The notes below the pieces were generated by a model. That model did not search any database, was not told the origin of the DNA, and saw only the letters and a program-made list of their open reading frames with translations. A DNA stretch of 45,341 nucleotides from an uncultured Bacilli bacterium (GTDB lineage Bacteria > Bacillota_I > Bacilli_A > RF39 > UBA660): the NCBI GenBank assembly GCA_947581715.1, contig CANPVK010000002.1, positions 1 through 45,341 on the forward strand. Reading direction: 5' to 3'. Below, piece by piece: positions 1 through 45,341 of this stretch. The position numbers were made by a program, and so were the translations under genes. The first letter of the stretch is position 1. The number at the start of each line of letters is the position of its first letter.

Positions 1-85
1 TCGTCCTTGACTAAATTTGGTGAAAGACTAAATTTCACTTCTTTATCTTTAAACGCAATTTACTTTTTCATTTAACAAAATATAG

Positions 86-111
86 AAAGTACCGAAAAGT
101 ACTTTTTTTTT
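86..111 (+). terminator. Rho-independent terminator of an upstream out-of-window + strand gene
   Basis: Hairpin AAAGTAC-(6 nt)-GTACTTT followed by a T-run reaching 111. Confidence 0.55.
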
Positions 112-122
112 CCTGGAAGATA

Positions 123-131
123 TGGTATAAT
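123..131 (+). promoter_or_regulatory. Extended -10 promoter element upstream of typA
   Basis: TGgTATAAT about 30 nt upstream of the typA start. No clear -35. Confidence 0.45.
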
Positions 132-160
132 TTCCAGTGTTCGTTTAGGGAGTGAAAAGA

Positions 161-1969
161 ATGAAAAAGAGAAATGTGGCAATTATAGCTCATGTAGACC
201 ATGGGAAAACAACTTTAGTAGATCAAATTTTAAAATCTAGCGGAACTTTTCGTGAGAATGAAGATGTTTCTGATTTATCTATGGATTCTAATCAGTTAGA
301 AAAAGAAAGAGGAATTACGATTTTAGCGAAAACAACAGCGATTAATTATCGAGATTATCGTATTAATATTATGGATACACCAGGACATGCTGATTTTGGT
401 GGAGAAGTAGAGCGTATTATGAATATGGTAGATGGAGTTCTTTTAGTAGTGGATGCTTATGAGGGAACCATGCCACAAACTAGATTTGTGTTAAAAAAAG
501 CTTTAGAAGCAGGTGTAAAACCTTTAGTAGTCATTAATAAAGTGGATAAACCTAGTGCAAGAGTAGAACAAGTAGTAGATGAAGTTTTAGATTTATTTAT
601 TGAATTAGGTGCAGATGATGATCAATTAGATTTCAAAGTAGTTTATGCCTCTGCAATCAATGGAACGTGTAGTTTAAATCCCGATATTCGTACACAAACT
701 CCTGGATTCCAGGAATTATTGGATTTAATTATTTCCGAAATTCCAGCACCTGGTGGAAATCCCGATGGCAATCTTCAATTTCAACCAGCATTACTAGATT
801 ATAATGAATTTGTTGGAAGAATTGGAATTGGTAGAGTTCATAATGGAAGAATCAAAGTAGGACAAATGGTATCTTGTATTCGTTTGGATGGAAGTGTAAA
901 AAACTTTAGAATTCAAAAATTATTTGGTTTTCTAGGATTAAAAAGAATTGAAGTAGAAGAAGCAGAAGCTGGTGATATTGTTGCTATTAGTGGACTTGCT
1001 GATATTTCAGTTGGAGAAACAATCTGTAATCAAGGAGAACATTTCCCTTTACCAGTTTTACATATTGATGAACCAACTTTACAGATGACTTTTGGAACGA
1101 ATACTTCTCCTTTGGTTGGACAAGATGGAAAATTATTAACTGCACGACAAATTGAAGATCGCTTAAATCGTGAGCTACAAAGAGATGTTAGTTTAAGAGT
1201 AGAGCCATTAGATGGAGAAAGCTTTTTGGTTTCTGGTAGAGGAGAATTGCATTTGTCCATTTTAATTGAAAATATGCGTCGTGAAGGTTATGAACTACAG
1301 GTATCGAAACCTCAAGTTATTGAAAAAGAAATCGATGGAATGAAAATGGAACCGTTTGAAGATTTACAGATTGAAGTACCAGAAGAATCCATGGGAGCTG
1401 TCATTGAACAATTAGGTACTCGTGGTGGAATCATGGAAAACATGGTGCATTTTGAAAATCAAGTGCGACTTCATTATGTAATTCCTTCTCGTGGTTTAAT
1501 TGGTTTTTCTACAGAATTTATGACAATGACCAAAGGATATGGAATTATCAATCATACTTTTAAAGAATATCGTAAAATGGAAAATGTTAATATCGGAGAA
1601 AGAAAACTAGGTGTTTTAGTATCCAATGATCATGGGAAAAGTACTGCTTATTCTTTAGGTCAATTGGAAGATCGTGGAATTATGTTTATTGAGCCTGGAA
1701 CAGAGGTTTATGAAGGAATGATTATTGGTGAATGTAATCGAGAAAATGATTTAGCAGTGAATGTCGTAAAAGGAAAACAATTAACGAATATGCGAGCTGC
1801 TAGTGCGGATAAAACAGTAGTTTTGAAAAGACCTAGACCAATTACCTTAGAAGGTGCTCTTGATTACATTAATAGTGATGAATTAGTGGAAGTTACACCA
1901 CTTCATATTAGACTTCGTAAAAGAATTTTAGATACAGAAGCAAGAAAAAAATTTGATGCAAGAAGGTAA
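161..1969 (+). CDS. typA: Translational GTPase TypA/BipA
   Basis: G-domain motifs [21 protein letters not shown] and EF-G-like C-terminal domains, ~600 aa. ATG 161 preferred over GTG 152 because GGGAG lies 8 nt upstream. Confidence 0.95.
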
Positions 1970-1981
1970 ATAGAAAAGAAT

Positions 1982-2008
1982 AAAAAGTACTTTTAAATGT
2001 ACTTTTTT
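1982..2008 (+). terminator. Rho-independent terminator after typA
   Basis: AAAAGTAC-(8 nt)-GTACTTTT stem followed by a T-run. Confidence 0.7.
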
Positions 2009-2009
2009 T

Positions 2010-2018
2010 CTGCTATAA
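2010..2018 (+). promoter_or_regulatory. Extended -10 promoter element
   Basis: TGcTATAAT 29 nt upstream of the 2047 start. Confidence 0.45.
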
Positions 2019-2046
2019 TATACTAAGAAGATATGGAGATGAGAAC

Positions 2047-2652
2047 ATGAATGAAAAAAATAATTCGAATGTAACAGAACCCCAAAATTCCAAATTCACT
2101 ATTTTTGTTTTATCCCTCTTGTTTTTTACTCTGTTTGCCTATATTATGTTTCTTCCGAGTATTAGAAATTATTTTCAGCAGAGAAAATTTGCTTCTGTTA
2201 CTAACATAGAAAAACAACCCGAAAAAACCAATTCTCCTACTCCATCTAGTACTCCAATAAAAGAAGAATTATTCGAGACAGTTTGCACTTCTATTTCTAC
2301 AACGATTGATCATTATACCTTTGTACAAACTCAAAAATTTTATTCTAATAGTAAAAACCAGATTTTAAAAAGTTCTATCATTATGGATTATTCATTTACC
2401 ATGCAAGATGAAGTTTATGAATCTTTAAAGAATCAGTGTAGTGATGAAACTTATTTTGCTTATCCTGGATATACTCTTTCTTGCAATATTGATCATAATA
2501 CAATTATTATGATGCAAGAATTTAATTTGAGTACTTTTCAAACGGTTGTGGATGCAGAAAAAAATCTTCGAATCGAGGCAAATACAAGTTATCGTCAAGA
2601 ACTTAGTAGTGTGAAATCTAATTTAATCAATCAAGGATATACCTGTAATTAA
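2047..2652 (+). CDS. Hypothetical N-terminally membrane-anchored protein
   Basis: ORF with GGAGATGAG upstream. One hydrophobic helix (FTIFVLSLLFFTLFAYIMFL), then a soluble domain. No recognisable motif. Confidence 0.6.
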   Translation: MNEKNNSNVTEPQNSKFTIFVLSLLFFTLFAYIMFLPSIRNYFQQRKFASVTNIEKQPEKTNSPTPSSTPIKEELFETVCTSISTTIDHYTFVQTQKFYSNSKNQILKSSIIMDYSFTMQDEVYESLKNQCSDETYFAYPGYTLSCNIDHNTIIMMQEFNLSTFQTVVDAEKNLRIEANTSYRQELSSVKSNLINQGYTCN

Positions 2653-2736
2653 TTTTTCTGTTTTGGTATCATCCTTTTTCATTTACAGAAAATTGGATTC
2701 ATGTTATAATAGCTATCTGAATGGGGAAGGTGTCAA

Positions 2737-3210
2737 TTGAAAAAGAGAATCTATCAAATCAGTATTTGTGTGTTTATATTCGATCAATTTTTAAAGTATT
2801 TGATTACTAGAAATTTTGTTTATCAAAAAACGGTTGCTATCATTCCACATTTTTTTTATCTCCAATATATCAAAAATACAGGAGGAGCTTTTAGTATTTT
2901 TTCGAATTCCATTTGGTTTTTTGTTCTTATTGGAATGGTCTTTCTTATTGGAATGGTATCTTATATTGCTAAAAAGAAAGAAATTTCATTTTTAGAACAG
3001 TTTTCTTTTGGTCTTTTAATAGGAGGAGTTTTGGGTAATTTAATAGATCGAATTCTTTTTCATGGTGTGATAGATTATTTGGGGATTATTATATTTTCTT
3101 ATTATTTTCCTATTTTTAATTTTGCAGATATTTGTATTGTTTGTGGAACACTATTAATGGGAATTGTTTTAGTAGGTGAAAATCATGAAAATAGAAGTAG
3201 TAGAAAATAA
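2737..3210 (+). CDS. lspA: Lipoprotein signal peptidase (signal peptidase II)
   Basis: 157-aa multi-TM protein with NTGGAFS and FNFADICI regions typical of LspA catalytic Asp segments. TTG start after GGAAGGTG. Classic lspA-rluD pairing. Confidence 0.85.
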   Translation: MKKRIYQISICVFIFDQFLKYLITRNFVYQKTVAIIPHFFYLQYIKNTGGAFSIFSNSIWFFVLIGMVFLIGMVSYIAKKKEISFLEQFSFGLLIGGVLGNLIDRILFHGVIDYLGIIIFSYYFPIFNFADICIVCGTLLMGIVLVGENHENRSSRK

Positions 3211-4081
3211 TATTCGTTTGGATCAATATTTAACCCAAGAATTACAACTTAGTCGCAATCAAGTTCAGAAACTAATTAAAGAAAACAAAGTATTTGTGAA
3301 TCAAAAATTGGAAAATAATAATTATCTTGTAAAAATGGGTGATAAGATTCAAATTTTAGATGAATTAGATTTTTCTATTTCGGTAGAGGGAGAAGATATT
3401 CCTTTAGATATTGTTTATGAAGATCAGTATTTATTAATTATTAATAAAAAATCAGGAATGGTCGTTCATCCTGCTCCGGGAAATTATCATGGTACTCTTG
3501 TCAATGCTCTTGTTCATCAGTTTTCTTTTCAAGATGATTCTATTCGTCCTGGAATTGTACATCGAATTGATAAAGATACCAGTGGTTTAATGGTTGTTGC
3601 AAAGGATATGAAAACACAGGAACTGTTAAGTGAGATGATGAAACGAAAAGAGGTAGAGAGAGTTTATTATGCTTTGGTAGATGGTATTATTCCTCACGAA
3701 ACGGGAACTATTGACGCTCCAATTGGAAGAGATCCAGATCATCGAAAAAAGATGAAAGTAACCGATCAGAATAGTAAAAAAGCAATTACTCATTTTAAAG
3801 TTTTAAAACGTTTTATGAGTACTCATCAAACTTTAGTCGAATGTAAATTGGATACAGGACGTACTCACCAAATTCGTGTACATATGGCATATATTGGTTA
3901 TCCTATTTTTAATGATCCCACTTATGGCAAAAGTAAAAAAACGACTGATTTTGGACAATTTTTACATTCTAAAAAGATTTCTTTTATTCATCCTATTACG
4001 AAGCAAAAAATAGAAAGAGAGGTTTCTCTTCCCAAAGAATTTCAGGATTATTTAGCTAAAATAGATATACAAGAAAAATAA
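3185..4081 (+). CDS. rluD: RluA/RluD-family 23S rRNA pseudouridine synthase
   Basis: N-terminal S4-like region (RLDQYL), catalytic HRIDKDTSGL motif, TGRTHQIRVH motif. ATG 3185 after AGGTGA preferred over GTG 3176. Confidence 0.9.
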   Translation: MKIEVVENNIRLDQYLTQELQLSRNQVQKLIKENKVFVNQKLENNNYLVKMGDKIQILDELDFSISVEGEDIPLDIVYEDQYLLIINKKSGMVVHPAPGNYHGTLVNALVHQFSFQDDSIRPGIVHRIDKDTSGLMVVAKDMKTQELLSEMMKRKEVERVYYALVDGIIPHETGTIDAPIGRDPDHRKKMKVTDQNSKKAITHFKVLKRFMSTHQTLVECKLDTGRTHQIRVHMAYIGYPIFNDPTYGKSKKTTDFGQFLHSKKISFIHPITKQKIEREVSLPKEFQDYLAKIDIQEK

Positions 4082-4118
4082 ATTTGGATATAATAAAAAT
4101 AGAAAGAGAGGAAAAATA

Positions 4119-5258
4119 ATGAACGAAACAGCAAATAGGAAAGATTTAATCGTGATGAAACTTCTTCATTATTTTATCACAGAAAAAAATTATAGTCCTA
4201 TTATTTTACAAGGGGCAGAAGATGAAATTTGGTTAGAAAATTTAAGTGGGGATTACGCTATTATTCGAATCGTATCTAATTATATTCATAATGATGAACA
4301 ATTAAATTTTGATTTATTTAAAGCCAAAAGAATTGTATCTAAGATTAAAAGAAAAACATTATCTTTTCACATGAATGTGTTAAATATTTATACTGATTTG
4401 GGAGATAATGCACATTTAGAAAAAATGAATCAAATGGATTGTATGTTTTTATATGATGAACAAGATTTAAAAAAGTATCCTTTTATTCAAAAATATTTTC
4501 CTGATATTTCTAATAAACTTGTATTTCATGAAGATGGATTAAAATTATTTATTAAAATTACGAATGATATTAATCAGAAAAATAAAAGAGAAGCGGAAAA
4601 AGCTGAATCTGTTTTTCAAAAGAAGACACCTTGGGTTACTTATATTTTATTAATTCTGTTAGTATGTTGTTATGTAATTCCCATTTTCTTTGGAAATTAT
4701 GAAAAAATTTTAAATGATTTTTGTTTATATGGACCATATATTAAAAATTATCATGAATATTATCGATTATTTACGGGGGGATTTTTGCATGGTAATCTCA
4801 TTCATTTGTTACTAAACTGTTATGCTTTATATATTTTAGGAAGTCAATTAGAAAGTTTTATGGGAAAAGCAAAATATTTATGTATTTATATATTTTCGTT
4901 ATTCATGGGAAGTCTTTTATCTATCACCTTTAGCGATTATGCTAGTATTGGTGCGAGTGGAGCTATTTTCGGATTAATGGGTAGTTTATTATATTTTGGA
5001 TATCATTATCGTATTTATTTGGGAAATACTTTAAAAAGTCAAATTATTCCATTAATTATTTTAAATTTGTTATTCAGTTTTTTTCTGAGTGGAATTGATG
5101 TTTTTGCACATATTGGAGGATTAATTGGTGGCTTTATGATTACTATGGCACTAGGAGTTAAATTTAAAAGTACAATATCTGAACGAATAAATGGTTTTAT
5201 CGTTACAGGAATTTTTGCTTTTTTTATGATTTATATGGCACTTTTTGTTTCAAGATAA
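4119..5258 (+). CDS. Rhomboid-family intramembrane serine protease with N-terminal cytosolic domain (YqgP/GluP-like architecture)
   Basis: C-terminal multi-TM domain with HGNLIHLLLN, GASGAIFG (catalytic Ser) and HIGGLIGG (catalytic His). Confidence 0.85.
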   Translation: MNETANRKDLIVMKLLHYFITEKNYSPIILQGAEDEIWLENLSGDYAIIRIVSNYIHNDEQLNFDLFKAKRIVSKIKRKTLSFHMNVLNIYTDLGDNAHLEKMNQMDCMFLYDEQDLKKYPFIQKYFPDISNKLVFHEDGLKLFIKITNDINQKNKREAEKAESVFQKKTPWVTYILLILLVCCYVIPIFFGNYEKILNDFCLYGPYIKNYHEYYRLFTGGFLHGNLIHLLLNCYALYILGSQLESFMGKAKYLCIYIFSLFMGSLLSITFSDYASIGASGAIFGLMGSLLYFGYHYRIYLGNTLKSQIIPLIILNLLFSFFLSGIDVFAHIGGLIGGFMITMALGVKFKSTISERINGFIVTGIFAFFMIYMALFVSR

Positions 5259-5399
5259 AAGTGTCTTTTTATTTTTTAATTTTCTTCGTATTTTCATATT
5301 TTTCTGATATTTTGAATGGTAGTAAAAAGAATTTAAAATTCCTAGTTTCTTTCCTTTTGGAAGTATGTTATAATATTTTTAGAATAAAAGGGGATCAGT

Positions 5400-7052
5400 A
5401 TGAATCAGGATTTTAATCATTCCAATCGTTTTATTTTTACAGATAGCTTCTATGATCATTTAGATAGCTCTTTTTCTAATGCAGAAGAATTTGAAAAGAA
5501 AGAACTTGAAAATAAAAATTCAGAAAATTCTAACAAAGGGGAAATAAATTTTGGGTTTATTCCAAATCATGAGAATGTAAAACAAGAAAATAATCCTTCA
5601 ATAGGAATGGAGAATGAATTAAAACCTTTTTCCTTTCTTTCTGATTCCGATCAGGAAATCAGTTCTTCCAAAGAAGAAAAAAATTCAAATATTTTCCCTC
5701 CACTGAAAAAAGAACCAGAACAAAAAGATACAGATACTTTTACGATAGATTCTGGAATTAATGAAGAATTAGAGAATGAACTTCTTTTCCAAAAAGAATC
5801 AGATTCTTTGGTTTTTCCAACTTCTTTTTCTAATTCAGAAGAAAAACAACCAGAAAGAACAGTTTATCGTGCTACTAGAAATTCTAATTCAATTGTTCCT
5901 ACTTGGTTAGAACAAGATGAAAAAGAAAATTCTGTTTCACCAAAGTTACCAGAAAAAATCACTTTTCCCCAGGAAGAAGAATTGATTCCTCCCATTATTG
6001 ATATTGATGAAAAATTAAAAGAGGATTATGATTCCTTTATGGAACAAGAAAATCATATGTATCAGCAAGAAAATTTGGTGGTAGATTCTCATATTGTGAA
6101 TAATAATTTATTAGAAAGATTACGTGAAAATGAAAAAGAAACAAAAAAAATTAGTATTTTAGCTCGATATGGAGAAGATTTTTGTAGTAAAGATTATATT
6201 ACCAATCCGGCCATTGGAAGGGAAAAAGAAATTAAAGAATTAAGCTTGATTTTATTAACCCCTGAAAAATCAGCTGTTTTAGTTGGAAAACCCGGGATAG
6301 GAAAAACAAGTATAGTAGAAGGACTTGCTTATCAGATTCAAAGAAATAATGTTCCTGATTTATTAAAAGAATATCGTATTATTAGTATCAAAACAACTTC
6401 GTTAATAGGAACATTACCAAATGGAGAAACGAGATTACAGACTTTAATTGATGAACTAAAGAATTTAGATCATATTATATTATTTATGGATGAAATTCAT
6501 ATGTTGATTAGTGCTACGAATGAATATGGACTTGATTTTGCCAACATGTTTAAAGAAAGTTTGGGTAGAGGAAGTATTAAGATGATTGGTGCTACAACAA
6601 GTGATGAATATGAAAAATATATTTTAAGTGATAAGGCGTTTGTAAGGAGATTTCAGAAAGTAGATATATTAGAGCCAAATAGACAGCAAACTATTCAAAT
6701 TTTAATGGGTTCTTTACCAAAAATAGAAAAAAATACTAGTGCTAGATTAAAATATAATTCTTATATTCAAACAGAAATTATGACCTTCCTTGTAGATATC
6801 ACAACAGAATATAAAAGAGTTTATGGCATAGGTTCTAGATATCCAGATATTTGTTTGACTTTATTGGCTCAAGCATTTTCTCAAGCAATTTTTCATAATC
6901 GCAAAGAAGTAACGATTTTTGATGTTAGAAATGCTATTGAAAATTCTAAAAATATATATCCGGATGTTATTCAAAAAGAACTTATTCGTTTTGATGAGAA
7001 ATTTCAACAGATTATGGATGAAGAACAAAAAATAAAAAATTCTAGTGATTGA
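5400..7052 (+). CDS. Orphan ClpA/ClpB-D1-like AAA+ ATPase with ~240-aa acidic low-complexity N-terminus
   Basis: Clp D1 signatures: NPAIGREKEIKEL, Walker A GKPGIGKTS, Walker B ILFMDEIH, IGATTSDEY, FVRRFQKV. No Clp N-domain and no second AAA module. Confidence 0.8.
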   Translation: MNQDFNHSNRFIFTDSFYDHLDSSFSNAEEFEKKELENKNSENSNKGEINFGFIPNHENVKQENNPSIGMENELKPFSFLSDSDQEISSSKEEKNSNIFPPLKKEPEQKDTDTFTIDSGINEELENELLFQKESDSLVFPTSFSNSEEKQPERTVYRATRNSNSIVPTWLEQDEKENSVSPKLPEKITFPQEEELIPPIIDIDEKLKEDYDSFMEQENHMYQQENLVVDSHIVNNNLLERLRENEKETKKISILARYGEDFCSKDYITNPAIGREKEIKELSLILLTPEKSAVLVGKPGIGKTSIVEGLAYQIQRNNVPDLLKEYRIISIKTTSLIGTLPNGETRLQTLIDELKNLDHIILFMDEIHMLISATNEYGLDFANMFKESLGRGSIKMIGATTSDEYEKYILSDKAFVRRFQKVDILEPNRQQTIQILMGSLPKIEKNTSARLKYNSYIQTEIMTFLVDITTEYKRVYGIGSRYPDICLTLLAQAFSQAIFHNRKEVTIFDVRNAIENSKNIYPDVIQKELIRFDEKFQQIMDEEQKIKNSSD

Positions 7053-7068
7053 TACTAGAATTTTTTTT
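7037..7068 (+). terminator. Bidirectional intrinsic terminator shared by the convergent AAA+ and cotJC-like genes
   Basis: 10-bp stem AAATTCTAGT/ACTAGAATTT with a 7-nt loop containing the 7050 stop codon. A-run upstream and T8 downstream. Confidence 0.65.
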
Positions 7069-7459
7069 CATTATCTCTTGGTTGTGGTAAATTTTCTTTA
7101 TAGTATTCGTATAGCTCTTTAAAGCGATTAAAGTGTACTATTTCACGTTGTCTTAACCATAATAAAGGACCAATTACATCTTGATCATTTGTTAAATCTA
7201 GTAGATGCTCGTATACTGCTCTTGCTTTTTGTTCTGCTGCCATATCTTCACTTAAATCTGCAAGTGGATCTCCTGTTGTTGCAAAATAGGTTACCGTGAA
7301 GGGAACTCCATTTGAGTCTGTTGGGTATAAAGCAGAATCATGTTCTGCATAATGTGTATCTAATCCGGCTGCCTTTATCTCTTCAATGGTTGCTCCTTTC
7401 ATTAATTGATAAATCATGGTACATATAATTTCAATATGTGCCAATTCTTCTGAACACAC
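7055..7459 (-). pseudogene. cotJC: 3' fragment of a cotJC-like (Mn-catalase/ferritin-like spore coat) gene, truncated by prophage insertion
   Basis: Translation SEELAHIEIICTMIY...GDPLADLSEDMAAEQKAR...LRQREIVHFNRF matches the C-terminal ~2/3 of CotJC as recalled. The expected ~55-60 N-terminal residues are absent. The reading frame runs into the integrase stop codon 9 nt upstream. Confidence 0.8.
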
Positions 7460-7468
7460 ACGATAGTT

Positions 7469-8992
7469 TTATAATTTTATATCAATATTTAATTCAAATT
7501 CTTCTTCATGTCCTTTTCCTCTAACGGTTTTTATATAATATATTTTTTTAATAATTGTTTTTAATAAATTATTTCTTTCTTCTGGAGATAAATTAGTAGA
7601 GTAGGTATCTAACACATTTTTTAGTTTAGGTACTATATCTTTTATTTTATCAATTTTCTTTTTCTTAGTTTGTTGGGAGTATTTATCTTTTTCGATTTCT
7701 AAGTTTTTTATTTGCTGTTTCAACGTTTTACTTCTTTCTAAAAAAGTAGTACTATCATAAATCTCTTGTTCCAACAAATCATAAGCTTTATTTAATTGAT
7801 TATTTAGTTTTTGAATTTCTTTTTCGATTAATTCTACGTTATTGCTATCAAATTCCTGCTGTATTGTTTCTTTTTTGTAGGATACTAGCATTTGCTCATA
7901 TTCTTTTAAAATTCCTTGTAGGGTACTTAAAATTGCATTTTCTATCAAATATAGATGAGAGCCAACATTTTTGCAATGAGGTAGGGGACATATTAAACCG
8001 TCTATATGTCCTGATCTATAATTTCTTCTTTGCATAGTTCTATGACAAATTCCACATTCTACAAGCCCAGCAAGTGGATTTTGTAATGTTAAATCTTTTT
8101 TTGTAGATTTTCCTTCTTTTATTTTAGAATTTTCGTTTGCGGTTTTCCACTGTTCTTCATCGATAATGGCTTCATGTAATCCTTTAACCAGAGTGTATTC
8201 TTTTTGTTTTGGTCTAGATTTATAGATAATACCATTTTTCATGGTTTTAACAGTTTTTCTACAATTCCATTTAATCATTCCATAATAAACTGGATTATGG
8301 ATAATATCTCTTATACTGGCCGATACCCATACTTCTGATTTTCTGGGTTTAGAACCTATTTTATTTAAGTGATTCGCAATATTAGAAGCGCCAATTCCTT
8401 GAGAGGCAAGTTGAAATATTATTTTAACAATCTTTTCTTCTTCTTCATTAACAACTAATTTAAATCCTTTTTGCCCTTGTAACTTTTCTTTGGAATATCC
8501 GTAAGGACAGGTTGAACCTACAAATTTACCCTCATTTACAGAAGATAATCTACCACGATTTAATCTTTTATTAATAATTTTATATTCTCTTCTTGACATA
8601 AAGAGCCCAAATTCAAAAAAGTCTTCATCTAGCTCATTATTTGGATCATAAACTTTTGAAGGTGTAACTATCTTTGTATTACCAAATTTAAAGGTTTTAG
8701 AAATTTTGCCTTGATCTTCGGTATCTCCACGAGCTAATCTATCAACATCTACTACATAAACTTCTTCGATGTTATTATTTTCAATTTCTTTTAATAATTC
8801 TTGTATTTTTGGTCTTGCTTCAATAGTTTCTCCAGATACAACTTCTTCATAATAATAATCTAAAATAACAGAGTTTTGTTCTGCTAATTTATTTATAATT
8901 TCTCTGTGTCTTTTTAGTGTATCTTGTCCCGTTACATTTTCTAATTCTAAATCAGCTCTAGATTTTCTTAAATAAGCTACTTTTTTTCTCAT
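7469..8992 (-). CDS. Large serine recombinase (phage integrase)
   Basis: N-terminal resolvase-type catalytic region VAYLRKSRAD...VYVVDVDRLARG, a recombinase domain, a Cys-rich zinc-ribbon region (CGICH...CPLPHC) and a C-terminal coiled coil, ~507 aa. ATG 8992 after GAGAGGAAG preferred over 9010. Confidence 0.9.
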   Translation of the reverse strand: MRKKVAYLRKSRADLELENVTGQDTLKRHREIINKLAEQNSVILDYYYEEVVSGETIEARPKIQELLKEIENNNIEEVYVVDVDRLARGDTEDQGKISKTFKFGNTKIVTPSKVYDPNNELDEDFFEFGLFMSRREYKIINKRLNRGRLSSVNEGKFVGSTCPYGYSKEKLQGQKGFKLVVNEEEEKIVKIIFQLASQGIGASNIANHLNKIGSKPRKSEVWVSASIRDIIHNPVYYGMIKWNCRKTVKTMKNGIIYKSRPKQKEYTLVKGLHEAIIDEEQWKTANENSKIKEGKSTKKDLTLQNPLAGLVECGICHRTMQRRNYRSGHIDGLICPLPHCKNVGSHLYLIENAILSTLQGILKEYEQMLVSYKKETIQQEFDSNNVELIEKEIQKLNNQLNKAYDLLEQEIYDSTTFLERSKTLKQQIKNLEIEKDKYSQQTKKKKIDKIKDIVPKLKNVLDTYSTNLSPEERNNLLKTIIKKIYYIKTVRGKGHEEEFELNIDIKL

Positions 8993-9019
8993 TATAGCAC
9001 TTCCTCTCATAAAATTTTA

Positions 9020-9048
9020 TTGATAAGTAGGATTTTTCATGCTATAAT
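9020..9048 (+). promoter_or_regulatory. Near-consensus sigma-A promoter pointing away from int
   Basis: TTGATA-17 nt-TATAAT with a TGn extended -10 (TGcTATAAT). Confidence 0.6.
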
Positions 9049-9053
9049 TAAAT

Positions 9054-9138
9054 AGCAGAAAAAAGATTCTTATCGTGGTAGATAGATTTTTATTTCTGTG
9101 CATTTTGACTTCGTATTAACGGTACGGAGTCTTTTTTT
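9054..9138 (+). ncRNA. Candidate ~85-nt small RNA between int and the lipoprotein gene
   Basis: The promoter at 9020-9048 is followed ~60 nt later by the hairpin GACTTCGTA-(7 nt)-TACGGAGTC plus T7 (9107-9138). No SD-preceded ORF lies in between. Confidence 0.4.
9067..9083 (+). repeat. Inverted-repeat copy 1 (TTCTTATCGTGGTAGAT)
   Basis: Perfect 17-nt reverse complement of 13115-13131. Similarity continues (TTTTTATTT) after a 3-nt AGA insertion. Confidence 0.9.
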
Positions 9139-9574
9139 ATTTTAATTTATTAAATATTTCAATCACACTATCATATTTTGGAAATTCATCATCAATCATT
9201 AAAGCATATCCATTTTTAACAATTGCATCGAAATCTCCAAATCCTTCCATTGTGACTTTTTGATTTTTTTCTGCATTTTTATAAGCATCAGTTGAAGAAT
9301 CAAATTTATAAATTTCTAATTTATAATCACCATTTACTAATTTAATACCACTTTCAGCATTAATGTAAGTTGCAACCATATCTGTTTTTGTATAAGTTAT
9401 TCCTAAATTTTTAACTTCTTTTTCAAAATCATCTATTGAAGTTAAACTATTAGTATCTTCACTGATATTTGTGTCATTATCTTTATTATCGATCGTAGTT
9501 TTGTTTTCACTTCCACAACCAGTTAATGATAAGCAAATTAATCCTGCAAATAAAATTGTCATAATTTTTTTCAT
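9137..9574 (-). CDS. Prophage-encoded lipoprotein (possible superinfection-exclusion moron)
   Basis: Signal peptide with lipobox LSLTGC|GS. AGGAGGTG SD. Located between int and the immunity genes. Confidence 0.8.
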   Translation of the reverse strand: MKKIMTILFAGLICLSLTGCGSENKTTIDNKDNDTNISEDTNSLTSIDDFEKEVKNLGITYTKTDMVATYINAESGIKLVNGDYKLEIYKFDSSTDAYKNAEKNQKVTMEGFGDFDAIVKNGYALMIDDEFPKYDSVIEIFNKLK

Positions 9575-9642
9575 CCTAGCACCTCCTTTACTTCTAATAA
9601 TCTATATTAAAAGTTTTCCAATACTGCTAGATTACTTTTAAT

Positions 9643-9674
9643 CAAAACAAAACAGACATTATTTAATGTCTGTT
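9643..9674 (-). terminator. Intrinsic terminator of the 61-aa moron
   Basis: 10-bp stem AACAGACATT/AATGTCTGTT (loop ATTT) spanning the stop codon, followed on the - strand by TTGTTTTG. Confidence 0.6.
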
Positions 9675-9844
9675 ACAATACTCTTTTTGCCAGTGAAATA
9701 AGTTATAGTTTTCTTTTTGTCTTTTTCAACATCTTCGGACCATTTTATAGGAATTACATCTTTTAGAGCTTCTTTGTTAGTAATTACAGGTCTTTCCTTA
9801 GTGAAAAATCCTTTTGGAAAACTAACTTTGCTTTTTTCTTCCAT
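9659..9844 (-). CDS. Small hypothetical protein (61 aa), stand-alone moron
   Basis: ATG 9844 lies 6 nt after GGAGGA. It has its own consensus promoter and terminator. No recognisable motif. Confidence 0.55.
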   Translation of the reverse strand: MEEKSKVSFPKGFFTKERPVITNKEALKDVIPIKWSEDVEKDKKKTITYFTGKKSIVTDIK

Positions 9845-9912
9845 AATACGTCCTCCTATTCTAATAATATTATACACAAAATAATGCGTAATATCAATGA
9901 ATTTGTTCGAGT

Positions 9913-9941
9913 ATTATAACATTTTAATATTAAATTGTCAA
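9913..9941 (-). promoter_or_regulatory. Consensus sigma-A promoter for the 61-aa moron
   Basis: On the - strand: TTGACA-17 nt-TATAAT with TGt extended -10. Confidence 0.7.
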
Positions 9942-9946
9942 ATTTT

Positions 9947-10357
9947 TTATACTAAATTTTCTGTTATTATCGCAATTTTATCTTCTTCTGCTAAATGAAG
10001 AATAAGTTTCATTAATTCATCTAGTAAGTCATCCGATATTCTTGCAAATACATAATAATCTAATTTGTCTTTATTAAAATAAAATAATTTATCTGCTTTT
10101 ATGTATGATGGTTTCTTGAATTTTTTTATACCATCTTTTTCAAATTCAATTATTTCCATGTTTTCTTCATGACTCAATTTTTGCTTTCTTTGTTCTTCAC
10201 TTTTAAAACTTGAAATTACGGTTGTTACATGAGTATATTCTAATCCTTTTATGCAATCTGGGTTATCATCAATAACTACAAATGAATGACGTCCGATTTC
10301 TTTTCCATCATCCCCAATATATTTATTAACTACAATAATATCTCCTAATTTACACAT
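9947..10357 (-). CDS. Hypothetical protein with a PemK/MazF-like sequence pattern
   Basis: The pattern GDIIVV...G.E..RHSFVVID...TTVISS...SYIKADKLFYFNKDKL...ISDDLLDELMKLI parallels the MazF/PemK layout (GDI.wv, RP.lVlS, v..piTs, s.v..dqi.tidk.rl). By-eye only. Confidence 0.45.
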   Translation of the reverse strand: MCKLGDIIVVNKYIGDDGKEIGRHSFVVIDDNPDCIKGLEYTHVTTVISSFKSEEQRKQKLSHEENMEIIEFEKDGIKKFKKPSYIKADKLFYFNKDKLDYYVFARISDDLLDELMKLILHLAEEDKIAIITENLV

Positions 10358-10406
10358 AATTTACTTCCTTTCTTTCATACATTTATCAAATTAATTTTAA
10401 CCAAAT

Positions 10407-10709
10407 TTAATTTTCCATCAAGAATTTAACATATTTATCAGCTTCATCCTCTACATTTTCTATTGAAAAAGAGAATAGTTCTTGTTGTCTGTCTAAATGA
10501 TGTAATTCCAAATGTGCTAACTCATGTATTATTGTTTTCTTTTTCTTTTCTTTAGATATATTCCAATTTACGATAATTATATTAATATCTCTATATTTAT
10601 GGATAAAGCCATAAATTTTTTTTGGTAATTTTTTATATATTATTTTTATATTATTTTCAATAAAATAATCTTTTTCAGATATTTCATTATTTAATAAATC
10701 AATTAGCAC
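10407..10709 (-). CDS. ImmA/IrrE-family zinc metallopeptidase (short form), anti-repressor protease
   Basis: HEXXH motif (IIHELAHLELHH). Lies immediately downstream of the XRE repressor in the same operon. GTG start 7 nt after AAGGAG. Confidence 0.75.
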   Translation of the reverse strand: MLIDLLNNEISEKDYFIENNIKIIYKKLPKKIYGFIHKYRDINIIIVNWNISKEKKKKTIIHELAHLELHHLDRQQELFSFSIENVEDEADKYVKFLMEN

Positions 10710-10776
10710 AATATCACTCCTTACTTCACATTATTATTCAGTTATGTAAAGTACGGATACTGCTTGTACTTTGCAT

Positions 10777-11136
10777 TTATTTATCTAATTCCTTATCTAT
10801 ATCTTTATGAATAACATCTATTACAGATATAATAGATTTTTTTTCTTCATCGCTTAAATTTTTTGCTTTTGAAAAAAGAATTTGATCTAATTCGGTCATA
10901 TTACTGCTTTCAATTTTGCCATTTAACGGAACATCATATCCCATTAACCAAGTTTCGCTTACATCTAAAACTTCTGCTAGAATAGTTAAATTATCTTGTT
11001 TTGCTTTATAATTACCAGATAAATAATTAGATATTAATGATTTATCAATTTTAGTTTTTTCAACCAGTTCAGCTTGTTTCATGTTTCTTAAGTTTAATGC
11101 TTTTTGTAATCTGTTAGCAAATGTATCTACTAGCAT
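10777..11136 (-). CDS. XRE-family HTH repressor (CI/ImmR-like)
   Basis: HTH_3 pattern LRNMKQAELVEKTKIDKSLISNYLSG...LAEVLDVSETWLMG. No S24 peptidase domain. ATG 11136 6 nt after AAAGGAGG preferred over 11154. Confidence 0.85.
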   Translation of the reverse strand: MLVDTFANRLQKALNLRNMKQAELVEKTKIDKSLISNYLSGNYKAKQDNLTILAEVLDVSETWLMGYDVPLNGKIESSNMTELDQILFSKAKNLSDEEKKSIISVIDVIHKDIDKELDK

Positions 11137-11157
11137 ACAAATCCTCCTTTCCATTTA

Positions 11158-11186
11158 ATTATAAAATAAAGTTGAGAAAAAATCAA
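11158..11186 (-). promoter_or_regulatory. Leftward (repressor) promoter
   Basis: - strand TTGATT-17 nt-TATAAT. An operator-like site overlaps the -35 and spacer. Confidence 0.6.
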
Positions 11187-11271
11187 TGACAAGTTTAGAA
11201 AAAATTAAAAAATGTGTTGACATAATAGTTGAGAAATGCTAAACTTAAATTGTAGTTGAGATAAACTCAAC
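11171..11271. promoter_or_regulatory. Operator cluster of the genetic switch
   Basis: 17-bp sites: GTTGAGaaaaaATCAAT (11171-87), GTTGAGaaatgCTAAAC (11228-44) and the perfect palindrome GTTGAGataaaCTCAAC (11255-71). Confidence 0.55.
11217..11245 (+). promoter_or_regulatory. Rightward early (cro-side) promoter
   Basis: TTGACA-17 nt-TAAACT with TGc extended -10. Overlapped by the 11228-44 operator. Confidence 0.65.
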
Positions 11272-11287
11272 AGAAAGGAGATTAAAA

Positions 11288-11557
11288 TTGAAAACATATA
11301 ATTATAATAAACTTAAAGGCAGAATTAGAGAAATATTCGGTACTCAAGAAAAATATGCAGAAAGTTTAGGAATATCAGTAACTTCTATAAATTATAAACT
11401 AAATTGTAAAGTTCCGTTCACTCAAGATGAAATATCAAAATCTATCGAAATATTAAATATTTTGCCTAATGAAATTCAAGACATTTTTTTTAATTCTAAA
11501 GTTGAGAATAACTCAACAAATGTATTAGATAAAAATCAATTAAAAGATTCAACTTAA
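11288..11557 (+). CDS. Cro-like/DUF739-like small HTH regulator
   Basis: First gene of the rightward operon. Pattern KLKGRIREIFGTQEKYAESLGISVTSINYKLN. TTG start 7 nt after AAAGGAG. Confidence 0.6.
   Translation: MKTYNYNKLKGRIREIFGTQEKYAESLGISVTSINYKLNCKVPFTQDEISKSIEILNILPNEIQDIFFNSKVENNSTNVLDKNQLKDST
11501..11517. promoter_or_regulatory. Remote operator-like palindrome inside the 3' end of the cro-like gene
   Basis: GTTGAGaataaCTCAAC has the same perfect half-sites as 11255-71, 246 bp away. Confidence 0.45.
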
Positions 11558-11574
11558 TAGGAGGAGGATAGAAC

Positions 11575-11757
11575 ATGAGCTTAAAAAAATGCAATAAAAA
11601 AAATGATCATAAGATGGTCACTATCAAAGAATATGGATTTTGGTATTGGTATTTTTACCAATTAGAAAATAACCAATTATTCTTAATTATCCATACTAGT
11701 ATTTTATCTGCAGTCACATGCGCAATCACAAATCTTATCATTAGAAGTTGTAATTAA
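11575..11757 (+). CDS. Small hypothetical protein (60 aa, hydrophobic C-terminus)
   Basis: Strong SD AGGAGGAGG 6 nt upstream. Its 3' end overlaps the convergent 11704-12045 gene by 54 nt. Confidence 0.35.
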   Translation: MSLKKCNKKNDHKMVTIKEYGFWYWYFYQLENNQLFLIIHTSILSAVTCAITNLIIRSCN

Positions 11758-12045
11758 ATTGGTTATTAAGGTGGAAATTACAGCAATAGTAACTGGAACA
11801 ATAATAATTTTTAAAATATTCATGAAAAATCGTTTTCTTTTATAAAAAAAGTAATCACATCCAGTAATGGTTAATTGAATAGTTCCATTATGGTTAGTAA
11901 TAAGTTTTTCTTTTTTTAGAATATCATAGCTTTCATCAACGATTGCTTTGTTAGAAAAGACTTTATATAAATCATGTAAACTAGAAGTTTGATTTTTATA
12001 GATAAACTTGAATATTTTGTAAGTTGTTCTGTTCAAAATAAACAC
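11704..12045 (-). CDS. Membrane-anchored winged-helix-like protein with Cys-rich tail (moron antisense to the early operon)
   Basis: N-terminal MarR-like pattern (YKIFKFIY...SLHDLYKVF...LKKEKLI), then a TM helix IIIVPVTIAVISTLITNLI, then CDCACDCR. Own extended -10 promoter. The true start may be TTG 9 nt downstream. Confidence 0.5.
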   Translation of the reverse strand: MFILNRTTYKIFKFIYKNQTSSLHDLYKVFSNKAIVDESYDILKKEKLITNHNGTIQLTITGCDYFFYKRKRFFMNILKIIIVPVTIAVISTLITNLITTSNDKICDCACDCR

Positions 12046-12058
12046 TCCTTTTAGGGAT

Positions 12059-12067
12059 ATTATACCA
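12059..12067 (-). promoter_or_regulatory. Extended -10 promoter of the 11704-12045 moron
   Basis: - strand TGgTATAAT within the cassette TTTTTATT..CTCCTATGGTATAAT, also found at 13089-13112. Confidence 0.5.
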
Positions 12068-12118
12068 TAGGAGAATAAAAATTGAGTAATAAAGAAAATA
12101 AGAAAAAAGGAGAATAAG

Positions 12119-12379
12119 ATGAATTTATTAGAAATGTTTAAAAGTCTAACAGAGAAAGAAAAAGAAGAATTTACTGAATTAATCGTTGATCAAATAAACA
12201 AAAAAATTACTCAAAAGAGCAATTTTTCTGAAAAAGTAAAAACATCTACTGGTTATCACTTTGACTCTAATAAAGAAGAAAAATTAGAATATGATATTGG
12301 AAATAAAAAATATGTATTTGACAATAATGGATTAAGCATTGAAGAAGAAGGAGAACAGAATGAAAGAAGAAAATACTGA
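12119..12379 (+). CDS. Hypothetical early protein
   Basis: ATG after AAAAGGAG. Co-directional early operon. No motif recognised. Confidence 0.55.
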   Translation: MNLLEMFKSLTEKEKEEFTELIVDQINKKITQKSNFSEKVKTSTGYHFDSNKEEKLEYDIGNKKYVFDNNGLSIEEEGEQNERRKY

Positions 12380-12617
12380 ATTTAATGTTTACGATGAACC
12401 TTCATACGATCTATATGAAGGACCATATCCTACACATATTGAAATAATTTCAGATATGGATAGAAAGTATGTCAAAAATGGTTCAATAAAAGTTTTAGTA
12501 CCAGGAAATGGAGCAATTAAAGTAAAAATAGATATTAATTCTCAATCTTATAAAAAATCAGATATAAAAAAAGGACTTGCACAAGTATTTGAACAAATTC
12601 TTAAAAATTATGATTAA
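12360..12617 (+). CDS. Hypothetical early protein
   Basis: ATG 12360 after AGGAGAACAGA, overlapping the previous stop. No motif recognised. Confidence 0.55.
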   Translation: MKEENTEFNVYDEPSYDLYEGPYPTHIEIISDMDRKYVKNGSIKVLVPGNGAIKVKIDINSQSYKKSDIKKGLAQVFEQILKNYD

Positions 12618-13065
12618 TTCTAATGCTGAAATTACCACGTGTAGTAAAAATTAAAAGTTTTTGGATATTTAATTTTTTTGAGGTATAGTTTGATTCTTTT
12701 GTTTTAAATCTGCAAAAACTAGCTTCCAGTGGTGCGAGTAAGATTGGAAAACCGTCGGTATATGAGTCTTCTTGAATCTTATTTCCATTAGGTACATCGA
12801 TAATGATGGAATCGCTATATTCTTTATATTTGCAGATTTTTATAGTATCACTTTCAGTTTTAATTTGAATATCAGTAATTGTTATTGGCAAGTGGGAATT
12901 GTTTTCAATAACTAAATTAATATAATATTTCGAATCAAATAATTTTAATTCATTAATAGTTATTTTAACTTTTCTGCGTCGTGTTTTAAGCAAATATGCA
13001 CTATTCAATGCTGAAAGCACAAAAGAAAGCGTTGCAATACCATTGTGATATAAAAAATCGTACAT
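12601..13065 (-). CDS. Membrane-anchored hypothetical protein (moron antisense to the early operon)
   Basis: N-terminal TM helix IATLSFVLSALNSAYLL, then a beta-rich domain. AAAGGAGG SD. Own extended -10 promoter. Confidence 0.6.
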   Translation of the reverse strand: MYDFLYHNGIATLSFVLSALNSAYLLKTRRRKVKITINELKLFDSKYYINLVIENNSHLPITITDIQIKTESDTIKICKYKEYSDSIIIDVPNGNKIQEDSYTDGFPILLAPLEASFCRFKTKESNYTSKKLNIQKLLIFTTRGNFSIRINHNF

Positions 13066-13088
13066 AATAATTACCTCCTTTCAAAAGC

Positions 13089-13097
13089 ATTATACCA
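13089..13097 (-). promoter_or_regulatory. Extended -10 promoter of the 12601-13065 moron
   Basis: - strand TGgTATAAT in the same cassette as 12059-12067. Confidence 0.5.
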
Positions 13098-13114
13098 TAG
13101 GAGGAAAATAAAAA

Positions 13115-13131
13115 ATCTACCACGATAAGAA
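13115..13131 (+). repeat. Inverted-repeat copy 2 (ATCTACCACGATAAGAA)
   Basis: Perfect reverse complement of 9067-9083. Confidence 0.9.
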
Positions 13132-13174
13132 AAAAATAAAATCTTGTCGAATATTATTAATCAGGAGGGATAAC

Positions 13175-13390
13175 ATGGAAAAACACTATCAATTCGGAAA
13201 AACAAAAGTAACTGTTACTTCAAGTGTTACTCCAGAAGAAAGAAAAGAAAATCTTAAAAAAATTTATGATGTAGTTAATGAGATTGCAGACAAGAAAAGA
13301 GAAGAGGGAATCAATGTAGATAATTGGTTCTACACTCAAGAGGAAATAGAAGAATTAAAAAGAAAAAATAGTCCAAAATTAATTTATTAA
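13175..13390 (+). CDS. Hypothetical early protein (71 aa)
   Basis: ATG after CAGGAGGG. No motif recognised. Confidence 0.6.
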   Translation: MEKHYQFGKTKVTVTSSVTPEERKENLKKIYDVVNEIADKKREEGINVDNWFYTQEEIEELKRKNSPKLIY

Positions 13391-13440
13391 TCCACAAAAT
13401 TGTGGATAAGTAGGACAAGCATTAAAGGAGGTGAGGAAAG

Positions 13441-13587
13441 ATGAAAAGAGATACAACTATGACAATTATTATGATGATTATATTCATAGCACTAGTTATA
13501 GGCATGATGATTTTTGTATCAAACCGTAATCAACAAATTGATAACGGAGAATTAGAAGTTTTATATCAGTACGGAGGGGATATTTAA
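13441..13587 (+). CDS. Small membrane protein (48 aa, below the ORF-track cutoff)
   Basis: AAAGGAGGTGAGG SD. Translation MKRDTTMTIIMMIIFIALVIGMMIFVSNRN... has one TM helix. Confidence 0.45.
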   Translation: MKRDTTMTIIMMIIFIALVIGMMIFVSNRNQQIDNGELEVLYQYGGDI

Positions 13588-13702
13588 TGTCAAAAAACAA
13601 AGAAAAAAAGAGAACTCAACCCATAAATAAAAGTTCCCTTTGTCAAAATGACAGCTTAATTTTACAACAAATTCTTATTTTTGTCAAATTGAGGTGTTAG
13701 TA

Positions 13703-14560
13703 GTGAAAAACAGCTTTTTGATTTATCACGAATATAGAGACATATTAGAAGACCTAACTAATGAAGAATTAGGAAAATTATTTAGAGCAATATTTGATTA
13801 TGAAATAGATAATAAAATTCCTCATTTTGTGGGGCTTATGAAAATGGCTTTTATGGTGATAAAAGGGAATCTTGATAGAGATAGAAATAAATATGATAAG
13901 AGATGTGAATCTTCTTCTGAAAATGGCAAAAAAGGTGGAGCACCGAAAGGAAATCAAAATGCTAAAAAACAACCTAAAAACAACCTAAAACAACCTAATC
14001 AACCTAAACAAGCCGATAATGATAATGAAACTGATACTGAAAATGGTAATGATAATGATAATGCTTCTGCTTCTGATAAAGGGAAAAGTGCCGACTTACT
14101 CGCAGAAGATGGAATTGAAAAAAGTGCCGACTTATTCAGTTCTGATGAGACAAGTGAAACAAATGCCGATTTATTCACTTATATTCAAGAAGCACTAGGG
14201 AGAACATTAAACAGTATTGAATATGAAGTTATCAATGAATGGCAAGACAATGATTTGACTCGTTATGCCGTTAAAGAGTCAATTTTGAATGGAGCTCGTG
14301 GAATACGATACATTCAAACTGTCTTAGAAAGTTGGAAGGCAAAAGGTTTTAAAACGGTGCAAGATGTACAAGCCTATCAAATCAAGAGGAAACAAAACAT
14401 TGAAAAACAAAATTTAAAAGAAAAAGAACTACCTGATTGGTTTAACAAAGACCTAAAAAATGAAGAAATGACAGAAGAGGATAAGAAAGAATTGGATGAT
14501 CTTTTAGAAAGCATTACAGAAACAATAGAAAAGGGGAAAAAACGTGATGGAAGATGTTAG
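13703..14560 (+). CDS. Replisome organizer / DnaD-domain replication initiation protein
   Basis: The C-terminal region FTYIQEALGRTLNSIEYEVINEWQDND...ARGIRYIQTVLESWKAKG resembles the DnaD/DnaB_2 domain. The N-terminal YHEYRDILEDLTNEELGKLFRAIFDY resembles the DUF6291-type helper domain. The basic/acidic linker holds iterons. Confidence 0.7.
   Translation: MKNSFLIYHEYRDILEDLTNEELGKLFRAIFDYEIDNKIPHFVGLMKMAFMVIKGNLDRDRNKYDKRCESSSENGKKGGAPKGNQNAKKQPKNNLKQPNQPKQADNDNETDTENGNDNDNASASDKGKSADLLAEDGIEKSADLFSSDETSETNADLFTYIQEALGRTLNSIEYEVINEWQDNDLTRYAVKESILNGARGIRYIQTVLESWKAKGFKTVQDVQAYQIKRKQNIEKQNLKEKELPDWFNKDLKNEEMTEEDKKELDDLLESITETIEKGKKRDGRC
13970..14007 (+). repeat. Four tandem CAACCTAA direct repeats (iteron set A)
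   Basis: CAACCTAA at 13970, 13981, 13991 and 14000, with 9-11 bp phasing, inside the organizer gene. Confidence 0.6.
14084..14176 (+). repeat. Three dispersed direct repeats AAA(A)GTGCCGA(C/T)TTA(C/T)TC (iteron set B)
   Basis: Copies at 14084-14101 and 14120-14137, and a degenerate copy at 14161-14176. Confidence 0.55.
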
Positions 14561-14774
14561 ATACAAGGAGCTAAGAAAATTAGAAGAAGAAAGAAACAAA
14601 TATAAAGTCAAATGCAAATGTGGAACTAAGACAGTAATGATTGATGCCGACAAAACAATTTGCAGAGGTTGCGGAAACTATGTTTACAGGAACAAAAAAA
14701 TAGAATTTATGGAAAGGATGAAAAGTTTATGTACATCTACGAAGAAACAGAGCCAGGTTATAACGAAAAGGTAG
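14547..14774 (+). CDS. Small zinc-ribbon-like protein
   Basis: CKCG...CRGCG cysteine pairs. ATG after AAGGGG. Confidence 0.5.
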   Translation: MEDVRYKELRKLEEERNKYKVKCKCGTKTVMIDADKTICRGCGNYVYRNKKIEFMERMKSLCTSTKKQSQVITKR

Positions 14775-14974
14775 ATAGAGAGCTTTATGAAGAATCACAG
14801 GAAGAACTAGAGGAAGCTAAACGTAAAATTTATGATTTGGAAGATGATCTAGAAGAAGCAAGAGAAGATTTAAAATCACTAGTCGATACAATTATCGAAT
14901 TTGGAAATAAGTACGATTTTAGTGAAGCATATCCAAAGTTAATTGAATTTTTGAAAGGTAAAAAATTAATATGA
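14729..14974 (+). CDS. Hypothetical acidic coiled-coil protein
   Basis: Internal ATG 14729 after GGAAAGGATG preferred over the ORF-track start 14660. Overlaps the previous gene out of frame. Confidence 0.5.
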   Translation: MYIYEETEPGYNEKVDRELYEESQEELEEAKRKIYDLEDDLEEAREDLKSLVDTIIEFGNKYDFSEAYPKLIEFLKGKKLI

Positions 14975-15168
14975 GAATTTTTAATAAAAAAGAGAAAAAT
15001 ACATTTGAAATAAAATATTACGAATTATTAGAAAAATATACTCAAATTTTAGAACAGAAAAATAATGAAAATGAAGAATTTAATCATTACAAAAAATTAT
15101 GTGAAGAACAAAGAATTGAAATTAAAAAATTAAAAAGAGGAGAGATAAAAAATGGAAAGAAATTTTAA
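14971..15168 (+). CDS. Hypothetical coiled-coil protein
   Basis: ATGA-type overlap with the upstream stop. Co-directional. Confidence 0.5.
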   Translation: MRIFNKKEKNTFEIKYYELLEKYTQILEQKNNENEEFNHYKKLCEEQRIEIKKLKRGEIKNGKKF

Positions 15169-15661
15169 AGTAGGAGATACTGTAAAAGTTGTTAAATTAA
15201 GTCGTGCAATGGCTGGATTTTCAGTAGGAGATAAGGTAAAGATTATCAGAATTGATGACGAAGATACCGATCTTAAATATTGTATTGAAAATGATGAGTT
15301 TATTGGATGGGCTTCTGAAGATTCTATTGAGTTTATGAATTTTAAATTTGAAGTAGGAGATATGGTAAAAATAAATAAAAATGCAACAATTGATGATTTT
15401 GTCAAAGATTGTTGGGGCGGATGTAAAAATGATACATTAAAATTTTTGTTCGACCACGCAGATTCAAAAGAAGAATTTACAATTGAGAAAGTTTCTAGTA
15501 AAGGTAACTTAATATTTAAAAAATTCAATTGGCTTACCGTTAATAAAAACATCTTTGAATTAGTAAAAAGAAAAGAAGAAGTACATAATAGAATGACGGT
15601 AAGAGAAATTGAAGAAATGTTAGGAATTACAGGATTAGAAATTGTTAAGGAGGACAAGTAA
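15152..15661 (+). CDS. Hypothetical protein with duplicated F(K/E)VGD.VK motif
   Basis: GAGGAGAG SD. Two SH3/KOW-like repeats: FKVGDTVKVVK and FEVGDMVKINK. Confidence 0.6.
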   Translation: MERNFKVGDTVKVVKLSRAMAGFSVGDKVKIIRIDDEDTDLKYCIENDEFIGWASEDSIEFMNFKFEVGDMVKINKNATIDDFVKDCWGGCKNDTLKFLFDHADSKEEFTIEKVSSKGNLIFKKFNWLTVNKNIFELVKRKEEVHNRMTVREIEEMLGITGLEIVKEDK

Positions 15662-15662
15662 G

Positions 15663-16286
15663 ATGATAGGCTTAGACGGTTTAACTCCAGAATTAGCTAC
15701 TGATTTAATTACATTAGTGAATAGCTTACAAAAATTGACTAAAACTGCAAAAGTAAACTATTCTGTACAAAACAAAAAAACAGGAGAATGGGTTAAAAAA
15801 GCATTTAATTATGTTCCATTAGATGACATATTAGAAAAAATTAAAGAAAACAAAAATTTTGCTTTTATGCAACCAATTGGGTATGATCCAGTAAGTCAAA
15901 TTGTTGGAGTAAAGTGTGTTTTAATTCATAAAAGCGGTAAATTTTTAGAAAGTTCTGTTTTTCCAATCAAAACAACAGAAGGAATGAAAATTCAAGATGA
16001 AGGAGCAGAAATAACGTATCGAAAAAGATATGCTGCAGGGGCATTCTTTGGAATTGCTACAGAAGAAGATACAGATGGAAATGATGATGAAGCAACAGCC
16101 CCAGAATATAAACCACAAGAAATTAAAGCAACGGCTAAACAAGTCGAATTATTATCTAATTATTATGTTGGAGAAAATTTAGAAAAATTATTAAAGGTTA
16201 ATAAAATTGAAAAACTTGAAGACTTATCCGTACAAAAAGCTAGTGAATTAATAAGAAAAATTAAAGAAAAAGGAGAAGCAAAATAA
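15663..16286 (+). CDS. ERF-family single-strand annealing protein (by-eye)
   Basis: Pattern NYVPLDDILEKIK...VKCVLIHKSGKFLES...GAEITYRKRYAAGAFFGIATEEDTDG resembles ERF. ATG 15663 after AAGGAGG. Neighbours are a nuclease and SSB. Confidence 0.6.
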   Translation: MIGLDGLTPELATDLITLVNSLQKLTKTAKVNYSVQNKKTGEWVKKAFNYVPLDDILEKIKENKNFAFMQPIGYDPVSQIVGVKCVLIHKSGKFLESSVFPIKTTEGMKIQDEGAEITYRKRYAAGAFFGIATEEDTDGNDDEATAPEYKPQEIKATAKQVELLSNYYVGENLEKLLKVNKIEKLEDLSVQKASELIRKIKEKGEAK

Positions 16287-16603
16287 TGAATGAATTAGTA
16301 AAAGTAGAAGATGGAAAAATTTTAGTATCACAAGAATTTACAAGTGAATATGCAAAATTTCAAAGTATGGTTTTGGATATGGATTTAAAGTTAAAAGAAG
16401 TAAAAGAAGGATTAAAAAAAGCAATGGAAGAGCATAATATTCTAACTTATGAAGATGATTTTATCAAAGCTATTTATAAAAAAGAAAGTACAAGAACCAC
16501 AATCGATAGTAAAAGATTAAAAGAAGAATTACCAGATATTGCAGAAGAATATTCTAAAACTACACCAGTTTCTAGTTCTGTTAGTGTAGAAGTCAAATGC
16601 TAG
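16286..16603 (+). CDS. Hypothetical protein of the recombination module
   Basis: Start overlaps the upstream stop (TAATG). No motif recognised. Confidence 0.55.
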   Translation: MNELVKVEDGKILVSQEFTSEYAKFQSMVLDMDLKLKEVKEGLKKAMEEHNILTYEDDFIKAIYKKESTRTTIDSKRLKEELPDIAEEYSKTTPVSSSVSVEVKC

Positions 16604-17208
16604 AGTTTATAGATGAAGAACATTTGTATTTACTAGATGGAATAATTATTCCAAGTGTAAGTGAAATATTGCGTTTCATCTTTCCAGACAAATATAAAAA
16701 TATACCAGAATTAATTTTAGAAGAAAAAGCAGAGTATGGAACAGTTATTCATAAAGCAATAGAAATGTATGAAATTAATTTAAAGGTTATGGGGCAAGAA
16801 GAGGCATTCGAAACGATTACACTTGTCCTAAATCTTAATTATATTCAAATAGCAAGTTTAAATCAGTATATAAAATTAAAACAACAATATAATTTGCAAG
16901 TTATTAATCAAGAAGAAATGATACATTATGAAGATAAATATGCAGGAAGATTTGACATGATAGCTTTTATAAATGGTAGTTACTCATTATGTGATATAAA
17001 AACAACAACTGAGTTAGATGCTGAGTATCTATCGTGGCAATTAAGTTTATATGCTTATGCTTTTGACAATTTAAACATCGGCAATCATTTTGAAACGTTA
17101 TATGCAATTTGGTTGCCCAAAAAAGATTTGGGACAAATAGTAGAAATTGAAAGAAAAAGTGAAGAACAAATTTTAAAAATGTTAGAAGATTATAAAAATA
17201 GGAGATAA
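16597..17208 (+). CDS. PD-(D/E)XK (RecB/Cas4-like) exonuclease
   Basis: IPSVSEIL, GTVIHKAIE, GRFDMIA...CDIKTT (D...D-x-K) and WQLSLYAYA motifs. Confidence 0.65.
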   Translation: MLEFIDEEHLYLLDGIIIPSVSEILRFIFPDKYKNIPELILEEKAEYGTVIHKAIEMYEINLKVMGQEEAFETITLVLNLNYIQIASLNQYIKLKQQYNLQVINQEEMIHYEDKYAGRFDMIAFINGSYSLCDIKTTTELDAEYLSWQLSLYAYAFDNLNIGNHFETLYAIWLPKKDLGQIVEIERKSEEQILKMLEDYKNRR

Positions 17209-17211
17209 ACA

Positions 17212-17640
17212 ATGAATATAGTAATTTTAATTGGAAATATAAGTACAGACATTCAGCTAAGATACACATCATCAAATATGGCGGTAGCTACATTTAATCT
17301 AGCAGTAAATAGACCTAAAAAACCTGATGGAACACAAGAAGCAGATTTTATCAGTATCGTAGTTTGGGGTAAGCAAGCAGAAAATATTAGTAAGTATCTC
17401 AAGAAAGGTTCTAAAATTGCCATAGAGGGTAGAATTCAAGTAAGGAGCTATGAAAACAACAATGGTCAAAAGAGATATGTAACAGAAGTAGTAGCAGAAA
17501 ATGTACAATTTTTAGGCAGTAGAAAAGAAGGACAAGCTTCTAATAATGAAGAACCTACACCACAATCTAATCCTTATCAAGAAATGGGAGAACAAGTAAA
17601 AGCAGATTTTAGTTATGATGAAGATGATATGCCATTTTAG
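17212..17640 (+). CDS. ssb: Single-stranded DNA-binding protein
   Basis: OB-fold pattern NIVILIGNISTDIQLRYTSSNMAVATFNLAVNR...DFISIVVWGKQAEN. Acidic C-terminal tail DEDDMPF. Confidence 0.9.
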   Translation: MNIVILIGNISTDIQLRYTSSNMAVATFNLAVNRPKKPDGTQEADFISIVVWGKQAENISKYLKKGSKIAIEGRIQVRSYENNNGQKRYVTEVVAENVQFLGSRKEGQASNNEEPTPQSNPYQEMGEQVKADFSYDEDDMPF

Positions 17641-17649
17641 GAGAAGAAT

Positions 17650-17976
17650 ATGAAACTAATGTATAATCCAAATATTTTAAATGAAGGAAACCAAATGGAA
17701 ATTTTAGAATACAACAGCGATGAAATGGAAATGATAGTTCGTTGTAACAATTGTGGAAAGCCTACAAAATATGGGCAAACGAGAATGTGCTCTGGCTTCG
17801 TAGGCTGTGATAATAAAATTGTAGTTGATGGAAAAGAAATAGAATGCTATTTTGATGATTTAATGCCTAGAGTTAGAAAATACCATGATAGTAGTGATCC
17901 GGCATTATATGAATTATATAGGCAAGGAAAAGTGTACCGTTGGAGAGATGGAGCAGATGGAGGAATCGATGAATAG
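17650..17976 (+). CDS. Hypothetical Cys-containing protein
   Basis: AGGAGAAG SD. CNNCG...C..FVGC motif. Confidence 0.55.
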   Translation: MKLMYNPNILNEGNQMEILEYNSDEMEMIVRCNNCGKPTKYGQTRMCSGFVGCDNKIVVDGKEIECYFDDLMPRVRKYHDSSDPALYELYRQGKVYRWRDGADGGIDE

Positions 17977-18382
17977 AATTATGGAAATGAAAGAAATGAA
18001 ATATTTAAGCAAAGCTACTTGCCAAACATTAATGAATGGAACATATAAAGGATTTGAGTTTAGAATTTTAAATCTAGGAACACATCCAACAGCATACATT
18101 AGAATTCCTGAAGATCATAAATATTTTATGCAAGGTTATAGCTCTATAGATTTAAATGTTCATGGTGGAACAACTTATTCAAAAAATTATCTTTATATTG
18201 AAGATAGACAACTAGATGGTTGGTGGATAGGCTGGGATTATGCACATTATGGAGATTATATTGGAGATATAAAAAGACTTCCTTTTGAATTTAGAATTGG
18301 TCGAAAAAAATGGACAACTGCTGAAATTTTTGAAGAAGTAAAGGAAGCAATTGAACAATTAATCGAGGTTCAAAATGCTTAG
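17969..18382 (+). CDS. Hypothetical protein
   Basis: ATG 17969 after GGAGG, with an ATGA overlap with the upstream stop, preferred over 17885. Confidence 0.55.
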   Translation: MNRIMEMKEMKYLSKATCQTLMNGTYKGFEFRILNLGTHPTAYIRIPEDHKYFMQGYSSIDLNVHGGTTYSKNYLYIEDRQLDGWWIGWDYAHYGDYIGDIKRLPFEFRIGRKKWTTAEIFEEVKEAIEQLIEVQNA

Positions 18383-18833
18383 TTTTACAGGAAAAATAGT
18401 AGATATAAAAAGAAAACTATTTCAATTAGATGAAAATAAAACTTATGATGTAGAAATTAAAGAACATAGAGAAAAAAGAAGTTTAAATGCCAATTCTTAT
18501 CTTTGGCTTCTCATTTCAGAGATAGCAAGTGTATTAAATTCAGATAAAGATAGTGTGTACTTGATTATGTTAAAGAGATATGGAGTTAGTAATCTAATTC
18601 CTATCTCTAATGAAGTACCGATAAACGATTATTTTAAATATTATGAAGTTGAATCTAAAAATGAAAAATATACCTGGTATAAAGTCTATAAAGGTAGCAG
18701 CCAATATGATACTAAAGAGATGTCTATTTTATTAAATGGAGTAGTTTCTGAATGCAAGGAACTAGAAATACCTACCAAAGAAGATTTAGAAATACAAAGA
18801 ATAATTGAGGAGTGGGAAAAAGAGAATGATTGA
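18375..18833 (+). CDS. Hypothetical protein, possibly NinB/Orf-like
   Basis: REKRSLNANSYLWLLISEIA resembles the RSLDQN..LW motif of lambda NinB-type proteins. Weak by-eye call. Confidence 0.3.
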   Translation: MLSFTGKIVDIKRKLFQLDENKTYDVEIKEHREKRSLNANSYLWLLISEIASVLNSDKDSVYLIMLKRYGVSNLIPISNEVPINDYFKYYEVESKNEKYTWYKVYKGSSQYDTKEMSILLNGVVSECKELEIPTKEDLEIQRIIEEWEKEND

Positions 18834-19191
18834 AGAATATTTGAATACTGAAAGTTTTACAACCAGAAAAGAATTAGTAGCTAAAACAGGATTATGTGAT
18901 CGTGAAATTAGAAATAGAATTAGTAATTTAAAACTTGAAAAACCAGTTATTTATAATAGTCAAACTAAAGGTTATAGATTAGCTAAAGACTTATCTAAAT
19001 TATCAAGAGAAGAAGTTATTAAAGAATTATTAGAAGCTAAACATTCTAGAGCAGATATTATAGCTAGAATAGAGGCACTTCAAAGTCAAGTAAAAACATA
19101 TGATGATTATCTAAAGGATGGAGAAACTATTTTATTCAGAAAGACTAATGAGGAATTATATGGCAGAGGATGTAATAGTAGAGTTAACTAG
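18826..19191 (+). CDS. Hypothetical protein, possible winged-helix
   Basis: ATG 18826 overlaps the upstream stop. FTTRKELVAKTGLCDREIRNRISNLK pattern. Confidence 0.4.
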   Translation: MIEEYLNTESFTTRKELVAKTGLCDREIRNRISNLKLEKPVIYNSQTKGYRLAKDLSKLSREEVIKELLEAKHSRADIIARIEALQSQVKTYDDYLKDGETILFRKTNEELYGRGCNSRVN

Positions 19192-19312
19192 AATTTTAAT
19201 TAAAGAAGATTTTGAAAACAAAGGTAATCAGGAAAAATTTATCATTACTAAAAAGCAGTTATTAAGTTTTTGTATAAAGTTAATGAAATTGATAAAGAAA
19301 TTTGAAAATTAA
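19160..19312 (+). CDS. Small hypothetical protein
   Basis: ATG 19160 after GAGGA. Co-directional. Confidence 0.4.
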   Translation: MAEDVIVELTRILIKEDFENKGNQEKFIITKKQLLSFCIKLMKLIKKFEN

Positions 19313-19323
19313 TGGAGATTTTT

Positions 19324-19530
19324 ATGGAAAATGTAGATAAAAAAGAAGAAAAAAGATGGTGCTATTCTTGTGGGGAAACCAAACCATTAATACCAAAATA
19401 TTGGGCATGGGCAAATAAAGAACATACTAGGTTTAGAACTAAATGTAGAGAATGTACTAATTATGATAGCAAGTTATCTCATGCAATATCTAGGGCAAGA
19501 AAAAAGGATGAAGAATGTAAATATGGATAA
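19324..19530 (+). CDS. Small Cys4 zinc-finger-like protein
   Basis: CYSCG...CRECTNY motif. ATG 19324 after GGAGA (an alternative ATG lies at 19312). Confidence 0.5.
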   Translation: MENVDKKEEKRWCYSCGETKPLIPKYWAWANKEHTRFRTKCRECTNYDSKLSHAISRARKKDEECKYG

Positions 19531-19565
19531 TGGAATTACAACAAAAGAGATAAAGGAGAATGAAA

Positions 19566-20006
19566 ATGAAATTAAAAGATTTAGGTTATAAAGAAACGCC
19601 AAGAATTGATGAATCTGTAGAAGGTATGTATGTTAGGACTAAAGATGGAATCAAATATGTTTATGAAATGTATGATGATGAAGAAAAACGGAAATATGTG
19701 TATAAAATAAAGCAACAAGATGGAACTTATGATTTAGGTGTGCTATGTGATGATGACATCATTGGAAAACCAAGTTATTATCCAATAGATTTAATTGAAG
19801 TAGGAGATTATGTTAATGGGTATAAAGTAATTGGTTTTGATGAAACTTACTTTAATGGTACAGATAGAATAAAAGAACCAAAGAGAATTGAAATTATAAT
19901 TGATAACATCAAATTTGAATTTGAAAATCATATTAAAAAAGAAGATATTAAAACAATTTTAACCAAAGAACAATTTGAAAACAATTGTTATAAGATAGGA
20001 GATTAG
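19566..20006 (+). CDS. Hypothetical protein
   Basis: AAGGAG SD; ATG at 19566 (or 19560). Ends with the IGD-stop junction motif. Confidence 0.55.
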   Translation: MKLKDLGYKETPRIDESVEGMYVRTKDGIKYVYEMYDDEEKRKYVYKIKQQDGTYDLGVLCDDDIIGKPSYYPIDLIEVGDYVNGYKVIGFDETYFNGTDRIKEPKRIEIIIDNIKFEFENHIKKEDIKTILTKEQFENNCYKIGD

Positions 20007-20009
20007 AAT

Positions 20010-20234
20010 ATGTGGTTTGATGATGCTAATATTCAAATAGTTGGATATGACAGTAATGATTTAGATTTATCTAGTAAAATGCAATTAGATGAAATTGTAA
20101 CTAAATTTAATGAAAGTATGAGGTATAAAAATATCATAAAAAGACAACAAAGAGAGATAAATAAGTTAAATATTAAATTGCTTGAAGAAAAATTGAAAAA
20201 TATGAAAAATGAATTTAATAAGGTAGGAGATTAG
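20010..20234 (+). CDS. Hypothetical protein
   Basis: TAGGAGAT junction SD. Ends VGD-stop. Confidence 0.5.
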   Translation: MWFDDANIQIVGYDSNDLDLSSKMQLDEIVTKFNESMRYKNIIKRQQREINKLNIKLLEEKLKNMKNEFNKVGD

Positions 20235-20236
20235 AT

Positions 20237-20413
20237 ATGAAAGCTAAATACAAAGATTATACAATTGTACAAGCTAGTAATAATCATATTGCAATTTTTA
20301 GAAATAATAAGCAAATTTATCATTCTTCATTTTCAAAAAAATTAAATTATGAACAATTATTGAATCATTTAATAACTTTTTTAAAAATTTTTAGTGTGTT
20401 AGGAGATGAATAA
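20237..20413 (+). CDS. Small hypothetical protein (58 aa, below the ORF-track cutoff)
   Basis: TAGGAGAT junction SD. Translation MKAKYKDYTIVQASNNHIAIFRNNKQ... ends LGDE-stop. Confidence 0.4.
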   Translation: MKAKYKDYTIVQASNNHIAIFRNNKQIYHSSFSKKLNYEQLLNHLITFLKIFSVLGDE

Positions 20414-20414
20414 T

Positions 20415-20627
20415 ATGAAAGAAGAAAAAATGAAAATATATATCGTCGAAGGTAACAATGGTGAAATGTATGAGAACTATTATGAATGGATAGAATCAGT
20501 TTATTTGTCAAAAGAAGAAGCAAAAAAGGAAGTTAAAAGGTTAAATAAAAAAGCAAAAGAAGATTATAGGAAAAATGGTTGTTATGAATTATGTAAATAC
20601 GAAATAAAAGAATATGACATTAAATAG
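20415..20627 (+). CDS. Hypothetical protein
   Basis: TAGGAGAT junction SD. ATG 20415 preferred over 20406. Confidence 0.5.
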   Translation: MKEEKMKIYIVEGNNGEMYENYYEWIESVYLSKEEAKKEVKRLNKKAKEDYRKNGCYELCKYEIKEYDIK

Positions 20628-20655
20628 AAAACTTTTAGTTAGGAGATGAAAAAAT

Positions 20656-21054
20656 ATGGAAATAACAGTATATGAATTAGTAGGACTTATTAAAGATGGA
20701 AAAGCACCTAAAAATATTGAATATAATCTTCATAAATGGATATGGGATAGTAATTATGATGAATATTTTAGCGCTACAGATAGTAGTTATGGTTTATTTC
20801 AAAATGAATTAAATGGCATATTACCTAAATCATTAAATGACAAAGTTGAAATTCTACCAGAAGAAAATGATGGGTGGGAAGATATAGAAGAATTTGAAAT
20901 AGTAGGTTGTAATGTAAAAATAAAAATAGGTGATAATGAAACCTTTATTCCAACCGAAAGTTTAATTATAGATTATGTATTAGCAAAAGTAAATCAGCTT
21001 ATCAAAAATCAAAAATACTTAAAAGAAAAGTTGGAGAGTAAAGATGTTTTATAA
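20656..21054 (+). CDS. Hypothetical protein
   Basis: TAGGAGAT junction SD. Confidence 0.55.
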   Translation: MEITVYELVGLIKDGKAPKNIEYNLHKWIWDSNYDEYFSATDSSYGLFQNELNGILPKSLNDKVEILPEENDGWEDIEEFEIVGCNVKIKIGDNETFIPTESLIIDYVLAKVNQLIKNQKYLKEKLESKDVL

Positions 21055-21301
21055 AGTTAAAGATGACATAAATTTAGAAGAACTTATCAAGTATGGTTAT
21101 GAATATGGCAAAACCGATATTATGCAACCTGCTTATATTAAAGAGTTAGAATATGGAGATTATATTGCGATTTATCCTGATAATAGAAAAATTTGCGTTT
21201 ATGTAGAAGACTTTTGCGGAAATAGTTGGAGTAAGTTTGTAGATGATTTATTACAAGATTTAAAAGAAGCAAATTTAATAGAAAAGTTGGAGGAAAAGTA
21301 A
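21044..21301 (+). CDS. Hypothetical protein
   Basis: GGAGAG SD. Overlaps the upstream gene end. Confidence 0.55.
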   Translation: MFYKVKDDINLEELIKYGYEYGKTDIMQPAYIKELEYGDYIAIYPDNRKICVYVEDFCGNSWSKFVDDLLQDLKEANLIEKLEEK

Positions 21302-21343
21302 AATGGATAATATTTATAAATTTTTTAATAAAGGTGGTAAAGA

Positions 21344-21913
21344 ATGAATAGATATATAAAACATTTTATCACCATTTCAAGACACAAATATTACGTTATG
21401 AAATTTTGCTTTAAATGTGGAATATATAAAAGAGGTTTATTACATGATCTAAGTAAGTATGGGATTACAGAATTTATGAGTAGTGCAAAATATTTTCAAG
21501 GAAACAGAAGTCCTATTGATGCAGAAAAAGCAGAAACAGGCTATTCAATAGCTTGGCAGCATCATAAGGGACATAATCCACATCATTGGGAATATTGGAT
21601 TGATAATCTAGGAACATATGAAAACAAACCAATTAAAATTCCATATGAATATGTAGTGGAAATGATATGTGATTGGCTAGGAGCAGGAATTGTATATTCG
21701 AAAAATAAACCAGATTACGATAAACCTTATAGTGAACCTTTAGAATATTATAATAAATTTAAAAAAGAAAGACTTCTACATAAAGAAACTCAAAATCTTA
21801 TAGAATATTTTTTAAATGTTATTGATAAAAAAGGAATTAATGAATTCTGCAGACAAAGTAAAGACTTATATGTAATACCAGTTGCAGAATATCAAGGCAT
21901 ATATATTCCATAA
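21344..21913 (+). CDS. Hypothetical His-rich protein (DUF5662-like by recollection)
   Basis: LLHDLSKY...AWQHHKGHNPHHWEYW motif. AAAGGTGG junction SD. Confidence 0.4.
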   Translation: MNRYIKHFITISRHKYYVMKFCFKCGIYKRGLLHDLSKYGITEFMSSAKYFQGNRSPIDAEKAETGYSIAWQHHKGHNPHHWEYWIDNLGTYENKPIKIPYEYVVEMICDWLGAGIVYSKNKPDYDKPYSEPLEYYNKFKKERLLHKETQNLIEYFLNVIDKKGINEFCRQSKDLYVIPVAEYQGIYIP

Positions 21914-21975
21914 AAAATTAGGAAAAATTTACTAGATGGATAACAAATCAAATCTGAATATACTGTATATATCCA

Positions 21976-22194
21976 ATGAAAGGAGAATTTTCAAATTTGA
22001 AAGAAAAGTTAATACAAATATGTGATATTAGATTAGAAATTAATGATTTAAAAATAGAAAATAAAAAAATGAATGATTATATTAAAAATATAGAAAAAAA
22101 TATAAAGAAAGATATTAAAACAAAATATAAAGAAAAAATAAATAATTTGAAAGGTGAAATCAAAAAAGAAGATATATTAAAACTATTTAAATAG
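21976..22194 (+). CDS. Hypothetical Lys-rich coiled-coil protein
   Basis: No SD before ATG 21976. The in-frame TTG 21997 follows AAAGGAG, so the start is uncertain. Confidence 0.45.
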   Translation: MKGEFSNLKEKLIQICDIRLEINDLKIENKKMNDYIKNIEKNIKKDIKTKYKEKINNLKGEIKKEDILKLFK

Positions 22195-22215
22195 AAAAAT
22201 TGGAGGAAAAATAAA

Positions 22216-22320
22216 ATGGAAATAATAATTATAATTGCTACAGCTTTTATTGTTACTGGTTTAGATCATATAGACAATTCTATAAATGAACTGAAAAAAA
22301 CTATAGAAAGGAAGAAATAA
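22216..22320 (+). CDS. Mini membrane protein (34 aa)
   Basis: TGGAGGAAAA SD. Translation MEIIIIIATAFIVTGLDH... Confidence 0.3.
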   Translation: MEIIIIIATAFIVTGLDHIDNSINELKKTIERKK

Positions 22321-22321
22321 A

Positions 22322-22531
22322 ATGAAAGAAAAATATCCAAAAAGAATGTTTTTTGAAAATTATGAATATATACCGAAACAACCTTTAATTAAATTTTTGG
22401 AAAATAACATAAAAAATCAAAATAAATTAGTAAAAGAGCCTATAAATGATGATGATTATAGATACCAAATAGCAAAATGTATAGCATTTCAAGAAGTCCT
22501 AGATTTTGTCAACAAAGGAGGTAAAGAATGA
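22322..22531 (+). CDS. Hypothetical protein
   Basis: AGGAAG SD. Ends with the FVNKGGKE-stop junction. Confidence 0.5.
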   Translation: MKEKYPKRMFFENYEYIPKQPLIKFLENNIKNQNKLVKEPINDDDYRYQIAKCIAFQEVLDFVNKGGKE

Positions 22532-22725
22532 ATTGTTTAATTGTTGTAATTTTAATCATTTCTATTTGTTCGTTATTTAGTTTAGTAATTTATAAATTGA
22601 ATGATATAGACGAAGAAATTAAAAAACAAAATGAATATTGGAAAAATTTAGATAAACATTTTGATAAAACTGTTAATTTCTGGATAAATATTCTTGATTA
22701 TATTAATAAAGGTGGTAGAGAATGA
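22528..22725 (+). CDS. Small membrane protein
   Basis: N-terminal TM helix LIVVILIISICSLFSLVIY. Ends with the YINKGGRE-stop junction. Confidence 0.5.
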   Translation: MNCLIVVILIISICSLFSLVIYKLNDIDEEIKKQNEYWKNLDKHFDKTVNFWINILDYINKGGRE

Positions 22726-22991
22726 ACGGTAAATTATATATTCAAAATGAAGATGGAGAGTATGAAGAACTTGGAACAACTAGTGAATTAGCATTAGAAC
22801 CAACTGAAATTAAAGAGGATGCTTTTACTAAAGCCGTTCGTATAGGTTGGAATACTAGCGATACTTTTATCATTAAACCAACTTATAAAGAATGGTATAG
22901 AAAGAAAAAAGGGAAAAGATATGTTTTGTATTCTAAAACAAGATATGGTATTGACCCTAAAATACTTAGATTATTAGTAGGAGGTAAATAA
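22722..22991 (+). CDS. Hypothetical protein
   Basis: ATGA overlap. AAAGGTGG SD. Confidence 0.5.
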   Translation: MNGKLYIQNEDGEYEELGTTSELALEPTEIKEDAFTKAVRIGWNTSDTFIIKPTYKEWYRKKKGKRYVLYSKTRYGIDPKILRLLVGGK

Positions 22992-23179
22992 TGACTAAAG
23001 AAGAATTATTAGAGATATTTGATTGGTTAGAAGAAAATGCTAATCAAAATAAATTACTATATTTTAAACTTTTAGATGAAAATCAAATAGGAGGATACTT
23101 CAAAATCGATAATAGCCATTTTGCAGATTTTTATATAAAGCCTATTCTGAAAATTATGAGGGGTAATAAAGATGAATAA
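22991..23179 (+). CDS. Hypothetical protein
   Basis: TAGGAGG SD. TAATG overlap. Confidence 0.5.
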   Translation: MTKEELLEIFDWLEENANQNKLLYFKLLDENQIGGYFKIDNSHFADFYIKPILKIMRGNKDE

Positions 23180-23924
23180 AGAAAAAGATATGTCTAAAGA
23201 GGCATTTAATGAAACAATTGATAACTTCGAAGTTTTTGGAAAGTTAACTTTATGGGGAAGAAAAAATATTAAATATCATGTTAAAAAGTTACAAGAAGAA
23301 AACGATAGTTTAAAAAAGATATTAGATACTATGGGTTTGGATGCAAATAAAATATTATATTTAGAAAAAGAAAATAAAGAATTGAAAGAAACTTTAAAAG
23401 GAACAACTCATTGTTTCGATGAAGAAGAACACCAAAGATTAATAAAAGAAAACGAAGAACTAAAAAAAAAATTATGTAAAAAACAAAATGTAAATAATCT
23501 ATTTTATAGGCAAGATTTAAACAATCCATTTGATAAATTAAAATATGAAAATACTAAAATGATGGACAATAGCAATTTTAAATACGACGATGTTGTAACT
23601 GATAAGGTTAAAAATATTATAGAAGAAAATAAAGAATTAAAGAAAACAAATGCTTCTTTACAAAATTCTTTATCGTTAAGTAGACAAAAATACAACAATG
23701 ATAAGGCTAGATATAGAAGAAAATATAAAAGTGAGCGTAGAGTTTTAACTGAGTTTGAAAAGTGGCTTGAAGAAAAAAAGCTACAAAAAGAAATACCACA
23801 ACATTCTAATAGTTTATTTGTGCAAGCAAATCTAAATTATTGTCCTTGTGTATTAAATCAAAATAATAATACGTTTGATGAATGTTTAGATAAATTACAA
23901 GAATTGAAAGAAGGTAAGAAATAA
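23172..23924 (+). CDS. Hypothetical coiled-coil protein (250 aa)
   Basis: Heptad-rich K/E/L sequence. GAGGGG SD. Confidence 0.6.
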   Translation: MNKEKDMSKEAFNETIDNFEVFGKLTLWGRKNIKYHVKKLQEENDSLKKILDTMGLDANKILYLEKENKELKETLKGTTHCFDEEEHQRLIKENEELKKKLCKKQNVNNLFYRQDLNNPFDKLKYENTKMMDNSNFKYDDVVTDKVKNIIEENKELKKTNASLQNSLSLSRQKYNNDKARYRRKYKSERRVLTEFEKWLEEKKLQKEIPQHSNSLFVQANLNYCPCVLNQNNNTFDECLDKLQELKEGKK

Positions 23925-24244
23925 TGGGAACAAATTATTATGCTATAAAAAAGAAACCATCTTTATATAATCGAGAAATCCATATAGGAAAATCTAGCGC
24001 TGGCTGGTTATTCTTATTTCGCGATAATAATGAATTTCATACATATTCGCAATTTAAGAAGTGGTTAGAAAATAATGTAGATACTGGAGAGTATGTGTTG
24101 TTTAATGAATATGATGAAGAAGTAACAAAAGAATATTTACTAAATTTGATTGATAAGAAGCAAAAAGATAAACATTGTTTAGACAATCCTGACAATTTTG
24201 AAAATGCCAAGAACATAGATGGATATAGATTCACAGATAGATAA
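23924..24244 (+). CDS. Hypothetical protein
   Basis: TAATG overlap. GTNYYAI...HIGKSSAGW motif of unknown family. Confidence 0.55.
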   Translation: MGTNYYAIKKKPSLYNREIHIGKSSAGWLFLFRDNNEFHTYSQFKKWLENNVDTGEYVLFNEYDEEVTKEYLLNLIDKKQKDKHCLDNPDNFENAKNIDGYRFTDR

Positions 24245-24267
24245 TTTAGTTAAGGAGATGATGAATA

Positions 24268-24519
24268 ATGGTTTTTAAATATATAACACTAGAATCATTA
24301 GATTACGTATTGAAAGAAAAAAGTAAAAACTATTTAAGATATTTTAAACAAGCTTTTGCCGAAAATGTAGGAGACTGGGTAGAATTTGATTTAAAGAATA
24401 GAAGATTTAGATTGACTGCTGTTACTTGTCAAGGAAATAGACATTTTAGATATGGTAGTATTGAAGAATTAGAGGCTATATACAATAAATGTAAGGAGTT
24501 GAGATGGTTTGATGAATAA
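24268..24519 (+). CDS. Hypothetical protein
   Basis: TAAGGAG SD. Confidence 0.5.
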   Translation: MVFKYITLESLDYVLKEKSKNYLRYFKQAFAENVGDWVEFDLKNRRFRLTAVTCQGNRHFRYGSIEELEAIYNKCKELRWFDE

Positions 24520-24742
24520 AGAATATATAAATAAAATTAGTGATAAAGAATTAAGAGAATATGTATCATTAGAAATGCAAAAAAATGTTAATTACTGCTG
24601 CAAATGTGGAAAAAACACACCATTTAAAAATGAAAGAACAGGTTTAGGAAAATATGAAAATGGAATCTATATAAAGTTATGTAATTTATGTAATGATTGC
24701 TATTCAGATTTATTGGAATATTTAGAAGTAGGTGATGTATAG
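24509..24742 (+). CDS. Small zinc-finger-like protein
   Basis: CCKCG...CNLCNDC cysteine clusters. Confidence 0.5.
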   Translation: MMNKEYINKISDKELREYVSLEMQKNVNYCCKCGKNTPFKNERTGLGKYENGIYIKLCNLCNDCYSDLLEYLEVGDV

Positions 24743-25078
24743 ATGAATAAAGAAGAAATAGAAAAAATAAAAGAGACATTATCTAATTTTGAATATTTTG
24801 TTGATGACGACTTTGGAGGACATTATGAAAATATTGATTTTTCGCAAAAAGCATTAACACCAATTAGTATTTTATCAATAATTGAATATATTGAAGATTT
24901 ACAACACCAATTAGAAGAAAGAGATAAGAAATACGCAAAAATTAGAGATGAAATATATGATTATCTTGATAGTGATAGATTTTGTGAAAATTTTGAGAAT
25001 GTTTGTAGTGAGAAAAATGTTAGAGAACGTATATTTGAAATATTAGAAAGAGGTAAAAATGGAAAAAAAGTTAATTAA
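24743..25078 (+). CDS. Hypothetical protein
   Basis: Abuts the previous stop. AGGTGATG upstream. Confidence 0.5.
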   Translation: MNKEEIEKIKETLSNFEYFVDDDFGGHYENIDFSQKALTPISILSIIEYIEDLQHQLEERDKKYAKIRDEIYDYLDSDRFCENFENVCSEKNVRERIFEILERGKNGKKVN

Positions 25079-25256
25079 AATTTTAGAAGAAGTGAAAAGA
25101 CTAGATGTTCATTATCAAAGTCAAATAAAAAATAAACAAAATCAGATAGAAATATTAAAAGCAGAAATTGAACAATTATATGAAATTGTTGATTCTATTC
25201 AAAGGTTAGGCGAAATAATAGATATTGAATTAAATAAAACAGAGGAAGTGAAATAA
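25059..25256 (+). CDS. Hypothetical coiled-coil protein
   Basis: AGAGGTAAAA SD. Overlaps the upstream end. Confidence 0.45.
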   Translation: MEKKLIKILEEVKRLDVHYQSQIKNKQNQIEILKAEIEQLYEIVDSIQRLGEIIDIELNKTEEVK

Positions 25257-25257
25257 A

Positions 25258-25488
25258 ATGAAAATAAAAGAAGAAAAATGGAATGATTTTACAGAATTAT
25301 TTGAGTCAAGAGAAAAAGAAGATAGTAGATATTCTTCTGGTGAAGCTTTCTATTATTATGAAGAAAAAGGAAATACTTTTGGTATAAACAAAATGGATCA
25401 CACACTAAGTATAATTTCAAATAATAATAGGAATATTGAGTATTATGTAGATTTACTTGAAATTAAAGATTATGTAACAAATGATTAG
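25258..25488 (+). CDS. Hypothetical protein
   Basis: GAGGAAGTG SD. Confidence 0.5.
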   Translation: MKIKEEKWNDFTELFESREKEDSRYSSGEAFYYYEEKGNTFGINKMDHTLSIISNNNRNIEYYVDLLEIKDYVTND

Positions 25489-25545
25489 TATATATACCTT
25501 TGTAGATGATGATGAAATTTATTTTGAAGAGGAGCCTGATGAATA

Positions 25546-25929
25546 ATGGAAATTTTAGAAAAAGTACAAGAAGCTAATTCAATTTTAAATGAAATAGAAA
25601 CATATTATGATTCGATTCCATCAAAGCAATCTAAAGTAGATAGTGAATTAAGTGACCTCCTTCATTATATTGAGAACAATAATTTAAACGCTTCTCAATC
25701 TTGTAAAATCGTAAAACAAATGAAAAAGAAAAGGATAGAAAGAAGAGGATTACTAAACGATTTTGAAATGTTAAAAACTTACCGTACTAATTCCAGTAAA
25801 TTATCTAATAGTGCTAATAGAGAATTTTTACTTGCAGAATTAAATAAAACTGCAAAGAAGTTAAATTGTGAATATAAAAACAGAATATATAATGATGAAC
25901 AATTAAAAGAATTAAAATTTGAAGAATAA
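25546..25929 (+). CDS. Hypothetical protein
   Basis: AGAGGAG SD. Confidence 0.55.
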   Translation: MEILEKVQEANSILNEIETYYDSIPSKQSKVDSELSDLLHYIENNNLNASQSCKIVKQMKKKRIERRGLLNDFEMLKTYRTNSSKLSNSANREFLLAELNKTAKKLNCEYKNRIYNDEQLKELKFEE

Positions 25930-25938
25930 GGAGGAATC

Positions 25939-26382
25939 ATGACTTTAAAAGAAGCTAACAAGCAACTTGAAAAGCTAGAAAATGATTATGAGTATTATTT
26001 AAAAGAAAAAGAAGAACTAGAAAGTTTAGTTACACCAAAAGCAACAGATATTAGAATAGAAAAAGTAGATGGTGGAAAAAGAACAGATAGATTATTAGAA
26101 TATGTAGAAAAAATGGATGCAAAAAAAATCGATGAAACATTAGATTACATTTTTCAACGAAAGCAAAACCTAATTAATTGGATTGAAAATGAATTAAAAA
26201 TTATGCTTAAATATGGAGAAGTAGAATCTGTAATTATCCAATTAAAAGAAAAAGGAAAATTAAATGAACAAGGAATTTATGAAATATTAACGTGGGAACA
26301 AATTTCGAAAGAAGTACATTGGTCCAAATCCTTTTGCAGAAATGTATATAGAAAATATAAAAGAAAAAGAGATATTGATTAA
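25939..26382 (+). CDS. Putative late-gene regulator (activator or Q-like antiterminator)
   Basis: Last gene before the packaging module. C-terminal HTH-like LTWEQISKEVHWSKSFCRNVYRKYKRKR. Followed by repeats, -10 elements and a terminator. The function is positional inference. Confidence 0.4.
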   Translation: MTLKEANKQLEKLENDYEYYLKEKEELESLVTPKATDIRIEKVDGGKRTDRLLEYVEKMDAKKIDETLDYIFQRKQNLINWIENELKIMLKYGEVESVIIQLKEKGKLNEQGIYEILTWEQISKEVHWSKSFCRNVYRKYKRKRDID

Positions 26383-26394
26383 ATTTTTGATTTT

Positions 26395-26444
26395 GTGACA
26401 CCTCGTGACACTTTAAATGTGCTAATATGATATTGTGAGATAAT
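26395..26444 (+). promoter_or_regulatory. Candidate late promoter region with GTGACAC direct repeats
   Basis: GTGACAC at 26395 and 26405 (10-bp phasing), followed by TGcTAATAT (26420-28) and TGaGATAAT (26436-44). No -35 hexamer. Confidence 0.35.
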
Positions 26445-26479
26445 AAAAATTAATTATTTCATGAATATCACCCCCTGGG

Positions 26480-26509
26480 AGAGAGAATATTTACTTATTC
26501 TCTCTTTTT
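26480..26509 (+). terminator. Strong intrinsic terminator between the regulator gene and the late genes
   Basis: 10-bp stem AGAGAGAATA/TATTCTCTCT, loop TTTACT, then TTTT. Confidence 0.75.
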
Positions 26510-26529
26510 GTATTGAAAGAAGGAATTCT

Positions 26530-26778
26530 ATGACAAATATCAGCTATAGGGTATATAGTTCTTATAATGGTTGGAAATTATTAGGAATAGATACTAACGT
26601 AAACGATGTAATTACACGGATTAAGAATCGTATTGATATAGAAAAAGCTCAATATATAGTAGTAGAACATCATAACGATCAAGATATGGATATACCATTC
26701 AAAAGTATAGCTTGTGAAGAAGAGTTTATAGAATTCGAAAAAGAGTATAAAGAGAAAGTAAAAGAGTTGGTAAGATGA
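26530..26778 (+). CDS. Hypothetical protein
   Basis: ATG 26530 after GAAAGAAGGA. The ORF-track start 26461 would run through the terminator hairpin. Confidence 0.5.
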   Translation: MTNISYRVYSSYNGWKLLGIDTNVNDVITRIKNRIDIEKAQYIVVEHHNDQDMDIPFKSIACEEEFIEFEKEYKEKVKELVR

Positions 26779-27173
26779 ATACTTTAAGGTGCATGAAAGG
26801 TTTATGTAAGATATGCCCAGAAGAAACCATATGTAAAGGTACATCAAAAGAATCAAAATATAAAAATAAGAAAGTTATAGTAAATGGAATAGAGTTTGAT
26901 TCTAAAAAAGAAGCTAATAGATATAAAGAACTGTTATTACTACAAAAAAGTGGAATCATAACAGATTTAAAAAGGCAAGTATCATACATATTGATACCTG
27001 CTTTTAATTTAAATAGAAAAAGATACAGGAGTATGAGCTATATAGCTGATTTTGTATATAAAGAGAATGGCAAAGAAGTAGTAGAAGACTGCAAAGGATT
27101 TAGAACTGAAATATACAAGATTAAAAAGAAGCTAATGGCTTACATTTATGAAATAGAAATTAGAGAGGTGTAG
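26775..27173 (+). CDS. DUF1064-family protein (putative endonuclease/resolvase-like)
   Basis: KYKNKKVIVNGIEFDSKKEANRYKELLLLQKSG.I.DL..Q..Y.L and YIADFVY...VEDCKG pattern typical of DUF1064. Confidence 0.7.
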   Translation: MNTLRCMKGLCKICPEETICKGTSKESKYKNKKVIVNGIEFDSKKEANRYKELLLLQKSGIITDLKRQVSYILIPAFNLNRKRYRSMSYIADFVYKENGKEVVEDCKGFRTEIYKIKKKLMAYIYEIEIREV

Positions 27174-27176
27174 ATT

Positions 27177-27299
27177 ATGAATCTAAACGAAGTAGCTTTA
27201 ATGATAATAGTAATAGCACCTTTTGTTTATCTGATGACAAATAATTCAATTAAATGTAAAAGACATTTAAATAGAAAAGAAAGGGGGAACGGAAAATAA
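27177..27299 (+). CDS. Mini membrane protein (40 aa)
   Basis: GAGAGGTG SD 6 nt upstream. Translation MNLNEVALMIIVIAPFVYLM... Confidence 0.35.
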   Translation: MNLNEVALMIIVIAPFVYLMTNNSIKCKRHLNRKERGNGK

Positions 27300-27336
27300 A
27301 TTATAAGTAGAGAATGATTGTTAGGAGTGATTTAAA

Positions 27337-27483
27337 ATGATAATTTTTAAAATATACTGTATTTTTATGATTGCCTCACTTATTATTGGAATATTAATGA
27401 GTTACAAAAAAAAGAAATCAAAACGAGATTTTTTGTTTTTATGTATGTTCATTCCAATACTTATTTATCTAATATTAAAATGA
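27337..27483 (+). CDS. Mini two-TM protein (48 aa)
   Basis: TAGGAGTG SD 7 nt upstream. Translation MIIFKIYCIFMIASLIIGILMSYKKKKSKRDFLFLCMFIPILIYLILK. Confidence 0.35.
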   Translation: MIIFKIYCIFMIASLIIGILMSYKKKKSKRDFLFLCMFIPILIYLILK

Positions 27484-27517
27484 AATGCATAATTAATATT
27501 TGATAACAGGTGATAGT

Positions 27518-28063
27518 ATGGCAAAATACAATTGGAAAGAATTAGAAAAAGAGTTCATTTTAGGAAATTATAAATCCGTTAGTTCTTTTTTGAGAGAAAA
27601 AAATATTCCATGTACTGGCAATACAAATAAGATCACAACAGGATGGAAAGGCAAAAAAGTAAAAAAAGAGCAAGAGAAAAGCAAAAAAGTGATAGAAAAG
27701 GTAATTGAAAAAGAAACTACCATTGAAGCCAATAAAAGAGTAAACACAAAAGATACCGCTATAAAGTTGTTAGAAAAGATTAATGATTCAATGGAAGAGT
27801 TAAATAAATACTTTTCTAGAAACAGTAAAAAGACAAAAACAGTAGAATATGACTATAAAGTGGGAAAACCAAAAAAAGAAACAACAGTGGATCAAGAAGA
27901 AATACAAGAATTTTATTCTATTGTTGATAGAAGTGGTCTTAAGCAATTAACTTCTGCCCTAAAAGATATAAATGATATATTAAATGGAACTAATTCACCA
28001 GAAACTTCAGAAACCTTTGCTCAAGAGATAGAAAAAGCATGGAGAAATAGAAATGAACAGTGA
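27518..28063 (+). CDS. terS: Terminase small subunit
   Basis: Immediately upstream of and overlapping terL. N-terminal HTH-like MAKYNWKELEKEFILGNYKSVSSFLREKNIP, then a basic coiled region. Confidence 0.7.
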   Translation: MAKYNWKELEKEFILGNYKSVSSFLREKNIPCTGNTNKITTGWKGKKVKKEQEKSKKVIEKVIEKETTIEANKRVNTKDTAIKLLEKINDSMEELNKYFSRNSKKTKTVEYDYKVGKPKKETTVDQEEIQEFYSIVDRSGLKQLTSALKDINDILNGTNSPETSETFAQEIEKAWRNRNEQ

Positions 28064-29441
28064 AGCATTAAGTTACTATATAGATAGACCTGTGGAATTT
28101 GCAGAAGATATATTAAAAGTAATTCCAACAAGTGATCAAAAAAAAGTGATGAATGATGTAGCCAAGCATTCTAGAGTATCTGTAAAAAGTGGTCATGGAG
28201 TAGGAAAAAGTGCATTAGAAAGTTGGATAATATGGTGGTATATCAGTACAAGACCATATCCTAAAATATTATGCACAGCACCTACCAAACATCAATTACA
28301 TGATATATTGTGGGCGGAGGTAAGTAAATGGAAAAGAAACAGCAAAGGATTAGACAAAGAATTTGAATGGACTAGTGAAAAAATATATTTAAAAGGTGCA
28401 CAAGAAGAATGGTTTGCAATTGCAAGAACGAGTAATAAACCAGATGCATTACAAGGAACTCATGCAGAACATGTATTAATTATTATAGATGAAGCAAGCG
28501 GAGTTCCAGATATAGTATTCGAGCCAGTGCTTGGTTCGTTAAGCACAAAAGATGCCAAATTATTGATGTGTGGAAATCCCACTCAATTATCTGGCTTTTT
28601 TTATGATTCACATACAAGTAAAGCTAGTATGTATCAAAGGCATACAATTGATGGTTCAAAAAGTGAAAGAGTAGATAAAGAATATGTAGCTATGATTATT
28701 GAAATGTTTGGAATAAATTCGGATGTATATCGTGTAAGAGTTGCAGGAGAATTTCCAAAGGCTAATCCAGATAGTTTTATTGGAAGAGACATTATTCGAA
28801 CAAACAATAATATCAAATTAGAAAATATTTATTCCATTGATTTAGGTGTGGATGTGGCTAGATTTGGAGATGATGAATCAGTAGTAGCAGAGTCATATAA
28901 CAAGAATACGATTCCAAAGCTACATACATTTAAGCACAATGATACTATGAAACTTACAGGACAGATTGTAAATATCATAAAAGGATTAAATATAAAATAT
29001 TCATCTATTGTAATTAAAGTAAAAATAGATTGTGATGGTTTAGGTGTAGGTGTTTATGACAGATTGCGAGAAGTTATTTCTCAAGCTAATTTAAAGGCAC
29101 AAGCAATTGAATGTCACTTTGGCGGAAAAGGTGGAAAAGTAAATCAAAATGAACCAATCGAATATAAGAATTCTACCGGTTTAATGTGGGGAAATATAAG
29201 AAGTAAATTTAAACACGAACAATTAGTCATTATTAATGATGAAGAATTAATAAATCAACTATCAAACAGAAAGTATTTTATTGAATCTGATGGAACAATT
29301 CGTCTTGAGAGAAAAGAAGACATGAAAAAAAGAGGAGTACATTCACCGGATAGAGCAGATGCAGTAGGGTTAGCATTATATGAACCAACTAGTAAAGTAC
29401 AAATTGACAATAATATGTTTATAAATATTCCAACAAAATAA
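28053..29441 (+). CDS. terL: Terminase large subunit
   Basis: Walker A SGHGVGKS, Walker B LIIIDEASG, C-terminal RNaseH-like nuclease region (GVDVARFGDDES...SPDRADA). 462 aa. Confidence 0.9.
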   Translation: MNSEALSYYIDRPVEFAEDILKVIPTSDQKKVMNDVAKHSRVSVKSGHGVGKSALESWIIWWYISTRPYPKILCTAPTKHQLHDILWAEVSKWKRNSKGLDKEFEWTSEKIYLKGAQEEWFAIARTSNKPDALQGTHAEHVLIIIDEASGVPDIVFEPVLGSLSTKDAKLLMCGNPTQLSGFFYDSHTSKASMYQRHTIDGSKSERVDKEYVAMIIEMFGINSDVYRVRVAGEFPKANPDSFIGRDIIRTNNNIKLENIYSIDLGVDVARFGDDESVVAESYNKNTIPKLHTFKHNDTMKLTGQIVNIIKGLNIKYSSIVIKVKIDCDGLGVGVYDRLREVISQANLKAQAIECHFGGKGGKVNQNEPIEYKNSTGLMWGNIRSKFKHEQLVIINDEELINQLSNRKYFIESDGTIRLERKEDMKKRGVHSPDRADAVGLALYEPTSKVQIDNNMFINIPTK

Positions 29442-29453
29442 GGAGTGATACAA

Positions 29454-31073
29454 ATGTTAAGATATAGTAAGGAAAAATTAGAACAAGAAAATAGCGTAAC
29501 AGCTATTTTTTTTAAAGCAAAAAAAGAATTAGAATCAAGAAAAAGATTATATGATGAATTTAGAAGAAAGTTAACAGATGAAGAACTTTCTAGTTTAAGT
29601 GATGAAGATATAAAAGTTCCGTTACAAAGATATTTATCAGTAATGGCAGTAGGTTTTTTTGCTGGTAAACCACCTATTTACAAAGTTCAAGCATATGATA
29701 AAGAAATAGACAAGCTAAATCAAGAATTATTTGATAAAAATCCAAATGATGAAAATAAAGTAAAAGAAATGGAATATATAATTAAGCATGTCACTGATTA
29801 CAATGATGACGGAAAAGAATTTTTCAGTTTAGCATTTGATTATTTTGTAAAAAGAGCAGGTTATGAGATTCTTTATAAAAACGAACAAAGCGAATATGTT
29901 TATTCAAAAAGTGATGCTTTAGAAACTGTAGCAATATGGGATTATTCAGTTCCTAAAAATTTAATTGGATTGTATAGGATAATAGAAACAACTCTTGCTA
30001 ATAATGAATATCAAATTATGGTTGAATTAACTACCGAAAAAGGAAAATTCTATTATATGGATACTCCTGAAAAGAGAAAGCTTTTTGGTACAAAAGATTA
30101 TGAAGCAAAATATGGAAAAGAACCATTATTTAAAGAAGATAAAAAAAAGCAAGAAAAACCAAAATGGGACGATCTTCAAATTGTAGCTATGGAAAATGAA
30201 CATGGGTTAAATATATTTGAAAGTGTTGATAGTCTTATAAAAGCATATGAAAGAGTTATTCAAAACTCAAGAAACACTTTTAAATATAATGATGAAGCTA
30301 TTCTTAAAGTGATGGGATATGTTCCAGAAAATCCTCTAATTATCGAAAATGAGGAAGGAAAACAGATGATTAATCCTGCAAGAGAATTGGAAGATCAATA
30401 TATGCTAGAATCTCGTGTTAGATATTTACAAGAAGGCGGGGATTTAGATTGGGTTATTAAAGAAGTAAATGATGGAGCTGTACAAAATCATAAGAAAACA
30501 TTAATGGATTTAATTTGTTTGTGTTCCTTTATTCCAAATATGACTGATTTAGGATTTACACAAGCAGATAATAATAGTGCATTAGAAAAGAAGTTCTTTT
30601 CACTACAACAATTAATTGCTGATGCAGAGGCGGATTTTAAAATGGGATTATTAAGACGCTGGGAGCTAATTTTTAATAAATTTAATAAAGACAAAGGCAA
30701 AGATTATGATTTTAGAAATGTTCAAGTTATATTACAAAGAAATATGCCTAGTGATTCATCTAGTGAAACAAGTAGAGCATTATCTTTAAGAGATTTATTA
30801 AGTGATGAAACGATTATCGGAATGTTACCAGATGATCTTGATCCAAAAAATGAAATTGCTAAAAAGAAAAGTGAAGCAGAAACTAATCTTGAAGATAATC
30901 AGGAATTAATGAAAAAATTTAGTCAAAATAACAAAGATGAAAATGAAGACAATAATATAGAAAAAGATACGCAAGAACAGATAAAAACAACACCAGGAGA
31001 AGTAGTAAAAGGTTCTAAAGAATCAGAAAAAAAGCCAGATGCTATACAAGATTTAGATAAATTGAAGAAGTGA
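29454..31073 (+). CDS. Portal protein (SPP1 gp6-like)
   Basis: ~540 aa directly after terL, with an acidic C-terminal tail. ATG 29454 after AAGGAG. Confidence 0.85.
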   Translation: MLRYSKEKLEQENSVTAIFFKAKKELESRKRLYDEFRRKLTDEELSSLSDEDIKVPLQRYLSVMAVGFFAGKPPIYKVQAYDKEIDKLNQELFDKNPNDENKVKEMEYIIKHVTDYNDDGKEFFSLAFDYFVKRAGYEILYKNEQSEYVYSKSDALETVAIWDYSVPKNLIGLYRIIETTLANNEYQIMVELTTEKGKFYYMDTPEKRKLFGTKDYEAKYGKEPLFKEDKKKQEKPKWDDLQIVAMENEHGLNIFESVDSLIKAYERVIQNSRNTFKYNDEAILKVMGYVPENPLIIENEEGKQMINPARELEDQYMLESRVRYLQEGGDLDWVIKEVNDGAVQNHKKTLMDLICLCSFIPNMTDLGFTQADNNSALEKKFFSLQQLIADAEADFKMGLLRRWELIFNKFNKDKGKDYDFRNVQVILQRNMPSDSSSETSRALSLRDLLSDETIIGMLPDDLDPKNEIAKKKSEAETNLEDNQELMKKFSQNNKDENEDNNIEKDTQEQIKTTPGEVVKGSKESEKKPDAIQDLDKLKK

Positions 31074-31078
31074 TATAA

Positions 31079-32572
31079 ATGAATAATAACATTGTAGAAA
31101 ATAGATGGAAAAATACACGAAAAGAATTAAATAAGTTTAGAAATGAATATTTGAAGTTAAATAAAAATACTCAAGATAAAATACAAGACTTGTTTAATTC
31201 TTTAAATATCACTTATCAAGATTTGTCTAAAATTATTTCTAAAAGAGATCAAGATAGATTAGAAAGAAAAATAGATAGTTGGAAGCAGAAAAAAATATTT
31301 AAAGGATACTTTAAATATAGAGTAGAAGAGTTAATGAAAGGACAAATCAATTATCGAAATCTAATAGAAATACTCTTATATGGCATTGAAATTGAAGAAC
31401 AGGAAGAAAATAAAGACAGCATATACAACTTATTTATAAATTGTTCCTTAGATTGCTATAATCAAGGTAGAAAAGACTTAAAAAAGAAAGAAAAAAGTAT
31501 ATTACCACAAGTATTACTAACAACCTTTTTAATGACAGCAGTTAACGGAACAATGTGGAAAGATTATATTGATGCGTATTATTTAACTAATATGCAGGAA
31601 ATACAAAAAAGATATTTGATTTCATTACAGCAAGGTAAGATTCCAGATATATATGATGATACTTGGCAAAGAACATTTGAAATCCAACAAAATAGATTAA
31701 TAGATATAAATAACACTAAATATAGTGGTGGTATTGATAAATATGTAACTACTTATGGAAATCTTGCTTATTTAGAAGCAAGTGATAATGATAATCAACA
31801 AGTGAAATTTGTATCAGATTTATGTGATAATGTTACTGAAATGTGTTCTTATATGGATGGAATGATTTTCAATACTAAAAATAGGAATGTATTTAAGAGA
31901 CCGATAGGAAAAACTGTTAAAGATTTAACATTACAAACAATAGATGTAATAGGACTAGTTTTAGGTATTAATTTACCACCTATTGAAGAACATTTTCATT
32001 GGTGTCATAGTGTATTAACATATATAACCGATAAAAGCACAGATGAATTGAGAGAAGAGATCTTCATTAAAAATGGTTTAAGTGCAAATAACAAATATAC
32101 AAAAGAAAAACATAAGCCACCAATATTATTAGAAGAGATTGATATAACTAATGAGCAAAATATTTATAACACATTAGAAAAATATGAAAAAGTCATAAAG
32201 AATGATATAATAGAAAATGCAATAGTGATTACTGAAGAAGGAAAAGTATATCAATGTTTTGGAAATGAAACTAATGTATGGCCTGATATTGATCTAGGAG
32301 AAAAGTTATTGAATTCATATGTAACACATAATCACCCCAAGAAAGAGACTAATTATAGTTTCAGTGAAGCTGATATACGATTATTTGAAAAATTTAATTT
32401 ATCAAAATTAAGAGGTGTAGATGATAAATATATCTACGAATTTGATAGAAATAAACAAAATATTTTGAAAAATCCTACGTTTGATGATAATGAATTGGGT
32501 TTTGAACATATTAAAAGTATTCAATATGCTATTGATCATAATATCTTTTATAAGAGGTGGGAAAATGACTAG
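31079..32572 (+). CDS. MuF/SPP1 gp7-like minor head protein with C-terminal RadC/JAB-like extension
   Basis: MuF signature SDLCDNVTEMCSYMDGMIF (residues ~247-264). C-terminal ~120 aa contain E-N-AIVITEEG...VTHNHPKKETNYSFSEADI...LRGVD, resembling the HNHPSG..PS..D JAMM/RadC motif. Confidence 0.8.
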   Translation: MNNNIVENRWKNTRKELNKFRNEYLKLNKNTQDKIQDLFNSLNITYQDLSKIISKRDQDRLERKIDSWKQKKIFKGYFKYRVEELMKGQINYRNLIEILLYGIEIEEQEENKDSIYNLFINCSLDCYNQGRKDLKKKEKSILPQVLLTTFLMTAVNGTMWKDYIDAYYLTNMQEIQKRYLISLQQGKIPDIYDDTWQRTFEIQQNRLIDINNTKYSGGIDKYVTTYGNLAYLEASDNDNQQVKFVSDLCDNVTEMCSYMDGMIFNTKNRNVFKRPIGKTVKDLTLQTIDVIGLVLGINLPPIEEHFHWCHSVLTYITDKSTDELREEIFIKNGLSANNKYTKEKHKPPILLEEIDITNEQNIYNTLEKYEKVIKNDIIENAIVITEEGKVYQCFGNETNVWPDIDLGEKLLNSYVTHNHPKKETNYSFSEADIRLFEKFNLSKLRGVDDKYIYEFDRNKQNILKNPTFDDNELGFEHIKSIQYAIDHNIFYKRWEND

Positions 32573-32756
32573 AGAAGAACTGGAAAAAGAGTATCAACGT
32601 GAATTAAAAGAATTAATAGATTACCATAGTGAACAAATAAAAAATATGACACAAGAAGAAGAATATGAATATATAAAAGAAAATAAATTAAACGAAAAAA
32701 TAGAAGAAATGAAAAAAAGATATCAAGAAAAATATAAAGCACTCGAAAATAAATAG
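32565..32756 (+). CDS. Small acidic coiled-coil protein (63 aa)
   Basis: ATG 32565 after GAGGTGGG, overlapping the MuF stop. Confidence 0.45.
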   Translation: MTREELEKEYQRELKELIDYHSEQIKNMTQEEEYEYIKENKLNEKIEEMKKRYQEKYKALENK

Positions 32757-32768
32757 AGTGCTTTTATT
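32736..32768 (+). terminator. Weak terminator-like hairpin
   Basis: AAAGCACTC-(11 nt)-GAGTGCTTT spanning the stop codon. Poor U-tail (TTATTAT). Confidence 0.3.
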
Positions 32769-32781
32769 ATGGAGGAAATGC

Positions 32782-33045
32782 ATGAAAGAAAAATTAGAAA
32801 CTGGTGCAATGTTAAATCCAAAATGTCAAGAATGCTTTAAGCACGATACTTGTAATAATAAAACATTATGCGCTTTTCTGATACCAAAGGATATTAAAAA
32901 AAATAGAAGTTTTATTGATTTACAAGAAGCATTATCTGTTCCAATAAAATTAACACCTGAGATGATTCAAAAAGAAATGATTAAAAGAGTATGTGAAATA
33001 AATATAGGCATTAATAATGCAAATTTAATGGGTAATAAAAATTAA
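32782..33045 (+). CDS. Small Cys-containing hypothetical protein
   Basis: ATG 32782 after GGAGGAAATGC. CQECFKHDTCNNKTLC motif. Confidence 0.45.
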   Translation: MKEKLETGAMLNPKCQECFKHDTCNNKTLCAFLIPKDIKKNRSFIDLQEALSVPIKLTPEMIQKEMIKRVCEINIGINNANLMGNKN

Positions 33046-33063
33046 TCACTATCTTATAGGTAG

Positions 33064-33338
33064 TGTATCAATGAATTTTTTATGTGAGCATAGGGAGAGT
33101 ATGCAGTAAGAAACAGTTTTTACTATAAAGCTCAATAGTAGAATAGGCTGACTTAAAGATGTGTGGTGCAAGTCCACAAGAACATTGAGTAAATGGGATT
33201 AAATTCATTGGTACAGTGCTTATAAAATAGCACTCCGACATTTATGTCGGTTAGCTCATCTACCAAAGTTGTAGATAGAGGTCTAGTTATCGATAAAATG
33301 TCGATAACTATTAAGTCGATAGAAATATCGGCTTTTTT
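33064..33338 (+). ncRNA. Candidate structured RNA element within the head operon (class unknown)
   Basis: ORF-poor 380-nt gap. A 15-bp long-range helix (33064-78 with 33201-15) encloses three or more hairpins, followed by four consecutive hairpins and a GAAA-loop terminator. Confidence 0.4.
33313..33338 (+). terminator. Intrinsic terminator inside the late operon
   Basis: AAGTCGATA-GAAA-TATCGGCTT (one G-U pair) followed by T6. Confidence 0.75.
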
Positions 33339-33425
33339 GGTGTGGTTTTACCGTAACAAGACTGGATTAATCAGCCTAACTGATAGTATTGGATATTTTC
33401 TATCCGTAAAAGAAAGGAAGAGATT

Positions 33426-34031
33426 ATGAAGAATAGTCAAAAAAGATTACCATTAAATATTCAGTATTTCGCTGATGAAAATGGCGAACAAGAGGTACCT
33501 TCTACCGAAAAAGAAGAACAGGTTGAAACTCCTATCGAAAAGGCTGAAGAAGAGAAAAAAGAAAAAACTTATACTCGTGCTGAAGTAGAAAAAATTAAAG
33601 CTTTAGAAAGAGCAAATTGGGAAAAAGAACAAGCTGACAAGATCGCAGAAAGTCAAAAATTAGCCCAAATGGATGAAATTCAAAAGAAAGATTATGAAAT
33701 TGATCGTTTAACCAAAGAATTAGCTAAACGAGATGCAGACAAGCAAGCTGATGATTTGAGAAATGAAGCAATTAAGCAAGCAAGTTCTAAGGGGATTCCG
33801 CTTGAAGTAATGATGGCACTAGATTACAAGAATGAAACTGCTGATAGTATAGCAAACAAAATAGAAGTTTATACAAAGGCATTTCAAACTGTAAGAACAA
33901 ATGCAATAGATGATTACTCAAAAGAAAAAGCCCCACAAACAGGAGATAAAACTCCAGGAGAAAAAACATTGAGTGATTGTAAAAGTTATCAAGATTTTGA
34001 TGAATATTACAAAACTCATCCAAAAGGATAG
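33426..34031 (+). CDS. Scaffolding protein
   Basis: Lies between the MuF-like and capsid genes. N-terminal PLNIQYFAD motif common to Firmicutes phage scaffold/head proteins. Charged coiled-coil composition. Confidence 0.75.
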   Translation: MKNSQKRLPLNIQYFADENGEQEVPSTEKEEQVETPIEKAEEEKKEKTYTRAEVEKIKALERANWEKEQADKIAESQKLAQMDEIQKKDYEIDRLTKELAKRDADKQADDLRNEAIKQASSKGIPLEVMMALDYKNETADSIANKIEVYTKAFQTVRTNAIDDYSKEKAPQTGDKTPGEKTLSDCKSYQDFDEYYKTHPKG

Positions 34032-34057
34032 GCATAAAGAAAGGAAGATGATATAAA

Positions 34058-35080
34058 ATGCCAAAATTTGATAAAAAATCTTTTAATGCAGAAGCTTTCG
34101 GTAAATATATGGAAACAGTTCCAAGAGAAAGACTAAATGCATTAATCAAAGCTAATATTTTTAGAACTGACGAAAACATTAATAATACATTCAGTTCACA
34201 AACTGGAACTGCTTATGCAACAATTCCTATGTATGGAAGATTAAAAGGAAAACCAGTCAATTATGATGGCCAAACTAAGTATGATGATGCTAAAAAACTA
34301 AACACTTACGAAAGAGGTGTAGTAGTAATTGGTAGAAAGGATAAATTTAGTGAAGATGACTTTTCTTACGATGTTACTGGCGGTGTAGATTTCATGAGCC
34401 AAGTAGGAACTCAATTAGGAGACTATTGGGATACTGCTAATGAAGATACTTTAATTTCTATTATTAAAGGTTTATTTGCATCAACTGGAACAGGTGGACA
34501 AGAATTTGCTAAAAACCATGCTTTTGAAATTCAAGATGGTGAATTATCTACTACTACTTTAAATACTGCTATTCAAAAAGCTTGTGGAGATAGAAAACAA
34601 AAATTCACCTTAGCTATTATGAATAGTGCACAAGCTAAAGATTTAGAGAATGCTAAACTATTAACATTCATGACTTATAATGATGCTAATGGATTAGAAG
34701 TTCAATTAAATTTAGCTCAATGGAACGGAAAATTAGTAATCGTTGATGATAGTATTACTTACGATGCTGAAACAGAAGATTATGTAATTTATATTCTTGG
34801 TGCTGGTATGTTCGATTATAAAGATGTAGGAGCAAAAGTTCCATACGAAATGGATCGTGATGCAGATAATGATAGAGATGTGTTATATTCTCGTGAAAGA
34901 ATCGTTATGGCACCATATGGATTCACATATCTAAAGAAAAATCAAGCTACTTTATCACCAAAAGATGAAGAGTTAGCAAATGGTGAAAACTGGGATTTAG
35001 TATCTGATGGGGATAATAATTATATTAACCATAAAGAAATTGCTATTGCTAAAATTGTTATTAAAAAAAAAGTAGTGTAG
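34058..35080 (+). CDS. Major capsid protein
   Basis: 340 aa directly after the scaffold gene. AAAGAAAGGAAG SD shared with the scaffold and tail tube genes. Size and position fit an HK97-fold MCP. Confidence 0.8.
   Translation: MPKFDKKSFNAEAFGKYMETVPRERLNALIKANIFRTDENINNTFSSQTGTAYATIPMYGRLKGKPVNYDGQTKYDDAKKLNTYERGVVVIGRKDKFSEDDFSYDVTGGVDFMSQVGTQLGDYWDTANEDTLISIIKGLFASTGTGGQEFAKNHAFEIQDGELSTTTLNTAIQKACGDRKQKFTLAIMNSAQAKDLENAKLLTFMTYNDANGLEVQLNLAQWNGKLVIVDDSITYDAETEDYVIYILGAGMFDYKDVGAKVPYEMDRDADNDRDVLYSRERIVMAPYGFTYLKKNQATLSPKDEELANGENWDLVSDGDNNYINHKEIAIAKIVIKKKVV
35063..35071 (+). promoter_or_regulatory. A9 slippery run (candidate -1 programmed frameshift site)
   Basis: In-frame AAA AAA AAA three codons before the MCP stop. 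The -1 frame opens exactly here, with its last stop at 35062-64. Confidence 0.5.
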
Positions 35081-35454
35081 TACCTGCTGATACTGTTGAA
35101 GTAAATATTCCAAGTGATGAAACTGCTGTTAGTAATAAAACAGCAAAAGACATACAAACAGGTATGCAAATACAAGGTGATAAAGTAACTGGTACATCAA
35201 ACTATGTTACTGATATAGAAAATGCTGGAGGAGAAGGAAATTATTTTGTGATAGAACTACCACAAGCAAAGACTACAGGTAATAAAGTTGTCTGCTCTTT
35301 TGATGGAGGAAGTCCAACTACTCTAAGCAAATCAGATTATCAATACCTTATAAAATTAACAAATAAGAAACCAGTTACTATTACTGTAACAGGTAAAGTT
35401 AATGCAACCAGAACACTTGATATATCTTCAATAGTATTAAGCCCAAAAGATTAA
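35071..35454 (+). CDS. -1 frame C-terminal extension of the major capsid protein (beta-rich decoration-like domain)
   Basis: The frame is open from the A-run through the annotated 35164 ORF. The ATG at 35164 lacks a convincing SD. Confidence 0.55.
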   Translation, partial: SSVVPADTVEVNIPSDETAVSNKTAKDIQTGMQIQGDKVTGTSNYVTDIENAGGEGNYFVIELPQAKTTGNKVVCSFDGGSPTTLSKSDYQYLIKLTNKKPVTITVTGKVNATRTLDISSIVLSPKD

Positions 35455-35477
35455 TAAAAAATTGAAAGGTGGTACTT

Positions 35478-35651
35478 ATGAAAATTAAAGACAAAGTAAC
35501 GAAACAAATCTTTAATGTTTATTCACAAAGCATTATTAATCAAATGCTTTTAAATCCTAAAAGATATGTAGAAATTAAGGAACAAGGAAATTCAAATCCT
35601 GTTCCTGACACTACATTAAAATTAGATGAAAACAAGGAAGAAGAAAAATAG
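35478..35651 (+). CDS. Small hypothetical head-module protein
   Basis: ATG 35478 after AAAGGTGG. Confidence 0.45.
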   Translation: MKIKDKVTKQIFNVYSQSIINQMLLNPKRYVEIKEQGNSNPVPDTTLKLDENKEEEK

Positions 35652-35662
35652 GAGGAATTCCT

Positions 35663-35968
35663 ATGGAAGATGAAAAAACATTAAAACAGCTTATAATTGA
35701 GCAGTTAAATATCAATTATGATGCTGATAAAGACAAATTCATAGATGGATTTATTGATGATTATATTCAAATTGCAAGTGATAAATCGAATAGAAAAAAA
35801 GATGACAAAAAACTGATTCCTTATGTAAAAAATGCAGTTGTGCAGGCTTATAACAGACTAGGAGATGAAGGATATGCATCATCAACAGAAGGATCACAAA
35901 GTTATACATTTATTGATATTGAAGAAAAATTAGCAAAAGATGTTAGAGATATAAGGCTATTACCATGA
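35663..35968 (+). CDS. Head-tail connector (gp6-like/DNA-packaging) protein
   Basis: ~100 aa. N-terminal LKQLIIEQLNINYDADKDKFIDGFI pattern and a position typical of this family. Confidence 0.65.
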   Translation: MEDEKTLKQLIIEQLNINYDADKDKFIDGFIDDYIQIASDKSNRKKDDKKLIPYVKNAVVQAYNRLGDEGYASSTEGSQSYTFIDIEEKLAKDVRDIRLLP

Positions 35969-36315
35969 AAATAGGAAATATGCATAAATTCTATGTTTAT
36001 AAGCGAGTACCCAAAAAAACAGATGGAGAAAGTTTAATAGAATGGCATTATAAAGACAGTTACTATTTAAATGATCAGCAAGATATTGATGAATTAGATA
36101 AAAATGTATCAGGAATAGTAGATTTTGACACTTTAAAGCTTAGAATCAGGAAAGATGTTAATATCGAAAAAACTGATGGAATTTCTTCAATAGAATTAAG
36201 TGTAGATAAAAATAATGTTGTTATCAATGATGAAAAACCTCAATATACTGTGGAAACAACAAGTATTATAGGTAGGTCTCATCTTATTACTTGTAAAACT
36301 TATAATGGTGAATAA
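35965..36315 (+). CDS. Head-closure/head-tail adaptor protein
   Basis: Position and size (116 aa). ATGA overlap. Confidence 0.5.
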   Translation: MKIGNMHKFYVYKRVPKKTDGESLIEWHYKDSYYLNDQQDIDELDKNVSGIVDFDTLKLRIRKDVNIEKTDGISSIELSVDKNNVVINDEKPQYTVETTSIIGRSHLITCKTYNGE

Positions 36316-36843
36316 ATGTTATCTGCAACCATAAAAAGAAAAAATAATTATAATCGTATTTTAAAAAGAATTGAAGATGCTGTTCCTGTTGCCTTAAATG
36401 AAGTAATGAAATATGGACAAAATATTGCATTACAGAAAAAAAGAGGTTCTAAAGAAGCAAATTTAATTCCGTTTGAAATATCGGTTGAAGGAAAGACTTT
36501 TACAGGAAAGCTACACACTAATTTTGCATTTGCTATGTTTCTAGAATATGGAACTGGGACATTTGCAGAATTGCCACATATAGGAAAGACTAGGCTTTTT
36601 AAATTTAGTAATTTTTATTGTTGGTATGCTCCTGCAGATGCCATTAAAAGGCAATACAGTGATGAACAGTTTATTGATATAAATGGTCAAATGTTTAGTA
36701 TGAATGCATATATGAATGGCAAAAAATATGTGATGGTTTTTTCTTCACAGCCATATCCATTTATGAGACCGGCGGCTTTTGAACTAGAAGAAAAAGCAGT
36801 AAAAATATTTGCTAATAAATTAAAAGAACAATTAAGGAAGTGA
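36316..36843 (+). CDS. HK97 gp10-family tail-component protein
   Basis: FLEYGTG motif characteristic of the gp10 family, plus position. Confidence 0.7.
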   Translation: MLSATIKRKNNYNRILKRIEDAVPVALNEVMKYGQNIALQKKRGSKEANLIPFEISVEGKTFTGKLHTNFAFAMFLEYGTGTFAELPHIGKTRLFKFSNFYCWYAPADAIKRQYSDEQFIDINGQMFSMNAYMNGKKYVMVFSSQPYPFMRPAAFELEEKAVKIFANKLKEQLRK

Positions 36844-37226
36844 TTACAATGCATGAATTGGATGAAGAAACATTTACTAGATATGTAGTTAACCAAATAG
36901 AAGGAAATGTAACTTTACATAACCCTGATAATAGGGAAACATTCCCAGTATCAGTAGTTAGTAATGTTATGCAATCTATCAGAAAAACAGAAGATGGTAC
37001 TCCTGTATATTCTAGATTTTCTGTAACAATTGAGCATTGGAATAATTCCAAATATGAATCCATGAAAAAATTTCATGAAACAAAGTTATTGTTAAGAAAA
37101 ATTAATTTTACTCCAGTAGGTTCTCCTATTGATGTTTATGATGAAATTACTAAAAAGCATCGATACGGTTCACGTTACGAAGTAAATTATAATGGATTAA
37201 CAAACTCATTTGAAAGAATTATGTAA
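36840..37226 (+). CDS. Tail completion/tail terminator-like protein
   Basis: Position immediately upstream of the major tail gene. GTGA overlap. Confidence 0.45.
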   Translation: MITMHELDEETFTRYVVNQIEGNVTLHNPDNRETFPVSVVSNVMQSIRKTEDGTPVYSRFSVTIEHWNNSKYESMKKFHETKLLLRKINFTPVGSPIDVYDEITKKHRYGSRYEVNYNGLTNSFERIM

Positions 37227-37248
37227 GACATAGAAATATGTCTTTTTA
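37225..37248 (+). terminator. Intrinsic terminator
   Basis: AAGACATA-GAAA-TATGTCTT followed by TTTATT. Confidence 0.7.
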
Positions 37249-37275
37249 TTATGAAAAAGAAAGGAATGATAAAAT

Positions 37276-37731
37276 ATGGAAAATGGCAATACGCCAAAAG
37301 TAAGTACTTTAAGTACTTTATGGTATTCAGAAACAAAAACTGGAGAAAGAACTCAAATTGCATATGTTCAAGAAATCCCACCTTTAAAAAGTGCAAAAGA
37401 AGCAATCACTTATAATGCACTTGATCTAGAAGAAGAACAGCAAGCTAAAGGTAGTAGAAAGGCAGAAGTTTTAACTATACCTATATTGTTTACTGAAAAG
37501 CAACACGATAAATTAAAAGAATTATCAGACAGTGATAAAGAATATTACTGGTTTATTAAATTACCAGAATCAACAGCATCAACATCAGGCAAACCTCTTG
37601 TATTTTATTTTACAGGAGCATGTGATATGGGATTAGATACTATTGCAATTGATGACATGTTGAAAGAAAACTTAACTATTTATAGAAGTAGTAAAGTTGA
37701 AGAGGCAAAAGGATTCCCTACCGATGAGTAG
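37276..37731 (+). CDS. Major tail (tube) protein
   Basis: Position upstream of the chaperone/TMP genes. 151 aa. Strong SD. Flanked by terminators. Confidence 0.65.
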   Translation: MENGNTPKVSTLSTLWYSETKTGERTQIAYVQEIPPLKSAKEAITYNALDLEEEQQAKGSRKAEVLTIPILFTEKQHDKLKELSDSDKEYYWFIKLPESTASTSGKPLVFYFTGACDMGLDTIAIDDMLKENLTIYRSSKVEEAKGFPTDE

Positions 37732-37745
37732 GGTTTCTTTTTTTA
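37716..37745 (+). terminator. Intrinsic terminator after the major tail gene
   Basis: CCCTAC-(6 nt)-GTAGGG followed by TTTCTTTTTTTT. Confidence 0.7.
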
Positions 37746-37763
37746 TAAAAAGGAGAAATAAAT

Positions 37764-38216
37764 ATGACAATTTTAAAAACAGAAGATAAAGAATTTAAAT
37801 TAATTCCTCGAACTAGAAAAGTAGTTGAATTAACAGAAAAGTTAAAAGCCAAAAATTTAAATGATTTGATTTTTACAGCTTTAAACGAAACAAATATCAA
37901 AATTTTAGCAGAGATTATTAAATCATTTGCCGAAGATGAAAATGGAAAATCAGTTTTCTCTTCTTTAGACAAAGTATATGACTTTATTGATTCTTGGAAA
38001 GAAGAAAACGAAAAGAATTATACAGACTTATTTTCAGAAGTTATAGAGGTGGTAAATGAAATGGGTTTTTTCAAGAAGAAGATGACCAAAGAGGAATTGG
38101 AATCATCAATCAAAAATCCAGTACCTACTTTAGATATTCAAGAATTGATGAAAAATTCAGCACAGAAAGCAATGGACGAAATAGCTCAAGAGGAATTCAG
38201 GGGGTACAAAGGTTAG
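37764..38216 (+). CDS. Tail assembly chaperone (gpG-like)
   Basis: Position directly upstream of the TMP gene. Acidic ~150 aa. Contains a slippery heptamer. Confidence 0.65.
   Translation: MTILKTEDKEFKLIPRTRKVVELTEKLKAKNLNDLIFTALNETNIKILAEIIKSFAEDENGKSVFSSLDKVYDFIDSWKEENEKNYTDLFSEVIEVVNEMGFFKKKMTKEELESSIKNPVPTLDIQELMKNSAQKAMDEIAQEEFRGYKG
38063..38069 (+). promoter_or_regulatory. Canonical -1 slippery heptamer G GGT TTT
   Basis: X XXY YYZ in the 0 frame of the chaperone gene. The -1 frame stop TGA at 38057-59 lies one codon upstream, and that frame then stays open to 38545. Confidence 0.55.
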
Positions 38217-38545
38217 ACTTTAAAGACTTAATTTATGAAATAGAACCCTATTGCTATCAATATGGAATGAAACCTCATGAATTTTGGAATTGCACATATA
38301 AAGAAGCTTCTGAATATGTGAAAGCCAACTCTTTGCAAAGGGAAAAAGATTTAAAACAAGAAATTGTTCTATTTGATGCATTAGGGGAAAAGATCATAAA
38401 TGCAATTTTTACTTTTACTAGAAAAAAGCCTAAAAATATTAGTTTAGTTCATGAAACATTTAAAGAGTTATTTAAAAAAGAACTAGAAAAAGATGGGCCT
38501 CAATCCATTGAAGAACAAATTAGAAATTTAAGAAGTCGTGAGTGA
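38069..38545 (+). CDS. -1 frame portion of the tail chaperone fusion (gpGT-like)
   Basis: 69 stop-free codons lie upstream of the annotated ATG 38267. The downstream part contains an MKPHEFWNCTYKEA motif typical of Gp15/T-like chaperones. Confidence 0.6.
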   Translation, partial: FQEEDDQRGIGIINQKSSTYFRYSRIDEKFSTESNGRNSSRGIQGVQRLDFKDLIYEIEPYCYQYGMKPHEFWNCTYKEASEYVKANSLQREKDLKQEIVLFDALGEKIINAIFTFTRKKPKNISLVHETFKELFKKELEKDGPQSIEEQIRNLRSRE

Positions 38546-38558
38546 AAGGAGGTAAATC

Positions 38559-41063
38559 ATGGATAATAGTCAAATCATTGAAGAAATAGACATCATTATT
38601 AGAGCCAAAATGGAAGAAGCTAGAAAAGATATCAGAAATATTGCCAAAGAAACTAAAAAAATGACTGATTCTGTTTCTAATGATATAAAAAAGTTAAATA
38701 AAGATGGACAATTGAGCGATTTTAAACAAGAATTAAAAAATTGCCAAGAAGAATTGAGAAAAGTAAAAGTAAATGATGGAAACTGGAATATTTCATATCA
38801 TATCGGAGCTGATACCACTGAATTTGATAAAAAAATGGAAGAAGCAAAGAAAAAATACGAAAAAGATTTTGCAGAAACCAAATTAGTGCAAGCCAGTATT
38901 CCTTCATCACAAACCGTTGAGCCATCAGCACCAAGCATGAGTCCATTAGAAGAAAATTTACAAAATTTTGATTATTTACCAATAGGTGAAGAATTAAAGA
39001 CTATCGGAATGCAAATAGCACAACTAATGCCACAACTTAAAGCATTTGGTGATGAAGCTAAGAAGATATTTACAGAGCAAGATAGATTAATTCCACAAAT
39101 CATACAAAAATTCAAAGAATTTGGCATTGGTATTTCTTATATAAAAGATCAAGTTTCTCAATCTTTTAATCCTTTAAAAACAAAATTGGGAGAATTAAAA
39201 GAAAAATTTTCTCCTATCATTATGATTTTTTCTAATATAAAAAAAGTAGCTAAAAATAGTATTACCCAAATATCTTCAAATTTTAAAGAATTAGCAAATT
39301 CTACTAATAATCCCATTGGAAAAATCAATTCTTTAATAAAAAGGATAAAGGATACTGGAGATGAAGCAGACAAAACCAAGAAAAAAGGAAAGACTTTTGG
39401 TACAGACTTTGGAAAAAGCTTAGAAAAAGGAATTAGTTCTATAAAAAAATTTGCTTTATCTCTATTAAGTGTTCGTAGTGCTTTTAGTCTTGTTAGTAAA
39501 GCTGCACAATCATACTTGAGTTTTGATACTTCACTAAATGATTCGTTACAGAATAGTTGGAATACACTAGGTAGTTTACTAGCTCCAGTTTTAGAATATG
39601 TAGTAGGACTTTTTAGTAAATTAACTAGTGCAGTGGCTCTATTAGTAAAATCTTTAACAGGAATTGATTTAGTAGCTAAAGCTAATGCGAAATCACTGGA
39701 TAAGCAAAGTAAGTCAGCAAAAAATGCAAGTCAATCTTTAAGTGGCATAGATGACATTGATACTCTTTCTACTGGTTCTGGCAGTGGTTCTGAAAATACC
39801 CCAGCGATTACAACAGAAGATATTGATATTTCGCCATTAGAAGCATTTGCTAATCGAGTAAGAGAAATATTTTCGACTCTTTTTGAACCATTCAGAGAAG
39901 CCTGGGAAAGTGTAGGTACTGATGTATTTGATAGCATGATGAATATGTTTAACAGCTTAGGAGAATTATGCTCTACTGTTTTTTCAAGTTTTGTTGAAGT
40001 ATGGACTAATGGAACTGGCATTGAAATAATAACAAATGCTCTTTTAAGCTGGCAACAGTTATTTGATATCGTTGATGCAGTAGCTAGTGCTATCAAAAGA
40101 GCATGGGACAATAACAATAGCGGTACGCAAATCATTCAGCATATAGCAGACATCTTTAAAGACATTCAAAAGTTTGCTTTGGATATTGGAAACAGTCTTT
40201 TAAAATGGGTAGTTAGCGAAGATTTCCAAGTGGCTTTAGAGAAAGTCTTTGGATTCATTAATGATTTAGTTGGATATGTTCATGATTTTGCAGATTGGTT
40301 ATTAACGATGTATGAAGCTTACTTGAAACCAGTAATTGATGATAAATTATTGCCTGCAATTTCGGATATAGTTAATGCTGTAGGGGATGTGTGGAATGCA
40401 GTAAAACCAGTTATAGATTTTGTAATTCAATATATTGGTGCAATATTAGAGCCAGTTATTCAAGGATTATGTGACCATATAGGCGGAATCATTGATGTAA
40501 TTCGTGGTATAGCGCAATTTATCAGTGGTGTATTTACTGGTGATTGGAAAAAGGCATGGGAAGGAATTAAAACTACGTTTAGTGGAATCTGGAATTCGTT
40601 GTCATCACTAATAACAACACCAATTAATATGATCTTGTCTGGCATAGAATTTTTAATAAATAAAATCATATCAGGATTTAATTCATTGAAAAAATCTCTT
40701 AACAAAATTTCTTTTGATATCCCTGATTGGATTCCTGTTATCGGTGGAAAAAAATGGGGATTTAATTTAAAATTATCAGATGAAATTACACTTCCAAGAC
40801 TAAAAAGTGGTCAAGTTGCTTATGAAGAACAAGAAGTAATTATTGGTGAATATGCAAATGCTAGAACTAATCCAGAAATAGTATCTCCAATTTCAATGAT
40901 GGCTGATACATTTAGAAATGTATTAAGAGAATTTGATTTTGGTGGAACTAGAATAGATACACTTAAGATAGATGTTGCAGGAGATAATTTCTACGATGGA
41001 GCAATTGATTATATTAACGAAAAGAGCATTAGAAAAGGTGTATCTGTAATTAAAGAGGTGTAA
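38559..41063 (+). CDS. Tape measure protein
   Basis: 834 aa, largest tail gene. N-terminal coiled coil, central hydrophobic segments, follows the G/GT pair. Confidence 0.9.
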   Translation: MDNSQIIEEIDIIIRAKMEEARKDIRNIAKETKKMTDSVSNDIKKLNKDGQLSDFKQELKNCQEELRKVKVNDGNWNISYHIGADTTEFDKKMEEAKKKYEKDFAETKLVQASIPSSQTVEPSAPSMSPLEENLQNFDYLPIGEELKTIGMQIAQLMPQLKAFGDEAKKIFTEQDRLIPQIIQKFKEFGIGISYIKDQVSQSFNPLKTKLGELKEKFSPIIMIFSNIKKVAKNSITQISSNFKELANSTNNPIGKINSLIKRIKDTGDEADKTKKKGKTFGTDFGKSLEKGISSIKKFALSLLSVRSAFSLVSKAAQSYLSFDTSLNDSLQNSWNTLGSLLAPVLEYVVGLFSKLTSAVALLVKSLTGIDLVAKANAKSLDKQSKSAKNASQSLSGIDDIDTLSTGSGSGSENTPAITTEDIDISPLEAFANRVREIFSTLFEPFREAWESVGTDVFDSMMNMFNSLGELCSTVFSSFVEVWTNGTGIEIITNALLSWQQLFDIVDAVASAIKRAWDNNNSGTQIIQHIADIFKDIQKFALDIGNSLLKWVVSEDFQVALEKVFGFINDLVGYVHDFADWLLTMYEAYLKPVIDDKLLPAISDIVNAVGDVWNAVKPVIDFVIQYIGAILEPVIQGLCDHIGGIIDVIRGIAQFISGVFTGDWKKAWEGIKTTFSGIWNSLSSLITTPINMILSGIEFLINKIISGFNSLKKSLNKISFDIPDWIPVIGGKKWGFNLKLSDEITLPRLKSGQVAYEEQEVIIGEYANARTNPEIVSPISMMADTFRNVLREFDFGGTRIDTLKIDVAGDNFYDGAIDYINEKSIRKGVSVIKEV

Positions 41064-41065
41064 AT

Positions 41066-41452
41066 ATGGTATGGAAATTTAATGGGGAGACGCAAAAGTC
41101 TCCTTCTTCTTTTAAATTAAATATAGATGACATTGATGTTGATAGTTATCGTTCAACTTCAAATGCTTCTTTAATAGATAAAACATTAGCAAAAGGGATG
41201 GTTAAAGTCTCATTTTCTTTTGACTATTTAACGGAAGAAGAAGCAGAACAATTGATGGCTTTAACATGGATAAATCCTATGCCACTTGAAATTAAATGTC
41301 CTATATTAGGTGGGAAAATATTAAAAGGAAATTTTAGATGCGCAAAAAGAAGCTGTGACATGATTTCAACAGATGAAGAAGAACAGAGCGAAAAAACTCG
41401 TTGGAAAGTATCATTCACTTGTTCTCAAAAAGAAAAGGTGAGTGGTCAGTAA
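41066..41452 (+). CDS. Small tail component (Dit-position protein)
   Basis: Sits immediately after the TMP gene. At 128 aa it is short for a canonical Dit. Confidence 0.4.
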   Translation: MVWKFNGETQKSPSSFKLNIDDIDVDSYRSTSNASLIDKTLAKGMVKVSFSFDYLTEEEAEQLMALTWINPMPLEIKCPILGGKILKGNFRCAKRSCDMISTDEEEQSEKTRWKVSFTCSQKEKVSGQ

Positions 41453-43872
41453 TGGCATATGCTACAAGTAATAAATATAAGCAATTTATTTATGACGAAG
41501 ATAGTAAACAATCAATTGAAATTATTATTAATGGAAATATTGTTGATAGTTCTTATATTCGCTCTTTTAAACTAACTGATGAAATCTTCGAAGAAGAAAT
41601 ATTTTCATTAGGGAGTGCAATTACTAGTAAAGTAATATTGGAGTTAAATAACGAAGTATTTAATGATATTACTAGCAATTTTGATGCTATGACATTTGTT
41701 TTTAAATTAGAAACAGATTCTGGGATTGAAGTTGTACCAATGGGAAGATATATTATTAAAGAAAAAGATGAAAGTTCTAGTTATTTTACGAAATTTACTT
41801 TATACGACTATATGGATAAATTTGACGTTGTATTTGATGCTAGTGAAATTGTTCCATGTACTCGCTATGAATTATTACAGGCAATTTGTGAATATTGTGG
41901 TGTTGAATTAGAAAATAAATCTATTTTGAATGGTGATGTTGAAGTAGGAGTCTATGATAATACAATAACTGCTAAAACTTATTTGTCTTTGATTAGTGAG
42001 AGAGCAGGTGGTTTTGCCAAAATTAATCGTAATAATAAATTGGTAATAAAAACATTATCAGATGTAGATACAGTTGAATTACCAGATTATAAAGTTGGAG
42101 ATTATACGACAAATGAATTAAAAACCGTTACCAGAATTGTATATGAAAATGCAACCCAAAAATTTGAATCTGGAACAGAAGACGGAGTGACTATCTATTT
42201 ATCACAAGATAGTCCTTTTTCATGTTCACAACAAGAAGTAGATAATATTTTACAAAAATTAAAAGGACTTCAATATCAAACTTTAGATGTTCGTGTTTGG
42301 GGAGATCCATCAATAGATACAGGAGATATTATTACTTTTGATAACATTAAATCATTTGCACAAAAAGATTGGTCTTTTGGAAATGGATTTTATGGAAGCT
42401 ATAAAACAATACTTAATGATAGTAAATCAACATTAAATGTCAGTAAATTATCAGGTAACACAAAAAGGAAAAGATTAGAATCTAAGATGAATGAGGTAGA
42501 AGGAACAATCTATTTATTATCGGAAGAAGTAGATGAAAGCTCTAAAAAAGTATCTCAATTTCAAATAGATTTAGAAGGGATAACAAGTTCTGTTTCAAAG
42601 ACAGAAGAATTAGTAACAGAATTAGAAAAATCAATTCAAGAATTTAGTGTAGATTTAGATATATATAATTTAATTATTCCATGTAACGAAACTAATAATC
42701 CTTTAGAAGATAAGGAATATACTATTAATCATTATTCTTATTTTCTAGGAACACAAGTAAAAGTATTGCCAACAACTACTGATAATATTGAAGGCTTAAA
42801 GATAACATTAACTGATGAAAGCATAAATATTTTAGCAGAAGCAAGTACAACAATACCAAATATAAATAATGAGCTATCATTAAGCTTTAGTTATACTGAT
42901 GAAAATGATGAGATACATTATATTTCTAAAAAATTGCAGATAACTTTATCTCAAAAAGGAGCTGATGGTCAAGATGGCGAAACTGGACCGCAGGGGCCAA
43001 AAGGAGAAGATGGAACATCTTCTTTTTTTCATGTAAGATACTCAGCAAATTCAACTGGTAATCCAATGACAGAAGTTCCTACAAGTGATACAGAATACTT
43101 AGGAGTATCAAGTACTACTAGTCCTACACCACCAACAAATTATAGTGCTTACAAATGGTCAAAGATCAAAGGAGAAAATGGTACAAATGGAACTCCTGGA
43201 AAAGCTGGAGAAGACGGACAAACTTCATACCTTCACATTAAGTATTCAGAAGATGGACAAACATTTACGCCAGCAGATGAAGATTTAGGATATGAAGAGG
43301 GAGAAAAACCTAGTGCTTGGTACGGGCAATATGTGGATTTTAATGAAGAAGATAGTACCAATTTTGAAGACTATAATTGGTATAAATTTACTGAAAATAT
43401 TGATGGGACTTTAAGTGATTTACAAAAGCAAATAGATTCTAATTCTAATGAAATGGTTGGCTTAGAAAACAACTTAAAGAGCACAAATGAAAAGTTTAAT
43501 GATTATGCACGAGAAGATTCTGTAGTAGAAAGAATTAAAAATGTTGATCAAAAAATTACAGAAAATTCTTTAAAAATATCAGCAGTAGATGAAATTTTAG
43601 AAAACGGTGTTACGAAAGTCAAAACCGAGACTGGATATACCTTTGATAAAGATGGTTTGAAAATTCAGAAAACAGGAAGTGAAATGAGTTCACTATTAGA
43701 CAATGATGGTCTTGTTGTTAAAAGAGATAATACGGAAGTATTAACGGTTAGATCATCAGGAGTTGAGACAGAGAATTTAAAAGTAAGGACTTATTTATTT
43801 GTTGGTAATAACATCCGAATAGAAGATTATGATGGTGGTACTGGATTCTTCTATGTAGGAGGTGGTAATTAA
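41452..43872 (+). CDS. Tail-associated protein (Tal / minor structural protein) with collagen-like repeats
   Basis: ATG 41452 overlaps the upstream stop (TAATG). The N-terminal ~350 aa resemble prophage-tail Tal domains. Gly-X-Y runs GADGQDGETGPQGPKGEDG and GENGTNGTPGKAGEDGQ. Confidence 0.7.
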   Translation: MAYATSNKYKQFIYDEDSKQSIEIIINGNIVDSSYIRSFKLTDEIFEEEIFSLGSAITSKVILELNNEVFNDITSNFDAMTFVFKLETDSGIEVVPMGRYIIKEKDESSSYFTKFTLYDYMDKFDVVFDASEIVPCTRYELLQAICEYCGVELENKSILNGDVEVGVYDNTITAKTYLSLISERAGGFAKINRNNKLVIKTLSDVDTVELPDYKVGDYTTNELKTVTRIVYENATQKFESGTEDGVTIYLSQDSPFSCSQQEVDNILQKLKGLQYQTLDVRVWGDPSIDTGDIITFDNIKSFAQKDWSFGNGFYGSYKTILNDSKSTLNVSKLSGNTKRKRLESKMNEVEGTIYLLSEEVDESSKKVSQFQIDLEGITSSVSKTEELVTELEKSIQEFSVDLDIYNLIIPCNETNNPLEDKEYTINHYSYFLGTQVKVLPTTTDNIEGLKITLTDESINILAEASTTIPNINNELSLSFSYTDENDEIHYISKKLQITLSQKGADGQDGETGPQGPKGEDGTSSFFHVRYSANSTGNPMTEVPTSDTEYLGVSSTTSPTPPTNYSAYKWSKIKGENGTNGTPGKAGEDGQTSYLHIKYSEDGQTFTPADEDLGYEEGEKPSAWYGQYVDFNEEDSTNFEDYNWYKFTENIDGTLSDLQKQIDSNSNEMVGLENNLKSTNEKFNDYAREDSVVERIKNVDQKITENSLKISAVDEILENGVTKVKTETGYTFDKDGLKIQKTGSEMSSLLDNDGLVVKRDNTEVLTVRSSGVETENLKVRTYLFVGNNIRIEDYDGGTGFFYVGGGN

Positions 43873-45269
43873 TGGCTACATTTCTATCAAGTTCTAATTT
43901 CAATGGAAAATTAGGAGATAAATTTCAACTAGAATTATATTTCGATGTGTTACAGCCACAAGATATAGCAAATAATCGGAGTACAATTCGATATTACCTT
44001 TATTGGAAATCATTAGGACAATATAGCGGTTCAGGTAGCACAGTAAGAGGATATATTAACAGTACTCAAGTTGGAACAACAACGAGCATTTCAAATTATG
44101 AAAACAAATTAATGGGTACTTTAGATGTAACGATCGATCATAATCCGGATGGAACATTTCCTGATACAGGTTATAGCGCAACAATTGATACGCCTTGGAC
44201 TGTAGGTGATGCATCAGTAAGCGGCACTTTAACATCTGCAAACGTACCAAGAATACCAAGAACATCATCAGTAACTTGTACTGATGGATACATTGAAAGT
44301 TCTGTATCAATTAACATTAACCAAGCGAGTGATTCGTTTACACATCGATTAAGCTATCAATTTGGAGTTTTATCTGGAGAAATTGCTCCAGCTGCTAAAT
44401 ATACTTGTGGTTTTACAATACCAGATACATTTTATTCACAAATACCGAATTCACAGAGTGGAGTCGGTTCTATTTTGTGTGAAACATATAGTGGTGGAGC
44501 GTTAATAGGTACAAGCTCTTGCCTGTTTACAGCAAGAACTGATGAAACAAAATGTAAGCCAGATGTAGATGCTGTGATAGAAGATATTAATACAACGGCA
44601 ACTAGTCTAACTGGTAGTAAGGATAAATTGATTAGAGGTATATCAAATATCAAATCAACAATATCAGCAACACCTAAGAATAGTGCTTCTATTGTCGATG
44701 TTAGAATCAGATGCGCAGATGGTAAAGAGGGAGTAGGTGCTAGTGTTCAGCTAAATGGTGTAACAAGTGGAGCTTTTACAGTTTCAGCAACAGATAGTAG
44801 AGGCTATTCTTCTGCAAAACCTATAACCAAATCAATGGTTGAATATATCATCCTAACATTAAATCCAACATTTTATAGGCCAGAACCAACGACAGGAGAA
44901 ATAGCTCTTAAATATGACGGCAATTATTTTAACGGTTCTTTTGGAAATGCTAGCAATAGTTTAACCGTTAAATACCGCTATTGTGAGTATGGTGGAAAAA
45001 TGCCATCAACATATACAAGTCTAAAACCTGTAATATCAGGAAATAGTTATTCTCAAGAGATTAGCTTGGGGAAAGTTTTTGATTATAAAAAAACATATCA
45101 ATTTGAAATTATTGCAGAGGACAAATTGGGTAGTGTTCCAAAATCAATGAATGTAGCAGAAGGTAATCCAATATTAGGACTCTTCAAAAATTTTGTCTTG
45201 ATAGGCGGTGAATTGTATGTACAGCTTGATGATTTTCGAGTACCACTGATTGAAATAATTGATGAATAA
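43872..45269 (+). CDS. Tail fibre/receptor-binding candidate (DUF859-like)
   Basis: N-terminal pattern F.LELYF...NNRSTIRYYLYW...GSGSTVRGYINSTQVG...VTIDHNPDGT resembles the siphovirus DUF859 family as recalled. Confidence 0.5.
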   Translation: MATFLSSSNFNGKLGDKFQLELYFDVLQPQDIANNRSTIRYYLYWKSLGQYSGSGSTVRGYINSTQVGTTTSISNYENKLMGTLDVTIDHNPDGTFPDTGYSATIDTPWTVGDASVSGTLTSANVPRIPRTSSVTCTDGYIESSVSININQASDSFTHRLSYQFGVLSGEIAPAAKYTCGFTIPDTFYSQIPNSQSGVGSILCETYSGGALIGTSSCLFTARTDETKCKPDVDAVIEDINTTATSLTGSKDKLIRGISNIKSTISATPKNSASIVDVRIRCADGKEGVGASVQLNGVTSGAFTVSATDSRGYSSAKPITKSMVEYIILTLNPTFYRPEPTTGEIALKYDGNYFNGSFGNASNSLTVKYRYCEYGGKMPSTYTSLKPVISGNSYSQEISLGKVFDYKKTYQFEIIAEDKLGSVPKSMNVAEGNPILGLFKNFVLIGGELYVQLDDFRVPLIEIIDE

Positions 45270-45284
45270 AGGAGATAAAAAAAG

Positions 45285-45341
45285 ATGAAAAAAAACTTGA
45301 CAAATGTTCTCATTTGTGGTGAGAGAGAGAGAGAGAGAGAG
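45285..45341 (+). CDS. 5' end of a further ORF running into the (GA)n tract
   Basis: AAAGGAGAT SD. Translation MKKNLTNVLICGE, then (ER)n encoded by the GA repeat. Truncated by the window end. Confidence 0.3.
   Translation, partial: MKKNLTNVLICGERERERE
45321..45341. repeat. (GA)10 dinucleotide repeat at the window edge
   Basis: GAGAGAGAGAGAGAGAGAGAG fills the last 21 nt. Confidence 0.95.

What the first reader, a model, noticed from the sequence alone, without database searches (positions are those of the whole stretch)
9020..9138. Candidate ~85-nt sRNA gene with near-consensus promoter and intrinsic terminator at the int-proximal end of the prophage
Between int and the lipoprotein gene the + strand carries TTGATA-17-TATAAT with a TGn extension (9020-48). 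About 60 nt downstream lies the hairpin GACTTCGTA/TACGGAGTC plus T7 (9107-38). The hairpin only works in the + orientation, because its U-G pair becomes an A-C mismatch on the - strand. No SD-preceded ORF lies in between. The predicted RNA contains UUCUUAUCGUGGUAGAU (9067-83), which is perfectly complementary to + strand RNA from 13115-13131. A further 9-nt match (UUUUUAUUU) follows after a 3-nt bulge. The target lies in the path of the rightward early transcript, 44-69 nt upstream of the ATG at 13175. The promoter looks constitutive, so the RNA could be made in the lysogen and act in trans on lytic transcripts.
Basis: partly seen in the sequence, partly recalled or inferred. Interest (0 to 1): 0.65.

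Follow-up and report, generated by a model that had tools for sequence, protein, structure and literature searches.

The report
Prophage antisense sRNA with co-evolving target
Next to the integrase gene, this prophage carries a small non-coding RNA gene whose exposed loop pairs with the early lytic transcript just upstream of a conserved 71-residue gene; RNA and target have mutated together across related gut-bacterial prophages, which marks an RNA-based lock on lytic or excision functions.

Summary

- **The gene.** Window 9020-9138 holds a near-consensus promoter, an ~84-nt RNA and an intrinsic terminator. The RNA folds into a seed-bearing hairpin plus the terminator hairpin.
- **Conservation.** The unit sits at the same place, beside a large serine integrase, in more than 15 related prophages from uncultured gut Bacilli. 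Eight terminator pairs show compensatory changes.
- **Pairing.** The seed (9067-9083) pairs with the + strand at 13115-13131, 44 nt upstream of a conserved 71-aa gene (13175-13390, called fam2 here).
- **Co-variation.** Of 17 intermolecular pairs, 8 carry changes on both sides (0 of 500 shuffles reach this). Every single-sided change I inspected inside the duplex cores gives G:U in the sRNA(+)/mRNA(+) sense. This argues for RNA-RNA pairing, not a protein site.
- **A second clade.** It carries a different ~113-nt sRNA at the same position. That sRNA masks the Shine-Dalgarno sequence, the AUG and the first codons of the fam2 orthologue (-42 to -50 kcal/mol), with compensatory changes at synonymous sites.
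- **Best reading.** A trans-acting antisense "immunity" RNA, like P1/P7 c4 or P22 sar, that represses fam2 and the early operon.
- **Not shown.** Expression, the sign of regulation and the function of fam2. fam2 may be the integrase's excision factor.

There is no Rfam family for this RNA. I rate it a new variant of a known kind.

The parts
9020..9048 (+). sRNA promoter: -35 TTGATA (9020-9025), 17-nt spacer, TG-extended -10 TGcTATAAT (9040-9048)
   Evidence: 11 of 12 matches plus TG. TTGATAAG...ATGCTATAAT is nearly invariant in 10 related loci. The second clade keeps the extended -10.
9055..9138 (+). Predicted sRNA, about 80-84 nt (start site inferred 6-7 nt after the -10; 3' end in the T-run)
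   Evidence: Fold -25.8 kcal/mol, z = -5.2 against shuffles. The covariance model finds it at the same position in L001-L004, L006-L009, L011, L058 and L214-L218 at 58-103 bits, and in L219/L220 at 31.6 bits. No Rfam match.
9055..9099 (+). Stem-loop 1: closing stem GCAGAAA (9055-9061) with UUUCUGU (9093-9099). The apical part presents the seed, with loop GUGGUA at 9075-9080.
   Evidence: The closing stem is kept through compensatory changes: L004 (GCAAAGAGAA / UUCUUUUUGU), L214 (GCAAAAAAACA / UGUUUUUUGC) and L219 (GUACAGAAAA / UUUUCUGUAC), read.
9067..9083 (+). Seed UUCUUAUCGUGGUAGAU, complementary to + strand RNA at 13115-13131
   Evidence: It co-varies with the target in 12 loci.
9107..9138 (+). 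Intrinsic terminator: hairpin 9107-9131 plus U7. It works on the + strand only.
   Evidence: 8 of the 10 terminator-stem pairs predicted by RNAalifold keep pairing through changes on both sides.
13106..13131 (+). Target site in the rightward (early) transcript. Core AUCUACCACGAUAAGAA at 13115-13131, plus an A/U-rich extension at 13106-13114.
   Evidence: An equivalent site lies roughly 40-70 nt upstream of the fam2 start codon in L001-L004, L007-L009, L058 and L214. In L011 a 106-aa ORF lies between.
13164..13390 (+). Shine-Dalgarno sequence (13164-13170) and the 71-aa gene 'fam2' (13175-13390), the presumed regulated gene. It is the first conserved gene of the replication module.
   Evidence: About 105 homologue clusters exist, none of them named. 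No Pfam, PHROG, PDB or Foldseek match. AlphaFold2 pLDDT 87.6: beta-hairpin, long helix, short helix.
7469..8992 (-). Large serine integrase, transcribed away from the sRNA promoter (likely start ATG at 8992; the ORF is open to 9010)
   Evidence: Pfam Resolvase, Recombinase and Zn_ribbon_recom. Every locus with the sRNA has this gene immediately to its left.
13144..13153 (+). Conserved motif TTGTCGAATA between the target and the fam2 Shine-Dalgarno sequence; role unexplained
   Evidence: Present in the window, L003, L007, L008, L009, L011, L058 and L214. Unique in the window.

Best explanation
Window 9020-9138 is a free-standing gene for an ~84-nt non-coding RNA. It has its own strong sigma-A-type promoter and its own terminator. 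The RNA folds into one long hairpin that presents a 17-nt seed, with the apical loop GUGGUA as the likely first contact, followed by the terminator hairpin.

The seed pairs in trans with the rightward early phage transcript at 13115-13131. That site lies in the A-rich leader 44 nt upstream of the conserved 71-aa gene fam2, which heads the replication module.

The most likely effect is repression of fam2, and possibly of downstream early genes. Candidate mechanisms are loss of a ribosome standby or stabilising leader element, or duplex-directed cleavage. The RNA would then act as a second, RNA-based layer of immunity beside the XRE/ImmA repressor switch. It would silence leaky or read-through early transcripts in the lysogen and those of incoming phages carrying the same seed. 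Induction would work once early transcripts outnumber the sRNA.

Shown here: the anatomy of the gene, its conservation, the structural covariation and the seed-target co-variation. Inferred: that it is transcribed in lysogens, that it represses, and how.
For: 1. Promoter, terminator and fold.
2. The unit is conserved beside int in more than 15 loci while the flanking cargo genes differ.
3. Compensatory changes in the terminator (8 pairs) and in stem 1.
4. In each related locus the best or near-best partner of the sRNA body is a + strand site 1.4-4 kb to the right. In most loci it lies just upstream of the fam2 orthologue.
5. Co-variation: 17 intermolecular pairs are 87.7% paired. 8 pairs and 16 cells carry changes on both sides (0 of 500 shuffles reach this). 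Slid controls give 1-3 pairs.
6. Cognate duplexes average -28.0 kcal/mol against -21.7 for non-cognate ones; no permutation out of 20,000 did as well.
7. The single-sided differences I inspected inside the duplex cores are G:U in the sRNA(+)/mRNA(+) sense, in L001, L003, L004, L009 and L214.
8. Independent clade: L201-L211 and L223 (fam2 30-41% identical; int 42-46% identical in L201-L207, L210, L211) carry a different ~113-nt sRNA at the same position. It pairs with the Shine-Dalgarno sequence, the AUG and about 10 codons of fam2 or of a short upstream ORF that leads into it, at -42 to -50 kcal/mol. Compensatory GAUAGC/GCUAUC against GGUAAC/GUUACC falls at synonymous codon positions. L224 adds a further seed/target pair.
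9. The CI-type operators (AGTTGAGAAA repeats, 11171-11264) are unrelated to the 17-mer.
Against: - There are no expression data of any kind. All loci come from metagenome assemblies.
- In the window clade the site does not overlap the Shine-Dalgarno sequence or the start codon, so the sign and mechanism of regulation are not evident.
- No canonical + strand promoter was found close to the target. The target-bearing transcript must come from the early promoter about 1.9 kb upstream (11217-11245) or from a weak candidate at 13043-13071.
- In L219/L220 the best site precedes a SpoVG-like gene, not fam2, so 'fam2 is the target' is not universal.
- The related loci are not phylogenetically independent, which inflates the shuffle statistics.
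- An 18-bp palindrome overlaps the -10 and the start site, so the promoter may not be constitutive.
Confidence: 0.72

Rival explanations
1. The RNA acts mainly in cis on integrase expression. It is transcribed opposite to any int mRNA that starts upstream of 9010, so it could block int by transcriptional interference or by forming a full duplex with the int leader. On this view the distal match is secondary.
For: - The gene abuts the int start codon in every locus.
- No leftward promoter with 9 of 12 matches or better lies in 9010-9140.
- The hairpin is not a terminator on the - strand, so leftward transcripts from the lipoprotein/lysogeny side probably read across the sRNA gene into int.
- The inverted repeat ATTATAGCA (8991-8999) / TGCTATAAT (9040-9048) could sequester the int start codon in such read-through RNA.
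Against: This does not explain why a site 1.4-4 kb away co-varies with the seed. It also does not explain why a sister clade's sRNA is complementary over about 40 nt to the fam2 ribosome binding site. It is compatible as an additional function, not as the sole one.
Confidence: 0.15
2. The two 17-mers are DNA binding sites for one phage protein (an operator or recombination accessory site), and the 'sRNA' is incidental.
For: - An inverted repeat 4 kb apart is what a shared operator could look like.
- The distal copy lies just upstream of a leftward TG-extended -10 (13090-13098).
- A palindrome overlaps the sRNA promoter.
Against: - The differences I inspected between the two copies inside the duplex cores are transitions that give G:U on the + strand RNAs, never A-C.
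- The 17-mer has no dyad symmetry.
- The CI operators are a different sequence.
- In the sister clade the complementarity is about 40 nt, runs into coding sequence and changes at synonymous sites.
- The promoter, stem 1 and terminator around the seed are conserved with RNA-type covariation.
Confidence: 0.04
3. It is the antitoxin RNA of a type I toxin-antitoxin pair, with the 71-aa protein as the toxin.
For: A small RNA represses a small protein gene. Prophages of Firmicutes often carry type I toxin-antitoxin systems (my own background knowledge).
Against: - fam2 is a charged, soluble-looking protein (beta-hairpin plus helices), not a short hydrophobic peptide.
- RNA and gene are 4 kb apart, not overlapping.
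- fam2 sits in the early operon ahead of the replication genes in all loci.
Confidence: 0.04
4. Chance: an AT-rich intergenic region happens to resemble a promoter plus terminator, and a 17-mer happens to recur.
For: Promoter-like hexamer pairs are as common as in shuffled sequence in this DNA.
Against: An exact 17-mer is far below chance expectation. The unit is conserved and co-varies in more than 15 loci.
Confidence: 0.01

Closest known systems
c4 antisense RNA of phages P1/P7 (immI immunity; review PMC12197685)
   Same: A ~77-nt structured RNA presents short complementary sequences in loops. It pairs in trans with sites upstream of the regulated gene in an early or immunity transcript. Related phages differ by matched changes in RNA and target, which gives distinct immunity specificities. 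The seed/target classes seen here look the same.
   Different: c4 is processed from the same operon transcript as its target and controls the antirepressor ant through icd. Here the RNA has its own promoter and terminator, lies 4 kb away beside int, the host is a Gram-positive gut bacterium, and the regulated gene has no known function.
sar RNA of phage P22, OOP RNA of lambda (PMC12197685)
   Same: Small phage RNAs with their own promoter and terminator that repress a lysis-lysogeny gene by base pairing.
   Different: Those are cis-antisense: they are transcribed from the opposite strand of their target and are fully complementary to it. This RNA is trans-encoded, with a 17-20-nt seed in the window clade and about 40 nt in the sister clade.
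CI RNA of satellite phage P4 (my own background knowledge)
   Same: A small RNA serves as the immunity factor and pairs with short repeated target sequences in the nascent early transcript.
   Different: P4 CI is cut out of the leader of the transcript it controls and causes premature termination. No terminator follows the target here.
24B_1 small RNA of Stx phage Phi24B (PMC12197685)
   Same: A prophage small RNA proposed to hold lysogeny by repressing a distant phage gene (d_ant).
   Different: 24B_1 is microRNA-sized and has no comparable comparative support.
RDF control in sporulation-gene-intervening elements: CD1231/CD1234 of C. difficile skin (PMC5025042), SprA/SprB of SPbeta (PMC4191935, PMC5499854)
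   Same: A large serine recombinase element sits inside a sporulation gene; here that gene is cotJC. In those systems a ~72-aa acidic protein with no database relatives is the tightly regulated excision factor. fam2 has the same size and always travels with the integrase.
   Different: In those systems control is transcriptional (sigma-E/SpoIIID, sigma-K); no RNA regulator is known. That fam2 is an RDF is untested.

Membership tests
Any Rfam 15 RNA family | Match to a curated covariance model at its gathering score | tested here: not met
   No gathering-score match in the whole window. In 8900-9300 only chance-level hits, E of 0.4 or more.
Free-standing bacterial sRNA gene | Own promoter, intrinsic terminator, no conserved ORF, and conservation as a unit | tested here: met
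Trans-acting base-pairing RNA | Seed-target complementarity kept through compensatory changes across relatives | tested here: met
   8 of 17 pairs have changes on both sides, 0 of 500 shuffles reach this. Cognate duplexes beat non-cognate ones. The second clade has a different seed/target pair.
Trans-acting base-pairing RNA | The RNA is expressed and changes target expression | not testable with these tools
   No transcriptome or reporter data are available.
P1/P7 c4-type immunity RNA | The RNA is processed out of the same transcript that carries its targets | tested here: not met
   The RNA has its own promoter and terminator. It lies 4 kb from the target, separated from it by leftward genes.
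P1/P7 c4-type immunity RNA | The target controls an antirepressor | tested here: inconclusive
   fam2 has no family assignment. It is kept whether the repressor is XRE plus ImmA or an S24-type protein, which argues against a repressor-specific antirepressor.
Cis-antisense RNA (sar/OOP type) of the regulated gene | Transcribed from the strand opposite to the target gene, overlapping it | tested here: not met
   The sRNA lies at 9055-9138 and the target at 13115-13131.
Type I toxin-antitoxin | Short hydrophobic toxin peptide with an overlapping or adjacent antisense RNA | tested here: not met
   fam2 is 71 aa, charged, and predicted as a soluble beta-hairpin plus helices. It is 4 kb from the RNA.
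Recombination directionality factor of a large serine integrase (for fam2) | Encoded in the same element as its integrase and co-inherited with it | tested here: met
   Wherever the left arm was captured, a fam2 locus has a large serine recombinase there: int identity down to 35%, and 507-720 aa. The shortened element L010 keeps int and fam2 but no replication or structural genes on that side.
Recombination directionality factor of a large serine integrase (for fam2) | Binds the integrase and switches it to attL x attR excision | not testable with these tools
   This needs AlphaFold-multimer 'virtual pulldown' (PMC12286644) or recombination assays. RDFs share no fold, so the empty Foldseek result says nothing either way.

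The most novel reading that the evidence does not exclude
The int-linked sRNA is an RNA lock on prophage excision. On this reading fam2 is the recombination directionality factor of a cotJC-targeting large serine integrase. The sRNA keeps fam2 untranslated in vegetative lysogens until early transcription swamps it. The co-diversifying seed/target pairs define orthogonal specificity classes, the RNA equivalent of heteroimmunity. int, sRNA and RDF would then travel together as a three-part recombination module.
Probability: 0.3. Interest if true: 0.8.

Novelty: new variant of a known kind. Interest (0 to 1): 0.66.

Why it matters
Antisense-RNA immunity in temperate phages is textbook biology, but it rests on a handful of enterobacterial examples: P1/P7 c4, P4 CI, P22 sar and lambda OOP.

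This would be a comparatively well-supported case in Gram-positive gut prophages. One variant's target gene was indexed in 330 blocks of public assemblies. The natural series of compensatory seed/target variants amounts to a ready-made mutational analysis.

The finding also singles out an unannotated 71-aa protein family as the regulated gene. That family always travels with a large serine integrase inserted in the sporulation gene cotJC. If the protein is the excision factor, the system would be the first RNA-level control of serine-integrase directionality. It would also supply orthogonal sRNA/target and integrase/RDF parts.

Tried and rejected
- **Rfam.** Gathering and E-value scans found nothing. 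There is no tRNA or tmRNA.
- **Cultured phages.** No DNA match and no fam2 match. Only ~40% identical integrases turned up.
- **Metagenome scan.** The pattern ATGCTATAATN5AGCARA was too loose. The same pattern on viral contigs gave one true locus, L058.
- **17-mer as CI operator.** Rejected; the operators are AGTTGAGAAA repeats.
- **12-mer inside int (8548-8559).** It recurs at the same offset in L006, L007 and L011, so I tested it as a third site. It encodes the conserved NRGRL motif and does not follow the seed in L001, L004, L008, L009, L011 or L214: int:target -5 to -12 kcal/mol against seed:target -21 to -27. I read it as coincidence.
- **Second pairing at the fam2 ribosome binding site in the window clade.** None found.
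- **Conserved upstream ORF around the window-clade target.** ATG-started short ORFs exist in L001, L002, L004 and L009, but not in the window, L003, L007, L008, L011 or L214, and frames differ (read). Rejected as a general feature.
- **mRNA hairpin between the 3' half of the target and TTGTCG.** Predicted in the window, L008 and L011 only. Not consistent.
- **Canonical + strand promoter just upstream of the target, or assigning TTGTCGAATA to a known sigma-factor consensus.** Nothing convincing.
- **fam2 function.** Pfam, PHROGs, PDB sequence profile and Foldseek all came back empty.
- **L012.** It has a promoter-plus-terminator unit at the same place, but its pairing with its own fam2 start region is weak, -19.5 kcal/mol.

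Full report
**What is in the window.** The window is 27% G+C DNA.
- Positions 1-7052 carry host genes (typA/bipA-like and others).
- 7055-7459 (-) is the C-terminal two-thirds of a CotJC/Mn-catalase-type gene.
- 7469-9010 (-) is a large serine recombinase (Resolvase, Recombinase and Zn-ribbon domains).
- To its right lie leftward genes for a lipoprotein (9137-9574), two small proteins, an ImmA/IrrE-type metalloprotease (10407-10709) and an XRE repressor (10777-11154).
- A rightward DUF739 cro-like gene follows (11288-11557), then small ORFs.
- Next comes a leftward 154-aa membrane protein (12601-13065).
- Then come a rightward 71-aa gene (13175-13390) and a DnaD/DnaB_2-type replication protein (13694-14560).

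This is the int-proximal arm of a prophage inserted in cotJC.

**Checking the observation.**
- The + strand promoter TTGATA-17-TGcTATAAT lies at 9020-9048, with 11 of 12 matches.
- The hairpin 9107-9131 has 11 pairs followed by T7. It contains U-G pairs and has no T-run on the other strand.
- No + strand ORF of 30 aa or more lies between promoter and terminator.
- The 17-mer at 9067-9083 has an exact reverse complement at 13115-13131. Only 0.11 matches are expected even when 3 mismatches are allowed.
- RNAduplex ranks 13097-13136 as the best partner of the sRNA body in the whole window, at -31.9 kcal/mol, z = -6.7.
- The predicted RNA (9055-9138) folds into a long hairpin closed by GCAGAAA/UUUCUGU. 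The seed sits in its upper part, with a GUGGUA apical loop, and the terminator follows (-25.8 kcal/mol, z = -5.2).
- Rfam has nothing.

**Related loci.** A scan of species-representative genomes with the integrase returned 13 loci, mostly uncultured Bacilli from rabbit, human and other guts. In L001-L004, L006-L009 and L011 the interval right after the int start codon carries the same unit. It consists of TTGATAAG...ATGCTATAAT, then AGCAGAAAAAAGATTTCTTATCGTGGTAGAT, then TTTATTTCTGT, then a terminator hairpin. The DNA beyond the terminator is unrelated cargo.

RNAalifold finds changes on both sides in 8 terminator pairs. Stem 1 is maintained through compensatory changes in L004, L214 and L219. 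A covariance model built from 11 copies recovers the RNA at 58-103 bits. The hits are a viral contig (L058) and contigs found later through the 71-aa protein (L214-L218). L219/L220 score 31.6 bits.

**The distal site.** In the 9 loci mapped the gene order is the same:
1. int
2. sRNA
3. variable leftward genes
4. repressor (the ImmA-type protease precedes it in 6 of the 9)
5. cro-like gene
6. variable genes
7. target site
8. a 71-73 aa gene (fam2)
9. the replication gene (one family in 8 of the 9)

The sRNA's best or near-best partner in each locus is a + strand site 1.4-4 kb to the right. In most loci it lies roughly 40-70 nt upstream of the fam2 start. Seed and site change together:

| Locus | sRNA seed | Target site |
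|---|---|---|
| window | UUCUUAUCGUGGUAGAU | AUCUACCACGAUAAGAA |
| L001 | GUUCUAGUCGUGGUU | AACCACGGCUAGAAC |
| L002 | ..GUGGUGG | CCACCAC.. |
| L004 | UUCUUGUCGUGG | CCACGACAAGAA |
| L008 | UUUCCUAUCGUGGUA | UACCACGAUAGGAAA |
| L009 | UCGUAGUGGGUAUUG | CAAUAUCCACUACGA |
| L214 | UUCGUGUCGUAGUG | CACUACGAUACGAA |
| L219 | UUGCUGUGGUAGGU | ACCUACCACAGCAA |

I counted this formally on a gap-free joined alignment of 12 loci. The 17 intermolecular pairs are 87.7% paired. Eight pairs and 16 cells carry changes on both sides, and 0 of 500 shuffles reach these values. Partners slid by 1-3 columns give 1-3 such pairs.

Cognate duplexes average -28.0 kcal/mol against -21.7 for non-cognate ones. No permutation out of 20,000 did as well.

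The single-sided differences I inspected within the duplex cores are all G:U when the + strand sRNA is paired with + strand RNA (L001, L003, L004, L009, L214). On the opposite strands they would be A-C. This pattern, the lack of dyad symmetry, and the unrelated CI operators (AGTTGAGAAA repeats) argue against a shared protein-binding site.

**An independent clade.** Searching viral contigs with a fam2 alignment gave 13 more distant loci (fam2 33-46% identical). Eleven of them also show a serine integrase (35-46% identical) in the left arm.

In nine of them (L201-L207, L210, L211) the space after the int start again holds an extended -10 (TTTTATGCTATAAT). It is followed by a different, ~113-nt RNA with a covarying terminator. 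This RNA is complementary over about 40 nt to the fam2 translation start region. The pairing covers the Shine-Dalgarno GAGGUG, the AUG and about 10 codons, at -42 to -50 kcal/mol. Between sub-clades the sRNA reads GAUAGC or GGUAAC where the mRNA reads GCUAUC or GUUACC. These are synonymous changes (AGC UAU to AGU UAC) matched in the sRNA.

L223 and L224 have 720- and 681-aa integrases. They show the same arrangement, but the target lies on a short upstream ORF that overlaps the fam2 start. L224 has yet another seed/target pair, UUUAGGUUGGUAGCCUU with AAGGCUACCAACCUAAA.

The seed cores of the two clades resemble each other (GUGGUAG against GUGAUAG). The system therefore looks homologous, with the target having moved relative to the start codon. 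This clade shows directly what the RNA is for: occluding fam2 translation.

**How it most likely works in the window.**
- Shown: a conserved, structured RNA gene and a co-evolving complementary site in the leader of a conserved early gene.
- Inferred: the RNA is made from its strong promoter in the lysogen. Its GUGGUA loop contacts the single-stranded UACCAC (13118-13123), which is flanked by A-runs. The duplex then extends to 17-26 bp, and fam2 expression falls.

Because the site is 44 nt from the AUG, direct occlusion of the ribosome binding site is unlikely. Three mechanisms remain plausible:
- loss of a ribosome standby or enhancer region;
- cleavage of the duplex, which would separate the mRNA from a conserved Shine-Dalgarno-like GAGG element about 11-20 nt upstream of the site that might stabilise it;
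- decay initiated at the duplex.

I could not find a convincing nearby rightward promoter. The target-bearing RNA is probably the early transcript from 11217-11245.

The biological logic is that of P1/P7 c4, P4 CI and P22 sar (PMC12197685). It would be a second, RNA-based immunity layer and a threshold filter on early transcription. Pressure from superinfecting relatives would explain the seed/target classes.

A cis role on int is possible in addition. Leftward transcripts can read through the hairpin into int, there is no good leftward promoter in 9010-9140, and ATTATAGCA (8991-8999) can pair with the complement of the sRNA's -10 in such RNA.

**What fam2 might be.**
- It has no Pfam, PHROG, PDB-sequence or Foldseek relative.
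- About 105 homologue clusters exist and none is named.
- AlphaFold2 predicts a beta-hairpin, a long helix and a short helix (pLDDT 87.6).
- Wherever the left arm was captured, fam2 co-occurs with a large serine recombinase. In most loci followed up through fam2 itself that recombinase is inserted in cotJC next to cotJB. This holds whether the repressor is XRE plus ImmA or S24-type, and it holds across different replication modules.
- In L010 the stretch between int and the cotJC fragment is only about 2.9 kb. It keeps fam2, an XRE gene, a response regulator and one ORF, but no replication or structural genes and no sRNA.
- In L221/L222 fam2 sits in an island with a type I restriction-modification system.
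- The excision factor of the C. difficile skin element is likewise a 72-aa acidic orphan protein (PMC5025042).
- RDFs share no fold or synteny (PMC12286644).

fam2 as the integrase's directionality factor is therefore a reasonable but untested reading. I give it about 0.3-0.4.

**Novelty and verdict.** This is a real, conserved and previously undescribed phage sRNA family with strong comparative evidence for a trans RNA-RNA interaction. The principle is known. What is new is the anatomy: a free-standing gene beside a serine integrase, 4 kb from its target, in Gram-positive gut prophages, controlling an orphan protein family tied to the integrase. Expression, the sign of regulation and the function of fam2 need experiments.

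Noticed in passing
window 7055-7459 (-); L214 2099-2783; L217 2257-2894; L223 200-867; L224 119-472: The prophage interrupts a cotJC (Mn-catalase family) gene next to cotJB. The window has the C-terminal 134-aa fragment right after the int stop codon. Other loci have the N-terminal ~70-aa fragment there, so the element sits in either orientation or at a different point of the gene. This resembles the sporulation-gene-intervening elements skin and SPbeta.
   Followed up: partly
L010 6723-11503: Only about 2.9 kb separates the int start from a cotJC C-terminal fragment. That stretch holds a LytTR response regulator, fam2, a 141-aa ORF and an XRE gene. It has no sRNA, no replication genes and no structural genes. 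No cotJC N-terminal fragment was found on the other side within the locus.
   Followed up: partly
L204 17317-17376 (also L201, L202, L205, L210, L211): The second-clade sRNA has another strong two-part complementary site (-37 to -47 kcal/mol), inside an HNH endonuclease gene 7-8 kb downstream of fam2. It shares the GCUAUYACAC motif with the fam2 site. L203 and L206 lack it.
   Followed up: partly
L219 8620-8640: In this distant type the sRNA seed (UUGCUGUGGUAGGU) matches a perfect 14-mer upstream of a SpoVG-like gene (8667-8912), not upstream of fam2 (7001-7225). SpoVG-like genes recur in the early regions of L216, L217, L223 and L224.
   Followed up: no
window 9040-9057 and 8994-8999: The 18-bp palindrome TGCTATAATTAAATAGCA spans the -10 and start site of the sRNA promoter. 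A third ATAGCA half-site overlaps the int start codon region (GTGCTATAATG on the - strand). It may be an operator or an int-leader hairpin. It is conserved in both clades but not in L219 or L012.
   Followed up: partly
window 13144-13153: The motif TTGTCGAATA, about 10-20 nt upstream of the fam2 Shine-Dalgarno sequence, is conserved in 8 loci and unique in the window. In L007, L009 and L214 it sits in a hairpin with a GAAUAA loop. No match to a known promoter or site was established.
   Followed up: partly
window 13090-13098 (-): A TG-extended -10 (TGgTATAAT) drives the leftward 154-aa membrane protein gene (12601-13065; phrog_17486). The same promoter and leader block precedes unrelated leftward cargo genes in L001, L007, L008, L009 and L214, so the module boundary lies just left of the sRNA target.
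   Followed up: partly
window 8548-8559: ATCTACCACGAT, the reverse complement of the seed core, lies inside int and encodes NRGRL. It recurs at the same offset in some loci but does not follow seed changes, so I read it as coincidence from coding constraint.
   Followed up: yes
window 11171-11264: Three AGTTGAGA(A/T)A repeats lie between the divergent promoters of the XRE repressor and the cro-like gene. They are probably the repressor's operators.
   Followed up: no
L215 2527-4901: The variable leftward cargo between the sRNA and the repressor includes Abi_2 and ThsB-TIR defence genes in one variant. The window instead has a lipoprotein and a phrog_21589 protein with a faint MazF-like hit (9947-10357).
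   Followed up: no
L012 3574-3714 (-): A 41%-identical integrase has an unrelated promoter + ~75-nt RNA + terminator unit at the same position, and a fam2 homologue 3.3 kb away. Pairing with that gene's start region is only weak (-19.5 kcal/mol).
   Followed up: partly

What the first reader, a model, noticed from the sequence alone, without database searches (positions are those of the whole stretch)
33046..33425. ORF-free, hairpin-dense ~300-nt element with a 15-bp long-range helix and a terminator inside the head-morphogenesis operon
Genes in this operon otherwise abut or overlap, but a 380-nt gap separates the last gene of the MuF-side cluster (ends 33045) from the scaffold gene. The gap shows extensive nested complementarity. 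(a) TGTATCAATGAATTT (33064-78) pairs with AAATTCATTGGTACA (33201-15): 15 bp, 14 Watson-Crick plus one G-U, enclosing 122 nt. (b) Inside that helix are GCATA-GGGAGAG-TATGC (33088-104), an 8-bp stem with an ACAG loop (33105-24), and CTCAAT/ATTGAG (33131-36 with 33184-89) around TGTGG-TGCAAGT-CCACA (33162-78). (c) Four back-to-back hairpins follow (33215-34, 33235-50, 33258-76, and a 10-bp stem at 33284-310). (d) Last is a GAAA-tetraloop intrinsic terminator with T6 (33313-38). The segments TATCGA / GTCGATA / GTCGATA / TATCGG (33288-93, 33300-06, 33315-21, 33326-31) allow mutually exclusive pairings, which is attenuator-like. I see no convincing promoter upstream, so this is probably a cis element of the late mRNA. 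Possible roles are terminator/antiterminator control, a put/EAR-like processive antitermination RNA, a processing site or a ribozyme, gating scaffold, capsid and tail expression. I could not match it to any riboswitch or ribozyme consensus I know.
Basis: partly seen in the sequence, partly recalled or inferred. Interest (0 to 1): 0.75.

Follow-up and report, generated by a model that had tools for sequence, protein, structure and literature searches.

The report
Modular structured RNA cassette in prophage
The gap before the capsid-scaffold gene holds a real, conserved, folded RNA: a tRNA-like core in a standard hairpin-and-helix frame that related uncultivated phages reuse for dozens of unrelated RNA inserts, which suggests a phage way of making small stable RNAs that is not in Rfam and whose function is unknown.

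Summary
Window 33047-33234 (+) is a 188-nt structured module. Eight other phage or prophage sequences carry the same core. Across the nine, 96% of cells pair and 27 of 53 pairs show compensatory changes. The G.U pairs sit on the + strand. Nothing in Rfam 15 matches.

The new result is that this core is a cargo inside a generic frame: a 5' hairpin (P0), a long helix (P1) and a 3' hairpin (Ppost). I found 51 distinct cassettes with this frame in uncultivated low-GC phages, carrying 36 unrelated cargo types, some of them tRNA-like. The frame has two conserved, mutually exclusive folds of nearly equal energy.

The terminator at 33313-38 is a conserved unit that also follows unrelated cargos and true tRNAs, and no antiterminator is conserved. 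The same cargo sits before scaffold, HNH, terminase or tRNA genes, so it is not a scaffold-specific switch.

Best reading, inferred: a co-transcribed processing and stability cassette that releases a stable tRNA-like small RNA.

The parts
32738..32769 (+). T1: terminator-like hairpin AGCACTC-(11 nt)-GAGTGCT followed by TTTATTA, at the end of ORF 32481-32756. In relatives it sits immediately before the cassette.
   Evidence: Read from the sequence. The same hairpin directly abuts P0 in L029, L059, L063, L078 and L083.
33047..33065 (+). P0: 5' frame hairpin CACTATC-TTATA-GGTAGTG (7 bp, with one conserved U.G).
   Evidence: Across 50 frames, 97.2% of cells pair and 7 of 8 pairs show compensatory changes. 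Pairs verified.
33064..33078 (+). P1 5' arm of the 15-bp long-range helix. It overlaps P0 by 2 nt.
   Evidence: Pairs listed. P1 core pairs in 96.8-100% of cells, with 8 of 12 and 11 of 12 pairs compensatory.
33088..33104 (+). P2: hairpin GCATA-GGGAGAG-TATGC. It is nearly invariant in sequence.
   Evidence: Four of 5 pairs never vary. The loop consensus is [G/C]G-N-AGAG.
33107..33155 (+). P3: long three-segment arm (33107-10/33152-55, 33114-17/33147-50, 33118-26/33135-43) with the 8-nt loop AAAGCUCA.
Evidence: Helices 5 and 6 pair in 97-100% of cells, with 8 of 13 pairs compensatory. RNAalifold predicts the third segment, which covaries.
33130..33134 (+). Pseudoknot 5' strand (GCUCA, in the P3 loop). 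It pairs with 33186-90.
   Evidence: 100% of cells pair. Two of 5 pairs are compensatory and 2 vary on one side (helix 7). Pairs listed.
33162..33178 (+). P4: T-arm-like hairpin TGTGG-TGCAAGT-CCACA (5-bp stem, 7-nt loop).
   Evidence: Invariant core, with one compensatory closing pair. ARAGORN calls a tRNA-Arg(CCT) in L026 949-1023 that has a closely matching T-arm (GGTGG-TGCAAGT-CCACC; same loop and inner four stem pairs).
33183..33195 (+). P5: mini-hairpin (CA...UG here, CAG...CUG in relatives). Its loop carries the pseudoknot 3' strand UGAGU (33186-90).
   Evidence: RNAalifold pairs at columns 149-151 / 160-162 and helix 7.
33201..33215 (+). P1 3' arm.
33215..33234 (+). Ppost: 3' frame hairpin AGTGCT-TATAAAAT-AGCACT. 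Its 5' arm and loop can instead pair with the P0 loop and 3' arm (form B).
   Evidence: Hairpin pairs. The form B extension pairs in 96% of cells in 9 cargo relatives and 96.4% in 50 frames. Form A is -44.1 and form B -46.7 kcal/mol.
33235..33310 (+). Three private hairpins: 33235-50, 33255-80 and 33284-310. The last one duplicates the terminator's GTCGATA segment.
   Evidence: Fold (z -7.6). No homologue in 90 related loci. Absent between Ppost and the terminator in L003, L029 and L035.
33313..33340 (+). T2: intrinsic terminator AAGTCGATA-GAAA-TATCGGCTT followed by a T-run.
   Evidence: Terminator scan. The identical 25-mer occurs in 17 IMG/VR contigs. Variants keep the stem through compensatory changes (L059, L063, L086).
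33341..33425 (+). Leader of the scaffold gene, with the RBS AAAGGAAGAG. It is not significantly structured here.
   Evidence: z = 0.18. No Rfam hit. In L003 the corresponding leader holds GP20-b RNA.

Best explanation
The gap encodes a modular RNA cassette that is transcribed as part of the late operon. It has no promoter of its own.

**Anatomy (shown).** The cassette has two layers.
- The cargo (33079-33200) is a compact, pseudoknotted, multi-helix RNA with a tRNA-type T-arm. It is conserved in sequence and structure in eight other phages, whatever the neighbouring genes are.
- The frame (P0 hairpin, P1 helix, Ppost hairpin) is a generic scaffold. Related phages use it around at least 36 unrelated cargos.
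- Some cargos are real tRNA bodies. In those, the inner 7 bp of P1 form the acceptor stem and an insert replaces the anticodon arm.
- The frame has two conserved, near-isoenergetic folds. Form B is one duplex of about 26-30 bp. Form A is P1 flanked by two hairpins.

**Mechanism (inferred).**
- On the nascent late transcript the frame folds into the long duplex.
- A host nuclease cuts it. This would be a double-strand-specific endonuclease of the RNase III type, or RNase P / RNase Z for the tRNA-like cargos.
- The cut releases the cargo as a small stable RNA whose ends are paired.
- P0 then re-forms as a 3' cap on the upstream portal/MuF-side mRNA. Ppost re-forms as a 5' cap on the downstream RNA.
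- T2 ends or protects RNA that is not read through. Scaffold and capsid expression needs read-through of T2.
- The released cargo most likely acts in trans through its tRNA-like elbow, on a tRNA-binding host or phage factor. That target is unknown.
For: **Structure is real and at RNA level.**
- In 9 sequences 96.4% of cells pair and 27 of 53 pairs have compensatory changes. No shuffle out of 500 does as well, and slid controls give 30-47%.
- RNAalifold recovers the same helices independently.
- In 50 frames there are 124 G.U cells against 30 non-pairs of any kind.
- The + strand folds at -53.9 kcal/mol and the - strand at -35.6.

**The cargo does not depend on context.** The same core lies before scaffold genes (window, L003, L029, L035), before or after HNH genes (L030, L014, L025), before a terminase (L026) and before a tRNA (L041), with or without T2.

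**The frame is generic.**
- There are 51 distinct cassettes and 36 cargo clusters.
- Several other cargos also occur both in arrays near terminase genes and at the scaffold-upstream site.

**Link to tRNA.**
- The L061 9015-9138 cargo scores 46.8 bits on Rfam tRNA. Its acceptor stem is the inner part of P1, it has D and T arms, and a 67-nt insert replaces the anticodon arm.
- The L014 cargo at 66-185 scores 32.8 bits.
- T-arm-like hairpins occur in 13 of 51 cassettes, against 0.6 expected from shuffles.
- At the same site other phages carry a true tRNA (L045) or a T-arm minihelix (L046, L049) just before T2.
- tRNAs abut cassettes in L069, L075 and L086.

**Both frame folds are conserved.**
- Form A: P0 pairs in 97.2% of cells, with 7 of 8 pairs compensatory.
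- Form B extension: 96.4% of cells pair, with 6 of 10 pairs compensatory.
- The energies are -44.1 and -46.7 kcal/mol.

**No general promoter.** The best sigma-70 score upstream of cassettes averages 8.0, against 7.67 at control positions.
Against: - There is no expression, end-mapping or cleavage data. Every processing step is inferred.
- Most cargos (about 30 of 36 types) have no recognisable T-arm, so tRNA-enzyme processing cannot be general.
- In the window's cargo the T-arm is 22 nt away from the P1 3' strand. It does not abut it as in a tRNA.
- The window's cargo fails the tRNA models.
- The conserved complementarity of the P0 and Ppost loops could reflect a kissing contact rather than the long duplex.
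- The frame alone would also fit an RNA polymerase-binding or protein-binding antitermination signal.
- Two terminators (T1, T2) just ahead of the most highly expressed genes remain unexplained unless late transcription resists termination.
Confidence: 0.45

Rival explanations
1. Processive antitermination or a nut-like signal. The conserved frame (P0 hairpin, P1, Ppost) is a cis-acting RNA that binds RNA polymerase, as put and EAR RNAs do, or binds a phage N-like protein. The polymerase then reads through T2 and later terminators. The cargo would be a tolerated insertion at the tip of P1.
For: - Cassettes sit where such signals are needed: at the head of the late operon before the small terminase gene, and directly upstream of the conserved terminator T2.
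- The frame is conserved in sequence, including the hairpin loops.
- No promoter follows T2 in the window, so the scaffold gene needs read-through.
Against: - Cargo sequence, unpaired nucleotides and the pseudoknot are strongly conserved across different frames and contexts. A passive insert would not be.
- Cassettes occur in tandem arrays of 2-4.
- Cassettes also occur next to tRNAs or at the ends of gene blocks, where no downstream terminator needs to be read through.
- No Rfam antitermination family (such as EAR) matches.
Confidence: 0.15
2. A pure cis mRNA-punctuation element. The cassette only serves to cut the late polycistronic RNA and to cap the two products, as RNase III sites do in T7 and SP82. 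This uncouples low-copy portal/MuF expression from high-copy scaffold and capsid expression. The excised cargo has no function of its own.
For: - The potential duplex is 26-30 bp long.
- Both the long-duplex fold and the two-hairpin fold are conserved.
- The site lies between the MuF-side genes and the scaffold and capsid genes in many phages.
Against: - It does not explain the near-invariant unpaired nucleotides and the pseudoknot of the cargo.
- It does not explain why the same cargos recur in different frames and sites.
- It does not explain the enrichment of tRNA-like cargos.
Confidence: 0.2
3. One reading: a riboswitch or attenuator. The folded core senses a ligand or factor and switches T2 on or off to gate scaffold, capsid and tail expression.
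For: - The core looks like an aptamer, with conserved junction nucleotides, and is followed by a terminator.
- In the window, TATCGA/GTCGATA segments allow alternative pairings.
Against: - No conserved antiterminator exists. The best duplex between upstream sequence and the T2 arms is no better than shuffled sequence, and its position is inconsistent.
- The alternative pairings lie in hairpins private to the window.
- T2 also follows unrelated cargos, tRNAs and minihelices.
- The same core occurs without T2 in 5 of 9 members.
- No riboswitch model matches.
Confidence: 0.05
4. A DNA-level element: a MITE-like mobile insertion or a recombination hot-spot. Its 30-35 bp terminal inverted repeats are the frame, and the RNA structure is incidental. 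A decayed tRNA gene is a variant of this idea.
For: - The flanking inverted repeats are long.
- The cassette occupies a known variable 'moron' slot. Cultured relatives carry small ORFs or a short gap there.
- Cargos appear shuffled between frames and sites.
- The 25-nt T2 is identical in phages whose proteins have diverged.
Against: - Helix arms differ in sequence between copies but stay complementary, which is not how transposase-bound ends behave.
- G.U pairs outnumber all mismatches 124 to 30 and sit on one strand.
- Orientation is always co-directional with the genes.
- The interiors are unrelated between copies, unlike a MITE family.
- The cargo has a pseudoknot with covariation.
Confidence: 0.1

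Closest known systems
GP20-a / GP20-b RNA motifs (Rfam RF02991, RF03003) and the six further candidate RNAs upstream of GP20 scaffold genes (Fremin & Bhatt 2023, PMC10690425)
   Same: - They are candidate structured RNAs in Caudoviricetes, located just upstream of the head-scaffold gene.
- In L003 a GP20-b RNA (52.2 bits) lies about 30 nt after the same terminator that follows this cassette.
   Different: - The window matches neither model, even at E<=10.
- Those motifs lie within 25 nt of the start codon (PMC10690425). This cassette is upstream of a terminator and 190-380 nt from the start codon.
- This cassette also occurs away from scaffold genes.
- I could not check whether it is among the 8495 unnamed candidates of that catalogue, because no supplement text is held.
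tRNA, tRNA-like small phage RNAs, and the engineered 'tRNA scaffold' for expressing recombinant RNA (the last two from my own knowledge)
   Same: - It has a terminal helix formed by the 5' and 3' ends, and a multi-way junction.
- Its T-arm has a 5-bp stem and a 7-nt loop, as in a phage tRNA-Arg.
- Sister cassettes are real tRNA bodies that carry an insert in place of the anticodon arm. That is the design of the engineered tRNA scaffold.
   Different: - The window's cargo is not detected by the Rfam tRNA model or by ARAGORN.
- P1 has 15 bp, not 7.
- The loop of the 'anticodon-like' arm is locked in a pseudoknot.
- A 22-nt segment separates the T-arm from the P1 3' strand.
- No CCA is encoded.
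RNase III processing sites of phages T7 and SP82, and rRNA processing stalks (own knowledge)
   Same: - These are long intergenic duplexes formed by sequences that flank an RNA to be released.
- They are repeated at several sites in a phage transcript.
- Cleavage leaves hairpins that stabilise the products.
   Different: - Cleavage is not shown here.
- The frame has a conserved alternative two-hairpin fold.
- The frame carries highly diverse, complex cargos.
Processive antitermination RNAs (HK022 put, Bacillus EAR) and lambda nut
   Same: They are cis RNA elements inside operons, upstream of intrinsic terminators.
   Different: - There is no sequence or structure match.
- This element has a variable cargo, occurs in tandem arrays, and is found in places with no downstream terminator.
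ROOL and GOLLD RNAs
   Same: They are structured RNAs of unknown function in prophages of low-GC bacteria, often near tRNAs and probably co-transcribed with them (PMC5737381). Many relatives here come from rumen or gut samples.
   Different: - They are much larger (about 580-800 nt, from my own knowledge).
- No Rfam match is found here.
- This element has a frame-plus-cargo design that they lack.
MITEs such as Correia elements, and the phi29 pRNA three-way junction (own knowledge)
   Same: - MITEs have terminal inverted repeats that fold in mRNA.
- pRNA has a three-way junction with two mutually complementary hairpin loops. Here the loops are UUUAUA and UAUAAA.
   Different: - Unlike a MITE family, the interiors are unrelated between copies and the structure is strand-specific.
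- There is no match to the pRNA family, and a normal terminase is present.

Membership tests
tRNA (Rfam RF00005 / ARAGORN) | Match to the tRNA covariance model or to ARAGORN (cloverleaf with 7-bp acceptor stem, D arm, 7-nt anticodon loop and T arm). | tested here: not met
   ARAGORN finds no gene in the window. No tRNA hit at E<=10 in 32900-33600. Sister cargos do match: L061 at 46.8 bits and L014 at 32.8 bits.
tRNA (Rfam RF00005 / ARAGORN) | T-arm: a 5-bp stem with a 7-nt T-loop. | tested here: met
   33162-78 is TGTGG-TGCAAGT-CCACA. The loop and stem type are the same as in the tRNA-Arg(CCT) that ARAGORN calls in L026 949-1023.
GP20-a / GP20-b RNA (RF02991 / RF03003) | Match to the covariance model. 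| tested here: not met
   No hit at gathering score or at E<=10. GP20-b is found only in L003, downstream of the terminator.
GP20-a / GP20-b RNA (RF02991 / RF03003) | Position directly upstream of a phage scaffold (GP20-type) gene. | tested here: inconclusive
   The window, L003, L029 and L035 are upstream of scaffold genes. L014, L025, L026, L030 and L041 are not.
Riboswitch / transcription attenuator | A conserved expression platform: an antiterminator that competes with the terminator and is coupled to the sensor helix. | tested here: not met
   Upstream pairing with the T2 arms is no better than shuffled sequence and falls at inconsistent positions in 21 loci. The alternative pairings are private to the window.
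Riboswitch / transcription attenuator | Match to a known aptamer class. | tested here: not met
   Rfam 15 gives nothing credible.
Intrinsic (rho-independent) terminator | A G+C-containing hairpin followed by a T-run, conserved as a structure. | tested here: met
   The scan hit at 33313-34 has 9 pairs, a GAAA loop and T6. The 25-mer is identical in 17 contigs. Variants show compensatory changes.
Self-cleaving ribozymes (hammerhead, twister, hatchet, pistol, HDV-like and others) | Match to a family model. | tested here: not met
   No hit at E<=10. The CUGAUGA string in some P1 arms is base-paired, not an open catalytic core.
Processive antitermination RNA (put / EAR) | Homology to a described family. 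| tested here: not met
   No Rfam match.
Processive antitermination RNA (put / EAR) | The element makes RNA polymerase resistant to downstream terminators. | not testable with these tools
   This needs transcription assays.
RNase III-type processing stalk | A duplex of about two helical turns or more, formed by sequences flanking the released RNA. | tested here: met
   Arms are 30 nt and 83% complementary before counting G.U pairs. The form B extension pairs in 96% of cells in 50 frames.
RNase III-type processing stalk | Endonucleolytic cleavage within the duplex. | not testable with these tools
   This needs end mapping or in vitro cleavage.
MITE / transposon remnant | Copies share both their ends and their interior, and the structure is strand-neutral. 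| tested here: not met
   There are 36 unrelated interiors among 51 cassettes. G.U cells number 124 against 30 non-pairs, on one strand. Arms covary rather than stay constant.

The most novel reading that the evidence does not exclude
Phages of low-GC anaerobes have an RNA display system. It rests on one conserved, bistable three-way-junction scaffold whose two hairpin loops are mutually complementary (UUUAUA / UAUAAA). Dozens of interchangeable cargo RNAs are swapped in and out of the scaffold by recombination at the frame. The cargos, including this tRNA-elbow mimic, would be trans-acting decoys or effectors aimed at host tRNA-binding enzymes or tRNA-targeting defence nucleases. This would be a natural counterpart of the engineered tRNA scaffold and a new class of phage counter-defence or host-takeover RNAs.
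Probability: 0.15. Interest if true: 0.85.

Novelty: new variant of a known kind. Interest (0 to 1): 0.65.

Why it matters
Phage genomes are densely coding, so a 190-nt non-coding module kept in sequence and fold across unrelated gene neighbourhoods is probably doing something.

The wider result matters more than the single element. One frame is reused for at least 36 different RNA inserts, some of them tRNA bodies with an insert in place of the anticodon arm. This points to a general, so far unnamed way for phages of Clostridium-like hosts to produce small stable RNAs from late transcripts.

If the model is right, three things follow:
- It gives a handle for finding many new phage RNAs at once, by searching for the frame and reading the cargo.
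- It offers a natural design for expressing RNA in Gram-positive anaerobes.
- It makes testable how these phages set very different expression levels for neighbouring head genes.

If the cargos are tRNA mimics, they bear on the current question of how phages counter tRNA-targeting host defences.

Tried and rejected
- **Rfam, gathering threshold, whole window:** nothing.
- **Rfam, E<=10, 32900-33600:** only sub-threshold chance hits. An sroB match at 26.5 bits, against a gathering score of 44, merely aligns the terminator.
- **ARAGORN on the window:** no tRNA or tmRNA.
- **blastn of the gap, of 5 kb around it, and of a consensus-like cassette against 50,697 cultured phage genomes:** no match.
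- **Closest cultured phages by capsid protein:** C. tetani phiCT453A at 52% and C. difficile phiCD38-2 at 45%. They carry small ORFs or a 129-nt gap at this site. They have no cassette and no covariance-model hit.
- **Scaffold-protein search in IMG/VR:** one distant locus, without the element.
- **Exact-protein look-up to find the source contig:** not on record.
rejected on covariation.
- **Attenuator or antiterminator:** rejected.
- **Own sigma-70 promoter:** not general.
- **Hammerhead idea,** from the CUGAUGA string in some P1 arms: rejected, because that string is paired inside P1.
- **A UGGG/CCUA tertiary pair:** rejected. CCUA instead pairs with UAGG as the third segment of P3.
- **RNA-handling enzymes in the prophage (Ro, RtcB, ligase, CCA-adding enzyme):** none found among the 20 early-region ORFs scanned.
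- **Literature searches** for a described equivalent: nothing.
- **Fremin & Bhatt supplements:** not held, so their catalogue could not be checked.
Full report
**Setting.** The window has about 27% G+C. It is a prophage next to host genes typA, lspA, an RluA-family pseudouridine synthase and a rhomboid protease.
- Prophage early genes: a serine integrase at 7469-9010 (-), a DnaD-like loader, Erf, an exonuclease, SSB, NinB and a Holliday-junction resolvase.
- Late operon: large terminase 28053-29441, portal 29445-31073, a 497-aa protein, and two small ORFs ending at 32756 and 33045. Then comes the 380-nt gap, followed by the scaffold gene 33426-34031 (phrog_172, DUF4355) and the major capsid gene 34058-35080.
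- The closest cultured phages by capsid protein infect Clostridium tetani (52%) and C. difficile (45%).

**Checking the observation.**
- The 15-bp helix 33064-78 / 33201-15 has 14 Watson-Crick pairs and one U.G. A mechanical repeat search extends it to 30-nt arms, 33049-78 / 33201-30, 83% complementary.
- The whole gap folds at -111.3 kcal/mol (z -6.3).
- The 188-nt module 33047-33234 folds at -53.9 kcal/mol on the + strand (z -4.7) and -35.6 on the - strand (z -3.0).
- The four downstream hairpins, including the terminator, give z -7.6. The last 87 nt before the start codon are not structured (z 0.18).
- The terminator scan finds 33313-34 followed by a T-run.

**Homologues.** Nothing in Rfam 15 matches, and no cultured phage genome matches. 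Exact-word scans with conserved strings found the same element in:
- IMG/VR contigs L003, L014, L025 and L026;
- two genome bins, L029 and L030;
- metagenome contigs L035 and L041, plus duplicates.

A MAFFT alignment of the nine distinct sequences (A2), made without any structure, supports the following fold.
- P0: hairpin 33047-65.
- P1: the 15-bp helix.
- P2: the nearly invariant GCATA-GGGAGAG-TATGC.
- P3: a long arm, 33107-33155, in three segments.
- P4: the T-arm-like hairpin at 33162-78.
- A 5-bp pseudoknot between the P3 loop (33130-34) and 33186-90. The latter sits in the loop of a mini-hairpin, P5.
- Ppost: hairpin 33215-34.

On this alignment 96.4% of cells pair and 27 of 53 pairs carry compensatory changes. 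No shuffle out of 500 reaches these values, and sliding the partners by 1-3 columns drops pairing to 30-47%. RNAalifold recovers the same helices on its own and adds the third P3 segment and P5. The unpaired junction nucleotides are almost invariant.

**Frame and cargo.** A covariance model built from A2 (R1) also hit shorter and longer sequences that share only the ends. Scans with the P0 hairpin and with the terminator 25-mer brought in 47 more phage contigs. Profile searches for the left and right ends then gave 51 distinct cassettes.
- All have P0, P1 and Ppost, with interiors of about 13 to 170 nt.
- The interiors fall into 36 unrelated clusters.
- Across 50 frames, P0 pairs in 97.2% of cells (7 of 8 pairs compensatory) and the P1 core in 96.8% (11 of 12).
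- G.U cells number 124 against 30 non-pairs of any kind, so the structure is read from the gene strand.
- Cassettes are co-directional with their neighbours.

A second pairing is conserved as well. The P0 loop and 3' arm pair with the Ppost 5' arm and loop in 96.4% of cells, and the outer three P1 pairs that compete with P0 pair in 98%.
- The two folds are mutually exclusive.
- In the window they differ by only 2.6 kcal/mol: form A is -44.1 and form B is -46.7 kcal/mol.
- The loop-loop part of form B could equally be a kissing contact.

**Link to tRNA.** Some cargos are tRNA bodies.
- In L061 9015-9138, the Rfam tRNA model (46.8 bits) aligns the inner 7 bp of P1 as the acceptor stem, followed by a D arm, a 67-nt insert in place of the anticodon arm, and a canonical T arm that abuts the P1 3' strand.
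- L014 66-185 is similar, at 32.8 bits.
- T-arm-like hairpins occur in 13 of 51 cassettes, against 0.6 expected.
- At the scaffold-upstream site, other phages carry a true tRNA (L045) or a T-arm minihelix (L046, L049) immediately before the same terminator.
- tRNA genes abut cassettes in L069, L075 and L086.
- A tRNA-Arg(CCT) in L026 has a closely matching T-arm, with the same TGCAAGT loop and inner stem pairs.
- The window's own cargo, however, is not recognised as a tRNA.

**Context.** Cassettes prefer two sites.
- One is between the MuF-side genes and the scaffold gene. There they usually lie after a terminator-like hairpin, T1, and before T2 and a leader of about 90 nt. In L003 that leader contains GP20-b RNA.
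- The other is as tandem arrays of 2-4 between an HNH gene and the terminase genes.

The window's cargo occurs at both kinds of site, before an HNH gene (L030) and before a tRNA (L041). T2 is adjacent in 3 of 9 members. No sigma-70 promoter is generally present upstream.

**What this excludes.**
- A scaffold-specific riboswitch or attenuator is unlikely. T2 is shared by unrelated cargos. No upstream segment pairs with its arms better than chance. The TATCGA/GTCGATA alternatives lie in three hairpins with no counterpart in any relative.
- A DNA-level mobile element is unlikely because of strand asymmetry, arm covariation and unrelated interiors.
- Known ribozymes and antitermination RNAs do not match.

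**Most likely mechanism (inferred, not shown).**
- The cassette is transcribed within the late operon.
- The frame's long duplex serves as a recognition and cleavage site for a host nuclease. This would be of the RNase III type for the duplex, or RNase P / RNase Z for the tRNA-bodied cargos.
- Cleavage frees the cargo as an end-paired stable RNA.
- The P0 and Ppost hairpins then cap the 3' end of the upstream mRNA and the 5' end of the downstream RNA. This would explain why both folds are conserved.
- The cargo, with its conserved junctions, pseudoknot and T-loop, then acts independently of its genomic neighbours.

I put 0.45 on this combined model. I put 0.20 on a purely cis punctuation role, 0.15 on frame-mediated antitermination, 0.10 on a DNA-level or selfish origin, and 0.05 on a riboswitch.

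**Novelty.**
- The element is absent from Rfam 15 and from cultured phage genomes.
- I found no description of it in the literature I could search.
- Structured RNAs upstream of scaffold genes are known as a kind: GP20-a and GP20-b, plus six more (PMC10690425).
- That paper's catalogue of 8495 unnamed candidates from IMG/VR may include parts of this element, and I could not check it.
- I therefore rate it a new variant of a known kind. The frame-plus-cargo architecture and its bistable scaffold are the surprising part.

Noticed in passing
window 32738-32769: A terminator-like hairpin (AGCACTC...GAGTGCT followed by TTTATTA) overlaps the stop codon of ORF 32481-32756. In L029, L059, L063, L078 and L083 the same hairpin directly abuts the P0 hairpin of a cassette. 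In the window a small ORF has been inserted between them.
   Followed up: partly
window 32782-33045; L035 3884-4186: An 87-aa Cys-rich ORF (CQECFKHDTCNNKTLC) has no family hit and lies just before the cassette. L035 has a 100-aa Cys-rich ORF (CSNCKNNC) in the same place. It may be a small zinc-binding moron protein.
   Followed up: no
window 33284-33338: The 12-bp hairpin at 33284-310 looks like a local duplication of the terminator's 5' arm (GTCGATAA / GTCGATAG). No relative has it.
   Followed up: yes
window 7055-9010: A 134-aa ORF matches only positions 64-190 of a 268-position manganese-catalase (CotJC-like) model. It abuts the serine integrase, so the prophage seems to have inserted into that gene.
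   Followed up: no
L005, L006-L009, L012, L015, L017-L020, L024 (e.g. L005 5136-5152, - strand): The identical 17-mer TGTGGTGCAAGTCCACA forms a T-arm-like hairpin in a different, Y-shaped element: the helix GGGGUG/CAUCCC encloses a second hairpin. It lies about 20 nt upstream of a 260-aa P-loop (DnaB/RecA-like) gene in a dozen higher-GC IMG/VR contigs. It has no Rfam hit.
   Followed up: partly
L026 949-1023; L045 about 8070-8145 and 8180-8220; L046 and L049 just before the terminator: In L026 a tRNA-Arg(CCT) with the TGCAAGT T-loop sits directly before a large terminase gene. At the scaffold-upstream site, a true tRNA (L045) or T-arm minihelices (stem + GTRGG-TGCAATT-CCTAC; L046, L049) take the place of the cassette immediately before the same terminator.
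   Followed up: partly
many cassettes, e.g. L025 1001-1153, L061 8573-8735, L071 875-1040: Many unrelated cargos share an inner closing helix, AAAGG...CCTTT, just inside P1, often as AAAGGTWA. This may be a further conserved layer of the frame or a protein-binding motif.
   Followed up: no
frame alignment A3, columns 23 and 62 (window 33063 and 33216): A G opposite G mismatch is conserved in the long-duplex fold of nearly all 50 frames. It could be a recognition or cleavage-positioning feature.
   Followed up: no
L003 1381-1444 and the leaders after the terminator in L043-L058: The leaders of about 90 nt between the shared terminator and the scaffold start codon fall into a few conserved types. 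One is Rfam GP20-b. The window's leader (33341-33425) matched none of them and is not significantly structured.
   Followed up: partly
window 27173-27500: The other sizeable gap, before the putative small terminase gene, has no cassette. It holds two short ORFs that look like small membrane peptides.
   Followed up: no
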